A DNA stretch of 64,000 nt. Origin: an uncultured Vicinamibacteraceae bacterium. Its GTDB lineage: Bacteria > Acidobacteriota > Vicinamibacteria > Vicinamibacterales > UBA8438. A program made the translations under genes and the position numbers. The DNA is taken from contig CAZPZZ010000002.1 of the NCBI GenBank assembly GCA_964591245.1, positions 2,896 to 66,895 of the forward strand, in the 5' to 3' direction. The notes under the pieces are model-generated. The model did not search any database. It worked only from the letters and a program-made list of their open reading frames with translations, and had not been told where the DNA came from. Positions 1-64,000 of this stretch are shown here, piece after piece. Each line of letters opens with the position of its first letter. The first letter of the stretch is position 1.

Positions 1-516
1 TGCGGGGTAAGGGCGTTGTCGCACGGTCTCCCCGTCCAGCAAGAATTGTGTGTAGTGCGACGTGATGGCTGGGGTCGTACTGAACAGGCCGTGTAACACG
101 CCACCCGGACGGATGATGCGCCCTAGCGTCTCGGCCAGACTCAGACTCGACTCGTGGTCGAGATAATCAAAGAGGTCCCAGCAGAGTACGCCGTCTACCG
201 ATCCGCGTTCGTGCGTTAACTGCGCGCAGAGGTCGATCGGGGCTGCTTCCTGATCATGTTGCTCGCGATTGGCTCGAGCTTCGATCGTGGCGAAGAGGTC
301 TTCGACAACGATCTTGCAACCCAGCTGCTCGGTGAAGAGGCTGACATTGCAACCGATCGCCGGACCGAGGTCGACCAGCAGTGGATTCGCGTGAGTACCG
401 ACTATCGTGAGAAATTTTGGGAGAATGGTCGACCGCGTGACAGTCTCCGTGGGAAGGGGGGATGGACGGCCTGCCCCGTCCCTCTGGATGCCGTTCCACC
501 CGAAGATCGTAGTCAC
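1..516 (-). CDS. Class I SAM-dependent methyltransferase (partial; C-terminus runs off the left edge of the window)
   Basis: Absent from the ORF track because it is truncated. Manual minus-strand translation in the frame ending at nt 1 gives ...HANPLLVDLGPAIGCNVSLF...KIVVEDL...VDGVLCWDLFDYLDHE...LGRIIRPGGVLHGLFS... These match motif I, the post-I acidic residue, motif II and motif III of Rossmann-fold methyltransferases. The frame is closed upstream by TAA at 562-564. The only start-like codon is GTG at 514-516, so the start is tentative. Confidence 0.6.
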   Translation of the reverse strand, partial: MTTIFGWNGIQRDGAGRPSPLPTETVTRSTILPKFLTIVGTHANPLLVDLGPAIGCNVSLFTEQLGCKIVVEDLFATIEARANREQHDQEAAPIDLCAQLTHERGSVDGVLCWDLFDYLDHESSLSLAETLGRIIRPGGVLHGLFSTTPAITSHYTQFLLDGETVRQRPYPA

Positions 517-561
517 CTGGAGTTCATCCGTCGGTCGTATGCCGGACGGGTGTGTCGGGCG

Positions 562-2955
562 TTAGGGACGAAAGGCTGTGCCAGGCGCCGTGCCGGCAAT
601 GAAGACCTCTCGGATCGCACCGGGGGTCCGGGAGGCTGTGACCTGACCCGTGCTGGGGTTCACCATGCTGAACACGACATTGTCAGGTTGCGCGAACGCG
701 GGGGCTTCTTCGCGACCATTGATGTGGGCACGCATGAAATCGATCCAGATTGGTAGAGCAACGCGTGCCCCCTCTTCGGCGTAGCCGAGCGTGACTTTTT
801 CGTCGTAGCCGACCCAGACCCCGACCGTGATATCCGGATCAAAGCCGACGAACCACGCGTCGGTGTAGTCGTCCATCGTGCCAGTCTTGCCAGCGAGCGG
901 CCAACCCAGTCGGCTGGCTCTGATTCCGGTACCCCGCTGAACGACTCCCTCCATCAAGCTGACGATCACATATGCCGTATCCGGCCGAAGAGCGTTCTGC
1001 GGTTCCGAGTGCCCCTCCTCAAGCGCGTTTCCCTGTCGGTCGAGGATCCGGTCGATCTGATACGGTGTCATGCGCACCCCGCGGTTGGGAAATACAGAGT
1101 AGGCGCTCGTGACCTCAAGGAGCGTTGATTCGGCCGAGCCCAGAGCCACTGACAGAAATGGGGGGATCGGTGAAGTGAATCCGAGGCGGCGGGCGAAGTC
1201 GACGACCGTCTGGGGGCCGACTTCGTTCATCATCCAGACGGCAGGAACGTTCCGGGATTTTTCCAGAGCGCGCCGCAGGGTGATCGGGCCTTCGTACGTA
1301 TGGTCGTAGTTCGTCGGTTGATAGGGGTCCTGCAGCGGCCCGACGTCGTAGCTAATCGGCGAATCCTGGACGAGCGACGTTGTGGTATAGCCTTGATCGA
1401 TAGCGGCCGCGTAGAGGACACCCTTGAAAAGGGAACCAAGTTGGCGCTGGGCCTGGGTGGACCGATTGAACTTACTCCGATCGAAGCTGTATCCCCCGAC
1501 CATGGACAGGATACGTCCCGTACGGTTCTCGATGGCGACGAGCGCGCCTTCTGCCAGCGGTTCTTGTTCGAGATCTGCCTCGACGACGGGGGAGGTCAGT
1601 GGTTTGCCGACCTCATCCTTTCTGTCGAGTCTCGTAATCTTGATCTCGATCAGATCACCCGGACGGACGAGGTCGTTCGCTGCCGTATTACCGATCCCGC
1701 GGAATCCCTCGGTTTCGCCTGAGGGCAGTAAGCGCAGACCTTTTGGCTCGACTTGGGCAGTGTGTGAGCCGAATCGCACCTGCATCGCTTCTGCGTCGAC
1801 CGCAGTCACGACGGCCGGGACGATGTCGCCGACTTCCATGGTCATGACCCAGCGACTGTGTCCGTATGCAGCGAGTATTTCGGCTGGGCTCCGGGTGTCA
1901 CTTTCGTCGGTGGCCGCCTCTGCAAGCAGGTTTCGGGCTGGAGTCCTGAATCCCTGTCGCTTGTCATGAGCTCGGAGACCGGCTTGTACCGCACGATTCG
2001 CGGCTTCCTGGAGACGCGCGTCCAGTGTGGTGTGGACCGTTAACCCTTCTTCATAGAGTCGCGCCACACCGTACTCTTGCTCAAGGTGCTGACGGATTTC
2101 CTCGATGAAATAGGGAGCGACGGAGTTGCTTCGTGCCCTCCGCTCAGCGACGACGATGGGTTCCACCTTGACGGTATCGGCTTCGGCCTGGGTGATGAAC
2201 TCTTCGTCCACCATGCGCTGGAGGGCGTAGTCTCGTCGGTTCCGAGCCAGTTCCATGTTGACCAGCGGGCTCAGGCGCGCCGGCCCCTGGATGATGCCGG
2301 CGATCGTGGCAGCCTCGCCCAGAGTGAGGTCACGGGCCGATTTGCCGAAATACAGTCGTGAGGCGGCCTCGACACCGTAGGCGCTGTAGTTTACGGTGCC
2401 GAGCCACATCTGATTGGCGTAGAGCGTAAGAATCTCGCGCTTGGTGTAGCGTTTCTCGATGTGGAAGGCGTAGTAGATTTCGCGCAGTTTCCGTTGCCAG
2501 GTCTTTTCGAGCCCAAGGCTCTCGCCTCGCAGTGTGACGTTGCGGGCGAGTTGCATCGTGATAGTACTGGCGCCGGCGGCGGTCAAGTCCCCCTGTCTGA
2601 TGTTGGACAGGATCGTCATGACGGCGCGGGGGATGTTGAATCCGACGTGGCCGAAGAAATCACCGTCTTCGGCGGAAATGATGGCGTTCCGCAGAACGTC
2701 GGGAATTTCATCGTAGGTCAGAATCAGTCTGCGCTGCGTTGCGTACTCGCCGATCAACTCGCCGCCACGCGCGTGGATCCGGGTAATCGTGCCAGGAGCG
2801 TAGTCGTCGAGGTCCGAAATGATCGGCAGATCCGGGGCGTAGGCGAGCAGTGCACCGGTCACAAGGCCAAAGCCAGCGGTTGAGGCCAGGATGCCGATGA
2901 TCACGGCTTGCCGGATGAATGGATTTCTGGGCCGAGGAGCGCTAGAGTCTGCCAT
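562..2955 (-). CDS. mrcA: Class A penicillin-binding protein (PBP1A-type bifunctional glycosyltransferase/transpeptidase)
   Basis: GT51 motifs are present: EDGDFFGHVGF, GASTITMQLARN and REILTLYANQ. Transpeptidase motifs are present: SLFK (SxxK), SRN and KTGT. Start placed at ATG 2955 (MADSSAPRPRNPFIRQAVIIGILAS..., basic stretch then TM anchor). The 90-aa in-frame extension up to 3225 is Pro/Arg-rich and looks non-coding. Confidence 0.9.
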   Translation of the reverse strand: MADSSAPRPRNPFIRQAVIIGILASTAGFGLVTGALLAYAPDLPIISDLDDYAPGTITRIHARGGELIGEYATQRRLILTYDEIPDVLRNAIISAEDGDFFGHVGFNIPRAVMTILSNIRQGDLTAAGASTITMQLARNVTLRGESLGLEKTWQRKLREIYYAFHIEKRYTKREILTLYANQMWLGTVNYSAYGVEAASRLYFGKSARDLTLGEAATIAGIIQGPARLSPLVNMELARNRRDYALQRMVDEEFITQAEADTVKVEPIVVAERRARSNSVAPYFIEEIRQHLEQEYGVARLYEEGLTVHTTLDARLQEAANRAVQAGLRAHDKRQGFRTPARNLLAEAATDESDTRSPAEILAAYGHSRWVMTMEVGDIVPAVVTAVDAEAMQVRFGSHTAQVEPKGLRLLPSGETEGFRGIGNTAANDLVRPGDLIEIKITRLDRKDEVGKPLTSPVVEADLEQEPLAEGALVAIENRTGRILSMVGGYSFDRSKFNRSTQAQRQLGSLFKGVLYAAAIDQGYTTTSLVQDSPISYDVGPLQDPYQPTNYDHTYEGPITLRRALEKSRNVPAVWMMNEVGPQTVVDFARRLGFTSPIPPFLSVALGSAESTLLEVTSAYSVFPNRGVRMTPYQIDRILDRQGNALEEGHSEPQNALRPDTAYVIVSLMEGVVQRGTGIRASRLGWPLAGKTGTMDDYTDAWFVGFDPDITVGVWVGYDEKVTLGYAEEGARVALPIWIDFMRAHINGREEAPAFAQPDNVVFSMVNPSTGQVTASRTPGAIREVFIAGTAPGTAFRP

Positions 2956-3363
2956 CACGCCAAGTTTACACGCTCTGGACGGTTGTGAGGACGACCTTTC
3001 GCCGTTTCCGCCGGGTTGCCGTCGCGGTTGCGGTGGAGGTCGGACGGCGTGGGGAGCGGTACATGGGAGAGCCCGGTCTGTCGTGGAAATATCGATGGCA
3101 CTCGGGTGACAGAATTGCCTGCCTTGACCACGAAGCAGTGTTCGGCCATCCTGACCTGCGTTCAACCGAGGCACCGGCGGCCGATAGGGCTGGTCGTGAT
3201 TGCACGTTCGCCCAGGCGATCTCATCGACGTGTGACGAAGAGAGCGACCAGGGTCGTGGAGCGCTAACGTTCACTTCGTATCTTTGTACTGCGGTGGAAC
3301 CTCGTTGCGTGGTCTGGCGTGTTGTTTCGCGAGGGGCTGCACCGACGGAATAAGGGAGAGACC

Positions 3364-3831
3364 ATGTTACGTATTTTCAGTGTCACGCTCGTTGTCCTAC
3401 TTGGTGCGGGCCCGGTGCTTGCGCAGGCGCCTTCGGCTACGGTGGCGGACCTTGCCTGGATGACGGGGCATTATGCGAACGATACGCTCGAAGAGAATTG
3501 GGCTCACCCGAAGGGGGGTTCTCTCGCTTCGCTTGTCAGGGGCATCGGCGACGGGGCTACCAACATGATCGAGCTCATTGTCGTCGAGGAAGAGGGAAAT
3601 TCCCTGACCTTGCGCCTGAAGCAATGGAACCCGGGGATGGAACCTCGCGCAGAGGGCTTTCAGGTGATGCGACTGGCGGAGATCGGCGACAGGAGGGTGG
3701 CCTTCAGGAATTCTGGCGAGGGTGGCATTCAACACTTGGCCTACAGTCTGGATGGCGACACTTTCACGATTTCCGTGACGACGGCCCGCGGTTCGTTCGA
3801 TATCCCGCTCACGAAGCAGGGGGGGCATTAG
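3364..3831 (+). CDS. Exported hypothetical protein (resembles the DUF6265 family)
   Basis: ATG at 3364 gives a signal peptide, MLRIFSVTLVVLLGAGPVLAQAPS. The mature part (DLAWMTGHY...LEENWAHPKGGSL...IELIVVEEEGNSLTLRLKQW) fits my memory of DUF6265. Family assignment is from memory only. Confidence 0.55.
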   Translation: MLRIFSVTLVVLLGAGPVLAQAPSATVADLAWMTGHYANDTLEENWAHPKGGSLASLVRGIGDGATNMIELIVVEEEGNSLTLRLKQWNPGMEPRAEGFQVMRLAEIGDRRVAFRNSGEGGIQHLAYSLDGDTFTISVTTARGSFDIPLTKQGGH

Positions 3832-3911
3832 CCATCTCGAAGGGACGTATCATTCTGGGGTTCGTGGACGCGGTGGTGCCAGGCAGCGCTAAGTGGTTTG
3901 TTCCGTTTTTG

Positions 3912-4457
3912 TTACCACCAGCTCGTGTCTGGTGTGCCTTTGACGGGGCCGACGATGTCGGGGGTAAGCCAGCCGCCGTAGAAGCTTCCTGGTTGGCGAC
4001 GTACCTGCTCACCGCCGACGGTGCAGTGTAACTGTCCAGGATAGAAACTCACGTGCTCTCGGAGTTCGCGAAATGCAGGATATGGGTCTGGATACATCCA
4101 CGCAGCGTGAGCCATAACACTGTGGGTGGTGCGCACAGACCAATAGCGAGCGTTTCCTTTCCACTCGCACGTGGATGATCCCGAGCCTGGAATGAGTGCG
4201 CCGCGCGTGACGTCGGTCAGGGGGAGGTAGAACGTCGGGGGGCTGGCCGTCTCCAGAACCCGGACAGCCCTGGTGGTTCTGGCGATTTCCGTGCCCTGAG
4301 CGCTGACGATGATCTCGCGCGTATCCGCTTCGATGCGTGGTGGCCGGGGATAGTCCCACACTGATTCTTGGCCAGGGCCGGGGGGAATGGCGAACGCCGG
4401 TCGTTCCTGCCCGTAGTATCGCCATCCGAATGGCGTCGGTGTCTTGCTCGTTGGCAT
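3912..4457 (-). CDS. DUF427 domain-containing protein
   Basis: Family-typical segments: ESVWDYPRPPRIE, RVLETASPPTFYLP, STCEWKGNARYW and AAWMYPDPYPAF. It is a full-length ORF in the track. Confidence 0.75.
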   Translation of the reverse strand: MPTSKTPTPFGWRYYGQERPAFAIPPGPGQESVWDYPRPPRIEADTREIIVSAQGTEIARTTRAVRVLETASPPTFYLPLTDVTRGALIPGSGSSTCEWKGNARYWSVRTTHSVMAHAAWMYPDPYPAFRELREHVSFYPGQLHCTVGGEQVRRQPGSFYGGWLTPDIVGPVKGTPDTSWW

Positions 4458-4507
4458 GATCGTTGTCAGCTAGTATACGGACTCGCAGCATGCACACGAC
4501 TTGGTAG

Positions 4508-6481
4508 GTGATGATGTCAGACCGGCGGGACCACAAGCTTGGTATGGATCAGGGGATTACTCGACGCGACTTCCTCAATGGAGTGGCCGTGCCGATCGGT
4601 GCCTCATTAGCGAGACCGGCATCGGTGCGCGGTGGGCGACAGGCTTCGGAGGCCGAAGCGTCGAATGCGATGTATCCACCGACCGCGACCGGCATGCGGG
4701 GCAGCCACGACGGCTCGTGGGAAGTCGCTCATCAGATGCGCGATCAGCGAGGTTGGGATCTGTCGGGTGCGGTCGACGTGGGCGAGCATTATGACCTGGT
4801 AGTTGTAGGGGGAGGGATCAGCGGTCTCGCCGCGGCGCATTTTTTCATCACGCAGGCTGGCCGAGATGTACGGGTACTCGTCCTGGACAACCACGATGAC
4901 TTCGGTGGTCATGCCAAGCGGAACGAGTTCCACTACGGCGGGCGGATGTTGGCCTTGAACGGCGGTACGTTGAATATCGAGTCTCCGGAGCGCTACAACG
5001 CCCCCTCACGGAATCTGCTTGAGGCGATTGGGGTTGATCTGGAGCGGTTTAAAACAAACAACGCCGAGCTGGGGCAGCTGTATCGGCGTCTGGGGCTGGG
5101 ACGGGCTCATTTTTTCGACCGGGAGACCTGGGGAACCGACCGACTGGTCAAGCATGAGGAGAGGGGTGGCTACACGGCGGACTTTGTAGCCAAGACACCT
5201 CTCTCAGGTGTTGCGCAGCGTGACCTCCTGAGGCTGTATGACGGCGTGCTTCCAGACTACTTTCCCGGTCTCTCGTCTGCTGATAAGAAACTGCGACTGG
5301 CGAAGATGAGCTACACGGACTTCATGCTCAACATCGTGAAGGTCGACTCCCAGGTAATGTGGTTTTTTCAGAACACCGGGAACGGCAGCTTCTCAGTCGG
5401 TGCTGATGCGTTGCCGGCACTTTTTGCCTGGGAGATGGGATTGCCCGGCTTCAGTGGTCTCGGGTTGGAACCCACCTCGGACGGAGTGTTGGCCGATTTG
5501 CCAGGCGGGCACCACGGTCGCCAGCGGCCAGGACGGGAGGCGGTACATTTTCCGGACGGGAACGCGACCATTACCCGTTTACTGGTTCGCTGGCTTTTGC
5601 CTGATGCGGTACCCGGCACCTCCCAGGAAGATGTTGGTGCGGCACGGGTCGATTACAGCCAGCTCGACAGACCGGCGCACCGTACACGCATTCGTCTGAA
5701 CAGTACGGTCGTGCATGTCCGACATCGCGGGGCAGGATCGGGGCGCGACGTTGAGGTGCACTACGTTCAGAATGGGCGGACCTACGCCGTCACGGGGCGG
5801 GCCTGTGTGATGGCGTGTTGGAATACGGTAATTCCATATCTTGTTCCGGAACTTCCGAGGCAACAGAAAGAGGCCCTGGCCTTCGGCGTCAAGGCGCCGC
5901 TCGTCTACACGAGCGTGGCGGTTCGTAATTGGACGGCCTTTGAGCGTTTGGGAGTGAGCCGCGTCAGCACGCCGACGATGTATCACACGCGGGTGGCGCT
6001 GGACGAGGCAGTGAGCCTGGGGGCACTACGGCACGCCGAATCTCCTGATGAGCCCGTCGTGCTGAGCCTCGCCCGATACCCACAGGCACCTGGAAAGCCG
6101 CGCAAGGAGCAGCACCGGCTGGGACGCCAGGAATTACTTGCGACATCGTTCGACACCTTCGAGCGCAGTTTGCGCGATCAGCTGGGCCGTGTGTTGGGGG
6201 CTGGTGGTTTCGACCCGGCGCGAGACATTGTGGCCATCTCCGTAAATCGGTGGCCTCACGGGTACGCGTATACCTACAACAGCTTGTACGATCCTCTTGA
6301 GTGGGTGTTCACGTCGACGAATTCGCGCCCCTGTGTGATTGCTCGGCAACCCCACGGACAGATCACGATCGCCAACTCGGATGCGGCAGCCAGTCCACAC
6401 ACCGATGCCGCGATTCTTGAAGCTCATCGGGCCGTGCAGGAGGTGCTCCAGCGTCGTGCGATGCCAGGAATCGCGGAATGA
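4508..6481 (+). CDS. Tat-exported FAD/NAD(P)-binding amine oxidoreductase (spermidine dehydrogenase SpdH-like)
   Basis: Twin-arginine motif GITRRDFLNG lies near the N-terminus. Dinucleotide-binding fingerprint YDLVVVGGGISGLAAAHF is present. The large 650-aa architecture is typical of this family. The start could instead be the internal ATG giving MDQGITRRDF. Confidence 0.7.
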   Translation: MMMSDRRDHKLGMDQGITRRDFLNGVAVPIGASLARPASVRGGRQASEAEASNAMYPPTATGMRGSHDGSWEVAHQMRDQRGWDLSGAVDVGEHYDLVVVGGGISGLAAAHFFITQAGRDVRVLVLDNHDDFGGHAKRNEFHYGGRMLALNGGTLNIESPERYNAPSRNLLEAIGVDLERFKTNNAELGQLYRRLGLGRAHFFDRETWGTDRLVKHEERGGYTADFVAKTPLSGVAQRDLLRLYDGVLPDYFPGLSSADKKLRLAKMSYTDFMLNIVKVDSQVMWFFQNTGNGSFSVGADALPALFAWEMGLPGFSGLGLEPTSDGVLADLPGGHHGRQRPGREAVHFPDGNATITRLLVRWLLPDAVPGTSQEDVGAARVDYSQLDRPAHRTRIRLNSTVVHVRHRGAGSGRDVEVHYVQNGRTYAVTGRACVMACWNTVIPYLVPELPRQQKEALAFGVKAPLVYTSVAVRNWTAFERLGVSRVSTPTMYHTRVALDEAVSLGALRHAESPDEPVVLSLARYPQAPGKPRKEQHRLGRQELLATSFDTFERSLRDQLGRVLGAGGFDPARDIVAISVNRWPHGYAYTYNSLYDPLEWVFTSTNSRPCVIARQPHGQITIANSDAAASPHTDAAILEAHRAVQEVLQRRAMPGIAE

Positions 6482-6936
6482 CCCATGTGACAGTCGTCTG
6501 GTACGCAATGGCGCACCGTGGTCGTCGGAAGGTATTCTGGGCTGGCGCCCTTGGGGGACAGATCGGCCGCATGAGGCCGCCTTCAGAATAGGCGCGGCAG
6601 CTACAGAGCCGCCGTTGGACCTTCAACCTCAGAACGAACGCGGTCAACTATCGCGGCAGTGGTGATCCCCGGCGCCCGGACTCGTGAGCGGCGTAGGACG
6701 TCATGCCGACAGCATGCAACCCTTTGCCAACCTCGAGGTCCGCTCCCAGCACCAGGTGCTTGCGCCCTGGGTCAAACGCAGGCGACTCTATCAAACCCTC
6801 ACGATTTGGATCGCCTGTGGCTCAGCTGCACGGGTGCATCTGGACCAACCCGGTCCGTCGGGCTCGACCGATCAGACCGTCGCCATGATCAGCGTACTAT
6901 TCTTGTCACTTCTTGACTGGTTGTTGCCGTGAAAGC

Positions 6937-7024
6937 TGGTGCGGAAGGGGGGACTTGAACCCCCATGGGACTAGGTCCCACAGGCTCCTGAGGCCTGCGC
7001 GTCTGCCAATTCCGCCACTTCCGC
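6937..7024 (-). tRNA. tRNA-Leu (anticodon CAG), encoded CCA end
   Basis: Folded by hand. The reverse complement reads GCGGAAG-TG-GCGGAATTGGCAGACGC-G-CAGGC-CUCAGGA-GCCTG-TGGGACCTAGTCCCAT-GGGGGTTCAAGTCCCCC-CTTCCGC-ACCA. It has a 7-bp acceptor stem, a 5-bp anticodon stem with loop CU-CAG-GA, a long variable arm (GGGAC/GTCCC) and a TPsiC arm (GGGGG/CCCCC with TTCAAGT). Confidence 0.9.
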
Positions 7025-7166
7025 GTTGGGGCGAACAATCGGTAGGTCGAGCGCTCAGTATACCCAAGACCATCGCCTGGACGCCAGTAAGCGAGGCCTA
7101 ACGTATACTCCGGAAAGAGAGCGGTTCATGGCTTGTGAACCCACAGGTTGTTAGAAGGAGGTCGAC

Positions 7167-8909
7167 GTGAGTGTTCAGCGCGGTGCCAAGTTCATCATCT
7201 TGTTTCTCGTGTTCGTAGTGGTGATGTCGATGACTGGCCTAGGTGCGTTGTATTTTCTGGTATCGCGCGCGCCGGCCGTCGCAACGAACTCCGTGTTGAT
7301 ACTGTCAGTACCTGGTGATGTGGCGGAGCGGCAGGCGAATCCGTTGTTCGCGTCGTACTCGGGGAACAGGCCGACGGTGCGATCGCTGATCGAGAGTCTC
7401 CGGAAGGCCAAGGTGGACGAACGGGTTCGCGGTGTCATTCTTCGTCCACGCGGTCCCCAGCTATTGTGGGGGAAGACGCAGGAGATACGCGACGCGGTGC
7501 TCGACTACCGTGAATCGGGGAAGCCCATAGTGGCCTTTCTCGAATACGGTGGAACACAGGAGTACTACCTGGCGGCGGTGGCCGACAAGGTGTATTTGGC
7601 TCCAGGGAGCCCACTGGATCTCGTGGGGGTGGCGCGGTATGAGGCGTTTCTACGTGGCGCCCTGGACAAGGTTGGCGCGTATCCGGACATGCTTCATGCC
7701 GGGGACTATAAGACAGCCGCGAATCAGTACACCGAGACAGCGATGACGCCGGAGCATCGCGAGATGGCGGAATCGTTGAATCGTGATCTCTACGAGCAAG
7801 TTGTTGAAGGCATCGCGGACAGCCGAGGTTTGAGTGCCGAGGTGGTTCGTGAGTTGGTCGACGAAGGACCGTTCCTACCTGGTGACGCTGTGGCAGCCGG
7901 ATTGGTCGATGGTTTGGCGTATTGGGATGAGTTGAGGAGAAAGGAACCATTTGACGAGGTGAACTGGCGGGAGATCACTGATCGTGACTACCGTCAGATT
8001 AGTGCGCGGTCGGTTGGGCTGAACCAGGGGCGGCGCATCGCATTGATCTATGCCGTTGGGGCAATTCGCTCGGGCAGCAGCGGGTTTGATGTCATGGGGG
8101 GGGAGGTACTCGGGTCGGACTCACTCGTGGAGGCGATTCGAACGGCGCGCGATGATGATTCGGTGCGGGCCATCATCCTACGTGTCGACAGTCCTGGCGG
8201 ATCAGCGATTGCGTCCGATGTGATCTGGCGAGAGATCACGTTGGCGCGTGAGGAGAAGCCCGTGATCGCGTCCCTGTCTGATCTGGGCGCGTCAGGGGGA
8301 TACTACATCGCGATGGGGGCCGACACTATTGTGGCGCAGCCAGCGACCTTGACGGGATCGATTGGGGTCGTCGCTGGCAAGATCGCCACCGGCGGAGCCT
8401 ACGAGAAGCTGGGTGTCACGATTGAGCCGGTCAGTGATGGGCGGTTCGCGGAGTTGTATTCACCGGCGACGCGTTTCTCCGATGACGAGCGGGCGAAGAT
8501 GCAGGAGCACATTGACGCGATCTATGAGCAATTTTTGCTCAAGGCCGCGGATGGGCGGGAGACGACGCGCGATGCGATGCATGCCGTGGCGCAGGGGCGT
8601 GTCTGGACCGGACGTCAGGCGAGAGAAAACGGATTGATCGACGAAGTGGGGGGACTTAGCCGTGCCATCGCTATCGCGAAGGAACGGGTTGGCCTCGATG
8701 AGGCTCAAGAGGTGGAATTGGTCGTTTACCCGCGCGCGAGAAGCCTGTTTGAACTGCTGGACGGGGGGTTCACCATGACCGAGGTCATGGGCAGATTCAT
8801 TGGATTCTTCCCACGGGAACCCCGTGCATTGGGCGCGGCAATGGCCCCGTGGCGGATGTTCCGGGCCGGGGAACCCTTGGCGATCATGCCAGGCGCGCTA
8901 GTGCCGTGA
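7167..8909 (+). CDS. sppA: Signal peptide peptidase SppA, 67K (two-domain) type
   Basis: GTG start at 7167 is preceded by GAAGGAGG. There is an N-terminal TM helix and two tandem ClpP/crotonase-like halves. The second half carries SDLGASGGYYIA and VVAGKI-type segments typical of S49 peptidases. Confidence 0.85.
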   Translation: MSVQRGAKFIILFLVFVVVMSMTGLGALYFLVSRAPAVATNSVLILSVPGDVAERQANPLFASYSGNRPTVRSLIESLRKAKVDERVRGVILRPRGPQLLWGKTQEIRDAVLDYRESGKPIVAFLEYGGTQEYYLAAVADKVYLAPGSPLDLVGVARYEAFLRGALDKVGAYPDMLHAGDYKTAANQYTETAMTPEHREMAESLNRDLYEQVVEGIADSRGLSAEVVRELVDEGPFLPGDAVAAGLVDGLAYWDELRRKEPFDEVNWREITDRDYRQISARSVGLNQGRRIALIYAVGAIRSGSSGFDVMGGEVLGSDSLVEAIRTARDDDSVRAIILRVDSPGGSAIASDVIWREITLAREEKPVIASLSDLGASGGYYIAMGADTIVAQPATLTGSIGVVAGKIATGGAYEKLGVTIEPVSDGRFAELYSPATRFSDDERAKMQEHIDAIYEQFLLKAADGRETTRDAMHAVAQGRVWTGRQARENGLIDEVGGLSRAIAIAKERVGLDEAQEVELVVYPRARSLFELLDGGFTMTEVMGRFIGFFPREPRALGAAMAPWRMFRAGEPLAIMPGALVP

Positions 8910-8936
8910 TTTCCGCGACGGACGACGGTCAGGCTT

Positions 8937-10862
8937 CTACGTTGTCGCCTGAGCAAGGGCGGCTAGATCGATGCTAATGGTGATGCGGGCCTTGGCGTTC
9001 TCCATGTAGGCAGAGAAGAATTGGCTCTGGCGTTCGGCCACGAGTTCCTGGTGGAGTGACTCACGAGTTGTCTCGAAGTCCTCGTCGTCAGCTTCCTGCC
9101 GTTCGTGCACGTGGAGGATGACGGCGGAGTTCCCGGTCAGTACCGGGTCGCTGGTTTCACCGACGTTCATGGAAAAGGCCATTGCCTCTACATCGGCGTT
9201 CAGTCCCACCCCGGGGACGGCTGCACCGCGCGCAATGAGGTCGCTGCTGTTGACGATCAGTTCCTCACCTTCAGCGGCAGCCGTAAAGTCGTCTGCGTCC
9301 TGGAGCGTCGTGGCGATCTCGTTCGCTCGTTCCTGGGCGGTCACGAATGCCTTGCGCCGAATCACATCGTCGCGCACGCGAGCCTCGACCTCTTCCAATG
9401 GAGGCACGTATGGATCCTGGATGCCAGTGATGGTCAGAAAGGCCGGGCCAGACTGGGTTTCGATGGGGCCGGCGACTTCACCTTCCTCGAGTTGAAATGC
9501 TTGCGAGCTGATCTGTGGCGAAAAACCCAGACCGAGAATCGGCTCACCGGGTCCCGCGAAACCACTTTCCTGTGGCTCAAGACCACGCCGACGGGCTGCC
9601 GTATCGAGTTCGGCCGCCTCGGTGACCTCAGCCGCCATGGCCTGAGCCAGAGCTGAGGCCCTGGCTTCGGCACGTTCTTGTTTCAACAGATCAACGATCG
9701 TGCCGCGCACCTCGTCAATCGCCTGGATTGCCCCGCCGCTTTTTTCGGTGGCTTTGATGATGTGCACTCCGAACATGCTGGTTACCGGATCGCTGATTTC
9801 ATCTTGCTCTAGCTCGAAGGCGGCCCCTTCGAACTCCGGTACCATCTGGCCTCGAGCGATCAGTCCAAGATCGCCGCCAACTTCTTTGGTCGTGTCATCC
9901 TCGGAGTGCTGCTGGGCGAGTTCGGCGAAGTCCGCGCCGGCTCGAGCTTCGGCGATAATCGATTCAGCTCGCGCCTGAATGTCTTCCGCGTTCTCCTCGT
10001 CAGCACGTAGCAAGATGTGACTCGCCCGGAGTGTGACTGGTTCCGAGTATCGGTCGAGATTACTGTCGTAGTATCCCTGCACGTCCGCGTCGCTGGGTGC
10101 GAAGGACTCCTTGAGTTCGGGGATGTCGATGAGGACGAATCGTAGGCGCCGCTTTTCCGGCACGAGGTAATCGTTGGCGTTTTGCTCGTACAGAGCCGAC
10201 ACGTCCTCGTCGGTAGCCTCGACGCCTTCCCGAAAGTCGTCGGCGCGAAACGATATCGCACTCATGCGGACGCGTTCGTTGCGGCGGATATGCTCTTGTT
10301 TGACGTCTTCATCGGTCACGGTGATCCAGTCCGTCACTGCGGTCTGGAGGCGTTGGAGCATGAGAGACCGGCGTACGTCTTCTTCGAATTGACCGGGGGC
10401 GATCGGCGGTTGTTGACTTCGGAGGACCTGGAGATAGGCCGCTTCCCCGATGAATTGTCCGTTCTGCTGGAATGGCGCCATCGTGACGATGCTTTCCCGT
10501 ACTTCCGCATCGGTAACGGTCACGCCGACGCGTTGGGCTTCCTGTAAGGCCGCGTATTCGTCGATGGTCTGTTGGAGCAGTTGCCGGTCGATGCCCATCG
10601 AGCGAAGGATCTCTGGGGTGATCTGGCCACCAGACTGCGCCTGATAACTTTGAAGCTGCCGGAGATAGACCTGGCGAAATTCCCCGACCGTGATTTCTTC
10701 GTCGCCAACCTGGGCAAGTACGTCGGTCAGGGCCCCAACCGGCGTATTGGGCACTGGTTGGACGAACGATGGCACGTAGAGAAAGACGAAGGCCAAACAG
10801 ACCAGAAATAGACTCCACTTGAGCCAACCCTTGTGCCGCCGCATGCTATCCAGCATCGTCAT
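8937..10862 (-). CDS. Periplasmic chaperone/peptidyl-prolyl isomerase, PpiD-like (SurA-N domain plus parvulin domain)
   Basis: N-terminal anchor MLDSMRRHKGWLKWSLFLVCLAFVFLYVP is typical of PpiD. A central parvulin PPIase segment is present: LRASHILLRAD...GGDLGLIARGQMVPEFEGAAFEL...GVHIIKAT. Confidence 0.8.
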   Translation of the reverse strand: MTMLDSMRRHKGWLKWSLFLVCLAFVFLYVPSFVQPVPNTPVGALTDVLAQVGDEEITVGEFRQVYLRQLQSYQAQSGGQITPEILRSMGIDRQLLQQTIDEYAALQEAQRVGVTVTDAEVRESIVTMAPFQQNGQFIGEAAYLQVLRSQQPPIAPGQFEEDVRRSLMLQRLQTAVTDWITVTDEDVKQEHIRRNERVRMSAISFRADDFREGVEATDEDVSALYEQNANDYLVPEKRRLRFVLIDIPELKESFAPSDADVQGYYDSNLDRYSEPVTLRASHILLRADEENAEDIQARAESIIAEARAGADFAELAQQHSEDDTTKEVGGDLGLIARGQMVPEFEGAAFELEQDEISDPVTSMFGVHIIKATEKSGGAIQAIDEVRGTIVDLLKQERAEARASALAQAMAAEVTEAAELDTAARRRGLEPQESGFAGPGEPILGLGFSPQISSQAFQLEEGEVAGPIETQSGPAFLTITGIQDPYVPPLEEVEARVRDDVIRRKAFVTAQERANEIATTLQDADDFTAAAEGEELIVNSSDLIARGAAVPGVGLNADVEAMAFSMNVGETSDPVLTGNSAVILHVHERQEADDEDFETTRESLHQELVAERQSQFFSAYMENAKARITISIDLAALAQATT

Positions 10863-11240
10863 CGTTCGTGTAGCTCCAGCAATTACGGTTTTCTGTTGTG
10901 GTTCGGAATGTCCCTGTGTTTACGTCCAGCGCCCTCTACCTTCAAGGACTAAGCCCTTCATTGTACGACAGGATATTCACCCCCAGCAAACGCGCCATAC
11001 GACTTTCTTGTTCAGGCAATCTCCGCTCGATGAGTTGGGACTCTGCGCGGGGAGATTACGGCTGTCGGATCCAGCTTATATGGTATATTTCCGAGCTACT
11101 GAGGGACTTAGGGGGAGGCTGATGGTACGGGCCAAGATCAGTTCTGTCTTTCGCCTGTCTGGCGTGTTGCACCGGCCGTACTGTCTCGCTCCTCCGGAAC
11201 AGGTTGACAGCGTTCGGTTCTGACTGCGTGGTTACCCGTT

Positions 11241-12686
11241 GTGCATGCCTCGAGGCGCATGTTACGCCGTATTGGGACGACGCTAGCTGTCTTTCATAGC
11301 GCTGATTCTGACGTCCAGTCCCACGTCGCACCGTTGCGACGTCTACCCGAGTACAGTGTCATTTGCCGCGTGCAGTCCCGTGCTTTTGACGACGAGGTTG
11401 GCGCTACGTTGCCCGGTTTTGTGCTGTGGGAGCTGGCGCCGGGGCGTCGCCCGAACTGGCGGCGGCTTCATGCGGTCGCCCAGGGTGCCCGCGTCGTGTC
11501 GTATTCCGCCGATACCACGGCTATGGTGATGGAGCGCTCACGACGGTTTGGGTTTAGCTCCCATTTGACGGCGCCCTTGCGACCGATCGAGGTCGCGCAC
11601 CAGGTGGCGATCGGCGCGCCGGGCGACCTTGCGATTCGTTGGCGTACTGCTCGTTCATCGCTGATACGGTTCCTGGGGCGGCTCGATACAGTGAATCAGC
11701 TGGTCCGTGATGCTGCAGAGAGGTTTGACCCTGTCGAGGTGGCCGAGGCGTTGGTCCATCGGGCTGCGGCCTGGCTGCCCGGGACGCGCTGGGCGATGGT
11801 TGCCCTTGACGATGCCGCGGCAGCGAGGGTGCTCGCAGGCTGGAGGCTCGCTGCCCCGCTCCATCCGGTGGCGTGTGCATTGGGGTTGCAGGCAATGAAA
11901 TCTCAGGCGCCACATGGCGTCGCTGATCTCAGTGATGATCGTCGCCATGTCGCAGGGCCTGCCGCGGCAGCGCTGGCCATTCCGTTGCGTTGCCGCGGGA
12001 GTGTCGTTGGTGCGCTGGTCGGCCTCGATGAGGCACCCTCGGCCAGGCGACCTGAGGTGTCTCGACGGTTGACGGAAGTCCTCGCGAAGGTGCTTGAGCC
12101 AGGTGCGCTGGCACTCGATAATGCGATCCGGCTCAGCCGTATGCAGGAACTGACGGTGACGGATGATCTCACCCAGTTGTTCAATGCGCGGTACCTCAAC
12201 GAAGTCATCCGGCGAGAAGGAAAGCGCGCGGCGCGCTCAGCGCTTCCACTTTCGGTTCTCTTTCTCGATTTAGACGGATTCAAGGACGTCAACGACAGCT
12301 ACGGGCATCTCAACGGCAGCCGTGCGTTAGCTGAGGTCGGGAAGCTGCTTGGTGATTGTGCGCGGGAAAGCGATACGGTCGCGCGTTACGGCGGCGATGA
12401 GTTCGTTGTCGTGTTGCCAGAGACTGATAGTCATGGGGCACTGGTGGTTGCCGAGCGGATCCGTCGGTGCATCAACGGATATGTGTTCCTGATTGATCAG
12501 GGTTGCCATGTGCGGCTCACGGTGTCCACGGGTATCGCCACACTTCCCGACAGTGTCAGGTTGGTCGATCGGTTGCTGGCCACCGCAGACGAAGCGATGT
12601 ATTGGATCAAGAACAATGGTAAGCACGGGGTCAGACTGGCCGCCGCGGCTGTTGGCTCTGTGATCAAGGAGGATTCCAGTCGTTGA
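11241..12686 (+). CDS. GAF domain-containing diguanylate cyclase (GGDEF) with RxxD inhibitory site
   Basis: C-terminal GGDEF domain: [12 protein letters not shown]...[17 protein letters not shown]...[22 protein letters not shown]. The GGDEF codons lie at 12389-12403. RESD sits 5 residues upstream, at the I-site position. A GAF-like segment precedes the domain. The N-terminal ~130 aa are unassigned and the start codon is uncertain. Confidence 0.85.
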
Positions 12687-13708
12687 GTATCCGCTCCGTA
12701 TTTGCGTTGTTTTCCAGTGATCTGGCCATCGATCTTGGCACGGCCAATACCTGCGTGTACGCCCGTGGCAAAGGGATTGTCGTCAACGAACCTTCTATCG
12801 TCGCCATCAACAAGGTGACTGGTCGCGTCGAGGCCGTAGGACGCGAAGCGAAGGAGATGGTCGGACGTACGCCGGGAAACATCGTGGCTATCAGGCCGAT
12901 GAGGGATGGGGTGATCGCTGATTTCGACATCACCGAGAAGATGTTGAATTACTTCATCAAGAAGGCGCACGACCGTACCGTCTGGGTGAGGCCGAGGATC
13001 GTCATTGGGGTGCCGTCAGAGATCACGCAGGTGGAGAAGCGTGCGGTCAAGGACAGCGCATATCGGGCCAAGGCGAGTGAGGTGCACTTGGTGGAGGAGG
13101 CTATGGCCGCGGCCATTGGTGCCGGGATGCCGATTACCGAGCCGTGCGGCAACATGATTGTCGATATCGGGGGAGGCACGACTGATATCGCCGTCATCTC
13201 GTTGGCAGGCATCGTCTATAGCAAAGCGGTGCGTGTGGCAGGCAACGAGATGGATGAGGCAATCACGCAATACATCAAGAAAACTTACAATTTGCTGATC
13301 GGCGAACGAACCTCAGAAGCGATCAAGATGAACGTGGGTTCTGCGTATGGGTTGGATGCGAGGATTACGATGGAGATCAAGGGGCGCCACCTGATTGAAG
13401 GCGTTCCGAAAACCATTACCATCACTGACGAGGAAATTCGTGAAGCGTTAGCCGAGACGGTCAATGTCATCGTGGACGCGGTGCGCGTGGCCCTTGAACG
13501 TACCCCCCCGGAATTGTCGGCCGACATCGTTGATCGAGGTATTGTGCTCACGGGGGGAGGAGCATTACTCAAGAACCTCGATAAGCGACTCCGAGAAGAG
13601 ACCGGCCTTCCGTTGGCGATGGCTGAGGACCCACTGTCGTCCGTCGTGTTGGGGGCAGGCAAGATGCTGCTAGATTTCGGATTGCTACGAAAGATTTCGA
13701 TTGCTTGA
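12683..13708 (+). CDS. mreB: Rod shape-determining protein MreB
   Basis: [46 protein letters not shown] and [15 protein letters not shown] are actin-fold MreB signatures. The TTG start at 12683 gives the same N-terminal length as characterised MreB proteins. Confidence 0.95.
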
Positions 13709-14546
13709 TTTCAGCCGTCGAACCGCCGCGATGCTCCTGGCCGTTGTGCTTGGCCAGGTGGTGCTGATTTCCCTCCAAATCAACACGAAGTCTGGCGTAC
13801 GCCTCTTTGAGGGTGTGACCTTCGGTGCGTTTTCAGAAGTGCAGCGTGGTGTCAGCGGACTGGCCGGCTCCGTTGCAGAGTTCTGGGCGGGCTATGTGGA
13901 GTTACGCTCTACTGGGGCTGAGAATGACGAGTTACGGCGGGATCTGGCCGTATTGCGTTTTCGGTTGCAACGGGAACGGGCGCTCGCACAGCGGGTGCGT
14001 GGTCTTGAGGAGTTGCTCGGTCTACGTCGAGAAATCGAATTCCCGACGCTGAGCGCGAGAGTCATTGCGGGTGACGCGACTCCCTATTTTCGAACCGTGA
14101 CCATCGATCGTGGCACGCGTGATGGGCTGCGGCGTGATTTGGCCGTTGTCTCGCCCAGCGGCGTGGTCGGACGGGTGTTTAGTGAGCCTGGTCCACGGGC
14201 CTCCCGCGTGCAACTCCTTATCGACCGGAGTGCTGCGGCCGGTGCGCTAATTGAGCGCACGCGGGTGGCTGGACTCGTGATGGGTGATGCCACTGAGGGC
14301 GAACTCCGGATGGAGTATGTCTCGAATCTTGAAGACGTCAAGATCGGCGATATGGTTGTAACTTCAGGTACGGACGGCATTTACCCGAAAGGATTTCCGA
14401 TCGGTGAAGTGTCCACGGTACGTCGGGGTTCGGGCCTGTATCGCATGATCGCAGTACGGCCGGTGGTGGATTTTAGCGATCTCGAGGACGTATTGGTTAT
14501 CGTGTCAGAGTCGGCGTCGGCCGCGATGGCGGCAGGAGGGGAATGA
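13701..14546 (+). CDS. mreC: Rod shape-determining protein MreC
   Basis: It lies directly after mreB with an 8-nt overlap. It has an N-terminal TM helix, a coiled-coil segment ([19 protein letters not shown]) and beta-barrel segments ([22 protein letters not shown]). Confidence 0.9.
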
Positions 14547-15052
14547 AGGGGGTATGGGTCGGGGCAGGGCTCATACTTGCCTTGGTATGTCAGACGACCC
14601 TCGTGCCGGAAGTAGGAGGAGCCGGAGCGCCGGTAGATTTGGTGCTCGTCGTTGTGATCAGCGTGGCGATTACCGGGGGGCCGTTGGCGGGCATGTGGAC
14701 AGGCGCTGTGGGTGGTCTATTGCAAGATAGTCTCTCTGGCGGTGTGATAGGGGTCGGGGGACTGGTCAAGACGCTAGTGGGGCATGCGTCCGGCCAGGTA
14801 GGCGCGTATTTCATGGTCACGCGCTCGTGGCATCAGTTCCTCGTGTTCCTCTTCGGGTCCGTGGCCCACGCGGGATGTTTCATCGGAATTTACAGCCTCT
14901 TGTCGACGACGAAGCCCATGAGTTCGTACCGGGCGGTGCTGATTCAGGCGGCGATCAATGCGGTTCTTGGTGTCATCATGGCGATCGGCCTGCAGGTCGC
15001 ACCGAGTGTGTTGGCACGTCGTCGGCTCCGACGTCGGTGGCCGACACGGTAA
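14543..15052 (+). CDS. mreD: Rod shape-determining protein MreD
   Basis: The start overlaps the mreC stop by 4 nt. It is a small polytopic membrane protein with the LLQDSLSGGVIG segment typical of MreD. Confidence 0.8.
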   Translation: MKGVWVGAGLILALVCQTTLVPEVGGAGAPVDLVLVVVISVAITGGPLAGMWTGAVGGLLQDSLSGGVIGVGGLVKTLVGHASGQVGAYFMVTRSWHQFLVFLFGSVAHAGCFIGIYSLLSTTKPMSSYRAVLIQAAINAVLGVIMAIGLQVAPSVLARRRLRRRWPTR

Positions 15053-15113
15053 AAGTACGTCGCGAGAGTGACGATTTTGTGAAGCAGCGCTATATTTACG
15101 CCCGAGTCGTGAC

Positions 15114-17003
15114 ATGACAGACTTTACCCCCAACGAGTTCAAGGCTGGCCACGACGACGTGACGCAGCCTATGCTCCTGCTGCGATTTGCGGTGGTGCTG
15201 GCGTTTGTCGCGCTTGGTGTCGGCTTCTGGCTTCTGCAGATTGCCCAGCACGATAAGTATCATCGGCTTGCCGAAAGGAACCACCAACGTACGCTGGCCC
15301 TGACCGCTCCGCGGGGAGCGGTCTTCGACCGTGACGGTCGCGTGCTGGTTCAAAACCGAAATTCGCTGAATATCTCTGTCGTTCCCGAGCAGGTCGATGA
15401 TCTGGAGGGCATGCTGGTCTTGCTCTCTGAGGTTGCTGAGGTTCCACTCCCGAGTTTACGGGGGATTCTCGAACGGCACCGACGCGATCCCGTCTATCGA
15501 CCGGTGGTACTGGTTCGTGATGCGAGCCTTGTTCAAGTGGCGGCCGTCGCGGCGCGTGCGCGGGAGCTTCCAGGCCTCTTTGTTCAGCAGCTTCCCACCC
15601 GCTACTACCCAGCTCGACAGGTTGGTGCGCATTTGTTCGGCTACGTCGGCGAGGTCAGCGACGCCCAACTGCGGTTGGACGAGTTTGCCGACGTTCGCAG
15701 TGGTACGGTGGTCGGTAAGTCGGGAATCGAACGCGTCTACAACCAACTGCTGATGGGGTTCGACGGTGCCCGTCGCGTTGTTGTCGACAACATTGGTCGT
15801 GAGATCGACACGATTGGGGAAGTTCCCCCCGTCGAAGGTCGGCAGCTTCAGCTCACCCTCGACTTCGATCTGCAGCAAGCTGCAGAAGATGCATTCCGGG
15901 CCTCTGGCTTTGACGGGGCGGCGGTGGTGCTTGATCCACGCTCGGGCGAAATCCTCGCGTTTGTCAGCCTTCCGGCCTATGACCCGAACGCGTTCGCGCT
16001 GGGGATCGACAGTGAGACGTGGGCAACGCTCAACCGCGATTGGCGCCGTCCCTTGAACAATCGGGTCCTGCGTGGGCGCTACTCGCCAGGGTCGACGTTC
16101 AAGATTGCCATGGCGGTTGCCGCGATCGAAGAAGGGGTCGTGGACCCGGATTTCCGTGTAATGTGTGGTGGTGGAGGGCGTTACTACGGTCGTTTCTACC
16201 AGTGCCACTCGACCCACGGGTCGGTCGATATGCGGGAGGCGCTCGAGAAGTCCTGCAATACGTATTTCTATACCCTCGGCGAACGGATGCAGATCGACCA
16301 AATCCACAAGTGGGCCACCGCGTTGGGGTTGGGTGAATTTACGGGGGTTGACCTTCCTCACGAGGTCCGTGGGTTGGTTCCCTCGACCACCTGGAAACGA
16401 GAGCGGCGCAACGAACCTTGGTATCCTGGTGAGACGATTTCCGTGGCGATTGGCCAAGGGCCGGTCTCGGTTACCCCTATCTCTCTAGCCGTGATGATGG
16501 CTACTATTGCGAATGGGGGCACCCGCGTGACGCCCCATTTATTGAAAGCCGTGAACGACGGGAACGGTTTTGAGCCGATACCTCGTCCGGTACCTCAATC
16601 CCGAGTCGAGATAAGCCCAGAAACCCTCGAGGCGGTTACCGAGGGGCTCTGGTACGTGGTCAATCGGGCTGGAACCGGAGGGCGTGGTCGTATCGAAGGT
16701 AAGGATGTGTTCGGGAAGACCGGGACCGCACAGGTGATCTCTTTGCAGGGGCGTGCCGCCGCCGGTGATACCGAGCGAGATCTCAGAGACCATGGATGGT
16801 TCGTGTTTGCCGCGCCGGCTGGTGCGCCCGAGATCGCAGGGGTAGTGTTCGGTGAACACAACGAACACGGCTATTTGTCGGCGCCGATTGCGAAGCAGGT
16901 AATGGAGACCTACTTTGCGAAGAAAGAGGAACGCTCCCGTCTGGCGCTTCCCAGGATAGCTCCGCCGGAGACGGACCCGGCGTTGGCGGCGGCCAATGAG
17001 TAA
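15114..17003 (+). CDS. mrdA: Penicillin-binding protein 2 (elongasome transpeptidase)
   Basis: N-terminal anchor plus PBP dimerisation domain. Transpeptidase motifs STFK, SCN and KTGT are present. It sits in the mreBCD-mrdA-rodA context. Confidence 0.9.
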   Translation: MTDFTPNEFKAGHDDVTQPMLLLRFAVVLAFVALGVGFWLLQIAQHDKYHRLAERNHQRTLALTAPRGAVFDRDGRVLVQNRNSLNISVVPEQVDDLEGMLVLLSEVAEVPLPSLRGILERHRRDPVYRPVVLVRDASLVQVAAVAARARELPGLFVQQLPTRYYPARQVGAHLFGYVGEVSDAQLRLDEFADVRSGTVVGKSGIERVYNQLLMGFDGARRVVVDNIGREIDTIGEVPPVEGRQLQLTLDFDLQQAAEDAFRASGFDGAAVVLDPRSGEILAFVSLPAYDPNAFALGIDSETWATLNRDWRRPLNNRVLRGRYSPGSTFKIAMAVAAIEEGVVDPDFRVMCGGGGRYYGRFYQCHSTHGSVDMREALEKSCNTYFYTLGERMQIDQIHKWATALGLGEFTGVDLPHEVRGLVPSTTWKRERRNEPWYPGETISVAIGQGPVSVTPISLAVMMATIANGGTRVTPHLLKAVNDGNGFEPIPRPVPQSRVEISPETLEAVTEGLWYVVNRAGTGGRGRIEGKDVFGKTGTAQVISLQGRAAAGDTERDLRDHGWFVFAAPAGAPEIAGVVFGEHNEHGYLSAPIAKQVMETYFAKKEERSRLALPRIAPPETDPALAAANE

Positions 17004-17012
17004 CCGAGAGTC

Positions 17013-18116
17013 TTGATGCTGGAGCAGAGACTGTATCGTCACATCGATTGGTTGCTTCTGGCGGCCCTGATATTGCTATGTTGCATCGGGGTCATGATGA
17101 TTTACAGCACCACCTACGATCCGTCGGCCGGAATGGCGAGTTCGTTGGTCTCTACCCAGCTCTGGGCGCTTGGGCTGGGGGGATTGGCCTTGGCCGTGAC
17201 GTTGTCCATCGACTATCGGTGGTTCGCTGATTCGGCGTTGGTGATCTTTATCGGGCTGCTTGTTCTGGTTGGCTATGCGTTGTTCTTCGGGACAACTGGG
17301 GGCGGCGCTCGTCGCTGGATTGATCTGGGCGTGTTTAATTTGCAGCCATCTGAGTTTGCGCGCTCGGTCGTGGCGCTGACGCTCGCCGCCGCGCTCGCGC
17401 ACCGTCGCCGTGGGCCACTCACTGGAAAAGCCTGGCTGCTGACTGGTGTTGTATTGGGGTTGCCCTTTCTCTTGATCGCCCAGCAGCCAGATCTCGGCAC
17501 GGCCGTGACGTTACTGCCTGTGGCGTTTGCGATTCTGGTCTTCGCGGGGTTACCGCTGCGTTATGTCGCGGTGCTTGTCCTGTTAGCCGTCCTGTCGGCT
17601 CCGGTGGCTTGGGCCTACGGGCTCGAGGACTACCAGCGACAGCGAATTTCGAGCTTTTTGGATCCGGAACAGGATGCCCAGGGGGCTGGGTATCAGCAGA
17701 TCCAGGCACGTATTACCGTTGGTTCTGGGGGCCCAATCGGAAAAGGGTTCCTCAAGGGGACGCAGAGTCAGTACAACTTTCTTCCGGTAGCACACAACGA
17801 TTTTATCTTTTCTGTTTTGGCCGAAGAGCAGGGTTTCTTGGGGGTAATTATCTCTCTCGGGTTGTATCTCTTCGTCATTCTGCGGGGACTCGAGGCTGCC
17901 AGGCTCGCGAAGGACCGTCTGGGAACCTACCTCGTCGTCGGCATAATGTCAGGATTTGCATTTCAGGTGATTTACAACGTTGCGATGTCGGCGGGACTCG
18001 CGCCGGTGAAAGGGTTGACGTTGCCGTTAATGAGCTACGGTGGCTCATCCGTTATTGCTACGCTAGCGGCGTTTGGGCTCATTCTTAACGTGAGGATGAG
18101 AAGATTTACGAACTAG
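17013..18116 (+). CDS. rodA: Peptidoglycan glycosyltransferase RodA (SEDS family)
   Basis: FtsW/RodA/SpoVE signatures are present: QPSEFAR, NDFIFSVLAEEQGFLG and LTLPLMSYGGSS. It lies immediately downstream of mrdA. Confidence 0.9.
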   Translation: MMLEQRLYRHIDWLLLAALILLCCIGVMMIYSTTYDPSAGMASSLVSTQLWALGLGGLALAVTLSIDYRWFADSALVIFIGLLVLVGYALFFGTTGGGARRWIDLGVFNLQPSEFARSVVALTLAAALAHRRRGPLTGKAWLLTGVVLGLPFLLIAQQPDLGTAVTLLPVAFAILVFAGLPLRYVAVLVLLAVLSAPVAWAYGLEDYQRQRISSFLDPEQDAQGAGYQQIQARITVGSGGPIGKGFLKGTQSQYNFLPVAHNDFIFSVLAEEQGFLGVIISLGLYLFVILRGLEAARLAKDRLGTYLVVGIMSGFAFQVIYNVAMSAGLAPVKGLTLPLMSYGGSSVIATLAAFGLILNVRMRRFTN

Positions 18117-18354
18117 GGCTTAGGGGGCATCGACGCACGAACGGGAGCCCCCCCAATTCACACGTCGGCGATTCCAGTCCGCAAGGAGAGGGAGCCGCCG
18201 GCACGGCAGTGGTCGAGATTAGCGATGCATATCGCCTTGAGCCGGATCGTCCCGTTGACGCGCGTGAGTGCAGAGCGGCGGTGGGTCCGAGCCAGAGAGG
18301 CTTCCGTGAGTGGATGCCGAACTCGGTTCTATTGCCGCAGCGGGAGTGCCATTG

Positions 18355-19974
18355 ATGAACAAGGAGATGATCATCTCCGCCAGCGGTCACGAGACGATGG
18401 CCGCCATTCTGGAAGACGACGAGGTCGTCGAGGTTTTCGTCGAGCGCGACAAGTCGCGCAGCGTCGCCGGGAATGTCTACAAAGGGCGCGTGTCGAAGGT
18501 GCTGCCTGGCATGCAGGCGGCCTTTGTCGATCTTGGCCTTGAGCGAGACGGCTTTCTCTACGTTTCCGACGTCATCGATCCGATGGCCGCTTTGGATGTG
18601 GACGCTACCGATGCCGAGGGCGCGGAGCTTTCCGATACAGAGGACAGCGGAGAGGAGTCGGCAGAGGGAACGGCAGAAAGTAGCGCGGCGCGGCCAAGTA
18701 GTGGCGCGGGGCGTGGGCGCCGTGGCCGAGGACGCGATCGTGACCGGCACGCGCCTGAGCAGCCAATCGACAAACTCCTGACGGCTGGGCAAGAGATTGT
18801 CGTCCAGGTGGTCAAGGAACCATTGGGTACCAAAGGAGCCAGGATAACGTCCCATGTGACGATTCCAGGTCGTTTCCTCGTCTACATGCCAACAGTCGAA
18901 CATATTGGCGTGTCTCGAAAGATCGTCTCCCGTGAACAGCGAGGCCGTCTGCGGCGGATTGTGCGGGATTTTCGTGCCGAGCATGAGATGCCTGGCGGTG
19001 TAATCATCCGCACGGCAGCGGCGGATCGTCCGGAAGAGGATATCCTCAGCGACCTGGCGTATTTTCACGAGTTATGGTCGGAGACCCTGAAGAAAGGCGA
19101 AAACCAACGGGCTCCGGCGGTGATCCATCGTGAAGAAAGTCTTGTCGCCAAGTTGTTACGTGACCTGCTGACCGAGGACTTTTCGGTTATTCGGATTGAC
19201 CATCGCGGGGAGTACCGCAAGGCCGTCAAGCTGATCGAGCGGATCATGCCGGATGTGTTGTCCCGGGTGCATCACTACGACAAGAATTTCCCGATCTTCG
19301 AAGAGTACGGGGTGCAGTCGGAAATTGACAAAGCACTTCGGAGCAAGGTCTGGCTGAAGTCCGGTGGCTATCTGGTCATCAATCAAACTGAGGCGCTGGG
19401 CGCCATCGACGTCAACACGGGGCGGTACGTGGGCAAGCGGACCGGCCGGTTGGAGGACACTATCGTCAAGACCAATTTAGAGGCCGCTCGGGAGATTGTC
19501 AGGCAGATTCGCCTACGAGACCTCGGGGGCATTATTGTGCTCGATTTCATCGATATGGAGGAGCGCAAGAATAGGCAGAAGGTCTATCAGACATTCGAAC
19601 AGGAAAGTCGTCGCGATCGGTCCCCGTCGAAGGCCGTGCAGGTCTCTGAATTTGGCTTGATTATCACGACGCGCAAGCGAGTTAAACAAAGCCTCGAGCG
19701 CCAACTCACGGACCCGTGTCCGTACTGTTCTGGCAGCGCAGTCGTGAAGTCGACATCGACCATCTGTTCCGAAATTTTGTCCGAGTTGCAGAAACTTGGT
19801 GCTGATCTAAACGGACATCGGGTACAGCTTCGGGTGAATCCCGATGTGGCGCGTGCCCTGAAGGCGGAGGAGCGGGGAGTCCTGAAGGCGATCGAGCGGT
19901 CTCTCGGAAAAGCTATTACCCTACGCTCAGACGCGATCTTGCATCATGAACAGTTCGACGTAATGGCGATGTGA
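18355..19974 (+). CDS. rng: Ribonuclease E/G family endoribonuclease (RNase G-like) with low-complexity insert
   Basis: The S1 domain reads GNVYKGRVSKVLPGMQAAFVDLGLERDGFLY. The catalytic core carries VQVVKEPLGTKGARITSHVTIPGRFLVYMP, AIDVNTG and IIVLDFIDM. Start placed at ATG 18355 (MNKEMIISAS). Confidence 0.85.
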   Translation: MNKEMIISASGHETMAAILEDDEVVEVFVERDKSRSVAGNVYKGRVSKVLPGMQAAFVDLGLERDGFLYVSDVIDPMAALDVDATDAEGAELSDTEDSGEESAEGTAESSAARPSSGAGRGRRGRGRDRDRHAPEQPIDKLLTAGQEIVVQVVKEPLGTKGARITSHVTIPGRFLVYMPTVEHIGVSRKIVSREQRGRLRRIVRDFRAEHEMPGGVIIRTAAADRPEEDILSDLAYFHELWSETLKKGENQRAPAVIHREESLVAKLLRDLLTEDFSVIRIDHRGEYRKAVKLIERIMPDVLSRVHHYDKNFPIFEEYGVQSEIDKALRSKVWLKSGGYLVINQTEALGAIDVNTGRYVGKRTGRLEDTIVKTNLEAAREIVRQIRLRDLGGIIVLDFIDMEERKNRQKVYQTFEQESRRDRSPSKAVQVSEFGLIITTRKRVKQSLERQLTDPCPYCSGSAVVKSTSTICSEILSELQKLGADLNGHRVQLRVNPDVARALKAEERGVLKAIERSLGKAITLRSDAILHHEQFDVMAM

Positions 19975-20111
19975 GCCGTGGGGGAGGGCAATCCGCGATC
20001 CTTGGTGCGGCGATGAACTGTCAATCGAGAGGATACGGGAGCCAGAAATCGATGGTACGCCACTGGCAAGAGGGCGAGGGTTGAGCAGGAGAAGGTAGGC
20101 GTGCGAAAGCG

Positions 20112-20567
20112 TTAGCTGACGACCAGGTGAATGAAATAATGCGTGTCGCTTTGGTTCACCCAGATCCGTAGATACTCGTTCTCTCGCAGAGTTTCGATTC
20201 GTGCCGTGCCACTCGCTGGCGGTGCACTCTTCGCGACATCGGAGATCTCGCTTCCGGGCACAATACTCACGACTTCCCGACCTTGCACTGTACCAGCTTG
20301 GCGGAACTCCACCCACCGTTCCAGGACAGCAAGTTGGCCTGGAGCCTCTGGGTCGGCCTGGGCTGCTGTGACGAAGACGTCGTAGGCGCCGGAGACCAGG
20401 GTCTCGCCGTTGGCCATGACCTGTCTCGGGAGTTCGACGGAGCCCAGGCTCACTTCGCCGGTCGGCACATTGACCTCTCCCGGGGCGGATTGTGCGGCGA
20501 GGTTGGTGATCGCGAATCCAAGAACAGCACAGGCTGCAAAGAATTTGACACACCTTTGTTGATTCAT
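20112..20567 (-). CDS. Exported hypothetical protein
   Basis: Signal peptide MNQQRCVKFFAACAVLGFAITNLAAQS. I recognise no family motifs. Confidence 0.5.
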   Translation of the reverse strand: MNQQRCVKFFAACAVLGFAITNLAAQSAPGEVNVPTGEVSLGSVELPRQVMANGETLVSGAYDVFVTAAQADPEAPGQLAVLERWVEFRQAGTVQGREVVSIVPGSEISDVAKSAPPASGTARIETLRENEYLRIWVNQSDTHYFIHLVVS

Positions 20568-20683
20568 ACGTCCTCCACACCGGGTGCTATGCTCGGTCGG
20601 AGCAGCCGAACCGATAGCGCCTCATCATACCAGAAACGCCGTACCTTGCCTGCCGTCGAGTGTGAGATCGGCGCTCCAGTTTG

Positions 20684-21001
20684 CTACAGCCGTGTCGGCC
20701 AGCGGATGGCAGGAAAGTGACGGATCGTTGTGCGGGCGATCACCAATCCCTCCCGTTGGAGTAGCTGTCGCTTCAGGGCGGGATCACTGTAGCCACCCAG
20801 GCGTCCCCCAGCTCCAACGACCCGATGGCACGGGACACTGGGCGAGCGACAGGTGCGCATGATAGAGCCGACCCGGCGCCAGGCCCGTGGCCGCCCCGCG
20901 AGAGCCGCAACGTCTCCATATGTCGAGACGCGCCCCGGTGGAATTCGACGGACCACGTGCAGGACGCGCGCTTGAAAGGATCCGGTGCTGTCAGCAGGCA
21001 C
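20684..21001 (-). CDS. MGMT-family protein (stand-alone O6-alkylguanine-DNA alkyltransferase DNA-binding/active-site domain)
   Basis: GRVSTYGDVAALAG...VPCHRVVGAGGRLGGY retains the PCHRV active-site cysteine motif. The protein is only 105 aa and has no N-terminal Ada/Ogt domain. Confidence 0.8.
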   Translation of the reverse strand: MPADSTGSFQARVLHVVRRIPPGRVSTYGDVAALAGRPRAWRRVGSIMRTCRSPSVPCHRVVGAGGRLGGYSDPALKRQLLQREGLVIARTTIRHFPAIRWPTRL

Positions 21002-21029
21002 AAATTTGGCCAGATGGAACGTCGGGAGC

Positions 21030-21545
21030 TTAGCCCTTGGGTGTGGTTTTCCAGATCTCGTGGATCACGCCAGCCTGAATGAGCTTCGTCGCGAAAACAA
21101 TCTGACCGGCGTGCGTTGTGAAGTGCAGCACCTGATTCATGATGATTTCCGCGTACGTCGCGGGTGTGCCGGTCAGGTCGGTCACTTCGGAGAGCTGGGT
21201 GGGGTCAAACTGTCGGAGGGCCTGGTCGGCTTCCAGCATCGCCGTGTCGAAATGGGCTTGGAGCGTTTCCTTGTTTGGCGGTGTGACTGTTCCACGGCCG
21301 GCCTCGAACTCGGCATCGCGGTCTCGTTGATAACCGCTGTTGCCCACGCCGTGCCCAATGTAGAAGCGAGTCGACCCAGCCAGATGAAGCACTAGGTTAC
21401 CGATGGCGTTGGATTCCTCATTGGAGCGCCACCAGAGCTGACCATCGTTGAGAGCCTCGAGACAGGTGCGTACCTGTCCGGCTTGATGTGTGATGAGGCG
21501 CGCCCGCGCCAGTTCCAGAAGAGTGCGGTTGCTTTCGTCGGTCAT
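21030..21545 (-). CDS. DinB-superfamily protein (DUF1572-like)
   Basis: LWWRSNEESNAIGNLVLHLAGSTRFYIGHG...RDRDAEF and HFTTHAGQIVFATK match the four-helix-bundle DinB/DUF1572 pattern. Confidence 0.7.
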   Translation of the reverse strand: MTDESNRTLLELARARLITHQAGQVRTCLEALNDGQLWWRSNEESNAIGNLVLHLAGSTRFYIGHGVGNSGYQRDRDAEFEAGRGTVTPPNKETLQAHFDTAMLEADQALRQFDPTQLSEVTDLTGTPATYAEIIMNQVLHFTTHAGQIVFATKLIQAGVIHEIWKTTPKG

Positions 21546-21637
21546 AACGGCTTAGTCAGCACTAGAGGGGCTGAAACGAGAGTTTCGAGACGCGCCCGTG
21601 CCGCGGAGGGTGCCACTCAGGCCGTCGCTCCGCGTAG

Positions 21638-22207
21638 TTACGCTCGCCGGACAATTGGTAGATAGCATACCCCAGCCATCACGACATCGTAGATCGCACA
21701 GGCAGTGGCGTACCAATCGGGGAGTGAGTCGGCCGGAAGAACACTGGCACCATGAATCAGGTCTACGATGGCATGTCCGCCGAATCCCACGGTCAACATG
21801 GTAAGTGCGATGTGAGGGGACTGAGTCACTGCGACTGAGGCCAGCATCAGAAAACCGATGGCGAGGGCGATGTCGACGCCACTGCCTGCGGTTGCCGCCT
21901 GAGCGAGCGAGAAGCCGATGTAAGTGCCCGCGACCAAGGCCAGGACCAATGCCGCGAATTGGGCAAGTCGAAGCTCGGCGACTAGCCGTGTCGGCGATGC
22001 CGGGTCGCTCTGTATCGCGTGTCTGGACAACCGAATCATCGCAAACGCGATAAGGATAGAAGTCACGGCAAGGGCACGGGCTGCGTCGGTCATGGATGTT
22101 GTCACCGGATGGTAGAGCTGTCCGCGTGGATCGCTATCGTAGCCGGCTCCGGGGCGCAGCGCCATCCCGGGGGCCTGGTCTTTGCAGTTGATCACTTCCT
22201 GGGACAA
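21638..22207 (-). CDS. Hypothetical integral membrane protein
   Basis: About four hydrophobic helices are visible, for example ALAVTSILIAFAMI, FAALVLALVAGTYIGF, IALAIGFLMLASVAV and ALTMLTVGFGGHAIV. A shorter start at ATG 22093 (MTDAARAL) is equally plausible. Confidence 0.5.
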   Translation of the reverse strand: MSQEVINCKDQAPGMALRPGAGYDSDPRGQLYHPVTTSMTDAARALAVTSILIAFAMIRLSRHAIQSDPASPTRLVAELRLAQFAALVLALVAGTYIGFSLAQAATAGSGVDIALAIGFLMLASVAVTQSPHIALTMLTVGFGGHAIVDLIHGASVLPADSLPDWYATACAIYDVVMAGVCYLPIVRRA

Positions 22208-22231
22208 GGTTGATCACCCTGTGATCCGCAT

Positions 22232-23602
22232 ATGATCAGCGCCGTCATGCTTACTTTGCTCTCGGGCCGCTCCGTTCCTGCTGATTGGCGACCACGTCTC
22301 GTCTTAGCTCTCGTGGCAGTGTCGTTAGGGGGAGCTGCGTTGTGGCTGCAGGACGTGATTGACCCGCGTTTCCGCGCGGTGGCAGGCATCGTGGCGTTTC
22401 TATCGGTGGCTGGAGCCTGTTCCGCACATCTGTCCGCGGTCAACCTCCGGCTTGTGGTCAGTGGTGTTGCCCTGCAGGTTGCCCTGGCAATCTTCATTCT
22501 AAAATTTGAGGTGGCAGGCGTACGTCTCGGCTACGAATTCTTCGCGTGGGCGGCGGCCGTTGCGACTCAGTTCTTGGAATTCACCAATGCGGGTTCCCAA
22601 TTTGTATTTGGCGTGCTGGCGGATCCTGTTCAGATGGGGGAACAATTCTCCGATGGCTTCGTACTGGCGTTTGCATCCCTACCCATTCTCATTTTCATGT
22701 CATCGGTGTTCATGGTGCTCTACCACCTGGGAGTGCTCCAGCTTGTAGTGAAGGTCATGGCCCGGGTTATGGCCCGGATCATGGGTACCAGCGGCGCCGA
22801 GAGTCTGTCAGCGGCGGCGAATGTGTTCTTGGGAGTCACGGAGGCGCCGATCGCCGTTCGGCCCTACATCATGAGGATGACGCAGTCGGAATTGCTTGCG
22901 CTGATGACGGGGGGATTAGCGACGATTGCTGGTTCGGTGATGGCGATTTATATCAGCTTGGGCGCAGATCCGGTGGGTGTCTTGACGACCAGCGTGATGG
23001 CGGCCCCGTGTGGTCTCTACCTGGCGAAGATTCTGCTACCAGAACAGGAGGTTCCCGAAACGACGGGCACCGTGCGAATGGAGGTTGAGCGTGAGCACGT
23101 TAATGTTATCGATGCGTTAGCGGCCGGGGCTTCAGACGGTACCAGACTGGCGATCAATGTGGGGGCGATGCTTATTGCGTTTCTTGCTTGTATCGCGATG
23201 GTTGATCACGGTCTTGGGGTCGTGCACCGCGACTTGTCGCTGGCTGTAATTTTCGGATGGCTGTTCGCGCCGGTCGCAGCGTTATTGGGGGTGGCGTCAG
23301 TAGATCTTCCAATGGTCTCTGACTTGCTAGGGACGAAGCTGGCGACCAACGAATTCGTTGCGTTCATCAAGCTGAACACGGCCTATCTCGACCGTATGAC
23401 CGACCATACGCGAGTCGTGGTGACGTTTGCGTTAACAGGTTTTGCTAACTTCGGATCACTTGGAATATTGCTCGGAGGTATCGGTGGCCTTGCTCCGGCC
23501 CGGCGGCCTGATCTGGCCCGGCTGGGCCCAAAGGCTCTGTTGGGTGGTTTTCTGGCGACGTTGATCAATGCAGCGATTGCCTCAGTGCTGGTAGAGCATT
23601 AG
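22232..23602 (+). CDS. NupC/NupG-family (CNT) nucleoside transporter
   Basis: FLEFTNAGSQFVFG, ESLSAAANVFLGVTEAP and GTKLATNEFVAF are concentrative nucleoside transporter signatures. The N-terminal ~45 aa are extra, so the start is uncertain. Confidence 0.85.
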   Translation: MISAVMLTLLSGRSVPADWRPRLVLALVAVSLGGAALWLQDVIDPRFRAVAGIVAFLSVAGACSAHLSAVNLRLVVSGVALQVALAIFILKFEVAGVRLGYEFFAWAAAVATQFLEFTNAGSQFVFGVLADPVQMGEQFSDGFVLAFASLPILIFMSSVFMVLYHLGVLQLVVKVMARVMARIMGTSGAESLSAAANVFLGVTEAPIAVRPYIMRMTQSELLALMTGGLATIAGSVMAIYISLGADPVGVLTTSVMAAPCGLYLAKILLPEQEVPETTGTVRMEVEREHVNVIDALAAGASDGTRLAINVGAMLIAFLACIAMVDHGLGVVHRDLSLAVIFGWLFAPVAALLGVASVDLPMVSDLLGTKLATNEFVAFIKLNTAYLDRMTDHTRVVVTFALTGFANFGSLGILLGGIGGLAPARRPDLARLGPKALLGGFLATLINAAIASVLVEH

Positions 23603-23677
23603 CCTCTCTGCGGCTGGCGCGGCGGCGTTGCGCGAATTCGCTATCATTGAAGGCTCGGTATCGGAGGATAGGCGCAG

Positions 23678-24748
23678 ATGTTGCCAACTATTGGCTGGGA
23701 AGACGGCGAAGTCGTGATGGTGGACCAGCGGAAGTTACCTTCTCGCGAGGTATATGTCCGCTGTCGTACGGCTCGGGAGGTGGCCAAGGCTATCCGTACC
23801 ATGGTCATTCGTGGCGCGCCCGCGATCGGGGTAGCCGCGGCAATGGGAATTGCACTGGAGTTGCGTCGAAGCACGGCGTCGGGTACGACGCAGTTGGCCA
23901 AAGAGTTTTATCGCGCATGCGACCTACTGGCCGAGACACGCCCGACGGCCGTCAACCTGTTTTGGGCAATTCAGCGTATGAAACGTGTGTTTGCGGACGC
24001 GATGCGTGCCGGTCATTCGACTGACGAACTGAAAGCCGCCCTGGAGAGTGAGGCGCGGGGTGTGCATGACGAGGACGTCGCGAATTGCCGTGCGCTCGGC
24101 CGTCATGGGGCGGCCGTGGTGCCAACGGAGGCCAACGTGTTGACCCACTGCAATGCGGGCGCGCTAGCGACGGGCGGGTATGGTTCTGCGCTCGGGGTGG
24201 TGCGGGCTGCCGTGGAATCAGGTAAGCGTGTCGCCGTGTACGCCGATGAGACACGACCGTTCTTGCAGGGAGCGCGGCTTACGGCATGGGAGCTTGTTCG
24301 CGAGGGTATCGAGACGACTGTCATTACAGATGGCATGTCCGGGTCGCTCATGCGTGCCGGACGGGTTGACGTGGTCGTTGTTGGGGCGGACCGGATTGCC
24401 GCCAATGGGGACGTTGCTAACAAGATTGGCACATATACGGTCGCTGTGCTCGCGAAGGAACACGGTGTCCCCTTCTATGTGGCGGCCCCGGTGTCGACCA
24501 TTGATCTTGAGACCCTGGATGGGACGGAGATTCCCATCGAAGAGCGGGACGCTCGTGAAATCACGCATTTGGGGGCTACCCAGCTGACACCGACGGAGGC
24601 GAGTGTCTGGAATCCAGCATTCGATGTGACACCAGCTTCGTTCGTCGCCGGAATTATCACGGAGTATGGCATTTGTCATGCGCCGTTTACTGAGAGTCTA
24701 CGAGCGGTGTGTACCCAAGCGGAGCAGGAAAGGAACGACGTGAAGTGA
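23678..24748 (+). CDS. mtnA: S-methyl-5-thioribose-1-phosphate isomerase
   Basis: [66 protein letters not shown] and [18 protein letters not shown] are the MtnA/eIF-2B-related family signatures. Confidence 0.9.
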
Positions 24749-25845
24749 AGAAGACGACCGTATTGGCGATCGAGACATCGTGCGACGAGACGGCAGCCGC
24801 AGTCGCGTTTGGGGACGCACGTGGTCCCACGTCCTGGGAGATCAGTTCTAGCGTCATTGCGTCGCAGGTGGAGATCCACCGGGAATGGGGCGGGGTGGTT
24901 CCGGAACTCGCGTCCCGCCAGCATCTGCGGGACATCTGCGGTGTTGTCCAGCGGGCGCTCCACGATGGGGGTGTGGGATGGACGCAACTTGATGCGATTG
25001 CCGTGACGCAGGGGCCGGGGTTGGTGGGATCGCTGCTCGTCGGAGTCGCGTTTGCCAAGTCATTGGCGCTCGCCTTGGCCAGGCCTCTCGTGCCTGTGCA
25101 CCATTTGGCGGGGCACATCGAATCGCTGTTTCTCTGTGACCCCGATTTGCCATTGCCGGCGGTGGTGCTGGTGGTCTCTGGAGGGCATACAAGCCTCTAT
25201 CATTTGCCGGAAGCCGGTGTGTACCGATTAGTTGGTCGCACCCGTGATGACGCCGCCGGCGAGGCATTTGACAAGGTCGCGAAGTTACTGGGTCTCACGT
25301 ATCCCGGGGGGCCGGTTGTTGATCGGTTGGCGCGAGATGGCGATGAATCAGCCATTCAATTTCCGGTGGCCCGGATGACCCACGCGGATCGGGCTGCGGG
25401 GCCACAGACGGGGTCGCTGCCGGGTTTCCCCCGGCGGGCCGCCGGGGAACTGGATTTCAGTTTCAGTGGTCTCAAGACTGCTGTGGCTCGGCACGTACAG
25501 CGTCGGCGTGAGAGTAATCAGGCCCCTTTGCCTGACGGGGAGATCGCTGACGTGTGCGCGAGCTTTCAGCGGGCTGTCATCGATGCATTACTCGGCCGCG
25601 CGTTCGACGCGGCTCGGCGGTTTGGGGCACGCACGTTGGGGATCGCCGGAGGGGTGTCGGCCAACAGTCGGCTGCGTCAGGACGCGGCCGACCGCGCGGC
25701 GGCGAGCGACGTGCGGCTTGTTCTTCCGACCTTGCATCTTGCAACGGACAACGCGGCCATGATTGCGGCCGCTGGCTTGCGGCAGTTTTGCGACGGTGCT
25801 ACCGGAGCGTTGGATCTCAACGCCAAGGCCACGTTGCCATTGTGA
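24745..25845 (+). CDS. tsaD: tRNA N6-adenosine threonylcarbamoyltransferase TsaD
   Basis: [50 protein letters not shown] and GVSANSRL are Kae1/TsaD motifs. I chose GTG 24745 ([10 protein letters not shown]), which overlaps the mtnA stop as GTGA. Confidence 0.9.
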
Positions 25846-25852
25846 TCCCGTT

Positions 25853-26281
25853 ATGGCGTCTCGCGAATATCCGTCACGTCCGATCGTCGCAGTGGGCGGA
25901 GTAGTGTTTATCGATGATCGGGTCGTGCTGGTCAAGCGTCGCAATGAACCGCTCGTTGGTCGCTGGAGTTTACCGGGTGGAGCCGTGGAAGTCGGTGAGA
26001 CGCTTCAAGAGGCGTTGCGCCGAGAGCTTCGCGAGGAGCTTGGCATCGAAGTAGCGGTGGGGCCGTTGATCGAGTTGCTGGATCGCATAACCCGTGACGA
26101 GAAGGGGCGAATCCGGTATCACTACGTGCTTGCCGACTATGTCTGTGGTCGCGTCAGCGGAACGTTGCGGCCTGGATCTGACGCCGGAACCCTGGCGCTC
26201 GCCGACCCGGATGAGCTTGCGCCGTACGAGCTGACTGAGCGTGCCGTGGCGGTGATTGCCCAGGCGTCATTACTGCGATAA
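25853..26281 (+). CDS. NUDIX hydrolase
   Basis: A canonical Nudix box is present: GGAVEVGETLQEALRRELREELGI. Start at ATG 25853 (MASREYPSRP). Confidence 0.85.
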   Translation: MASREYPSRPIVAVGGVVFIDDRVVLVKRRNEPLVGRWSLPGGAVEVGETLQEALRRELREELGIEVAVGPLIELLDRITRDEKGRIRYHYVLADYVCGRVSGTLRPGSDAGTLALADPDELAPYELTERAVAVIAQASLLR

Positions 26282-26407
26282 CCTCGCTGCAATCCGAGTA
26301 CTATACGTCCTTCGGCTGACGAGGACCCTCCGTGCACGTACGGTTCTTGGCGCGTGGGTGTCGAGCCATTCATCTGATGAGACTGTCACACGAGGGAACC
26401 AACCGCA

Positions 26408-27760
26408 ATGGCAGCGAAGCCCTGGTACCAACAGAGCCACTGGCGCATCCTCCTGTCCTTGGGTCTAGGACTTTTCTACGGGGTCGTGGCGGCCTTCGCT
26501 GGATGGGGGGCGTTCACCGCCGATTGGATTGCGCCGTTTGGGGCGGTCTTCTTTCGGATGCTCCTGTTTGTAGCGGTACCGCTGGTGCTGGCCTCGCTCA
26601 TTACGGGAATTGCGTCACTCTCTGACTTGAACAAGCTGTCGCGGATTGGTGGCAGGACAATCGCCATTTATCTCGGGACGACGCTGGTCGCCTTGGTCAT
26701 CGGTCTGACGCTAGTCAACCTCATCCAGCCCGGTCGAGCCGTTCCGGATAGTATTCGGGCAAGTCTTCAAGAGACTTACGAGACTGATGTCGCCGCACGC
26801 GAAGGTCAGGCGGAGGCCGCGAGCGAGCGCGGACCATTAGAGCCTCTGGTCGACATGGTGCCGGAGAATATCGTCTTCGCGGCGTCCGACAATCGGCGCA
26901 TGCTGAACGTGGTGTTCATCGCCGTGATGTTCGGGGTGGCATTGATGTTAGTCCCGAAGGCGAAGGCAGAACCGCTGTTGGCGCTGTTTGAGAGTCTCGA
27001 TGCGGTGATCATCAAGCTGGTCGAGCTCATTATTCGGGTGGCGCCAGTGGGTGTGTTCGCGTTGATTGCGGATACGGTCACCCGGATCGCCGGTGATAGC
27101 CCGGCTGACGTGTGGCAATTGCTTGGCGCACTCGGGTTGTACTGTTTCACGGTGTTGTTCGGCCTGGCCCTTCAGATGTTTGTGACCTATCCAGCGCTTT
27201 TGCGGTTTCTGACTCCGCTTCGGCTCGGACATTTTTTCCGCGGTATGGTGCAGGCCCAGCTGGTGGCGTTCTCGACCTCATCCAGCGCGGCGACCCTGCC
27301 GCTGACCATGAAGAGTGCTCAAAAGAACCTGGGCGTATCCGAGGAAGTCGCCTCGTTCGTCCTGCCGTTAGGTGCGACCATTAATATGGACGGTACCGGG
27401 CTCTATCAGGCGGTGGCGGCCGTGTTTATCGCGCAAACACTGGGTATCCCGCTGGGCTTGGATGAACAGTTGACGATTGTTTTTCTCGCCCTTCTCGCTT
27501 CGGTTGGAACAGCTGCGGTTCCAAGTGCTGGTGTCGTTATGCTGGTGGTGATTCTCGAAACCATCGGGGTGCCCGCTGCCGGTGTCGCATTGATTCTCGG
27601 GGTAGATCGTATCCTCGACATGGCGCGGACCGCGGCTAATGTTACCGGCGACGCTGCTGTGGCCACCATCGTCGCAGCGAGCGAGCAGCAACTCCATCCC
27701 GTCGATGCGGAACCACCTCCCACGGCTGGGGGGGCGTACGATCACGTGGAGGATTCATGA
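26408..27760 (+). CDS. Dicarboxylate/amino acid:cation symporter (DAACS/GltP family)
   Basis: FSTSSSAATLP, GATINMDGT and VDRILDMARTAANVTGDA are DAACS signature segments. The protein is polytopic. Confidence 0.85.
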   Translation: MAAKPWYQQSHWRILLSLGLGLFYGVVAAFAGWGAFTADWIAPFGAVFFRMLLFVAVPLVLASLITGIASLSDLNKLSRIGGRTIAIYLGTTLVALVIGLTLVNLIQPGRAVPDSIRASLQETYETDVAAREGQAEAASERGPLEPLVDMVPENIVFAASDNRRMLNVVFIAVMFGVALMLVPKAKAEPLLALFESLDAVIIKLVELIIRVAPVGVFALIADTVTRIAGDSPADVWQLLGALGLYCFTVLFGLALQMFVTYPALLRFLTPLRLGHFFRGMVQAQLVAFSTSSSAATLPLTMKSAQKNLGVSEEVASFVLPLGATINMDGTGLYQAVAAVFIAQTLGIPLGLDEQLTIVFLALLASVGTAAVPSAGVVMLVVILETIGVPAAGVALILGVDRILDMARTAANVTGDAAVATIVAASEQQLHPVDAEPPPTAGGAYDHVEDS

Positions 27761-28326
27761 CGCCCAACCGCGCTGATGCGTGGAGCTTGCTTACCGAGTA
27801 CACCCGCAACGACCGCCTGTTAAAACATGGGTTGGCCGTTGAGGCGGCCGTGCGGGGGTATGCGAGGGAATTTGGAGAAGATGAAGAGGCATGGGGAATT
27901 GTGGCCTTGCTCCACGACTTTGACTACGAGCGGTGGCCCGCGCCGGAGGACCATCCCTTTCGTGGATGTGAGATCCTCCGCGAACGCGGCTACCCGGAGT
28001 ACGTCATGCGTGCCATTCTGTCGCACGCAGATTACACCGGCGTGATCCGGGAGTCACGGCTTGAACACACGTTATTTGCGTGCGACGAGATGGCCGGTTT
28101 CGTGACCGCGGCGGCGCTCGTGCGACCTTCCCGTAGTGTGTTGGACCTCGAAGCGAAGTCTGTCAAGAAGCGGATGAAGGACAAAGCGTTCGCCAGGGCG
28201 GTTCCACGGGAGGACCTCCGCCAGGGCGCGGAAGAACTCGGGCTTTCGCTCGATGTGCACATCGCCAACGTCATTGCCTTCATGCGGCTGTGTGCGGACA
28301 ATCTTGGATTGAAGGGGAGCTTGTAG
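27757..28326 (+). CDS. HD-domain metal-dependent phosphohydrolase
   Basis: HGLAVEAAVRGYA...VALLHDFDYERW...ILSHADYTG gives the H...HD...H pattern. The ATG overlaps the upstream stop by 4 nt. Confidence 0.75.
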   Translation: MTPNRADAWSLLTEYTRNDRLLKHGLAVEAAVRGYAREFGEDEEAWGIVALLHDFDYERWPAPEDHPFRGCEILRERGYPEYVMRAILSHADYTGVIRESRLEHTLFACDEMAGFVTAAALVRPSRSVLDLEAKSVKKRMKDKAFARAVPREDLRQGAEELGLSLDVHIANVIAFMRLCADNLGLKGSL

Positions 28327-28706
28327 TAGGGCGCGTGTCGACGTCCGCCGTCGTAGTCTCGTGTTGATATGTGTGGGCGAGTACGACTCCGCCTGAAATC
28401 CGCCCTGGTCCATTCCTCGCTCCGCTGACGACGGCTCCGGATCTCGTCTGCTCTTTGCAGTTCTTGGAGTGGCTAGGCCCCTGGTAGTACGCGGAGTTCC
28501 GGTCCGCATGCCGTGTCCCGACGAATCTCAACCAGGTACTGCCGTTCAAGGATTCCTGGGACTGTCAAGCGGTTTGTTATGATGGAGAACTGACGTGTCG
28601 TCTCGGAGCGTGCCTGTGTGATGTTTGCGTGTGGCCTGGCGAAGCGACGTGTCAAGAAGGACACGCCCGCTCAGGGAATCCGGTGGTGGAGCGTCGAAGG
28701 GTATTG

Positions 28707-29567
28707 ATGGCTGACGAGGAACAGGTGGAAGTTGTCGGCGTGCTCGGTTGTGGGCTGATGGGTTCGGGGATCGCTCAGGTCTGTGCCCAAGCCGGGTATC
28801 GGACGATCGTGCGAGAGGTCGATCAAGGCGTGCTCGATGCTGGCATGGCCCGCATCGAAAAGTCATTGGGGGCTGGCATTGATCGTGGCACGCTGGCCCC
28901 AGAGGCACGTGATGCGGCGATGGGGCGATTGCACCCCACCACAAGCTTCGAATCTTTCGCGGCTTGTACAATCGTTGTAGAAGCAATTGTCGAGAACGTG
29001 GACGCCAAGCGTTCTGCGTTTGCTGCGCTGGAAGACGTTGTGGGGGCGGAGACGGTATTCTGCTCGAATACGTCTTCGGTCTGCATCACCGAACTAGCCA
29101 GTGCGACAAGGCGACCGCACAAGTTCGCCGGCTTGCACTTTTTTAATCCTGTGCCCATCATGCCCCTGGTCGAGGTCATCCGTGGGCTCGCCACGGACGA
29201 TGGGACTTACGACCGCGTCGTGACGTTCGCAGAGTCCCTGGGGAAGCAGGCCGTAACCGCACCGGACCGGCCGGGGTTTATCGTGAACCGGCTGCTCATT
29301 CCATATTTATTGAGTGCAATCAGGGCCTACGAGAATGGGTGTGGCACGCTAGAAGATATCGACATTGCGATGACTCAGGGATGCGGGCATCCCATGGGAC
29401 CGTTTCGGCTCGCCGATTTTATCGGCCTCGACACGACCCATTACATTGCAGACATCATGTATCAGGAGTTTCGCGATCCAGCCTATGCGTCTCCGCCTCT
29501 CTTGAAGCGGTTGGTGTTGGCTGGGCGGTTGGGACGTAAGAGTGGTCATGGCTTCTACCAGTATTAA
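28707..29567 (+). CDS. 3-hydroxyacyl-CoA / 3-hydroxybutyryl-CoA dehydrogenase
   Basis: [16 protein letters not shown] is the NAD-binding GxGxx[27 protein letters not shown] and [16 protein letters not shown] are further signatures. Start at ATG 28707 ([11 protein letters not shown]). Confidence 0.85.
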
Positions 29568-30201
29568 TCCATCTGCTTCGGTATTGGACGCGAACCCGAT
29601 CGAGGGAGTGCTCTCCGAGGCGGTTCGTGTTTTGGTTCGTGAGCTTGGTGAAGATCCCACGCGCGAGGGATTGGCGAAGACACCAGATCGCGTCGCGAAA
29701 TCGCTTCGTTTTCTGACGAGCGGTTACGAGCAAGACATCGACGCAGTTATTAATGATGCGCTATTCACTGTGGACTACAGTGAGATGGTCATTGTGAAAG
29801 ACATTGACTTCTATAGTCTCTGTGAACATCATCTCTTGCCTTTTTTCGGCCGATGTCACATTGCCTATCTCCCGCGAGATCGGGTCATTGGCTTGAGCAA
29901 GCTTCCCCGCCTGGTCGAGGTATTCAGCCGGCGGTTGCAGGTGCAAGAGCGCTTGACGAATCAGATCGCGGAGACAGTTGTAGACAAACTGAACCCCCTG
30001 GGGGTTGCGGTTGTTGTGGAAGCGACTCATTTGTGCATGGCGATGCGAGGCGTTGAGAAGCAGAATTCTGTCGCATTGACACATGCGATGCGTGGGGTAT
30101 TCCAGGAAGATCCCGCTGTCCGCAGGGAATTTCTGGATATGCTTCAGCGGAGACACGCCGGAACGACGCTTTCGAGGTCTCTGGAATCGTTTCATGAATA
30201 G
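29542..30201 (+). CDS. folE: GTP cyclohydrolase I (FolE type 1)
   Basis: [60 protein letters not shown] and [15 protein letters not shown] are FolE signatures. The alternative start ATG 29548 is equally possible. Either start overlaps the end of the upstream dehydrogenase gene. Confidence 0.9.
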
Positions 30202-30814
30202 GTGTCTGATGCGCTCTCTATCTCGTCACGTGGTAGTGGTGGGTAGCGTCGTGAGCCTCAGCGTGGCCCTGTTAGATGCGCAGTCGCGTCGGGTTGAGGC
30301 GGTTGAAGTCCAGTGTCCGTCTGAACTTGGAGTTGGGGTTGAGACCAACTTCAATTTTTGCGATGTGTTGATCGGGGATGAGATCGCCGACGGGATTCTT
30401 TTGCTTCTTCCGCCACATCGCGGTCCCGCCACGGTTACCTTTTCCCTGCACGGTCGACATACCTATTCAGAGGATGACGTTGCCCGTGGTCGTGGTTATG
30501 CGAGGTACCTGGCGCGCGCAGCCGTCGCGACCAGTGAGGCCGTGTTGTCACGTCCGGTCGCACTTGCCGAATTTCATGGCCCGATGAATCTTTTTGATCG
30601 GATCGGCGGTGGGGCTGGGCCAGGCGGTTTGAAAGCAGTCGCGCCGGTCGGAAATGAAGAGATTCGGGTGACGGTTCCCTCGAATGTTACGGAGATCAGT
30701 ATCGTCGGGCTTGAGCTTGAGGTGCAGCGAGTCGATGGCGTGCAGTCGTACACGGCGGAGGGGCGCCCCATCGCATTGATCAGTAACGCGCAGGTCGACT
30801 ATCGGGCGAGGTGA
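30194..30814 (+). CDS. Exported hypothetical protein
   Basis: The ATG overlaps the folE stop. A signal-like N-terminus is present: [27 protein letters not shown] recognise no motif. Confidence 0.45.
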
Positions 30815-30817
30815 AGA

Positions 30818-31876
30818 TTGGCGTCGGGGATGAATGAAGCACGGATTACAGGGGATCAGGTGAAGGATATCGTTGTCGTTGGAGCGGGGCCGGCGGGGTT
30901 GTCGGCGGCGATTGCCGCGAAGAAGATGGGGCTCGGCTGCACGGTATTCGAGCGCGGGGCGGTGGTGAATTCCATTCTGCATTTTCCCGTCAATATGGGC
31001 TTCTTTACGACGCCTGAGCTACTGGAACTTGGTGGGCTCCCGTTCGTGACACCTTACGAGAAACCGACGAGAGACGAGGCATTACGGTATTACCGCCGTG
31101 TCGTCGATGCGTATGAACTGGATGTGCAGTTAGGGTGGGACGTCCGGGGCATCACCCGCGAGTCTGGACGCGACGGTGAGGGCTGCCTCGCCGTAGAGAC
31201 GTATGAGCCGCAGGTGGGGGCGAGTCGGTGTCTCGCCCGGGCGGTGGTCGTGGCCGTGGGCGCGTACGAGCGACCCAATCTGCTCGGTGTGCCAGGTGAG
31301 GACCTGGCCCACGTGTCGCATTACTATACGGAAGCACATCCTTATTACCGCAAACGGGTTGTTGTTGTCGGTGGCAAGAACTCAGCCGCTGAAACAGCAC
31401 TTGAGCTCTTTCGGGCGGGCGTTGATGTGACGCTTGTGCACCGGCATGCCGAGCTCGGCAGTGGAATCAAATACTGGGTTCGGCCGGATATTGAAAATCG
31501 TATCAAGGAAGGCTCGATCCCCGCGTTGTTTGAGACGCGGGTCGTGGAGATTCATCCCAGGGCGGTCATCGTCGAACGTGAGGGGAAACGATGGGAGTTA
31601 CCAGCCGACGGAGTATTTTTGTTGACCGGTTATCACCCTGACGTCGAAATGTTAGCGCGATTCGGGATCGCCGTGGATCCTGAGACCATGGTTCCGTCAC
31701 ACGCTCCAGAGACCTACGAGACGAATGTGCCCAACCTGTTTCTCGCGGGGCAGGTGATTTCGGGTATTCATAGTGGCCAGATCTTCATCGAGAATGGGCG
31801 ATTTCATGGTGAGATGGTCGTCAAGGAGATCGCGCGTCGTCAGGCCTCGAATAATCAGACAAGCGTGACCGCATAG
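30818..31876 (+). CDS. YpdA-family FAD/NAD(P)-dependent disulfide reductase (putative bacillithiol disulfide reductase type)
   Basis: DIVVVGAGPAGLSAAIAAKKMGL...ERGAVVNSILHFPVNMGFFTTPELLELGGLPF aligns by eye with the Bacillus YpdA N-terminus. A second Rossmann motif, VVVVGGKNSAAETALEL, is present. The track start is TTG 30818, and ATG 30830 is an alternative. Confidence 0.7.
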   Translation: MASGMNEARITGDQVKDIVVVGAGPAGLSAAIAAKKMGLGCTVFERGAVVNSILHFPVNMGFFTTPELLELGGLPFVTPYEKPTRDEALRYYRRVVDAYELDVQLGWDVRGITRESGRDGEGCLAVETYEPQVGASRCLARAVVVAVGAYERPNLLGVPGEDLAHVSHYYTEAHPYYRKRVVVVGGKNSAAETALELFRAGVDVTLVHRHAELGSGIKYWVRPDIENRIKEGSIPALFETRVVEIHPRAVIVEREGKRWELPADGVFLLTGYHPDVEMLARFGIAVDPETMVPSHAPETYETNVPNLFLAGQVISGIHSGQIFIENGRFHGEMVVKEIARRQASNNQTSVTA

Positions 31877-31897
31877 AGTCCGCTCCGGCGACGGTTA

Positions 31898-32515
31898 CTA
31901 TTGGAACCCGGTTGGGGGCTGATGTATGAGTGCGTGCATTTCGATCAGCTCGATGAGTGACTCGGAACGGCTGATGATGTCTTCGCGTTCAAGAAGGGCC
32001 TGCTTTTCTACCGGTTCGAAGTCCAGGTACTGGGCCAAGGTGTTCACCAGATCTTCGTCGCCCATGTCTCCAGGTACCGCGGCTCCTCCTGGCATGTCGA
32101 GACGGCCTGCGAGGAGGTCTTCGAGGTGGCGGCGCGCCTGCCGCGCGGCGCCACGAGTCGTGTCCGTGGAGGGCTCAGGCAGGGGCTGGATCTGCGCACA
32201 TCGATACGGGTGCCCGTCCTGCTCTGTGATAACCCGGAACCGCTGAATTCCGCGCAAGATGATGTTCGAGCGGCCATCTTCCAACTTTTCTGCATGGCTG
32301 ATGAGCCCGGCGCACCCCACCTCATAGATTGGCGGCGGCTCTTCGATGTCGTCACGTCCACTCTTCAGAAGGACGATGCCGATAAGTCGGTCTCCCTTCA
32401 GCGCGTCCGCGAGCATTTCCTGGTAACGCGGTTCGAAGATGTGGAGCGGCAAGAATACCGACGGGAACAGTACCACGTTCGGTAGCGGAAAGAGCGGAAT
32501 GATTGATGGAAGCAT
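31898..32515 (-). CDS. Stand-alone LON substrate-binding (Lon N-terminal) domain protein
   Basis: IPLFPLPNVVLFPSVFLPLHIFEPRYQEML and the following IGIVLL...GCAGLI... segments are the Lon-N/PUA-like fold. The 205-aa protein has no AAA or protease domain. Confidence 0.8.
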   Translation of the reverse strand: MLPSIIPLFPLPNVVLFPSVFLPLHIFEPRYQEMLADALKGDRLIGIVLLKSGRDDIEEPPPIYEVGCAGLISHAEKLEDGRSNIILRGIQRFRVITEQDGHPYRCAQIQPLPEPSTDTTRGAARQARRHLEDLLAGRLDMPGGAAVPGDMGDEDLVNTLAQYLDFEPVEKQALLEREDIISRSESLIELIEMHALIHQPPTGFQ

Positions 32516-32528
32516 GCGCCGGGAAAAA

Positions 32529-33803
32529 TCAATGAATGGTTCGAGTTTTCTTGTCGAGAAAATCCATCAGGACGTAGCGGCCTAACGTGTGGGGCGTCGT
32601 GAAATACGCCTTTCCATGGCAGATCGAGGTTACACGTTTGACGAAGCTCACGAGGTCGTAGTCGCGGGCGAGCATGAAGGTATTGATGAGGATCCCGGCC
32701 TTTCGGCAGTTGGATACTTCAGCAAAGGTTTCTGCGATCACCCACGGGTCGAGTCCGAACGCGTTTCGATAGATCTGGCCATCGGACCGTGTGAGTGCAG
32801 ACGGTTTGCCGTCAGTGATCATGACGATCTGCCGCATTTCTCTCGGTTGTCGCTCGAGTAGTCGTCTGGCCAACCGCAACCCTTCCCGGGTATTGGTGTA
32901 GTAGGGGCCCACTCGCGCGCGTGCGAGCTGGCGAAGCGGAATTTCTTCCGCTGAATCGTGAAAAAGGACAACCTTGAGTGTGTCGCCGGGATACTGATGA
33001 CGTATCAAGTTGGCCAGGGCCAGTGCGACCCGTTTCGCGGGCGTGAAGCGGTCTTCGCCGTAGAGAATCATGCTGTGGCTGCAGTCGAGCATGAGCACCG
33101 TGGCGCAGGCACTTTGATACTCGCCTTGCGAGACCATCAAGTCCTCGTGTTCGACGTCAAGCCCGGGGCGGCCCACCGCATCTGGCCCGAGACGCTTGAC
33201 GGCATTTAGCACTGTGGCACTGGCGTCGAGGTTCAGCGTGTTTCCGAATTCATAGGCTTTCGGGGCGCCGCTGGTTTCCACGCCGGTGGCGACGTCTCTG
33301 GTGTCATGGCGCCCCAGTGTGCTGTGTCCGACTGAACCAAGTAGATCGCGTAGAGCTCGGTAGCCGAGGAAGTCGAGGCCTTTATCGGTGACCTCGAAGC
33401 GCATTGGTGGCCCATCGCGTTCTTCTGTTCCCTGTCCTTCCCGATGACGTTGTTCGGCCTCGAGGTCCGGATGGCGTGTGATGTAGCCGTGATCGGCCAT
33501 CTTTTCGATCAGTTGCTGGATCAATTGCTCGAGGGAGGATGGGCCATCCACGTCGGCCGGATCGCCAAGCAGCTGAGATACCGTGCTGTCCGGTAGGAGG
33601 CCGTCGTTCAGCAGTGCCTCGAGAATCGCATCATGCAGTGCTTGTTCGGATCGTTCGTTCGGGTTGTCGAACGCATCATCGGATTGGCCGGACGCGTTGC
33701 CGAATCCGCTGTCAAGCAGGAGCTGGGACAGCTTCGAGACGAGTTCTTCCAGGTCGATGCCGTCAAGGTCGTCACCCGTGTAGCGGGTGTAGCGGTATTT
33801 CAT
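32529..33803 (-). CDS. VWA domain-containing protein with intact MIDAS motif
   Basis: The C-terminal half carries [10 protein letters not shown] (DxSxS) and [11 protein letters not shown]. The N-terminus ([21 protein letters not shown]) resembles VWA partners of ChlI/MoxR-like ATPases. Confidence 0.8.
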
Positions 33804-33868
33804 GTGATTCGAACTCTTGATCGCAAATTGTTTGTTTCGTTCGAACGGTCAACAGCGCTCCAGAGCGA

Positions 33869-35407
33869 TTAGTTGTAGTACTTTTTCTTACCCGGTGGAA
33901 CTTGAATCTCCGTCTCGAAGAGTTGTTCCGCCGTCGGTGTAGTTCGCCGTACCCGTTTTTTCTTTGTGGCACGATATTGCCATTCGTCTGTCCGGCTGAT
34001 CTTCTTCTGGGCACAGAGCCCCTCGATGACGAATTCAATGGCCGAGGCCCGCGCCGAAGTCGGCGCTTCGGCGGCGATGCCCGCATGCGTTGAGAGCTCG
34101 TGCAGGCCCTGTACTTGCTCGGTTTGGGCGAGGAGTTCCTCCGAGGGGGTGCCGTCCCCCAGCGCGAGTGTGCCTCCAAGGTCGAACCATTCCACGATCT
34201 GGTCGGTGTCGACTTCGCCATACCATCCGTCGAAGACGTGACCGACGGCCGTGCGGACGACCTCCCGCGCTATGGTACCGGCGCCTTGGAGTTCTCCTTC
34301 ATATTCGAGTTCGAGTTTGCCCGTGATCGAGGGGAGCGCCGCATAAATATCTGCCGTTCGAACGACCGCCGGCGACTCACCGCTGATCAACGCGCGTCGT
34401 TCGGAATTGGAGACCGCATTCTCGAGACACGTGATCGGTAGCCGCTGGCTCACCCCCGAGCGTTTGTCAATCTTGGCGTGATCACGAGCGACGAACGCGA
34501 CCTCTTCGACGATTTCACGTATGTAGGAAGGAATTTGTGTCTCGTTTTGGCCTGTTGCTGCTGCACTCCGGTCGGTCCATGCTTCCTGGGTTGTGATGGC
34601 CAAACCTGCTTGCCGTGTTTGTGGATAATGAGTCTGAATTTCTGCGCCCATTCGGTCCTTGAGGGGGGTCACGATTTTGCCGCGCGCAGTGTAGTCCTCG
34701 GGGTTGGCCGTGAACGCCATGACCACGTCGAGGGGCAGGCGGATTGGATAGCCTTTAATCTGTACATCACCCTCTTGGAGGATGTTGAAAAGGCCTACCT
34801 GGATCTTGCCGGCGAGATCCGGAAGTTCGTTCACGGCAAAGATGCTGCGGTTGGCCCTGGGGAGCAGGCCATAGTGGATCGTGAGTTCATCAGAGAGCTC
34901 GAGCCCAGCGCGAGCGGCTTTTATGGGATCCACGTCGCCGATCATGTCAGCGATCGTCACATCGGGCGTTGCCAGCTTTTCGATCAACCGGCGTTCACGA
35001 GGAAGCCAAGCGACAGGCATGTCGTCGCCTTCGTCCTCTGCACGTGCGCGACAGGCGCTGCACAGCGGGGCCAGTGGGTCATCGTTGATTTGACATCCAG
35101 GCACAACCGGGATGACTTCATCAAGCAGGGTGGTCAGGCCTCGTAGGATGCGCGTCTTGGCCTGACCACGGAGGCCCAGCAGGACGAAGTTGTGCTGAGC
35201 GAGCACCGCATTGGCGACCTGGGGAATGACCGTGTCGTCGTAGCCGACGATTCCTGGGAATAACGGTTGATGCTGGCTGAGCCTGTGCATCAAGTTTTCC
35301 CGCATTTCGAGTTTGACACTTCGGTGGGGGATTTGCCCCGCCTCAATGGCCTGACGAAGTTCTCCAACGCGTTCCGGTCGTGACATGGTTTCAATAGTAA
35401 GGTCCAC
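33869..35407 (-). CDS. ChlI/BchI-MCM-like AAA+ ATPase (often labelled Mg-chelatase-like or sigma54-interaction-domain protein)
   Basis: The P-loop GLRGQAKT is encoded at 35153-35176. The Walker-B-like IFAVNE is encoded at 34826-34843. The ChlI-like core FNILQEGDVQIKGYPIRLPLDVVMAFTANPED is present. The C-terminal ~200 aa are unassigned. Confidence 0.75.
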   Translation of the reverse strand: MDLTIETMSRPERVGELRQAIEAGQIPHRSVKLEMRENLMHRLSQHQPLFPGIVGYDDTVIPQVANAVLAQHNFVLLGLRGQAKTRILRGLTTLLDEVIPVVPGCQINDDPLAPLCSACRARAEDEGDDMPVAWLPRERRLIEKLATPDVTIADMIGDVDPIKAARAGLELSDELTIHYGLLPRANRSIFAVNELPDLAGKIQVGLFNILQEGDVQIKGYPIRLPLDVVMAFTANPEDYTARGKIVTPLKDRMGAEIQTHYPQTRQAGLAITTQEAWTDRSAAATGQNETQIPSYIREIVEEVAFVARDHAKIDKRSGVSQRLPITCLENAVSNSERRALISGESPAVVRTADIYAALPSITGKLELEYEGELQGAGTIAREVVRTAVGHVFDGWYGEVDTDQIVEWFDLGGTLALGDGTPSEELLAQTEQVQGLHELSTHAGIAAEAPTSARASAIEFVIEGLCAQKKISRTDEWQYRATKKKRVRRTTPTAEQLFETEIQVPPGKKKYYN

Positions 35408-35437
35408 GCGAACAACGGCGATAGCTATTTCGTGTGT

Positions 35438-37159
35438 TCACGGATTCGGTCTGTTCAGGGAATCAATCGAAACGAAGCGGGGTTGGATGTCGATGGGAAT
35501 GTGATCCAGCCGATTCAGCACCTGCTGTACTTCTGGACGAATGACGCCGCGGGTTTCCAGTAGCCGTTCGGCTGCTGCGATGTCACCGGTAGCCTGGATG
35601 GTCATGAGTTCGCTGGTCAAATTCCGTACCGCGTTGCGAATTCTCCCATGGTCGACACCGAACCGACCATCGCTATCGACGGTCACAGCCCCCGCGTCGA
35701 GAAAACTGTTGAGTTGAATGGCGACGCCTCGACCGTGTGCTTCATTGATGCCGAATCGGAGGGACCGAAAGGTAGATGCGAGAAATGTCGTGTAGATGCT
35801 GCGTTCTAGTCGTTGGTCGACGATACCCTGATCGAGAAGCTTGTGTAACGCCCAAAGGCCGGAGATGTCCGCTTTGGCTTCCTCGATGGTGCTGTGGGTC
35901 TCTTGCAGTTCCTGGCGCACAGTAGTTTCTTCGCCATTCACGGTGATGGTGCCAGGGCCAAGTCCGTGCATGAGTTCATGCATCAGTATGTGGGTGAAGA
36001 AGGCCTCGAATGAGACTTCTTCGCGTTCCGCGGGCCGAAGCGCCACCGCTGAAATCGGCGTAAGCACGCGTTCGAATTTCGCTTCTTGCATGTTCTTCAA
36101 CATGACTCGCTTGGAGCCTTTTTCTCGGACGACCCGTTCGTCGTTCGGAAGGTTGAAGGCTGCGGTCTGCACCCCGCTATTTGCATCTCCCGCGGTGAAG
36201 AGAACGTTGACGACGCGTATTGGGGCGAGGGACCCTAGGGCTGAATTACGGAAGGCAGGGGCGAGCGGGAGGCTGTCTTCAAGAGCCTGAAGGTGCGTTC
36301 CGAAGCGTTGGAGATTCGCCGTCTCGGTGTCGTCGCGTAGGGTTACGAATGCTTCGAAGGCGGCCTTGTAGTTGAACCACAGGTCTTCGTAAACCTCATA
36401 GGGACCGATCGTGAGCTCAATCGAGGCGTCGAGTTCCATCCACGCCACGTCGCTCTCGTAATAGTCATTGGAGAGAAATGCGTCGGCGCGTGTTTCGAGG
36501 TAGCGTTGGAGTGTTGGTTGAGTCGTTACTCGGGCGGCTGCCTGCAGGTGGTTGGCCGCCAGCGCGAGGGGGCCCTGATATTCGACGCTGTAGGGGACGC
36601 TGATGAGTCCGCGAATTGGGTCCCGTCTGATCGTGGTGAAGAATCCCGTAGCCGCGTCTTGAACGCTGGGTGGTAGCGTGTCGAACCAGGCTGCAACCTC
36701 TTCCCTGGTTGCATCCCCTGGATAGAAATTCCCCGCGTCTGGTTTCGGTGGCGCACCGGGTATGAAGGCGCGGTTATTCTCGATACGGGACCAAGGCCCC
36801 TTGTTGAGTAGAAAGAACCCCAGGCGAGCCTGACCCGCCGCGGTCGTGTCGCCAAGTAGGGTGAGGACCATCGACGGATTTCCCGCCCAGACCTGCTGGA
36901 GGAAAAGGCCGTCCATGACGCGGGCTGCCTCCACGATGTGTCGAAGCGCTTCGAGTTCGGAATCGTCAAGCGTCGAGAGATCTGCGCCTATGTCGACCGG
37001 CGCGAACAGTCGCGTCATCGTTGCTCCCTGGATGGTACCCTGGTAGCGTCCTGCTGCCGGCGCTCCGGCGGTGAGCATGAGCGCTGTGATCACGGTCAGA
37101 AGATAGGCGGCGGCGGCGTGGTCGGTTCGTTTTTGCTCGAGCATCTGACGGTCTCCCAC
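35438..37159 (-). CDS. Exported M49 (dipeptidyl-peptidase III)-like zinc metallopeptidase
   Basis: The hydrophobic N-terminus AAAAYLLTVITALMLTAGAPAAG looks like a signal peptide or anchor. The zinc motifs are HELMHGLGP and, downstream, EEAKADISG. These parallel the two DPP III motifs HExxGH and EExxAE. Confidence 0.65.
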   Translation of the reverse strand: MGDRQMLEQKRTDHAAAAYLLTVITALMLTAGAPAAGRYQGTIQGATMTRLFAPVDIGADLSTLDDSELEALRHIVEAARVMDGLFLQQVWAGNPSMVLTLLGDTTAAGQARLGFFLLNKGPWSRIENNRAFIPGAPPKPDAGNFYPGDATREEVAAWFDTLPPSVQDAATGFFTTIRRDPIRGLISVPYSVEYQGPLALAANHLQAAARVTTQPTLQRYLETRADAFLSNDYYESDVAWMELDASIELTIGPYEVYEDLWFNYKAAFEAFVTLRDDTETANLQRFGTHLQALEDSLPLAPAFRNSALGSLAPIRVVNVLFTAGDANSGVQTAAFNLPNDERVVREKGSKRVMLKNMQEAKFERVLTPISAVALRPAEREEVSFEAFFTHILMHELMHGLGPGTITVNGEETTVRQELQETHSTIEEAKADISGLWALHKLLDQGIVDQRLERSIYTTFLASTFRSLRFGINEAHGRGVAIQLNSFLDAGAVTVDSDGRFGVDHGRIRNAVRNLTSELMTIQATGDIAAAERLLETRGVIRPEVQQVLNRLDHIPIDIQPRFVSIDSLNRPNP

Positions 37160-37413
37160 GTGCGCCGGTTGACGGCGACGCGACGATGCATCCCGTGCGT
37201 CGTCTGTACATCATCATGAAACGACTGGCACAAGGAAGGCAAGAAAACGGACTTGTTACACTGTGTCGGAAGGGCGCGGGGAAGTGGCAGATGTCGGCTA
37301 CGCGAGGTGTCTCGTGGGTGAGTGGAGTTTTGGTCAGGCATGAGGTGGCCCCGCCGGGAGCGGAATGGCTCGGCTGGAATCCAGATTCCTGGGGTCCCTA
37401 GAGCGGAGCAGAT

Positions 37414-38835
37414 ATGACGGACGCGACACAACTGGCGGTTATCGGAGGGGGACCTGGGGGATATGCGGCAGCGTTTCTGGCTGCGGATCTGGGGCTGAAG
37501 GTTGCGTTGATTGACGAGGCAGCCAACCCGGGTGGCGTCTGTTTGTATCGCGGATGCATGCCATCAAAAGCGCTGTTGCACGTTGCCAAGGTGTTGACTG
37601 AGGCGAGTGAGGCGGAGGCGTGGGGAATCCGCTTCGGTGACCCGTCTATTGATCTCGAACGCCTGCGAGCCTGGAAGGACGGAGTGGTGGGGCGTTTGAC
37701 CGGCGGTTTGGGACAACTCAGTACCCAGCGGGGCGTGACATATCTCCAGGGGCGAGCTGAACTTCTGGGGCCGCGGTCCGTTCGAGTGGTTGCCGGTGAT
37801 GGTACGGCGCGAGAGTTGACGTTCGAACACGGGATTCTCGCGACCGGATCACGACCGGCGACACCGGCGGCCTTGTCGCTTGAAAGTGACTGCGTCTGGG
37901 ACTCAACTCGTGCGCTCGACATGGCGTCGATTCCTGATTCATTGCTTATTGTGGGCGGTGGTTACATCGGGCTCGAACTAGGGTCCGTTTACGCTGCCTT
38001 GGGGACGGCGGTTACCGTTGTTGAGATGACGGCTGGCCTGCTGCCAGGAACAGATCGTGACCTCACGGCAGTAGTGGCGCGGCGACTCGAGGCGTCGTGT
38101 GAGGAAGTGCTCCTGGAGACGACGGTCGCGGGATTGGTGGACGAGGGCGACCGGATCAGGGTGACCCTAGAAGGAAAGGACGTGCCGCCGCGAGAGCAGT
38201 GTTTCGACCGTGTGTTGGTCGCCGTGGGACGGGTGCCGAATTCTGAAATTGCGGGGCTGGAACGAACCACCATCCAACGCGATGGGCGTGGCTTTGTGGT
38301 GGTCGATGGCCAGCGACGGACGGATGAACCAACACTCTTCGCAGTTGGAGATCTTGTTGGTGAGCCGATGTTGGCGCACAAGGCGAGTCATGAGGCCCGG
38401 ACGGCCGTGGAGGCGATTGTTGGCCGCCAGGCGGTGTTCGAACCGGCGGCGATACCGGCCGTGGTCTTCACTGACCCCGAGATTGCATGGTGCGGCCTTA
38501 CCGAGGCGCAGGCGTCAGCCGAGGGTCGCGCGGTTCAGGTGTGTCGTTTTCCCTGGGCGGCATCTGGCCGGGCCGTCACTGTAGACCGACCAGCGGGGCT
38601 GACGAAACTGATTGTGGATCGGGAGTCCGAAGAGATTCTCGGTGTCGGCATTGTCGGGAGCGGAGCCGGAGAGCTGATTGCGGAGGGAGTTGTGGCGATG
38701 GAAATGGGTGCTACGGCGTCGGATCTACGTCTCTGTATTCATCCGCATCCCACGTTGTCTGAGACGCTGATGGAGTCAGCCGAAGTCTTCTTTGGGCAGA
38801 GTACCCATGTGTATCGACCTAAGCGATCCCGCTAG
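37414..38835 (+). CDS. lpdA: Dihydrolipoyl dehydrogenase (E3)
   Basis: VIGGGPGGYAAAFLAADLG is the FAD-binding segment. GGVCLYRGCMPSKALL is the redox-active CxxxxC. IVGGGYIGLELGSVY is the NAD-binding segment. HPHPTLSE is the C-terminal interface His-Glu. Confidence 0.9.
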   Translation: MTDATQLAVIGGGPGGYAAAFLAADLGLKVALIDEAANPGGVCLYRGCMPSKALLHVAKVLTEASEAEAWGIRFGDPSIDLERLRAWKDGVVGRLTGGLGQLSTQRGVTYLQGRAELLGPRSVRVVAGDGTARELTFEHGILATGSRPATPAALSLESDCVWDSTRALDMASIPDSLLIVGGGYIGLELGSVYAALGTAVTVVEMTAGLLPGTDRDLTAVVARRLEASCEEVLLETTVAGLVDEGDRIRVTLEGKDVPPREQCFDRVLVAVGRVPNSEIAGLERTTIQRDGRGFVVVDGQRRTDEPTLFAVGDLVGEPMLAHKASHEARTAVEAIVGRQAVFEPAAIPAVVFTDPEIAWCGLTEAQASAEGRAVQVCRFPWAASGRAVTVDRPAGLTKLIVDRESEEILGVGIVGSGAGELIAEGVVAMEMGATASDLRLCIHPHPTLSETLMESAEVFFGQSTHVYRPKRSR

Positions 38836-39805
38836 TCCGGCCCATGCTACTCGTACCGGTTGCCTCTAGGGCGTCGGCCTGTTCGTGTGCATGGTACGAG
38901 CTTCGCACCAGTGGGCCCGACTCAACGTGGCCAAACCCTAGGTCTGTGGCGATGTCTTTGAGAGCCGAAAACTCGTCCGGGTGGTAGAAGCGGGCGACAG
39001 GCAAGTGGGCCAGTGAGGGGCGGAGGTACTGGCCGATTGTCACGATGTTACAGTCGGTTTTCCGGAGATCGCGCAGGGCTTGGTTCAATTCCTCCCACGA
39101 TTCACCCAGACCAACCATTAGGCCAGATTTTGTTGTTAGCCGGGGCTCCCGTTGTCCTGCGCGCCGAAGGAGGTCGAGGGCGCGAGCATAGTTTCCACCG
39201 GGACGAGCCCGACGGTACAAACTCTGCACTGTTTCGAGGTTGTGGTTCAGCACGTCCGGGTGAGCGGCGAGCACTGTTTCCAGTGACTCCGGGGAGCCAC
39301 CAAAGTCTGGCACAAGTGTTTCGATACGGCAGGAGGGTCTACGGGACCGGACCGCATGAATCGTGTCCGCGAAGATACCGGCGCCTCCGTCGGGTAGGTC
39401 ATCACGGTCGACCGAAGTGATCACCACATAATCGAGTGCAAGCGTTGACACGGCATGAGCGATTCGCGCTGGTTCGTTGGTGTCGACCTGGGCAGGTTGG
39501 CCGTGTTCGACGTTACAGTAGGCGCACGCCCGCGTGCAGATGCTGCCGAGGATCATGAAGGTTGCCGTGCCGTGATCCCAACACTCTCCGATGTTTGGGC
39601 AATTCGCTTCCTCGCAGACCGTGTGGAGGGAGCTCTCACGAACCAGCTGCTTGAGGCGCAAGTAGCCGGGGCTGCCGGGTGATTTGACCTTGAGCCATCG
39701 TGGTTTGCGTCCCGCCGGTAATGGTTCCCCGCGGATTCGGCGGCCTCGATAGAACGTAGCGGGGGCCGTGACGATATCACCCGCGGAACTGTCCGTTCTC
39801 GTCAT
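38819..39805 (-). CDS. lipA: Lipoyl synthase
   Basis: KPRWLKVKSP, HTVCEEANCPNIGECW (auxiliary cluster), CTRACAYCNV (radical-SAM CxxxCxxC) and the C-terminal VRSSYHA are LipA signatures. Start placed at ATG 39805 (MTRTDSS). Confidence 0.9.
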   Translation of the reverse strand: MTRTDSSAGDIVTAPATFYRGRRIRGEPLPAGRKPRWLKVKSPGSPGYLRLKQLVRESSLHTVCEEANCPNIGECWDHGTATFMILGSICTRACAYCNVEHGQPAQVDTNEPARIAHAVSTLALDYVVITSVDRDDLPDGGAGIFADTIHAVRSRRPSCRIETLVPDFGGSPESLETVLAAHPDVLNHNLETVQSLYRRARPGGNYARALDLLRRAGQREPRLTTKSGLMVGLGESWEELNQALRDLRKTDCNIVTIGQYLRPSLAHLPVARFYHPDEFSALKDIATDLGFGHVESGPLVRSSYHAHEQADALEATGTSSMGRTSGIA

Positions 39806-39906
39806 ACGGCGATGGTAACGCCTGGCTCGAGAACCATGCAATGGTGTGAAACGTTCAGGGTCGAGTAGAATGCCCGCGCTTTCGAGATGAATGAACGGAT
39901 GAGAAT

Positions 39907-40260
39907 GTGACTGAGAAGGACTGCCCCAAGCGGACGTTTACCCTGACAGAGGCGCAACAGGCTTTACACGAGGTCCGGGCTCTCACTGAGCGTGCGGTTT
40001 CCGAAGTGGAGCGCCTTTCGGCAGATATTCAACAGATGGCGGAGACGGATCCGGCGAGGACGGTTACGGCCAAAGAACTCGATGCCGTGGTGGTGGCCTG
40101 GACCGGCGAGGTGCAGGTCATGGGCGTGGAAGTAAAGGGGCTGTGGTTGGTCGATTTCGACAACGGTGACGGTTATTATTGCTGGCGATACCCAGAAGCC
40201 TCAATCCTTCACTACCACGGGTACGACGAAGGTTTTACAGGGAGGATGAAGATTGTCTGA
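39907..40260 (+). CDS. DUF2203 domain-containing protein
   Basis: GTG start. FTLTEAQQALHEVRALTE and GVEVKGLWLVDFDNGDGYYCWRYPEASILHYHGYDEGFTGR match my recollection of DUF2203. Confidence 0.65.
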   Translation: MTEKDCPKRTFTLTEAQQALHEVRALTERAVSEVERLSADIQQMAETDPARTVTAKELDAVVVAWTGEVQVMGVEVKGLWLVDFDNGDGYYCWRYPEASILHYHGYDEGFTGRMKIV

Positions 40261-40403
40261 GATGTTCCCGACTTGAATGGAACCACTCGGGCGCGGTATC
40301 CTCTTAGGGCGGTCGCGGAATAGTCCGCATTCGCTTTGTGATAGCTCGTGAATACAACAGTCTTCGCTGTTGCGGCGGCAGGGCGAACGAGACGGAGGGC
40401 TTG

Positions 40404-40667
40404 ATGGCATACACGATTTGTGAACCCTGTGTGGGGACCAAGGATACGGCCTGCGTGGACGTGTGCCCTGTGGATTGCATCCACCCGCGCAAGGATGAAG
40501 AAGAGTTCGAGGCTGAAACGATGCTCTACATTCATCCAGATGAATGTATTGACTGTGGTGCGTGCGTACCGGCCTGTCCGGTGGAAGCCATTTTTGAAAA
40601 TGACGAAGTCCCGGAACAGTGGCAGAGTTTCATTGAAACCAATGCCACGTGGTTCGAGGGCAAGTAG
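40404..40667 (+). CDS. fdxA: 7Fe ferredoxin, FdxA type ([3Fe-4S][4Fe-4S])
   Basis: MAYTICEPCVGTKDTACVDVCPVDCIH...IHPDECIDCGACVPACPVEAIF aligns by eye along its length with Azotobacter-type ferredoxin I. Start at ATG 40404. Confidence 0.85.
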   Translation: MAYTICEPCVGTKDTACVDVCPVDCIHPRKDEEEFEAETMLYIHPDECIDCGACVPACPVEAIFENDEVPEQWQSFIETNATWFEGK

Positions 40668-40682
40668 CCGGGTGATGCGTCA

Positions 40683-41219
40683 ATGGGGCTAATCGAACAT
40701 CGCTTCGAAGATAATTTCATTACCACCAATCTTGACAAGGTGCTGAACTGGGCCCGTCAGTCTTCCCTTTGGCCGATGGGGTTTGGTTTGGCGTGCTGTG
40801 CCATCGAGATGATGGCCACCTCCGCGTCTCGTTTTGATATCGCACGGTTCGGAGCTGAAGTGTTCCGGGCGTCTCCCAGGCAGGCCGATCTCATGATCGT
40901 GGCCGGGACCGTCACCAAGAAGATGGCTCCCGTGCTTCGGCGGTTGTATGATCAAATGCCGGAGCCCAAGTGGGTCATCTCGATGGGGAGCTGTTCGAAT
41001 GCCGGTGGGCCTTTTCCAACCTACTCTGTGCTGCAGGGGGTCGATAAGGTTGTGCCGGTCGACGTCTACGTTTCCGGATGTCCGCCCCGGCCGGAGGCTC
41101 TGTTGTATGGGCTCATGCGACTCCAAGACAAGATACGCCGCGAGAATACGGTGCTTCGCAAGGAGCGCGTCGTGATGGCGGGGCAGACAGAGCCGATTCT
41201 CGTCGAAGATCGAGGGTAG
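40683..41219 (+). CDS. nuoB: NADH-quinone oxidoreductase subunit B (NuoB/PSST homologue)
   Basis: [53 protein letters not shown] and [11 protein letters not shown] are present. All four cysteines of the N2 cluster are retained. Confidence 0.9.
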
Positions 41220-41223
41220 CCGC

Positions 41224-41694
41224 GTGCAGCAGCTGTCGAAGTTCCTTCGGATGGTATTTTTGGTTGACCTCGTCAAGGGGTTGCTGGTTACGCTTAGGTA
41301 TACTCCCCAGCCCGCGTTTACGTTCCAGTATCCTGCCGAACGGCGCCCTGTTGCTCCCCGCTTCCGGGGTGTCCTGCGGCTCCAGGTGGAGCCGGAGACG
41401 GGTGCTCAGACGTGCATCGTGTGCGATCAATGTGCGAAAGCCTGCCCTGATGAGTTGATTTTTCTTGGTGGGCACCGTGAGCCAGGGCACAAGATCAAAG
41501 TCCTCGATTTTTTCGACTTCAATCTTTCTCGCTGTAGTTTCTGCGGTTTGTGCTCAGAAGTCTGCCCGACGAAGCCCGTGAAAGCCCTCATCATGAGTGA
41601 GGACTACGAGCTGGGCAGCTACAACCGACAGAAGCAGATACTGAGGGTGGACGACATGTACGATGGTGTCGCCATCGAGCAGTACACCCGCTGA
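41224..41694 (+). CDS. nuoI: NADH-quinone oxidoreductase subunit I (NuoI/TYKY homologue)
   Basis: GTG start lies 4 nt after the nuoB stop. YPAERRPVAPRFRG is present. There are two 4Fe-4S motifs, CIVCDQCAKACP and CSFCGLCSEVCP. Confidence 0.85.
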   Translation: MQQLSKFLRMVFLVDLVKGLLVTLRYTPQPAFTFQYPAERRPVAPRFRGVLRLQVEPETGAQTCIVCDQCAKACPDELIFLGGHREPGHKIKVLDFFDFNLSRCSFCGLCSEVCPTKPVKALIMSEDYELGSYNRQKQILRVDDMYDGVAIEQYTR

Positions 41695-41765
41695 ACCTTT
41701 ACACTGCACACTGCGCCGGGCCTCTTTCCGGTATCCTGTCTGGCGTCGTGCCGCTGGAGGTGGAT

Positions 41766-43271
41766 ATGCGACTCTCGTTGCGCACCGTCGGGATGGTGAT
41801 GGCGAGCGTACTCGCGGTACAAGTCTTTCTCGGTGCACAGTTAGGGCCAGACACGGCCCGGAGTGAGACTAGGCTTCAACTCGCAAACTTGCTGTTTGAC
41901 GACCAACGGTACTGGGAAGCGATTCCCGTCTTCGACGATGCAAAGGACGACGCTTCGTCGGACCAGTTCATTCGTGCTTCGGTCGGCTTGCTTGGAGCGC
42001 TGCTGCAGGTTGCGGAGTTTACCCGTGCACAAGCCGAAGCGGAGGTTCTCAGACGGTTGGCGCCGGGGGATCCTGAAGCATTAGCACTTGTGGGTGATGC
42101 GTTATGGGCGGGCGGACTCTTCGACGAGGCCGAAGAGATCTATCGCGATGTCTTGACGCTTGATCCAGAGTCTGGCAGTGGAAGAAACGGCGTCGCAAGA
42201 AGTCTTGCGACCCGGCACGAACTCGAGGATGCGCTGGGTTGGGCGCAAGCTGCCATTGTGGTGGAACCGGAAGCCGCCATATTCCATCATACGCTTGGCC
42301 ATATCTATCAGCGGATGCGCCAATTTCCACCCGCGGCTGATGCCTACCAGCGTTACGTCGATTTACTTCCCACCGCCACGAACCTGGAGAAGGCGGAATG
42401 GGCTCGCGCGGAAGTTCAATTCTTGCGTTCATTTGGAGACCGGCCAGCGATGGAACTGGCCGAACCTGGTGTCGTTCACACGATTCCGTTCAGACTCATC
42501 CGAGACAAGGTTGTTGTTCGTGGTCGTGTGAACGGCGGCGAGGTTATTGATTTTGTGATGGATACCGGGGCGGAGCAGACGGTGCTCTCGCAACCCGTGG
42601 CTCAGCGTCTCGGGGTTCAACCGATTTCGAATACTCTCAGCGCAGGGGTTGGTGAGGTGGGGTTGCGCGGGCTGCAGGTGGGACGACTGGAGTCGCTAGA
42701 AGTGGGATCGCTGCGCGTGAGCAATCTTCCGACATTGATCAAGAGTCCGCCTCTCGGCGGGCTGCCAACTCCGGAAGCGGAGGGTTTTTCCCCGCTTGCG
42801 CTCGGCCTGTCGATGACCGTGGATTACGATCGTCAGGAACTTATTATTGGAGAGGAACTTCCGGAGGAGCCGTTCGATGTCGCGTTGCCGCTTCGGCAGC
42901 ACCGGCTCACCGTTGTGCGAGGTGTCGTTGATGGGCAGTACCCTCGAAGCTTTGTCGTCGATACTGGTGGCGAAGTGATATCTATCAGTCAGGGGACGGC
43001 CAATCTGCTGCCGCCGCTGTCGGTGCGTCGGGTGCCGGTACGGGTGTACGGCACCTCGGGATGGGATGCTGAAGCGTATGTTCGCCCGGGAACCAATCTG
43101 GCGTTCAATCAACTCCTCTACCGTAATCATTCAGTCGTCGTCTTGAACCTGCACCGGCCGAGCGCGTTGCTCGGTTTTCATATCGGCGGGATCGTGGGAC
43201 ACGCGTTCCTCAGTAACTATCGCGTCACGTTTGATCTGAACCGCAGTTTGTTGAAGCTACAACAACTCTGA
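41766..43271 (+). CDS. Exported TPR-repeat protein with two tandem retropepsin-like aspartic protease domains
   Basis: Signal-like N-terminus MRLSLRTVGMVMASVLAVQVFLGAQ, followed by TPR-like helices. FVMDTGAEQTVLS has its DTG codons at 42561-42569. FVVDTGGEVISIS has its DTG codons at 42960-42968. Confidence 0.7.
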   Translation: MRLSLRTVGMVMASVLAVQVFLGAQLGPDTARSETRLQLANLLFDDQRYWEAIPVFDDAKDDASSDQFIRASVGLLGALLQVAEFTRAQAEAEVLRRLAPGDPEALALVGDALWAGGLFDEAEEIYRDVLTLDPESGSGRNGVARSLATRHELEDALGWAQAAIVVEPEAAIFHHTLGHIYQRMRQFPPAADAYQRYVDLLPTATNLEKAEWARAEVQFLRSFGDRPAMELAEPGVVHTIPFRLIRDKVVVRGRVNGGEVIDFVMDTGAEQTVLSQPVAQRLGVQPISNTLSAGVGEVGLRGLQVGRLESLEVGSLRVSNLPTLIKSPPLGGLPTPEAEGFSPLALGLSMTVDYDRQELIIGEELPEEPFDVALPLRQHRLTVVRGVVDGQYPRSFVVDTGGEVISISQGTANLLPPLSVRRVPVRVYGTSGWDAEAYVRPGTNLAFNQLLYRNHSVVVLNLHRPSALLGFHIGGIVGHAFLSNYRVTFDLNRSLLKLQQL

Positions 43272-43284
43272 GCGTGGGACGGAA

Positions 43285-43356
43285 CTGCGTTCGGGACGCG
43301 GTCGTATGAGTTCCCGAACAACGCAGCCCGGGAACTCCGTCTTGTCGGAGCCGGGG
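43285..43356. terminator. Two adjacent GC-rich hairpins between convergent genes (possible bidirectional terminator)
   Basis: Hairpin 1 pairs CTGCGTTCGGGAC (43285-43297) with GTTCCCGAACAACGCAG (43310-43326), with a 2-nt bulge. Hairpin 2 pairs CCCGGGAACTCCG (43327-43339) with CGGAGCCGGGG (43346-43356) imperfectly. Neither is followed by a U-tract, so terminator function is only suggested by position. Confidence 0.25.
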
Positions 43357-43476
43357 ACGGCCAAGTCATCGCCCATCTCTATAGAGAGGGAGCGCTCTGA
43401 AAACTCCCGGTGGTCTCACTGCCGGCCAGCGTCTCTAGCCCTGTTCGAGGGTCGGGTTCCCCTTCACCGCGTCACA

Positions 43477-46400
43477 TCAAAAATCGTATCCCATCCAGAA
43501 GTCGAATCGAGACTGTCTGAATGCGTCGCTGCCACCTTGACTGGCAAATAACACGTCTTCCCACTCGCGGTTGAAGAGTGTGGGCCATGACCAGTCGAAG
43601 TGGAATGGGATGCCGATTAATGACGTCGTGAGCCCGAGGCCATACGAGGCCCGGCCATTCATCAGTCGGAAACCTGACACCGTGACGGGGGGGCCTCCTA
43701 CTGGCGCAAAATTTCCTGTCTCCGGGTCGAACGCGTAGCCAATCGTCGGATTGTAGGTTTCCGCGTCTCGCGAGAAGAAGGTAAAGGGTTGCCCGTTGAG
43801 ACTGGCTCCACCGGCGTTGAAGAAAAACGTACCGCGGATGCCGCCGAGGACCCCGATTGGGGTAAGCATGGCTTCTACTAATGGGAATCGCAGCTCGGCG
43901 TTGAAGAAGCCGCCTTTGTGGCCGATGAATTCGAGATATTCATAGCCGCGCATTTCGGAGTTTCCCCCGAAATACACGAAATCTGGGAACTGGCCATAAC
44001 TTTTGAATCCGCGCCCTCGAACGGCGAAGACCCCAGTTTCACCGATGCGCTTGTAGTAGCGAGCGTCGGCATCGAGGGTCTGCTTGCCCAGGAACATCGT
44101 GCCTACAGAGGGTGCATATTGGTATCCGAATCGCATCGTGTTGCCAGAGACTGGACCGAACTCTCGGAACACTGTGGTCTCCTGCACGAACGAGACACCG
44201 ACGGGTATCGATGCCCCGTTTCGAAAGAGTTGTGTTCCGTATTGGTTCTCCTGGAACTGTCGCGACTGGTCGGCGAGGCCCTGGTTGTTGAAGCGTTCGT
44301 TGAAATGGAACATGCCCCCGGTGAGTTCGATCCGCCGGAATCGGTCGAAGGGGTAGATTCCGAATACGTTCCCGCCACGTACGGTCTGCACGGCAAGGGC
44401 GTCATCCCGATTCAGAAAACCCAACCCTGGACCGAAGAGGCCCGCTTGGCCATAAAAAAATGATTCTTGTGAGAAACCCTGTGCCGCGAATTGGAAGCGG
44501 CCGCTCAGATTCGCGTAGGACCCAGCGAACGTCCGATACTGGGAGATTGAATACGCGAAGAGAGTGAAATTTTGGTCTCCAAGCACGTCACTGAACGAGA
44601 TCGAGGTGCCGCCCAGAAGATCGCCGCCGCTAGTGGCTCCGACTTGTACCGGCGGGCGGCCATCGAGAAACATTTTTTCGAAACGGCCCTTGCGCCGGTT
44701 ATTGGCGGCAATGAGATTGTGTGTCAGTGGTGCCTGGAAATCGATGGTTGGTCCGGGAGAGCCAAAGTCGCTGGTCGAGGCGGTATAAAGTGGCTCGTCT
44801 CGTACTAGCGTGTGGACCCCGTACTCACCTCTGAAATAGGTAATGAACCCGATTCGTACCTCATCGTCACCAGGCAGTACGATGGTCGACACGTTGCCGG
44901 TTGCGGTGTCGGTGTATTGCCGGAGTTCGCCGGTGTTGAGATCGAGGGTCCAGATGTTGTAGATCTCGCCGTTGGCGGCCATTTCGGTGTCTATGGGGGC
45001 GAAAGGGTCGGTGGCGGTCGAGGCGAACGCGAGCGTTTCGTCGTCGAGAAACTGTGCTGCCGCTTCGTCGAAGGTGCCGAATGTCAGTTGAGTCTTCTCT
45101 TTGGTGGCCAGGTCAAGTTTGAACAGTTTGTTGTTCCCACTGATCCGCGCGAGGTAGACGAGGTAGGAGCCGTCTGGCGCATAGGTGGGCGCGTAGTCGG
45201 CGAACTCGTCGTTCGTGAGATTCGTAACCTCGCGGGTTTCGAGATCGAGCTCGTAGATATCTCCTACGGCATCGTCAAGCGCAGAAAACACGACCGTCCG
45301 TCCGTCTGGAGAGAAATCTGGCGATTCGGGTTCGTCGACCATTTCCAAATCGATTAAGTCTTCAACGTCTCGGGTGATGACGTTCTGGATCATGAGCGAC
45401 CGATACTTTCCCTTGCGCACGAAATACGCTAGCCGGTCGTCCGTCGGTGACCAGGACATCCAGGGAATAGAGTTCCATCGGGCGCCTGGAATTGAGATCG
45501 ACTCGAATCCATAGTCCTGGTTGAAGCCCTCGGTCAGATTGTGCACAACCTCACCGTCTTCACTCGACATGAGTACGATGTCGATTTCTCGGTCCTTGCG
45601 ATTCTGCACATAGGCTGCGATCAAATCGCCAGAGAGTGAGGGCTCGATAGAGACGACGGCCATCCATTGCGTTTGCAACGGGTCTGGCGCTAGATCTCGG
45701 CCGTAGTCATCTGGCCGCTCCTTGTCTCGAAACGCTTGAAACCGACGACGAATGTACGACTCAAACTCTGAGTCGAATTCTTCGGCTGGAATGTCGAAGG
45801 CCTCCTCGTAAATATCGCCGCCGCCTCCGACTGCGGTCCTTCGCAAGGCGAATAGAAACTCTCGGACGCCTTCCTTTCCCCACTGTTCCTCGATGAACTC
45901 GAATGCAGCGTGCCCGAGGTTGTAGACAACACGGAGATTCGTGAATCCGCCGTAGCGCTCGAATTCGCTCATCCTGGGTAGGATGTCTGAAAGAGCGGCA
46001 TCGCGGACCGACATGAGGTCGAGTGGTCGCCAGACGCCGGCCATGTAATCGGCCAAGCCTTCGTCGACCCACAGAGGAATGTTTCGTCGAATTACCGATC
46101 GCGGAATGATGTCAAACGCGAACTGGTGCGTAAGTTCGTGCGTGATCAAGCGGTAGAGTTGATCAGGCGGTTCATCGATCGGCAGCGCGATTCGCTGGCG
46201 GAATGGTTCCGCAAATGCACCGACGCCTTCTGAGACTGCTCCCGGAATGATGTTCTGTTGTTCGAACTCGCTGTGCGTCTTGAAGACGACGAGTGGGACG
46301 AGATTAGCGAGGTCATGCGTGAGGTCTGCGCTAACCTGCGCGTAGGCGCTTTCGGCGTAACTCGCAACGCGCTCGAGATGCCCCTCTAACTCCGGGTAGT

Positions 46401-46599
46401 AAAAGATTTCAAAGTGGTCGGTTTCATAGATGTGCCACTCGAAGTCGTCGTATTTGACCCTGTTCTTTCCGTAGTAGGGATTGAACTGTGTGCCTGCCTG
46501 ACTGAAGGAGTCGGTGGTGAAGCTGAGCGTCAGGATTAGGGCCAGACCAGGAATGGTCAGGATCCGGAGGGCTCTGCGCCAGAAAGCCGTGGAACTCAT
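43477..46599 (-). CDS. Outer-membrane protein: peptidase-MA-like gluzincin domain, PD40/TolB-like beta-propeller repeats and an Omp85 (surface antigen D15) beta-barrel
   Basis: Signal peptide MSSTAFWRRALRILTIPGLALILTLSFTTDSFSQA. HELTH is encoded at 46126-46140, and WVDEGLADY follows 22 residues after it. PD40-like repeats are present (SPDGRTVVFSA, APDGSYLVYLA). The C-terminal barrel segments FGGNSEMRGYEY...NAELRFPL...YGLGL...FHFDWSWP end in ...WMGYDF with a terminal aromatic residue. Confidence 0.75.
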   Translation of the reverse strand: MSSTAFWRRALRILTIPGLALILTLSFTTDSFSQAGTQFNPYYGKNRVKYDDFEWHIYETDHFEIFYYPELEGHLERVASYAESAYAQVSADLTHDLANLVPLVVFKTHSEFEQQNIIPGAVSEGVGAFAEPFRQRIALPIDEPPDQLYRLITHELTHQFAFDIIPRSVIRRNIPLWVDEGLADYMAGVWRPLDLMSVRDAALSDILPRMSEFERYGGFTNLRVVYNLGHAAFEFIEEQWGKEGVREFLFALRRTAVGGGGDIYEEAFDIPAEEFDSEFESYIRRRFQAFRDKERPDDYGRDLAPDPLQTQWMAVVSIEPSLSGDLIAAYVQNRKDREIDIVLMSSEDGEVVHNLTEGFNQDYGFESISIPGARWNSIPWMSWSPTDDRLAYFVRKGKYRSLMIQNVITRDVEDLIDLEMVDEPESPDFSPDGRTVVFSALDDAVGDIYELDLETREVTNLTNDEFADYAPTYAPDGSYLVYLARISGNNKLFKLDLATKEKTQLTFGTFDEAAAQFLDDETLAFASTATDPFAPIDTEMAANGEIYNIWTLDLNTGELRQYTDTATGNVSTIVLPGDDEVRIGFITYFRGEYGVHTLVRDEPLYTASTSDFGSPGPTIDFQAPLTHNLIAANNRRKGRFEKMFLDGRPPVQVGATSGGDLLGGTSISFSDVLGDQNFTLFAYSISQYRTFAGSYANLSGRFQFAAQGFSQESFFYGQAGLFGPGLGFLNRDDALAVQTVRGGNVFGIYPFDRFRRIELTGGMFHFNERFNNQGLADQSRQFQENQYGTQLFRNGASIPVGVSFVQETTVFREFGPVSGNTMRFGYQYAPSVGTMFLGKQTLDADARYYKRIGETGVFAVRGRGFKSYGQFPDFVYFGGNSEMRGYEYLEFIGHKGGFFNAELRFPLVEAMLTPIGVLGGIRGTFFFNAGGASLNGQPFTFFSRDAETYNPTIGYAFDPETGNFAPVGGPPVTVSGFRLMNGRASYGLGLTTSLIGIPFHFDWSWPTLFNREWEDVLFASQGGSDAFRQSRFDFWMGYDF

Positions 46600-47102
46600 C
46601 GTTACCTCGCGAGGTGCCAGCGGGTGTTTGGGGGGGCTGGCGGACCAATTCTCATGTTACTGTAGCTTCGATGGGCCTGCAACGCGCCGTTTCCTGCTGC
46701 AAGATCCCCGCTCTCTCAGGAGATAGCAAGACCTGTACCAGGGGCCGGGCTCACGCCCTCCCTGAGCATTTCTATATCGTGAGTCACGTCCGTTGTGTTT
46801 GTGTGTCTCCCTCGGCAGATCCTACGTGAACCGACGGGGTCTATACCGACCCCGTTCAGGTACAGTGTGCACTGAGAGTGTCCGCCTTGGGTGACCGCTC
46901 ACGTGGGCGTCAGGTTTCGCGGCGGTCTGGATGAAGGCGGTTGGGAAACGCGCGGATGTCGTGGACAAGTGCCCACCCATGTGCGACGCTGTAGCTATGG
47001 TCTGCTGCGGTGAGGTGGGTGAGCGTGCCCGTCTCCCATTCCCGCAATGCGACGTTTAGCGTCGGCCGTTTACGGTCGATGCGAGTCTTTGGTTCGGGAA
47101 CA

Positions 47103-47111
47103 CCCCCCCCC
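47103..47111. repeat. Poly(C)9 homopolymer tract in the tlpA upstream region
   Basis: Read directly from the sequence: ca-ccccccccc-gtggg. It lies 47 nt upstream of the tlpA-like ATG at 47158. Confidence 0.9.
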
Positions 47112-47157
47112 GTGGGCGAGCGCGCCTTGGAGGACGGTGTCGAAAGGAAGCAACACG

Positions 47158-47721
47158 ATGACGCTACGTTGGATAATTGCGGGGATGGCGGCACTCGCCT
47201 TGGCCCTCTTGACGTTGCCAGCTGGCTTCATGGCATCTCATGTCCACGCTCACCGGGTGGTGTCCGGTGGTGAGGCGGAGATGCTTCAGGCGTGCGATGC
47301 TCAGGCGAAGCCAGCCAACTACGATTTTACCCTGGAAGATCAGCACGGCGAGGAATTCGACTTTAAGAATTTGAAGGGCAAAGTCGTGCTGTTGAACTTC
47401 TGGGCGACGTGGTGTGGTCCCTGCAAGATTGAGGTGCCGTGGTTCGTCGAGTTTGCCGAGCAGTATCAGGGGCAAGGGCTTGAGGTTGTCGGATTGTCGA
47501 TCGATGACACAGTAGACAAGATCCAGGACTTTGCTGATGACTATGACGTCAATTATCCGATGCTGGTTGGATTGGGGCGCGAGGATTTCCTGGAGGCTTA
47601 CGGGCCGATATGGGGTGTTCCGATGACGTTTGTCATCGATCGCGAGGGAACCGTATGCCGTACACATGCTGGAATCGCTACGAAAGATGAATTTGAGCAG
47701 GACATCAAAGACCTACTTTAA
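47158..47721 (+). CDS. TlpA-family thiol:disulfide oxidoreductase (redoxin)
   Basis: ATG 47158 gives the anchor or signal MTLRWIIAGMAALALALLTLPAG. The thioredoxin-fold active site is VLLNFWATWCGPCKIEVP. Confidence 0.85.
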   Translation: MTLRWIIAGMAALALALLTLPAGFMASHVHAHRVVSGGEAEMLQACDAQAKPANYDFTLEDQHGEEFDFKNLKGKVVLLNFWATWCGPCKIEVPWFVEFAEQYQGQGLEVVGLSIDDTVDKIQDFADDYDVNYPMLVGLGREDFLEAYGPIWGVPMTFVIDREGTVCRTHAGIATKDEFEQDIKDLL

Positions 47722-47813
47722 GCGGCGAGAGGGAGTTTCCGCCTGATGCGGGCATCGGTCATGGATAAGACAGTGTCCTGGGACTGTAGTATGATCCTCG
47801 GGCGAGGATGTCG

Positions 47814-48038
47814 ATGCTGAAAGGGTTTGTCCATGCCGACCTGCCGTGCGGATGTCGCCTGGCGTTTCGAGAGGGTGTTGCTGGCAGTCCGGTCACAGTA
47901 GTGGTTGATCAAAAATCGCCGGCGTGCGTCTTGTCGCTGCACGTGCAGGGGCTGCCGGTGTACGACTACCGCGAGGCACTTCGCCCCTCGAACAGGATGA
48001 TCTCTATCGAAGAAGAGGGCTACGAGGAAGAAGGATAG
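47814..48038 (+). CDS. Small hypothetical protein (74 aa, acidic C-terminus)
   Basis: The ORF is in the track from 47808. I prefer ATG 47814 because GAGG lies 6 nt upstream. No recognisable motif. It is on the same strand as tlpA and close behind it. Confidence 0.3.
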   Translation: MLKGFVHADLPCGCRLAFREGVAGSPVTVVVDQKSPACVLSLHVQGLPVYDYREALRPSNRMISIEEEGYEEEG

Positions 48039-48051
48039 CTCTGGATCGGCG

Positions 48052-48354
48052 ATGAGCAGGCTATCGTCAGAATTTGAGATTTCGTGCCCCTGTTGCGGAG
48101 CCTTGCAAACCGTTGATCCTCACCTAAAAAGAGTCATCTCGCACAGCGAACCGGAGCGAGATGACAAACCTGAACTCGATCAGGCGCAGCGTATCCTTCA
48201 GGTCGAAGCAGAGCGTCGAGAGGCCCTGTTTCGACAGTCGGTCGACGACGAGAAATCTCGCGGCGACGCCCTCGCCAAGCGTTTCGACGAAGCACTCAAG
48301 CAAGCTCAAGAAGAGCCGATCACGAGACCGGAGCGAGAGTTCGATCTCGACTAG
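48052..48354 (+). CDS. Small hypothetical protein (100 aa; CPCC knuckle then charged coiled-coil-like tail)
   Basis: EFEISCPCCGALQTVDP is followed by an Arg/Glu/Asp-rich helix-like sequence. No family recognised. Confidence 0.4.
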   Translation: MSRLSSEFEISCPCCGALQTVDPHLKRVISHSEPERDDKPELDQAQRILQVEAERREALFRQSVDDEKSRGDALAKRFDEALKQAQEEPITRPEREFDLD

Positions 48355-49085
48355 TTTTTCTTCTGTACGACCGTAGCCCCTAGACGCCTGGTGGTGCCCC
48401 GGCCTACCGCGCGTCGGAACTCCGTGGGGAGTTCTGTCCACCGCTGTTGGCCAGCGAAGAAAAGCGGCTTTTGACCAGGGAACCGCGCCGCGAATTGGGT
48501 GTAGCGGGTCCGCCACTGGTCGATCTTCATCTCTGAACTACGAATCGGCCGGTGTGGGTGATCCTGAAGCAAACGTTCAACTTTCCACGCGTTGCGTTCA
48601 GAGAGTCGCCAATCGTAGTTGCCTAGATTTCTGAGATCCACGACGGCATACCCTGTGATTCGGCCTGTGTAGTCCACATACGGCTCGACGTAGCTGAGTG
48701 CGAGTGCTCTCGTCGTACGGAATACCGCCTTTCTTCCATGGAGGCCAGGGTCGCGTGAGCGGCCTATTGAGCCCCATCGGCCACGGGTCCGATACACGAA
48801 GAGGACATGGTCCAAGAAGTCGGTGGATTCGAAACTGAGCGCAAGCGGGGGAAAACCGTGTTGTTCAAGGACGACGGCAGCCGTCAGTACCGCTTCAAGG
48901 CAGTGGGCCGTTTGTTTGCGTACCACTCCGCGAAACGTGCGCAATGTCTTGGGAGCGGTATTGTAAGGGAGTGTGTTGAGGAATCGTTGAACTGCTAACG
49001 GTGTGCGGAGTTGTTCGATCAAACGGCGTTCTCGGGACGTGAACGGTGTATCGGGTGGCGTAGGGACGGGGGAGGCTAGGGGCAC
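48351..49085 (-). CDS. Hypothetical protein, possibly with a transglutaminase-like/papain-like fold
   Basis: QTAHCLEAVLTAAVVLEQHGFPP...LDHVLFVYRTRGRWGSIGRS has the Cys...His spacing seen in transglutaminase-like cysteine peptidase folds. The assignment is tentative. It lies 3 nt downstream of the hydrolase gene on the same strand. Confidence 0.45.
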   Translation of the reverse strand: MPLASPVPTPPDTPFTSRERRLIEQLRTPLAVQRFLNTLPYNTAPKTLRTFRGVVRKQTAHCLEAVLTAAVVLEQHGFPPLALSFESTDFLDHVLFVYRTRGRWGSIGRSRDPGLHGRKAVFRTTRALALSYVEPYVDYTGRITGYAVVDLRNLGNYDWRLSERNAWKVERLLQDHPHRPIRSSEMKIDQWRTRYTQFAARFPGQKPLFFAGQQRWTELPTEFRRAVGRGTTRRLGATVVQKKN

Positions 49086-49088
49086 AAG

Positions 49089-50090
49089 TCAGAACCGTGC
49101 AGTGGGATCCGGTCTCTGCTGGGCAATGGCATCTACGATACGCTGTTCTGCCCAGTATCCGTCGAAGCCGTTCCTGGCGCCAGCGTAGAACCCACAGTGC
49201 CCACCAAAACGGCTGATCTCGAGCGACACGTGGGGGTTGGCCAGGAGGTCCGGATGGTCAAATTGCTCACGAGGAACGAAGGGGTCGTCTTCGGCGCTTA
49301 CGATCAGTGTTGGGATCGTGACGCCGTCGATGACTCGGAGGCTGCTCGCTCGGTAGTAGTAGTCCTCGGCGTCGCGGAAGCCGTGGTGTGGTGCTGTGAA
49401 CCGCTCATCAAATTCTCGGACCGTGTGCACTCCCGTGAGTCGGGTGAGATCGTAGCGACCAGGCCATGCGCGAGATTTTCGTTTCATTCGCTGTTTCAAA
49501 TTACGCACAAAGTTCCATTGGTATACGAGATTTGCGCGTCGCTCAAGCGCCTGAACGCAGAGGCTGAGGTCCATCGTCGGGGAAACGGCGGCTATTGTCT
49601 TTAACTGGTGTGGTGCCTCCGCCCCGTAGTCCCCGGCGAGACGCAGTGCCACATTGCCCCCGAGCGAGTAGCCGGCCACCGAAATGGCTGGTAGGCGATC
49701 GAGTTGAAGTAGTTCGGCGATGACGGCCCTGGGGTCGGCTGAGAGCCCTGAATGATAGAGCCCTGCCGAGAGCGCCTCGGTCCCTCCGCAATTGCGCTGG
49801 TTCAGCATGACGGCGTTCAGTCCGGCCGCGTACGCTTTATCCGCGAGGCCGCGCATGTAATGGGCCTGGCTGGATCCTTCGAGTCCGTGCAATGCGATGA
49901 GTGTAGCGTGTTGTTGTGGATGTGGCTGCCAGTAGCAGTGGGCAAGTACGCGAGCGTCGTGAGCGACGTCGAAATACCGCGGCACAGCTGGAGGTAGTCG
50001 TGGAAAATGTCGTACGCGTCCCCACGTGAACAGGGTCATTCGGTGACCACCTCTGAGACGGGGGTGCGGTGTGAAGGTCGATTCAGGCAA
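49089..50090 (-). CDS. Alpha/beta-fold hydrolase, YheT/ABHD1-3-like
   Basis: LIALHGLEGSS, the nucleophile elbow AGYSLGGNV, and the downstream Asp and His regions (SAEDDPFV, GGHCGF) are present. Confidence 0.8.
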   Translation of the reverse strand: MPESTFTPHPRLRGGHRMTLFTWGRVRHFPRLPPAVPRYFDVAHDARVLAHCYWQPHPQQHATLIALHGLEGSSQAHYMRGLADKAYAAGLNAVMLNQRNCGGTEALSAGLYHSGLSADPRAVIAELLQLDRLPAISVAGYSLGGNVALRLAGDYGAEAPHQLKTIAAVSPTMDLSLCVQALERRANLVYQWNFVRNLKQRMKRKSRAWPGRYDLTRLTGVHTVREFDERFTAPHHGFRDAEDYYYRASSLRVIDGVTIPTLIVSAEDDPFVPREQFDHPDLLANPHVSLEISRFGGHCGFYAGARNGFDGYWAEQRIVDAIAQQRPDPTARF

Positions 50091-50167
50091 GTCGGCGTGA
50101 GTCTATCCCACTTGAGAGAAATGGTCTTGCAGAGATCACTAGATCATCGTGAGCGAGATCCGGGAGA

Positions 50168-51143
50168 ATGCGGCGCATGCGAATCCGGCGTCTGAACATC
50201 GGCTGCTTTGGCGGCGGGACTGGCCTGCCCAGTCTTATTGGGGGGCTCAAGCAGAATCCGTGGCTCCAGGTGAACGCAGTTGTCACGATGTTTGACAGCG
50301 GCGGGAGTTCTGGAGCGTTGCGCGACCAACTCGGTGTCTTGCCTCCTGGTGACGTGTTGCGATGTGCTCTCGCTTTGGCCCGTAATGAGACGGAGGCGAG
50401 GCGTATTCTCCTGACCCGCTTGTCTGGATTCGAGCACGACCGACTCGGGGGACACACCGGCGGAAATTTGCTGCTTTCGATGATGGGAGCAGTACAGCGG
50501 GGATTTTCTGGCCGCTGTGGACGGGTTGCGGACTCTACTCGACTGTGTAGGTCGTGTTTGGCCGATCAGCGTCGGTCAGGCTACCGTGTGCGCCGAGTAT
50601 GAGGATGGATCGATTACGCGGGGCGAGGTCGAGGTTGACGTTGAACAGAGCAAGGGGCGACGCATTCGTCGTATTTGGCTCGATCCGGAGGTCAGTATTC
50701 ATCCCGGTGCCGCTGCGGCCATTCCGGATTTCGAGGCCGTGGTCATCGGGCCCGGTAGTTTCTACACAAGTCTGGTTCCGATTTTTCTGCCGCGGGGCGT
50801 CCGGGAGGCAGTGGCGGTGGTAGAGGGACCGATCATTCTCGTCACGAATCTTCTGACGGAGGGACGTGGAATGACGGGGTTTACCGCGGGCACGGCGGTC
50901 CGTCGCATCAGTGAGGTGATTGGTCGCCCGGTAGATGTAGCGATCATCAACGTCGGTAATCCGGGTGAGGAGACGTTGGACCGCTATGCCGAGGAACATA
51001 AGGAGCAGTTGCTGATTGGGAACGTTCCGGACGGATGCGAAGTGATCACGGGTGAGTTTTGGCAGGGGCAGTTCGCCCGACATGCACGGCGTCGACTCGC
51101 GTATGCCGTCTGGGGGGTGTTGTCACAACGCCTGCTCACGTAG
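50168..51143 (+). pseudogene. YvcK/CofD-family (UPF0052, gluconeogenesis-factor-like) gene interrupted by a +1-nt frameshift near 50498-50502
   Basis: ORF 50168..50602 encodes the N-terminal part: IGCFGGGTGLPSLIGGLK, MFDSGGSSGALRD, PPGDVLRC and GGHTGGNLLLSMMGAVQ. ORF 50517..51143, in another frame, continues the family sequence: GDFLAAVDGLRTLLDCVGRVWPIS...VIGPGSFYTSLVP. Removing one nucleotide at about 50498 joins them as ...GNLLLSMMGAVQGDFLAAV... That junction matches the Bacillus YvcK spacing as I recall it (GNLLLAGMTSITGDF). The combined length is about 325 aa. Confidence 0.7.
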
Positions 51144-51485
51144 GCGTCTTCCCCCGGCCTATGCGTGCACACGATACTCCAGGTCCTGCCTGCGCACAGA
51201 CATCAAGGAAATATCTTTGTAGGGTAGCTTGGGAGTGGTGGAGTCGAGTGACGCGAGGGAACGTTTGACGGATGACGAGGCCAGCTGTACGGGGTGTCGT
51301 CATTTTCGCCCGGTGCATGCGGTGATGATTGACACACGGAGGCGTGCGTTCCAAGTTGCTTCTAGACCTTCCTCCTGGAAAGAGCGCTGATCTGGCGTTC
51401 TCGGGAAATTTTGCGACCGCGGGGTGCATCCAAAGGCAGCAGTTGACGCGAGCACAATAGGCCCCTCCCCCGGTATGATTGCCGG

Positions 51486-52916
51486 ATGCTCACGGCCGTG
51501 CTTTTCTATTTGTCGATTCTGTTGCTGGTCGGTGTCTACCGCAGTCGGCGGGTTAAGACGGGCGATGACTTCTTGGTCGCGGGCCGGACACTGCCGGCGC
51601 GGGTACTGGTCTTCACGCTACTGGCCACGTGGATCGGATCCGGGAGTTTGTTTGGCGGCGCTGGTCTCGGATATCGAGCCGGGTTTCCGGCGTTGTGGCA
51701 ATCCGCGGGAGCGTGGGTTGGAATTGCCCTCGTGTATTTCATCGCGCCTCGGGTGCGCCGTATTGCGCAGTACACGGTGCCGGACATTCTCGAGTTGCGC
51801 TACGGTCCGCTGGCACGGGTTCTTGGCACGGTGACGACTGTGCTGGCTTACTCGACGATCGCGGCCTATCAATTTCGGGGAGGTGGGCGTCTGCTGGCAT
51901 TGATTGCCCCCGTTGATCCGGATACCGGTGCGCTGATCACCATGATCTTCTGTGTCGTGTTCACGTCCTTGGCTGGCATGTTGTCGGTCGCGTATCTCGA
52001 CGTGGGTAATGGCTTGTTGATGACCATCGGCGTCATGTTGGCGGTGGTGTTCATGGTCGGGGACCTCGGAGGACTGGCTGCGTCGCTGGGAAGCCTCCGG
52101 GCAGATCAGGTCTCACTGTTTGGTACGCTCGGACCGCAGGCGTCACTCGCGCTTTTTCTGCCGACAATGTTTCTCTTGCTCGGCGAAGCGAACATGTACC
52201 AGAAGTTTTTCTCCGCGCGGAATGAGCGAACTGCGCGATTGGCGGTGGTGGGGTGGATTGCCGGGACCATCTTGGTCGAAACCTTGATTGAATCGACCGG
52301 CGTGTTGGCCAGTCTCATGATCCCGGGGTTGAGCGAGGCGGAGTCGGAGGAGATTGTCATTCGGGTTGCGACGGGCATTCTTCCTGACTTCATGGGGGTC
52401 CTGCTCGTATGCGGGGCGGCCGCCATCATCGTATCCACGGCCAACAGTTTCTTGTTGACCCCCTCAACAAACCTCATCAGGGACGTGTATCAGCGTTTTG
52501 TCAATCCGAACGCGACCGGACGAGACGTCATCGTCTACACGCGAGTGATTGTGGTTGTGCTCGGGGTCTTCGGGTACGTCGCCGGTAATTTTTTTCCGAC
52601 GATTCTCGCGATGGCACTGTGGGCCTACACAATGTATGGAGCCGGTATTACCCCGGCGCTGCTCGGGGCGTTACTGTGGCGCCGCGCGACTCCAGCCGGC
52701 GGGGTGGCGTCGATCTTGGTTGGCATGCTCACCACGCTGATCTGGGAGATCGTCGGTTTGGTGCGCGGGGATAACGGTATACCGGATTATTTGTTTGGCC
52801 TGCAGACGGCGTATCCGGCTTTGTTGTTGTCCATCGGTACACTGATTTTGGTCAGTTTGGCCACACCGCGTCAGACGGACCAGGAGGTACGTGCCCTCTA
52901 CGGGGAGGGGCGTTGA
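51486..52916 (+). CDS. Sodium:solute symporter family (SSF) transporter
   Basis: DFLVAGRTLPARVLVFTLLATWIGSGSLFGGAGLGYRAGF is the SSF N-terminal signature. The protein is polytopic over about 476 aa. The substrate cannot be inferred. Confidence 0.85.
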   Translation: MLTAVLFYLSILLLVGVYRSRRVKTGDDFLVAGRTLPARVLVFTLLATWIGSGSLFGGAGLGYRAGFPALWQSAGAWVGIALVYFIAPRVRRIAQYTVPDILELRYGPLARVLGTVTTVLAYSTIAAYQFRGGGRLLALIAPVDPDTGALITMIFCVVFTSLAGMLSVAYLDVGNGLLMTIGVMLAVVFMVGDLGGLAASLGSLRADQVSLFGTLGPQASLALFLPTMFLLLGEANMYQKFFSARNERTARLAVVGWIAGTILVETLIESTGVLASLMIPGLSEAESEEIVIRVATGILPDFMGVLLVCGAAAIIVSTANSFLLTPSTNLIRDVYQRFVNPNATGRDVIVYTRVIVVVLGVFGYVAGNFFPTILAMALWAYTMYGAGITPALLGALLWRRATPAGGVASILVGMLTTLIWEIVGLVRGDNGIPDYLFGLQTAYPALLLSIGTLILVSLATPRQTDQEVRALYGEGR

Positions 52917-52970
52917 GCGGGAGGTTCCTCGCTCGCCACGGTATTCTGCAGTTCTCTGGGTGACGTCGGA

Positions 52971-53273
52971 CTACTTCTGTTGCTCGGGTACGTACTCTGG
53001 TGGCAAGGCGGAACCCTCTCCAAAGAAGAAGTCCTCCATGGATTTCGCTACAAGCTCCTGAGCTTCCTTTTGCCAAGGCATGAGACGATACTCGTTGAGG
53101 ATCATCTTCATACGCTCTTCCCAGAGTTTCCAGGCCTCGGCGGAGATCTTTTCAAAGATCCGCTGTCCCAGTTCACCGGGCCAGGGTGGTTCGTCCAGCG
53201 CGGGGAGTTCCCTTTGGAGCTTGGCGCATTGGACGGTGCGCGGAGTGGCGTCTGGTTCTGGCGAGTCGGTCAT
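52971..53273 (-). CDS. yggX: Fe(2+)-trafficking / oxidative-damage protection protein YggX
   Basis: VQCAKLQRELPALDEPPWPGELGQRIFEKISAEAWKLWEERMKMILNEYRL aligns by eye with E. coli YggX ([34 protein letters not shown]...). The start is ATG 53273 or 53282. Confidence 0.8.
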   Translation of the reverse strand: MTDSPEPDATPRTVQCAKLQRELPALDEPPWPGELGQRIFEKISAEAWKLWEERMKMILNEYRLMPWQKEAQELVAKSMEDFFFGEGSALPPEYVPEQQK

Positions 53274-53297
53274 TTGACGCATCGTAACATGGGTACA

Positions 53298-54752
53298 ATG
53301 TCGATACGAGTTGGTTCCGGCCGTCGGGTGTTCGCGACGATGGGTGTGCTGGGCGGTACGTTTCTGGCAGCTATCGAGACTACCGTTGTCGCGGCAGCCA
53401 TGCCGACAGTGGCCGAGCAACTCGGTGGGCTGGAGTACTACAGCTGGGTGTTTTCGGCCTATCTGCTTGCGTCGACCGTTACGATTCCGCTCTGGGGCAA
53501 ACTGTCAGACCTCTACGGGCGCCGTCGGCTCTATCTCTGGTCGCTGGGAGTGTTCCTCGTGGGGTCTTCGCTATCCGGCGCCGCACAGACGATGTCTCAG
53601 TTGATTCTCTTTCGTGCCGTCCAGGGGGGTGGTGCCGGAGGGCTGGTGCCGTTGGGAATGAGCACCCTGGCGGACCTCTACCGTCTGGAGGAGCGTGGTC
53701 GGGTGCAGGGGTGGCAGAGTGCCGTGTGGGGCGTCGCCTCGGTCGTCGGACCTCTCGTGGGTGGGTACATCACGACTCTCCTGTCCTGGCGGTGGGTATT
53801 TTTTCTTAACATCCCCTGTGGCCTGCTCACCGCGGTGGTGCTGGCGTTCGCCTTGCGTGACGCAGAGCCCGGGGCGCGACGGCCCGTCGATTATGCCGGC
53901 GCTGCGTTGTTGATGATCGGGGCTACGCTCTTCCTGCTCGCGCTCAGTCGTACAGGCCTTAATCATGCTGCGGGAGGGGGTGTCTGGGTGCCGTTCTTGT
54001 ACCTCGCGACCGTGGTAATTGCCGTTATGCTGCTGAGGGTCGAGAGACGAGCAATGGAGCCCGTGGTTCCGCTGCATCTCTTATCCGATCGAATGGTGGC
54101 CTCGGTGGCGGTGACGGGACTCTTGGCCGGAGTCGGGGTGTTCAGTGCGATTTCCTATGTTCCACTCTTCGTACAGGAAGGGTTGGGAGGTACGCCAGTT
54201 GAGGCAGGAGGGGCACTGACGCCGCGCATACTGGGGTGGGTGCTGACCTCAGTGGTGACCGGGGGGCTCACGTTACGGCTGGGATACCGCCCGTTGGTAC
54301 TCATGGGGTTTGCCTGTGTCATGGTCTCTTTTGCCGGGCTTACCCAGGTCGAGGATATGTCTGATGTCGGACAGCTACAACTTCTCTTGGTGCTGATGGG
54401 CATGGGCATGGGGCTGAGCGTACTGTCTCTGGTGCTTGCCATGCAGAATAGCGTGCCACGTCGACATCTTGGCGTGGCCACCTCGTTTGGCCAGTTCACA
54501 CGTAGTATGGGAGGGGCAATCGGTGTTGCGGTGCTGGGTGCCGTGATTGCCGGCACACGCTCTTCCGGGGGAGCTGCCACTCAGGCCGAAACGGTGGAGG
54601 CCATCCACCGGGCGTTCTGGTGTGCTGCGTTGGCGTCGGGGGGGGCGTTATTTGCGGGGCTGAGGATCCCTCCCGGTCGAGCCAATGACCTCGTGCATGC
54701 AGACCATGCATCGGATGGGCGCATGATGAGTACTGATTCGCCACGCAAGTAA
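53298..54752 (+). CDS. MFS transporter, DHA2/EmrB-like drug:H+ antiporter type
   Basis: FLAAIETTVVAAAMPT, WGKLSDLYGRRRLY and LFRAVQGGGAGG are MFS DHA2-type motifs. Its length is consistent with 14 TM segments. The start is ATG 53298 or 53289. The 5' part of the track ORF (from 52980) is antisense to yggX and is discarded. Confidence 0.85.
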   Translation: MSIRVGSGRRVFATMGVLGGTFLAAIETTVVAAAMPTVAEQLGGLEYYSWVFSAYLLASTVTIPLWGKLSDLYGRRRLYLWSLGVFLVGSSLSGAAQTMSQLILFRAVQGGGAGGLVPLGMSTLADLYRLEERGRVQGWQSAVWGVASVVGPLVGGYITTLLSWRWVFFLNIPCGLLTAVVLAFALRDAEPGARRPVDYAGAALLMIGATLFLLALSRTGLNHAAGGGVWVPFLYLATVVIAVMLLRVERRAMEPVVPLHLLSDRMVASVAVTGLLAGVGVFSAISYVPLFVQEGLGGTPVEAGGALTPRILGWVLTSVVTGGLTLRLGYRPLVLMGFACVMVSFAGLTQVEDMSDVGQLQLLLVLMGMGMGLSVLSLVLAMQNSVPRRHLGVATSFGQFTRSMGGAIGVAVLGAVIAGTRSSGGAATQAETVEAIHRAFWCAALASGGALFAGLRIPPGRANDLVHADHASDGRMMSTDSPRK

Positions 54753-54847
54753 CCGCGACCGACCGGGAAGACGACGGGAATGGACGTGCGCTGTTCACAG
54801 TCGAGCCTGGGTGGTCGTCGGTGCCCGTGCCGTGCCGGCGGGACGGC

Positions 54848-56890
54848 CTAGCGGTAACTGGCTGTTACGATTCTTGCGACCTCAACCAGCGTGTCATTGA
54901 ACACGGCTCCGCCACCAAGGTCGGTCAAGTCATCAGGGACCAGGGCGTTCGCGGTGGCGCCGTTCAGTGTGCTCATGCGCCACAGTCCCTTGGGTAGACC
55001 GACAGTGCCAGGGCGCATGTCGGGGTTGCACCTCACCGGACAGTGCACCTCTCCAAGCTTGTTGAATACCCGCACTGTATCGTCGTTCGCCAGGCCTCGA
55101 GGTTCTGCGTCGCTAGGATGCATGTGTAGTCTGGCCGCCTGAGTGCGCAACTCACCGAGTGTCGAGTTGATGCTTTTCTCCGTGGCCGGAGAGATAAGGG
55201 TCAACGGATAATCCGGGTTTGTTACGCGTTCTTGATAGTGGTAGAGCGTTACGTCAGCGTCCTGTTCCAGCTCGATGGGAAACAGATGAACCTTCCGGTC
55301 TGGCGTCTGGGGAAAGACGTCGACGAATTGAATGGGTGTGCCCTCGGCGACACCAGTGGCAATGCCCTGGTCCATCAGGTCACGCTGCGCATTCTCGGGG
55401 AGGGTGGTCGTCAGTTCTAGGAGCGCCTCGACATCGCTGGTCGCCGTCTCGGTTCGAAGTCCGAGTCGGGTAGCCAGTTCGCCGAAGACCTCTACATTCG
55501 GTCTGGCATTGCCTACGGCCTCGATGACGGGACGGCCGAGTTGGAGACTGGTCAATCCGTAGCTTTGCACCACGTCGTAGGTCTCGAGAAATGTCGTTGC
55601 GGGGAGTACGACGTCGGCCAGGTTGGCGGTATCGGTCATGACCTGATCGAATACGACGGTGAAGAGGTCGTCCCGTGATAAGCCTTCGATCACGCGGTTC
55701 TGGTCTGGGATTGTGACGACAGGGTTTGAGTTGTAGACGAATAACATCTGGATCGGCGGATCTCGGTACTCAAGCAATGCGCGCCCGAGTTTGTTCATAT
55801 TCACGACCCGTGTCTCGGACTCGGAAACGCCGGCCTGACCGCCGAGGGTGGGGCGCCAGGCTCCGGACGTGGTCATTGAGAACCCCCCACCCCGTACCCC
55901 AAATTTTCCGGCCACGGCCGGTAGTGACAACACGGCGAGGGCAGCGTTCCCGCCGTTACGATTCCGCTCGAGTCCCCATCCACAGCGAATCACGGCCGGG
56001 GAAATCTCTGCGTACATTTCGGCGACGCTTTCGAGCAGTTCCGGATCTACGCCGGCGACCGCGGCCGCCCGGTCGATTGGCCAATGTTCGGCCTCTGCTT
56101 CCAGTCGATCTGCGCCGGTCGTATGCTCGGATAGAAATGCTTCGTCGACAATGCCGTGCTTAAAGAGAAAACGATGGATAGCGAGGGCGACGGCGACATC
56201 GGTGCCGGGTTTCACGGCCAGGTGGATGTCCGCGCGTCGAGCGAGATTCGTGCGGCGTGGGTCGACCACGATTACGGCGGCCCCGGCTTCCTGGGCTGCC
56301 TTGAGATGTGGTGTTAGGTGAATACTGGTGCTCGAAGAATTTGCACCCCAGATCACAATGAGCTTGGCGTGCCGGTAATCAGGATAGGTGATTCCCGGCA
56401 TTGTCCCATACAGTGCCTGGTGGGCGGAGTTTGTCGGTGCTGAACAGACGGTACGGGCCAGGCGAGAGGCGCCAAACCCGTGAAATAGCTGGGCGTCAGT
56501 GGTGTCTTGACTCAAGAGGCCGTTTGAACCTCCATACGAGAAGGGCAGGATCGCCTCGGCCCCGTGCGTATCACGGATTTCTTGCATCCGGCGGGTGATC
56601 GTGTTGAGCGCGTTGTCCCAACTCGTCGTTTCAAACTCACCCTTGCCGCGTGGCCCTGTGCGGATGAGTGGCTCCGTGACGCGTGCCTCCCCGTAGACCC
56701 GCTCGCCAAACCGGCGTACTGTGTTACAGATGTAGCCGTCGGTCACACCCTGCTTCTGCGACCCGGTGATCGAGGCGAGTTTTCCCTTCTCGACGGTTAC
56801 GGCGAGACTGCAGGCGTCTGGGCAATCAAGCGGGCAGACCGTGTCGACCGTCGAGCGGCCCCATTGGAGATCTTCTCCAGCGTCATCCAT
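54848..56890 (-). CDS. Molybdopterin (bis-MGD) oxidoreductase, cytoplasmic single-subunit type
   Basis: An N-terminal Fe-S motif is present: VCPLDCPDACSL...GYICN. Molybdopterin oxidoreductase core segments and a C-terminal MGD-binding beta-barrel are visible. There is no Tat motif and no adjacent partner subunit. The substrate is unknown. Confidence 0.8.
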   Translation of the reverse strand: MDDAGEDLQWGRSTVDTVCPLDCPDACSLAVTVEKGKLASITGSQKQGVTDGYICNTVRRFGERVYGEARVTEPLIRTGPRGKGEFETTSWDNALNTITRRMQEIRDTHGAEAILPFSYGGSNGLLSQDTTDAQLFHGFGASRLARTVCSAPTNSAHQALYGTMPGITYPDYRHAKLIVIWGANSSSTSIHLTPHLKAAQEAGAAVIVVDPRRTNLARRADIHLAVKPGTDVAVALAIHRFLFKHGIVDEAFLSEHTTGADRLEAEAEHWPIDRAAAVAGVDPELLESVAEMYAEISPAVIRCGWGLERNRNGGNAALAVLSLPAVAGKFGVRGGGFSMTTSGAWRPTLGGQAGVSESETRVVNMNKLGRALLEYRDPPIQMLFVYNSNPVVTIPDQNRVIEGLSRDDLFTVVFDQVMTDTANLADVVLPATTFLETYDVVQSYGLTSLQLGRPVIEAVGNARPNVEVFGELATRLGLRTETATSDVEALLELTTTLPENAQRDLMDQGIATGVAEGTPIQFVDVFPQTPDRKVHLFPIELEQDADVTLYHYQERVTNPDYPLTLISPATEKSINSTLGELRTQAARLHMHPSDAEPRGLANDDTVRVFNKLGEVHCPVRCNPDMRPGTVGLPKGLWRMSTLNGATANALVPDDLTDLGGGAVFNDTLVEVARIVTASYR

Positions 56891-57112
56891 ACAGGCAGTC
56901 TAACCAACCGGGTAGTGTGGTCCAAAATCTTCGTGTAGTTCTGGACTGGCAAGGGAGCTCTACGGTGCAGCCTTCGGGAGCATGCGTGTGCTTGGAGGGG
57001 GGGAGGGGCGTGTCACGCTATACCCCATCCCTGGCTTTCTGCGTGGGACTCCAGAGAGGGAATTTCATCGTTGGCACTGGACATTTTCGGAGGTTGACGA
57101 AAGACTGCTGGG

Positions 57113-58240
57113 ATGGGACGTCCGTCGCGTTGGCGTGATCGGATCGGGCTGGAGGGCAAGGCACGCAGTGGGCACCGCTGGCGTTGGTGGGGGGGCGGAA
57201 TTGTGGCGACGGCCCTGGTGCTGGCGTTCGCGCCCTTGCCACCAACGCTCGTCGAGTCTGTCTATGCGAATGGTTTCTATCACTTGGCGCGAACTGGTGG
57301 CATTGGGCTCTCTGCTCACACGGAGCTTGTACTCTATGACATCTTGCTATTCGGAGGGGGACTCGGCATCGTCGGCTGGTGGACATGGGGGCTCCTACGG
57401 GTTTTCCGGCATCGTCGTTTGCGCGGGACGGTAAGTCTGCTGGGGCGGACCATCGTGTTCGCCGCCGGTCTCTATCTCGTCTTTCTGGTGACCTGGGGAT
57501 TTAATTACCGCCGGGTGCCATTGGCATCGCGACTTGGCTACACCCACACCGATGTGACGCCTTCGGCAGTGACCGAATTGGCAGAGGTAGCGGTGAGGCA
57601 GCTTAATCGTCTGTACGACGAGACCCAGGCGGGACAATGGTCGCAATTAGACCAATTGCCTGAACGGCTCGGGCCGTCGTTCGAACGAGTCCAGCAGCGT
57701 CTTGGTGTTTTCTGGCCCGTGGCTGGACTGCAGCCGAGACGGTCGTTGTTGACGCCCTATTTTCGCCGGGCTGGCATTGATGGAATGTTCGACCCGTTTT
57801 CATTGCAGGTGTTGGTCAATGACTCGGTTTTGCCTTTCGAGCGACCATTCACGACGGCCCACGAATGGGCGCATGCAGCCGGGTTTGCGCATGAAGGTGA
57901 GGCGAATTTCGTTGCCTGGTTAATTTGTCTGGAAGGGGACGCGACGTCGCAATACAGCGGCTGGTCGTTCCTTGTCGCGCGATTGCTCACGGCCATTCCC
58001 TCGGAGGCGCGCGATTCAGTGGCTGGGGAGATCGGACCCGGACCACGCGCCGACTACGCCGCACTTCGGGCGCGACTCAACCGCGTCGTACCGTTCGTGC
58101 AGCGTGGCGCGCGCCGGTTGAACGATCGGTATCTCCGCGCGAACCATGTGGCGAATGGGATTTCTAGTTACGGGGAGGTTGTACGATTAGCCGTAGGTAC
58201 GGAACTCGGACGTGTGCAGTGGGCACGGGGGGAACCGTAA
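57113..58240 (+). CDS. DUF3810 domain-containing membrane protein (putative Zn-dependent protease-like)
   Basis: N-terminal TM helices are present. WGFNYRRVPL and TTAHEWAHAAGFAHEGEANFVAWL match the DUF3810 HExxH...E pattern as I recall it. Confidence 0.7.
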   Translation: MGRPSRWRDRIGLEGKARSGHRWRWWGGGIVATALVLAFAPLPPTLVESVYANGFYHLARTGGIGLSAHTELVLYDILLFGGGLGIVGWWTWGLLRVFRHRRLRGTVSLLGRTIVFAAGLYLVFLVTWGFNYRRVPLASRLGYTHTDVTPSAVTELAEVAVRQLNRLYDETQAGQWSQLDQLPERLGPSFERVQQRLGVFWPVAGLQPRRSLLTPYFRRAGIDGMFDPFSLQVLVNDSVLPFERPFTTAHEWAHAAGFAHEGEANFVAWLICLEGDATSQYSGWSFLVARLLTAIPSEARDSVAGEIGPGPRADYAALRARLNRVVPFVQRGARRLNDRYLRANHVANGISSYGEVVRLAVGTELGRVQWARGEP

Positions 58241-58311
58241 ATCAGGGCCTGGCACGTAAATTTACTTGGCCGCGAGGTGTCTGCCTGGCGCGTTGTCCGT
58301 GCGGACGGGGT

Positions 58312-58554
58312 ATGATGTCAGCCGCCTCGCGTGGGCGAGGGTCGAGCGAGATTGTTGTAGCTATGTTCAAGTTGATTCCAACGGTGCGTGGCGGGGCGGT
58401 CAATTCTCCGCTGGTTTATACGAAGTATGCCACTGTCGAAGAGGCACGGGACGCGATCAAGGCACTGACTCACGAGAATGCGAGAGTCACTCGTGTGATG
58501 ATCGTCGACGACGCGGCGGACTCGAAGTTCGTCGAGTGGGTCGAACGGTCGTAG
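58312..58554 (+). CDS. Small hypothetical protein
   Basis: The track ORF is 58219..58554. The part after the DUF3810 stop reads ...MFKLIPTVRGGAVNSPLVYTKYATVEEARDAIKALTHENARVTRVMIVDD... and looks protein-like. The start is ambiguous between ATG 58312 and 58363. Confidence 0.3.
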   Translation: MMSAASRGRGSSEIVVAMFKLIPTVRGGAVNSPLVYTKYATVEEARDAIKALTHENARVTRVMIVDDAADSKFVEWVERS

Positions 58555-58650
58555 TGCGTCTGTAGCCAGCGACGAGGTGTGACCTGAGGCCCTTGGTGGT
58601 CCAGCGGCTATCTTCGTGTGAATCTGACGGTGTCTCATCGCTCCTCGGAG

Positions 58651-59559
58651 CTAGCGTTCTAGCCCGAGGTTTTTGATGATCTGTCGCGGTGCGTGCGATT
58701 TGTTCAGTGAATAGAGGTGTAGGCCAGGGGCACCACCCTTGAGCAGCGCCTCGCATTGGCGCGTCGCATACTCGATACCGAAGGCTGTGACGGCCGATGC
58801 ATCGTCACCGAACGCTGTGAGCTTCGCCTGGAGTGGCTCGGGCAGCGTGGCGCCGCAGAGGCGGGTGAAGCGCATGATCTGAGCCGTGCTCAGAATGGGC
58901 AGCACGCCGGGGGTGATGGGCACGTCGGTACCGAGAGTTTCGACCATGTAGTCGCGAAACTCGAAATATGCGTCATTGTCGAAGAAAAGCTGCGTCAGCA
59001 CAAAGTCGGCTCCAGCGTCGATTTTGGCCTTCAGGCGCTGCCAGTCCACGTGCTTACCTTCTGTGCAATCGATGTGGCACTCGGGATAGCCTGCTGTGCC
59101 GATGGAAAAATCGCCCAGTTGGCGTATGAACGACACCAGCTGGTAGGAGTATTCGAACCCGCTCTCGAGTTGGGCAAGCTGATCCGCGTTCTGGGGCGGA
59201 TCACCGCGAAGGGCGAGGATGTTACGGATGCCCCGCTGTTGGGCTTCCCGAAGATAGCGCTCGATTTCGGCGTGAGGCGTGGCTAGGCACGTCAGGTGCG
59301 CCATGGCAGGAGTGTGTTGCTCGCGCTGGATTCGATCGGCGATCACGAGCGTCTGGTCCCGTGTACTCCCTCCAGCCCCGTAAGTGACTGAGAAATAATC
59401 TGGTTCGACGGCACGCAGCTCCGGTAGTGTCCGGCTGAAGAGTGTGTCTAGTCCGGCCGGTGTCTTCGGGGGGAAGAGTTCGATCGAGACGACGGCGCGC
59501 CCCTCCTCACGTCGTCGGGCGTAAATGTCTCGGATCAGAGCGGTCGACGGAGGGAGCAT
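58651..59559 (-). CDS. metF: Methylenetetrahydrofolate reductase
   Basis: VSIELFPPKT, FSVTYGAGGSTR, HLTC, NILALRGDPP, DFVLTQLFFD and GVLPI are MetF family segments. Confidence 0.9.
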   Translation of the reverse strand: MLPPSTALIRDIYARRREEGRAVVSIELFPPKTPAGLDTLFSRTLPELRAVEPDYFSVTYGAGGSTRDQTLVIADRIQREQHTPAMAHLTCLATPHAEIERYLREAQQRGIRNILALRGDPPQNADQLAQLESGFEYSYQLVSFIRQLGDFSIGTAGYPECHIDCTEGKHVDWQRLKAKIDAGADFVLTQLFFDNDAYFEFRDYMVETLGTDVPITPGVLPILSTAQIMRFTRLCGATLPEPLQAKLTAFGDDASAVTAFGIEYATRQCEALLKGGAPGLHLYSLNKSHAPRQIIKNLGLER

Positions 59560-59770
59560 GGCGTATTCGTCCGCCGCGTCGGCGGAGGGACTTCAGAGAG
59601 TACCATCAGCCTTCTAGGAGTGACAAGGTGGCAATGCGGTAGTGTGGTGGGACCAACCTTCGGACGTGGCAACATGTTTCGCGGTTGCGTCGCTCACGCG
59701 TAGCGCTTATAACAGCGGGCATCGGAGCTTTGCAAGAGGCCTTGAATAGGTCGTAGGGAGACGACGCCAG

Positions 59771-61762
59771 ATGAACACACCCGAAACGCAGAAGACGGGC
59801 TTCACGCCGTTTGTCCCTGATGATACGGATTTGCCGGAGCTGACGTTCAGGGCCGTGGGACTCGGCGTCCTGATGGCGATCGTGTTGGGTGCCGCCAACG
59901 CGTATCTTGGTATGCGCGCGGGACTTACGGTAGCGGCGACGTTCCCTGCGGCGGTGGTTGCCATGGCGGCGCTGCGAGCACTTGGCGGATCGGTGCTCGA
60001 GGAGAATATCTCGCGGACGACCGCCTCGGTTGGAGAGGCGCTTGTGGCGGGGGCGATCTTTACCATCCCGGCCTTTGTTATCAGCGGTGTGTGGGACGAG
60101 CTGCGGTACTGGGAGAGTACCGCCATCATGCTGGTGGGGGGCTTGCTCGGCGTCCTGTTCATCATTGTGCTCCGTCGTACGATGGTTGTCGAAGCGGATC
60201 TGCCCTTCCCCGAGAGTGTGGCTGCGGCTGAACTCGTAAAGGCGGGGCAAGGGGGCCAATCTGGCGCGAAGTACGTTTTTCAGGCAATGGGGATCGCCGC
60301 TGCCTGGGAGCTGATCAAGAACTCGAACGGCATTCAGTTCGTGTCCAGCTCGGCAACCGTATTCGTCAGCCTGGGACGGTCGACGATTGAAATGCTTGGC
60401 CAGCCGATTAGCTATGTCGGTGGGTTCATTCTGCAGTCACCGGCGGCATCGCCGGCGTTGGTAGGGGTTGGGTTCATTGTCGGTCCAGCTATTTCGGCGA
60501 CGTTGTTTGCTGGGGCCGTGCTTGGCTGGTTGCTCCTGGTGCCGTTAGGGCTCTTTTTGAACCCTGAGATGGCTGCGGAGGCCACCGACTCGTCGGCGCT
60601 GATCGCGCTCAGTACAGAGGTCTGGTTAAAACAGGTTCGCCCGCTCGCGGTTGGCACGATGATCGTCGCGGCCTTCTACACCCTCTTCAAATTGCGGACT
60701 TCGTTGGCCGAGGGGATTGGACGAGCGTTTTCAGACATTCAGAGCGCACGCAGTGGTGAGACCCATGTGATGCGTCGAGGATTGGATCTCGATTTTACGA
60801 AAGTTGGCTTTGGCATCGCCGGGCTGTCGGTGCCGCTGTTTGGCCTGTACTGGTTCTTTAGCGGAAGTTTGTGGGGAGCGCTGCTGCTGACCATTGTCAT
60901 GATTGTGCTCGGCTTTCTTTTTGCTGCCGTGGCCGGGTATCTGGTCGGGTTGCTGGGGAGTTCAAACAATCCAATCAGTGGGCTTACGCTCAGTACGCTG
61001 CTGATCGCGGCCATCCTCATGGTTGGGATTGGAGTTACCGGGAACGCTGGCATCCTTGGGGTGTTAGGCGTGGCTGGCGTGGTGTGCTGTGCGGCTGGTA
61101 TCGCCGGCGACATGTTGCAGGACCTGAAGGTTGGCCACATTCTCGGGGGGACGCCCTGGAAGATGGAGATCGGGGAGATCATTGGTGTCATCATCGCCGC
61201 GCTTGTCCTCGTATGGCCGATGATCGCGATGGATCGTGTCTACGAAATTGGTAGCGCCGAGTTACCGGCTCCCCAGGCGGGCCTGATGGCATTGATGGCT
61301 CGAGGTATCGTGGGCGGCGAAATGGCCTGGCCCTTGGTTGTCACGGGCATGTTCTTGGCCGTCGGCCTCATCTTGATCAATTCACCGTCTCCCATGCTTA
61401 TCGCTGTCGGGATGTATCTCCCCTTTGCTTCGACGTCGGCGATGTGTGTCGGTGGGTTAATTGCCTGGCTGCTGTCGCGTTCTTTGACCCAGAAGAGTGC
61501 GAGCGAGGAAGCGGTGACCAGAGCGACGAATACCGGTGTCCTGCTCTCATCCGGTTTTATCGCCGGTGAAGCGTTGATGGCGGTGTTGCTGGCCTTCCTG
61601 GTCCTGGGGGGAAGTGCCGTTGGGGTTGAGCAAGTTTTACCGTCGTTCGCTCAAAGTACGCTCTTGGGCGCTTTTATATTCGGGGTTCTCTACTACCTGC
61701 TTGTTAAGGTGCCGCTCCGCGAGAGTGAAGAAGTGGGGACGTCGGACTCTGCATCGTCATGA
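59771..61762 (+). CDS. OPT-family oligopeptide transporter
   Basis: LTFRAVGLGVLMAIVLGAANAYLGMRAGLTV, PFPESVAAAELVKAG and MLQDLKVGHILGGTPWKM are OPT superfamily signatures. The protein is polytopic over about 663 aa. Confidence 0.9.
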   Translation: MNTPETQKTGFTPFVPDDTDLPELTFRAVGLGVLMAIVLGAANAYLGMRAGLTVAATFPAAVVAMAALRALGGSVLEENISRTTASVGEALVAGAIFTIPAFVISGVWDELRYWESTAIMLVGGLLGVLFIIVLRRTMVVEADLPFPESVAAAELVKAGQGGQSGAKYVFQAMGIAAAWELIKNSNGIQFVSSSATVFVSLGRSTIEMLGQPISYVGGFILQSPAASPALVGVGFIVGPAISATLFAGAVLGWLLLVPLGLFLNPEMAAEATDSSALIALSTEVWLKQVRPLAVGTMIVAAFYTLFKLRTSLAEGIGRAFSDIQSARSGETHVMRRGLDLDFTKVGFGIAGLSVPLFGLYWFFSGSLWGALLLTIVMIVLGFLFAAVAGYLVGLLGSSNNPISGLTLSTLLIAAILMVGIGVTGNAGILGVLGVAGVVCCAAGIAGDMLQDLKVGHILGGTPWKMEIGEIIGVIIAALVLVWPMIAMDRVYEIGSAELPAPQAGLMALMARGIVGGEMAWPLVVTGMFLAVGLILINSPSPMLIAVGMYLPFASTSAMCVGGLIAWLLSRSLTQKSASEEAVTRATNTGVLLSSGFIAGEALMAVLLAFLVLGGSAVGVEQVLPSFAQSTLLGAFIFGVLYYLLVKVPLRESEEVGTSDSASS

Positions 61763-62145
61763 CATCCTTGTCGATGGTCAGGCCTCGTCGGTTACTGGAC
61801 TGGCGGGAGGAGTCCGGACGGTGTGTGCTTCTCAGGCCACGGCTGGGTACGGGTCGTTTTGGGCGGAAGATCGCCAGATGCCTGGGTGATCCGTATTACC
61901 GCATTCGCCTGGACGAGGTGGGTACGGTGGTGTGGAAGGCATGCGATGGCCACACGTCATTAGCGGACATCGCGATGCGGATGCGGCACTGTTTCGGTGA
62001 ACGCGTGGAACCGGTAGACGAGCGACTGGGGCAGTTTGTCCGGAAGATGCTTAAGGGGCGGATGTTGACTGTCGATGCTGACCAGGAGGCGCCGGAAGGT
62101 CGGTCTACCTCGGTGGGCGTAGCGTCAGTACGTGTGAATAAGTGA
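61759..62145 (+). CDS. PqqD-family (RiPP-recognition-element-like) protein
   Basis: RIRLDEVGTVVWKACDGHTSLADIAMRMRHCFGERVEPVDERLGQFVRKMLKGRML fits the PqqD winged-helix pattern (LNE.G..IW.LcDG.rt..EI...L...y....e....Dv..FL..L). The ATG overlaps the OPT stop as ATGA at 61759-61762. Confidence 0.65.
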   Translation: MTSLSMVRPRRLLDWREESGRCVLLRPRLGTGRFGRKIARCLGDPYYRIRLDEVGTVVWKACDGHTSLADIAMRMRHCFGERVEPVDERLGQFVRKMLKGRMLTVDADQEAPEGRSTSVGVASVRVNK

Positions 62146-62222
62146 GGTCGATCCGGCACTGGAAATCGCACGTCTCGTGCCGCCGATGTCGTTGCGCATT
62201 GCCCGACGGGTCTTGGGAGGCG

Positions 62223-63971
62223 TTATCGTGGACGATAAAGGTTGGTGATTGGCAACCGTCGATCGCGTCCAAAGGCTCGGGCTGAGATGCGGACGCCAGG
62301 CGGGGCCTGACGACGTTTGTATTCTGCACGATCGACCAGCTGGACTACTTGTTCGACGAGGGCGGGATCGTGTCCAGCCCGAACGAGTTCGGTGGGACTG
62401 CGGTCTTCTTCCACGTAGGCTTCGAGTGCAGCATCGAGTGCGTCGTAAGGCGGTAAACTGTCACTGTCGAGTTGGTTTTCACGCAATTCGGCGGTGGGGG
62501 GTTTCTCGATGATTCTGCCGGGAATGAGTTCCACGTCCCGGTTGCGCCAACGAGCAAGTCGGTATACCCAGGTTTTGAGTACGTCCTTCAGAACGGCAAA
62601 TCCCCCGGCCATGTCGCCATAGAGTGTCGCGTAGCCGACGCTCATCTCGCTCTTGTTTCCAGTGGTCAGCACCAGCCAGCCGAATTTGTTCGAGAGAGCC
62701 ATCAGAAGATTCCCACGGATGCGAGCTTGGAGATTCTCTTCGGCGACGTCGCGGGTGGTGTCCTTGAAGGGCCGGGCCAAAGCGTGGTCGTAGTCGGTGA
62801 CCAATTTCGCGATGGGCAGTTCAAGCAGTTCGACGCCCAATCGCTCTGCCAGTTCTGCGGCATCTTCGCGGCTGTGGTCGGTGGTGAATCGCGATGGCAT
62901 GGAGACGGCCGTGACGGCACCCGGGCCGAGGGCATCGGCGGCTATGGTCAGTGCCAGCGCTGAATCGATACCTCCTGAAAGTCCGAGCACGGCATGGGTG
63001 AATCCGTTCTTTCGGAAATAGTCAGAGGTTCCGAGCGCTAAAGCGCCATAGGTCTCCGCTTCCGGAGTAAGCAGCGGAGGAATGTGCGTGGGTGTCGGCG
63101 TACGTCTTTCCTGTGGCTGGTGGGCAACGCAAACAGTGTGCACACGATCGGTCGCGTTCCGCGTCTGTCGCCAACGAGGGTCATGCAGTCGTCGTCGGAG
63201 GGCGGTCACCGGGTCAATGTCGACGACGACGAGGTCTTCCTTGAATTGTGCACCTCGAGCCAACAGCTGGCCGGCGGGATCGACAACGAGGCTATGACCG
63301 TCGAAGACGAGCTCGTCTTGCCCGCCCACGGCGTTGCAGAACGCGACGAAGCACGCGTAGTCTGCGGCGCGTTGCGCCAGCATCCGTTCACGTTCGACGC
63401 CCTTGCTCCGGTGATATGGCGATCCCGAGAGGTTGACAATTAACTCGGCACCGCCGTCGACTGCGGCCCATTGGCCCGGTCCTCCGGGGTACCAGAGGTC
63501 TTCGCAGATCGTTACTCCGACCCGAATACCCGCGATGTCGAGGACGAGTGCCTGCTCGCCGCGCGCGAAGTACCGCTGCTCATCGAAAATGGCGTAATTG
63601 GGAAGGAAATGCTTACGATACGTCGCCACGACGTCGCCGTTGGCGAGCACCGCCGCCGCGTTGTGGAGGTCATCGGTGAAGGAGGGTACTCCGATAACGG
63701 CGACCGTATCGGTCACGCGGCGTGCGAGGTCACGGAGCCCTGTGTCGGCGGCGGCCGCGAACCGAGGGTTCAGCAGAAGATCCTCGGGGGGATATCCCGT
63801 GGCCGCGAGCTCGGGGAATATTGCCAGATCGGCGCCCTTATCCGAGGCGTGCTCCAGCAACGTTGCGATTCTGGCTAGGTTCCCGTCGAGATCACCAACG
63901 GGGAGGTTACATTGGCACAAGGCGAGCCGTAGGTGGGGCTGCGCCGTGTCGGAAAGAGGAGTACTGGGCAC
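62223..63971 (-). CDS. nadE: Glutamine-dependent NAD+ synthetase (nitrilase domain plus NAD synthetase domain)
   Basis: The N-terminal CN-hydrolase domain carries LRLALCQCN, FPELAATGYPPED and VTICEDLW. The C-terminal domain carries VLGLSGGIDSALALTIA (the SGGxDS PP-loop). Confidence 0.9.
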   Translation of the reverse strand: MPSTPLSDTAQPHLRLALCQCNLPVGDLDGNLARIATLLEHASDKGADLAIFPELAATGYPPEDLLLNPRFAAAADTGLRDLARRVTDTVAVIGVPSFTDDLHNAAAVLANGDVVATYRKHFLPNYAIFDEQRYFARGEQALVLDIAGIRVGVTICEDLWYPGGPGQWAAVDGGAELIVNLSGSPYHRSKGVERERMLAQRAADYACFVAFCNAVGGQDELVFDGHSLVVDPAGQLLARGAQFKEDLVVVDIDPVTALRRRLHDPRWRQTRNATDRVHTVCVAHQPQERRTPTPTHIPPLLTPEAETYGALALGTSDYFRKNGFTHAVLGLSGGIDSALALTIAADALGPGAVTAVSMPSRFTTDHSREDAAELAERLGVELLELPIAKLVTDYDHALARPFKDTTRDVAEENLQARIRGNLLMALSNKFGWLVLTTGNKSEMSVGYATLYGDMAGGFAVLKDVLKTWVYRLARWRNRDVELIPGRIIEKPPTAELRENQLDSDSLPPYDALDAALEAYVEEDRSPTELVRAGHDPALVEQVVQLVDRAEYKRRQAPPGVRISARAFGRDRRLPITNLYRPR

Positions 63972-64000
63972 GATGATGTCAGGATGAGTTGGCGTGTGCA

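Follow-up and report, generated by a model that had tools for sequence, protein, structure and literature searches.

Introduction

Several described systems combine an AAA+ ATPase with a VWA protein. The Mg-chelatase motor, BchI/ChlI with BchD/ChlD, provides the nearest solved structures and profiles to the ATPase analysed here, and in both cases a helix-2-insert AAA+ protein is paired with a MIDAS VWA protein. The MoxR-VWA pairs (RavA-ViaA, NorQ-NorD, CbbQ-CbbO and CoxD-CoxE) follow the same logic of an ATPase ring and a VWA adaptor encoded by adjacent genes, and none of them has a Lon-N partner reported in the literature searched. The third comparison is with Rv0958/Rv0959 of Mycobacterium tuberculosis and MSMEG_5512 and its VWA neighbour in Mycobacterium smegmatis, which share PF27098 and VWA_2 with the VWA protein of the present locus.

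Lon-N domains are known from a different setting. LonA carries Lon-N, an HCLR AAA+ module and the S16 Ser-Lys protease in one chain, and it uses the Lon-N surface to recognise substrates that are unfolded or bear a degron. Lon domains also occur in cereblon, in LONRF and in stand-alone Lon-N proteins (BPP1347, 1zbo; named 'LON peptidase substrate-binding domain-containing protein' by PGAP). Proteobacterial and actinobacterial genes for the stand-alone proteins lie in contexts unrelated to the operon described below: the gene follows that of a TPR protein in Sphingomonadaceae and LrgAB in Pseudomonas, and in Tsukamurella it stands alone.

Organization of the locus

The window, that is, the whole stretch of 64,000 nucleotides from an uncultured Vicinamibacteraceae bacterium that was analysed, contains a block of four minus-strand genes with a plus-strand gene on either side (positions are those of the window):

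37414-38835, plus strand, Lpd gene, divergent from the four-gene block
35438-37159, minus strand, dipeptidyl-peptidase III (DPP III) gene, 573 aa; M49 peptidase of the pentapeptide (HELMH) type, extended at the N-terminus by a hydrophobic, signal-like segment
33869-35407, minus strand, ATPase gene, 512 aa
32529-33803, minus strand, VWA/MIDAS protein gene, 424 aa; Rv0959 family, short form
31898-32515, minus strand, stand-alone Lon-N (substrate-binding) protein gene, 205 aa
30818-31876, plus strand, oxidoreductase gene, convergent to the four-gene block

By the ORF coordinates, the gaps from DPP III to the ATPase, the VWA protein and Lon-N are 30, 65 and 13 nt, as a preliminary description of this DNA had reported in proposing a single transcription unit. 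Since plus-strand genes flank the block on either side, that unit would comprise at most the four genes, and no terminator-like site was found in any of the three intergenic gaps, in line with the proposal. A search of the locus for a sigma-70-like promoter found none, and no Rfam family matched. The four ORFs are real genes and not chance ORFs, because the homologues of every one of them number in the thousands, the close relatives being 62-84% identical. The homologues of the ATPase have 501-505 aa versus 512 aa here, which makes Met8 (35386) a possible true start; the first gap would then be 51 nt instead of 30. PADLOC gave no match at the locus, so that a known defence system is unlikely.

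The peptidase

Profile searches agree with all four domain assignments that had been made from the sequence alone (M49, ChlI-like AAA+, VWA and Lon-N only). The peptidase matches Peptidase_M49 with E = 4e-14 and the solved DPP III structures 5zum (E = 3e-224, 522 residues aligned) and 6eom (1.8e-146), from which it differs only in having some 46 residues more at its hydrophobic N-terminus; its translation contains the zinc motifs HELMH (aa 394) and EEAKAD (aa 426). It had been called 'M49-like', of which the M49 part holds and the qualifier can be dropped, as the match to 5zum makes it a standard DPP III.

The signal-like N-terminus is kept in relatives. Direct adjacency of DPP III and the ATPase is confined to the closest relatives (loci L001-L005 and L184), and most Vicinamibacterales loci, like every Terriglobia locus, have no such peptidase gene nearby. 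Because of the signal-like N-terminus and the restriction of the adjacency to the closest relatives, DPP III was left out of the module discussed below; it is probably an ordinary, putatively exported housekeeping peptidase with a purely positional tie to its neighbours, as the preliminary description had suspected. It could be imagined that the four genes form a fully split Lon-like protease, in which Lon-N selects, the ATPase and VWA protein unfold and DPP III degrades, and the common strand, the short gaps, the lack of terminators in them and the retained adjacency in L001-L005 and L184 would fit such an arrangement. However, DPP III is an exopeptidase on short peptides, and the peptidase is a close homologue of the solved enzymes; moreover, its conserved signal-like N-terminus points to another compartment, and it is absent near most Vicinamibacterales and all Terriglobia loci. 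A four-gene protease is thus highly improbable.

The ATPase and the VWA protein

The ATPase is a ChlI-like AAA+ protein and a member of the Rv0958 family. The following motifs were located in the translations of the ATPase and the VWA protein:

35153-35176, minus strand, Walker A GLRGQAKT, with Ala where Gly is usual before Lys
34826-34843, minus strand, Walker B IFAVNE, with Asn instead of the canonical Asp
33872-33889, minus strand, ATPase C-terminal tail KKKYYN, a basic run, then an aromatic residue, then Asn/Gln at the extreme C-terminus
33072-33086, minus strand, MIDAS motif DCSHS (DxSxS) of the VWA protein, aa 240-244, intact

A Pfam search with the window ATPase gave no match, MoxR profiles (AAA_3, bpMoxR, AAA_lid_2) included, and its relatives give faint AAA_5 matches at most. 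The NCBIfam models for ChlI, ChlD and cobaltochelatase matched with E values of 1e-8 to 1e-12 and with scores of 34-47 bits, far under the curated cut-offs of 467-779 bits. The closest solved structures are those of ChlI (8osf, 6l8d and 1g8p), the MoxR structure 2r44 being a best match of low confidence, and AlphaFold models were poor (pLDDT 56-57). Judged from its sequence, the ATPase belongs with the ChlI/MoxR/MCM proteins and not with Lon. Proteins from Tsukamurella, Nocardia, Nonomuraea and Thermomicrobium are 41-47% identical to it over 84-91% of its length, and 698 clusters (50% identity) match it at E <= 1e-30.

Family representatives have the Walker A variants GQAK[ST] (n = 60) and GQGK[ST] (n = 11). 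The 'NE' of Walker B occurs in 124/124 representatives in which the motif was found and in all of the 84 loci looked at, and it is shared by the Rv0958/Rv0959 family. As Asn replaces Asp in every member examined, ATP hydrolysis may be slow or switch-like, unlike that of a high-throughput unfoldase. The catalytic residues K84 (Walker A Lys), E194 (Walker B Glu), N235 (sensor 1 Asn) and R252 (Arg finger) are invariant. So are K508, Y510, Y511 and N512 of the tail in close homologues, and other Acidobacteriota have variants of the tail, e.g., RRQFN and KRQYQ. Three features set the acidobacterial ATPase apart from Rv0958: GQAK in Walker A, a motif of three cysteines and the basic-aromatic tail.

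The VWA protein contains a VWA_2 domain (E = 6.5e-9, Pfam) and is identical to a protein (P0241) that carries PF27098 (Rv0959_3rd) and PF13519, both of which are present in all 120 VWA homologues among the matches listed. Longer relatives have PF27532 (Mb0984_helical) in addition; at 424 aa, the acidobacterial protein lacks this domain, the long helical N-terminal domain of its actinobacterial relatives, and is shorter than the Rv0959-type proteins of about 660-700 aa. The intact DxSxS motif noted earlier is present and invariant in 30 homologues, in which D240, S242, S244, T305 and D331 are all conserved, and TDG at aa 330 is likewise intact and invariant among them.

The order ATPase then VWA is found in 77 of the 80 acidobacterial loci, and the pair also occurs in Actinomycetota, Thermomicrobiota, Planctomycetota and other lineages, likewise with the ATPase gene first. 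In the annotated Thermomicrobium and Tsukamurella records, the VWA gene lies directly downstream of the ATPase homologue; the stretches 3' of the homologue in Nocardia and Nonomuraea are unannotated. The Tsukamurella pair is located after purN-purH, which we take to be the position of Rv0958/Rv0959, by the gene order of M. tuberculosis. The ATPase and the VWA protein are thus acidobacterial members of the conserved, uncharacterised Rv0958/Rv0959 family. As for the earlier remark that no characterised system of this composition was known, a literature search found no paper describing the trio of ATPase, VWA protein and Lon-N, but the pair itself belongs to a family that databases already define (PF27098).

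The source annotations, 'magnesium chelatase subunit I', together with the top NCBIfam and PDB matches (ChlI, ChlD and cobaltochelatase), could be taken to mean that the pair is a true metal chelatase of the ChlI/ChlD or CobS/CobT type, which inserts Mg or Co into a tetrapyrrole. This is very unlikely, in view of the distance between the scores and the curated cut-offs, and also because a ChlH- or CobN-like gene was not found within about 6-10 kb at any locus examined. Furthermore, the VWA partner has Rv0959-specific domains and not the AAA-like N-terminal half of ChlD, all family members have NE in Walker B where ChlI has DE, and the family is present in non-photosynthetic lineages. The ATPase also differs from the chelatase motor in carrying an additional C-terminal domain, which is about 150 residues long.

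PGAP calls relatives of the ATPase 'sigma 54-interacting transcriptional regulator', and weak Sigma54_activat Pfam matches occur among them. Nevertheless, the probability that it activates transcription in the manner of sigma-54 enhancer-binding proteins is close to negligible: the GAFTGA motif was not found in the window ATPase, Pfam shows no Sigma54_activat, HTH/DNA-binding or receiver domain on it, and ChlI matches it better. In addition, the M. smegmatis orthologue was found not to associate with DNA (PMC7092591).

The Lon-N protein

LON_substr_bdg (E = 3e-38, Pfam) covers residues 6-191 of the 205 residues of the last protein of the block and positions 2-198 of the 200 of the profile, so that the protein consists of Lon-N alone and, in contrast to LonA, has neither an ATPase nor a protease module. 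Its solved relatives are the Lon N-domains 9jwa and 3ljc, BPP1347 and the Lon domain of cereblon, and it shares 33-38% identity with annotated stand-alone Lon-N proteins of Alphaproteobacteria. No S16 protease domain was found by Pfam in the four-gene cluster, and the three-gene module of ATPase, VWA protein and Lon-N contains no protease. In the 'split, Lon-like substrate-selection device' of the preliminary description, the likeness to Lon is one of analogy only, as the operon partner of Lon-N is an AAA+ protein of the ChlI kind, from a different clade than Lon.

Linkage of Lon-N to the pair

Adjacency in related genomes had been named as the comparison to make, and the three genes are indeed adjacent in many of them. 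The linkage is confined to Acidobacteriota, where it recurs in two gene orders. In the Vicinamibacteria-like class, taken as the loci with an ATPase ending in YYN (n = 44), Lon-N lies at most 300 nt downstream of the VWA gene in 37 loci, and many relatives have a VWA stop codon that overlaps the Lon-N start codon or is separated from it by only a few nucleotides. The order in Terriglobia is Lon-N, ATPase, VWA, with Lon-N directly upstream of the ATPase in six genome loci. A test sample of 80 metagenome loci, selected by the Terriglobia-type Lon-N alone, contained 64 with the ATPase and then the VWA gene, 12 without downstream room and four with room but without the pair, so that this order is present in 64/68 informative loci. 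Lon-N, the ATPase and the VWA protein are the only neighbours common to the Vicinamibacteria-like and Terriglobia loci, and together make up a three-gene module that is conserved. Identity between the two Lon-N types is 25-36%; in a neighbour-joining tree with few outgroups they grouped together in 0/100 bootstraps, whereas the Vicinamibacteria-type grouped with alphaproteobacterial Lon-N in 65/100.

Outside Acidobacteriota, the pair was without Lon-N in all 12 loci sampled, and actinobacterial pairs of the Rv0958/Rv0959 type have no accompanying Lon-N gene; in Tsukamurella tyrosinosolvens, the pair and a stand-alone Lon-N are both present, unlinked and on separate records. Also 23 of the 34 other acidobacterial loci, mostly Bryobacterales-like, have the pair without Lon-N. 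Because the pair usually occurs without it, Lon-N does not belong to the core but is an accessory of particular lineages. No fusion of Lon-N to the ATPase or the VWA protein was seen among the proteins listed.

It should be noted that Lon-N also occurs in this context without the pair. In the loci L181-L183, from a marine lineage of Acidobacteriota, Lon-N is retained along with the Lpd flank and the oxidoreductase/folE/3HCDH flank, and DPP III, ATPase and VWA genes are absent, with no remnants; co-location with the pair is therefore not obligate. The convergent oxidoreductase is also a well-conserved neighbour of Lon-N within Vicinamibacterales, so that synteny inside one clade proves little by itself. 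Thus, an appreciable, though minor, probability has to be given to the reading of Lon-N as a housekeeping or proteostasis factor in its own right, which shares only a transcript or a syntenic block with the pair, the adjacency being inherited gene order of no mechanistic significance. This would be in accordance with the retention of the same flanks in L181-L183, the widely differing contexts of stand-alone Lon-N genes, the majority of pairs without Lon-N and the existence of further clade-conserved neighbours (the oxidoreductase in Vicinamibacterales, an SDR in Terriglobia). However, it would not readily account for a linkage that is found in two classes, at opposite positions, with Lon-N types that do not group and with all other neighbours different, nor for VWA and Lon-N codons that overlap or lie few nucleotides apart in many genomes.

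A possible role of the module

The explanation that we prefer, with about even confidence, is that the ATPase, the VWA protein and Lon-N are encoded by one cytoplasmic operon, with a core of the Rv0958/Rv0959 type and Lon-N as an accessory subunit. By analogy to BchI-BchD and the MoxR-VWA pairs, the core would be an ATP-driven machine of a ChlI-like AAA+ ring bridged by a MIDAS-bearing VWA adaptor to a client protein, which it might remodel or load with a cofactor. A stand-alone Lon-N would have been drawn into the acidobacterial operon, probably twice and from different Lon-N lineages. It would contact the pair as a client-binding or regulatory subunit, with its Lon-type surface selecting the targets; such a role as putative client receptor or adaptor is plausible from the gene context. 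A more far-reaching version, according to which the Rv0958/Rv0959-type machine of two acidobacterial classes recruited Lon-N proteins from two lineages in independent events and Lon-N is its dedicated client receptor or regulator, we regard as rather doubtful.

If this last version is true, the trio would select substrates in a Lon-like way, but without a protease and on an AAA+ ring of the chelatase type, and would open a first way into the function of a family conserved in M. tuberculosis and many other phyla. The mycobacterial orthologue MSMEG_5512 was repeatedly recovered as an interactor of ClpC1 (PMC10433963), which gives a weak hint of a connection to proteostasis.

A conserved three-gene module

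The genes for the ATPase, the VWA protein and the stand-alone Lon N-terminal substrate-binding domain protein (Lon-N) form a conserved three-gene, same-strand module. In the window they belong to a block of four minus-strand genes, with intergenic gaps of 30, 65 and 13 nt in the order peptidase, ATPase, VWA protein, Lon-N, a layout that the preliminary description had given correctly:

35438-37159, minus strand: peptidase (dipeptidyl-peptidase III, DPP III), 573 aa
33869-35407, minus strand: ATPase, 512 aa
32529-33803, minus strand: VWA protein, 424 aa
31898-32515, minus strand: Lon-N protein, 205 aa
30818-31876, plus strand: pyridine-nucleotide-disulfide oxidoreductase, bounding the block on the Lon-N side
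37414-38835, plus strand: dihydrolipoamide dehydrogenase (Lpd), bounding the block on the peptidase side

None of the three gaps contains a terminator-like hairpin, and searches of the block revealed no sigma-70-like promoter, no CIRCE heat-shock operator and no match to an Rfam family. The ATPase homologues have lengths of 501-505 aa, compared with 512 aa as called in the window, and therefore the true start may be Met8 at 35386. An exact look-up did not find the window ATPase sequence among protein records, probably owing to a different called start. Its closest homologues place the source organism in the acidobacterial order Vicinamibacterales.

The adjacency of the three genes is kept in related genomes. 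In a set of 80 genome loci seeded with the ATPase, all from Acidobacteriota, the VWA gene follows the ATPase gene in 77 cases. ATPases that end in YYN define a Vicinamibacteria-like class (n=44), in which Lon-N lies at most 300 nt after the VWA gene in 37 loci, 3.2 kb away in two and is absent in three, while two offer no room for scoring. In many loci, the VWA stop and the Lon-N start overlap or are only a few nucleotides apart. In the 34 other loci, Lon-N is downstream in four, directly upstream of the ATPase in six (Acidobacteriaceae, Terriglobia and Acidiferrales), missing in 23 and unscorable in one. The reverse test, a metagenome scan seeded only with five Terriglobia-type Lon-N sequences, gave 80 loci, 64 of which have the ATPase next downstream, followed by the VWA gene; 12 end too soon to tell, and only four have at least 600 nt of room and no ATPase. 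Conservation of the neighbors was judged from homology searches and a codon-position GC filter, which guards against antisense shadow ORFs in GC-rich DNA. By this approach, the only conserved same-strand genes of the Terriglobia-type loci are Lon-N, ATPase and VWA, with a divergent SDR gene upstream, and no further neighbor is common to the Vicinamibacteria-like and the Terriglobia loci. No paper on the trio was found in the literature searched.

A few irregular loci deserve mention. In locus L007, the VWA gene and Lon-N lie 3.2 kb apart, separated by an ORF (9652-11847) that encodes 731 aa, bears an HNH endonuclease signature and looks like a mobile element; the acidobacterial locus L008 has a gap of equal size at the same place. 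A contig labeled as a Bifidobacterium breve MAG (L027, CALQBJ020000106.1) carries an Acidobacteria-type ATPase, VWA protein and Lon-N, with an ATPase 63-64% identical to that of the window, and is almost certainly mis-binned.

The Lon-N protein

As described earlier, the 205-aa protein is a stand-alone Lon-N: it consists of a full-length LON_substr_bdg domain (E = 3e-38) and nothing else, and its relatives are Lon N-domains, BPP1347 and the Lon domain of cereblon. Stand-alone Lon-N proteins are common in bacteria, with at least one solved structure, and we know of no role assigned to them. Other genomic contexts include a position after LrgAB in Pseudomonas and, in Sphingomonadaceae, one directly after the gene for a TPR protein of ~300 aa (L167 2986-4561, L168 3033-4540). 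A small TPR_19/TPR_20 protein is also encoded ~1.9 kb upstream of Lon-N in 13 Terriglobia loci (e.g., L133 3325-3633), and a TPR protein may be a second recurrent partner of Lon-N.

The Vicinamibacteria-type and Terriglobia-type Lon-N proteins share 25-36% identity, a similarity no higher than that of either type to the stand-alone Lon-N of alphaproteobacteria. In a crude neighbor-joining tree with thin outgroup sampling, rooted with the N-domain of Lon protease, the two types never formed one clade (0/100 bootstraps); the Vicinamibacteria type grouped with the alphaproteobacterial proteins in 65/100 bootstraps, and the Terriglobia type was placed with proteins from Pseudomonas and Tsukamurella. 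This pattern points to either two independent recruitments or a very ancient linkage followed by rearrangement, and both readings argue for selection on co-location.

Separate occurrence of the pair and Lon-N

Coupling is evidently not obligate. Bryobacterales-like loci, as well as all 12 of the loci that were sampled outside Acidobacteriota, have the ATPase-VWA pair but no Lon-N, and Tsukamurella possesses the pair together with an unlinked stand-alone Lon-N. The most telling case is a marine acidobacterial lineage (18 contigs; L181-L183), whose Lon-N is 62% identical to that of the window and which retains the flanking genes of the window and its relatives: one flank carries lipoyl synthase, UDG and Lpd, and the other carries the oxidoreductase, folE and 3-hydroxyacyl-CoA dehydrogenase. 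At this position, DPP III, the ATPase and the VWA gene are lacking, and the AT-rich 675-nt spacer (L181-L183 4327-5000) contains no remnants of them and represents either a clean deletion or the pre-insertion state.

Furthermore, the Pyr_redox_3-type FAD oxidoreductase (window 30818-31876, plus strand) is convergent with Lon-N in many Vicinamibacterales loci (L001-L046), adjoins Lon-N even where the pair is lacking (L181-L183) and is absent from Terriglobia loci. Because this gene, too, is a well-conserved neighbor of Lon-N, synteny within Vicinamibacterales carries little weight, and the real argument for linkage is the recurrence across classes. Among the homologues listed, no fusion of Lon-N to the ATPase or the VWA protein was seen. 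The short form of the VWA protein and the ATPase tail were considered as correlates of Lon-N and rejected, since both are also present in the Bryobacterales-like loci that lack it.

The serious rival explanation is that Lon-N is a passenger of the operon, a possibility that we consider somewhat doubtful and that has to be set against the cross-class recurrence. For a physical partnership of Lon-N with the pair, we regard the chances as evenly balanced, and the probability of a specific receptor role is lower than that.

An Rv0958/Rv0959-type AAA+/VWA pair

The VWA protein has an intact and invariant MIDAS (DCSHS, T305 and D331). PF27098 ('Rv0959_3rd') and VWA_2 are found in a protein identical to that of the window and in all 120 homologues listed, and longer relatives additionally carry PF27532 ('Mb0984_helical'). 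Homologues of the ATPase with 41-47% identity are encoded in Thermomicrobium roseum, Tsukamurella, Nocardia and Nonomuraea; in Thermomicrobium and Tsukamurella, the two annotated records, a 'VWA domain-containing protein' of 660-700 aa directly follows. The Tsukamurella pair lies downstream of purN-purH, which we take to match the location of Rv0958/Rv0959 in the M. tuberculosis genome. The pair was also found in a Planctomycetota contig, a 'Deltaproteobacteria' MAG and further lineages, and a few divergent lineages have a VWA gene that is displaced or does not adjoin the ATPase gene. An exhaustive search returned only 698 clusters at 50% identity (E <= 1e-30), so that the family is compact and, judging from the 41-47% identity still shared by the proteins of Acidobacteriota and Actinomycetota, slowly evolving. 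On the T. roseum megaplasmid, the gene just upstream of the pair (L081 5069-5977) is annotated as 'type II secretion system protein E', although its product has only ~300 aa.

The ATPase had no match in Pfam. Two of its elements have the following coordinates:

34826-34843, minus strand: Walker B IFAVNE, with Asn replacing Asp
33872-33889, minus strand: C-terminal tail KKKYYN, a basic run, an aromatic residue and a terminal Asn/Gln

The Walker A motif is GLRGQAKT (GQAK[ST] in 60 and GQGK[ST] in 11 family representatives), and the catalytic residues expected of an AAA+ protein (Lys and Glu, the sensor Asn and the Arg finger) are kept, with invariant sensor-1 Asn and DR[FM] Arg. The Walker B 'NE' (hhhhNE) is found in 124/124 family representatives and 84/84 loci, a replacement that is unusual for an AAA+ protein with an otherwise full catalytic set and, being universal, suggests that ATP hydrolysis could be slow or switch-like.

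The closest solved relatives are ChlI structures, and the NCBIfam models for ChlI, ChlD and cobaltochelatase match at 1e-8 to 1e-12. These scores are far below the cut-offs, the partner architecture differs, and neither ChlH nor CobN was found nearby, so that a true Mg or Co chelatase is highly improbable. The Thermomicrobium and Tsukamurella homologues are annotated as 'sigma 54-interacting transcriptional regulator'; nevertheless, a role as a sigma-54 activator is scarcely credible, given that the ATPase lacks both the GAFTGA motif and a Pfam-detectable DNA-binding domain. PADLOC gave no match, which makes a known defense system unlikely.

AlphaFold2 models built from 30-sequence alignments had mean pLDDT values of 56.5 for the VWA protein and 57.2 for the ATPase, with confident regions confined to the VWA domain and to ATPase residues ~290-480. 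A fold search with the low-confidence ATPase model against the PDB gave weak matches to MoxR, ChlI and MCM, none with E <= 1e-3.

The tail of the ATPase looks like a docking tail, with variants elsewhere in Acidobacteriota (RRQFN, KRQYQ and RKRSFN in L001-L080) and other tails outside the phylum. Its interpretation as an HbYX-type proteasome-docking motif was abandoned because the pre-aromatic residue is often polar, the tail type is unrelated to the presence of Lon-N and the tail differs outside Acidobacteriota. In the insert after Walker A, there is a three-cysteine motif, GC-x10-C-x2-C (aa 103-120, window 35048-35101), a possible metal-binding or redox site; CxxC occurs in 21/71 family representatives from several lineages, with no CxxC in Thermomicrobium, Tsukamurella or Planctomycetota.

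No functional study of the pair was found in the literature searched. The M. smegmatis orthologue of the ATPase, MSMEG_5512, showed no DNA association (PMC7092591). It recurs as an interactor of ClpC1, and earlier work by ClpC1/ClpP2 knock-down and bacterial two-hybrid assays had flagged it as well (PMC10433963). A vitamin B12-resistance screen in M. marinum yielded a transposon insertion that lies 49 nt upstream of the orthologue, a hit that the study did not pursue (PMC11237697).

Possible function of the module

By analogy with BchI-BchD and MoxR-VWA systems, the ATPase would form a ring on which the VWA protein docks, its MIDAS gripping an acidic residue of the client or of the ring, and ATP binding or hydrolysis would then remodel the client. 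The surface of Lon-N, if it works as in Lon, would recognize unfolded or degron-bearing proteins and thereby select or present clients, or regulate the ring. The module contains no protease. The interpretation given in the preliminary description is supported in part: the layout is confirmed, and 'split Lon' is no more than an analogy, since the ATPase falls in another AAA+ clade than Lon.

The finding is a lineage-specific elaboration, by addition of Lon-N, of a widespread AAA+/VWA pair that is already in the databases and occurs in M. tuberculosis and several major soil phyla. To our knowledge, the only role of the Lon-N domain elsewhere is the recognition of proteins destined for Lon. A recurrent operon partner of this kind suggests proteins, not tetrapyrroles, as the substrates of the pair. 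The main value lies in a concrete candidate binding partner, and a testable hypothesis, for the Rv0958/Rv0959 family, and bacterial stand-alone Lon-N proteins would gain a working context. Should Lon-N be a mere passenger, what remains would be the correct annotation of one member of a known, unexplained gene pair.

The neighboring peptidase

The peptidase, earlier described as M49-like, is a DPP III proper: it aligns over 522 residues with the dipeptidyl-peptidase III structure 5zum (E = 3e-224; 1.8e-146 for 6eom) and has the zinc motifs HELMH, a pentapeptide, and EEAKAD. Within its first ~46 residues lies a hydrophobic stretch, AAAAYLLTVITALMLTAGAPAAG, which is translated, is kept in close relatives and is consistent with export. 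Only in the nearest relatives (L001-L005, L165/L166 and L184) does DPP III lie directly beside the ATPase; it is 1-4 kb away in a few other loci and is missing from the remaining loci and from all Terriglobia loci. A four-gene protease that includes DPP III is therefore very improbable, as the adjacency is not conserved and the enzyme is probably exported. In view of its signal-like N-terminus and exopeptidase chemistry, DPP III is treated, as originally suspected, as a neighbor by position only. In a close relative (L165/L166 6294-7991), gene calling gives DPP III as a 473-aa product and, after it, an 80-aa ORF of its own, compared with the single 573-aa ORF of the window; the difference may come from a frameshift, a genuine truncation or the gene calling itself.
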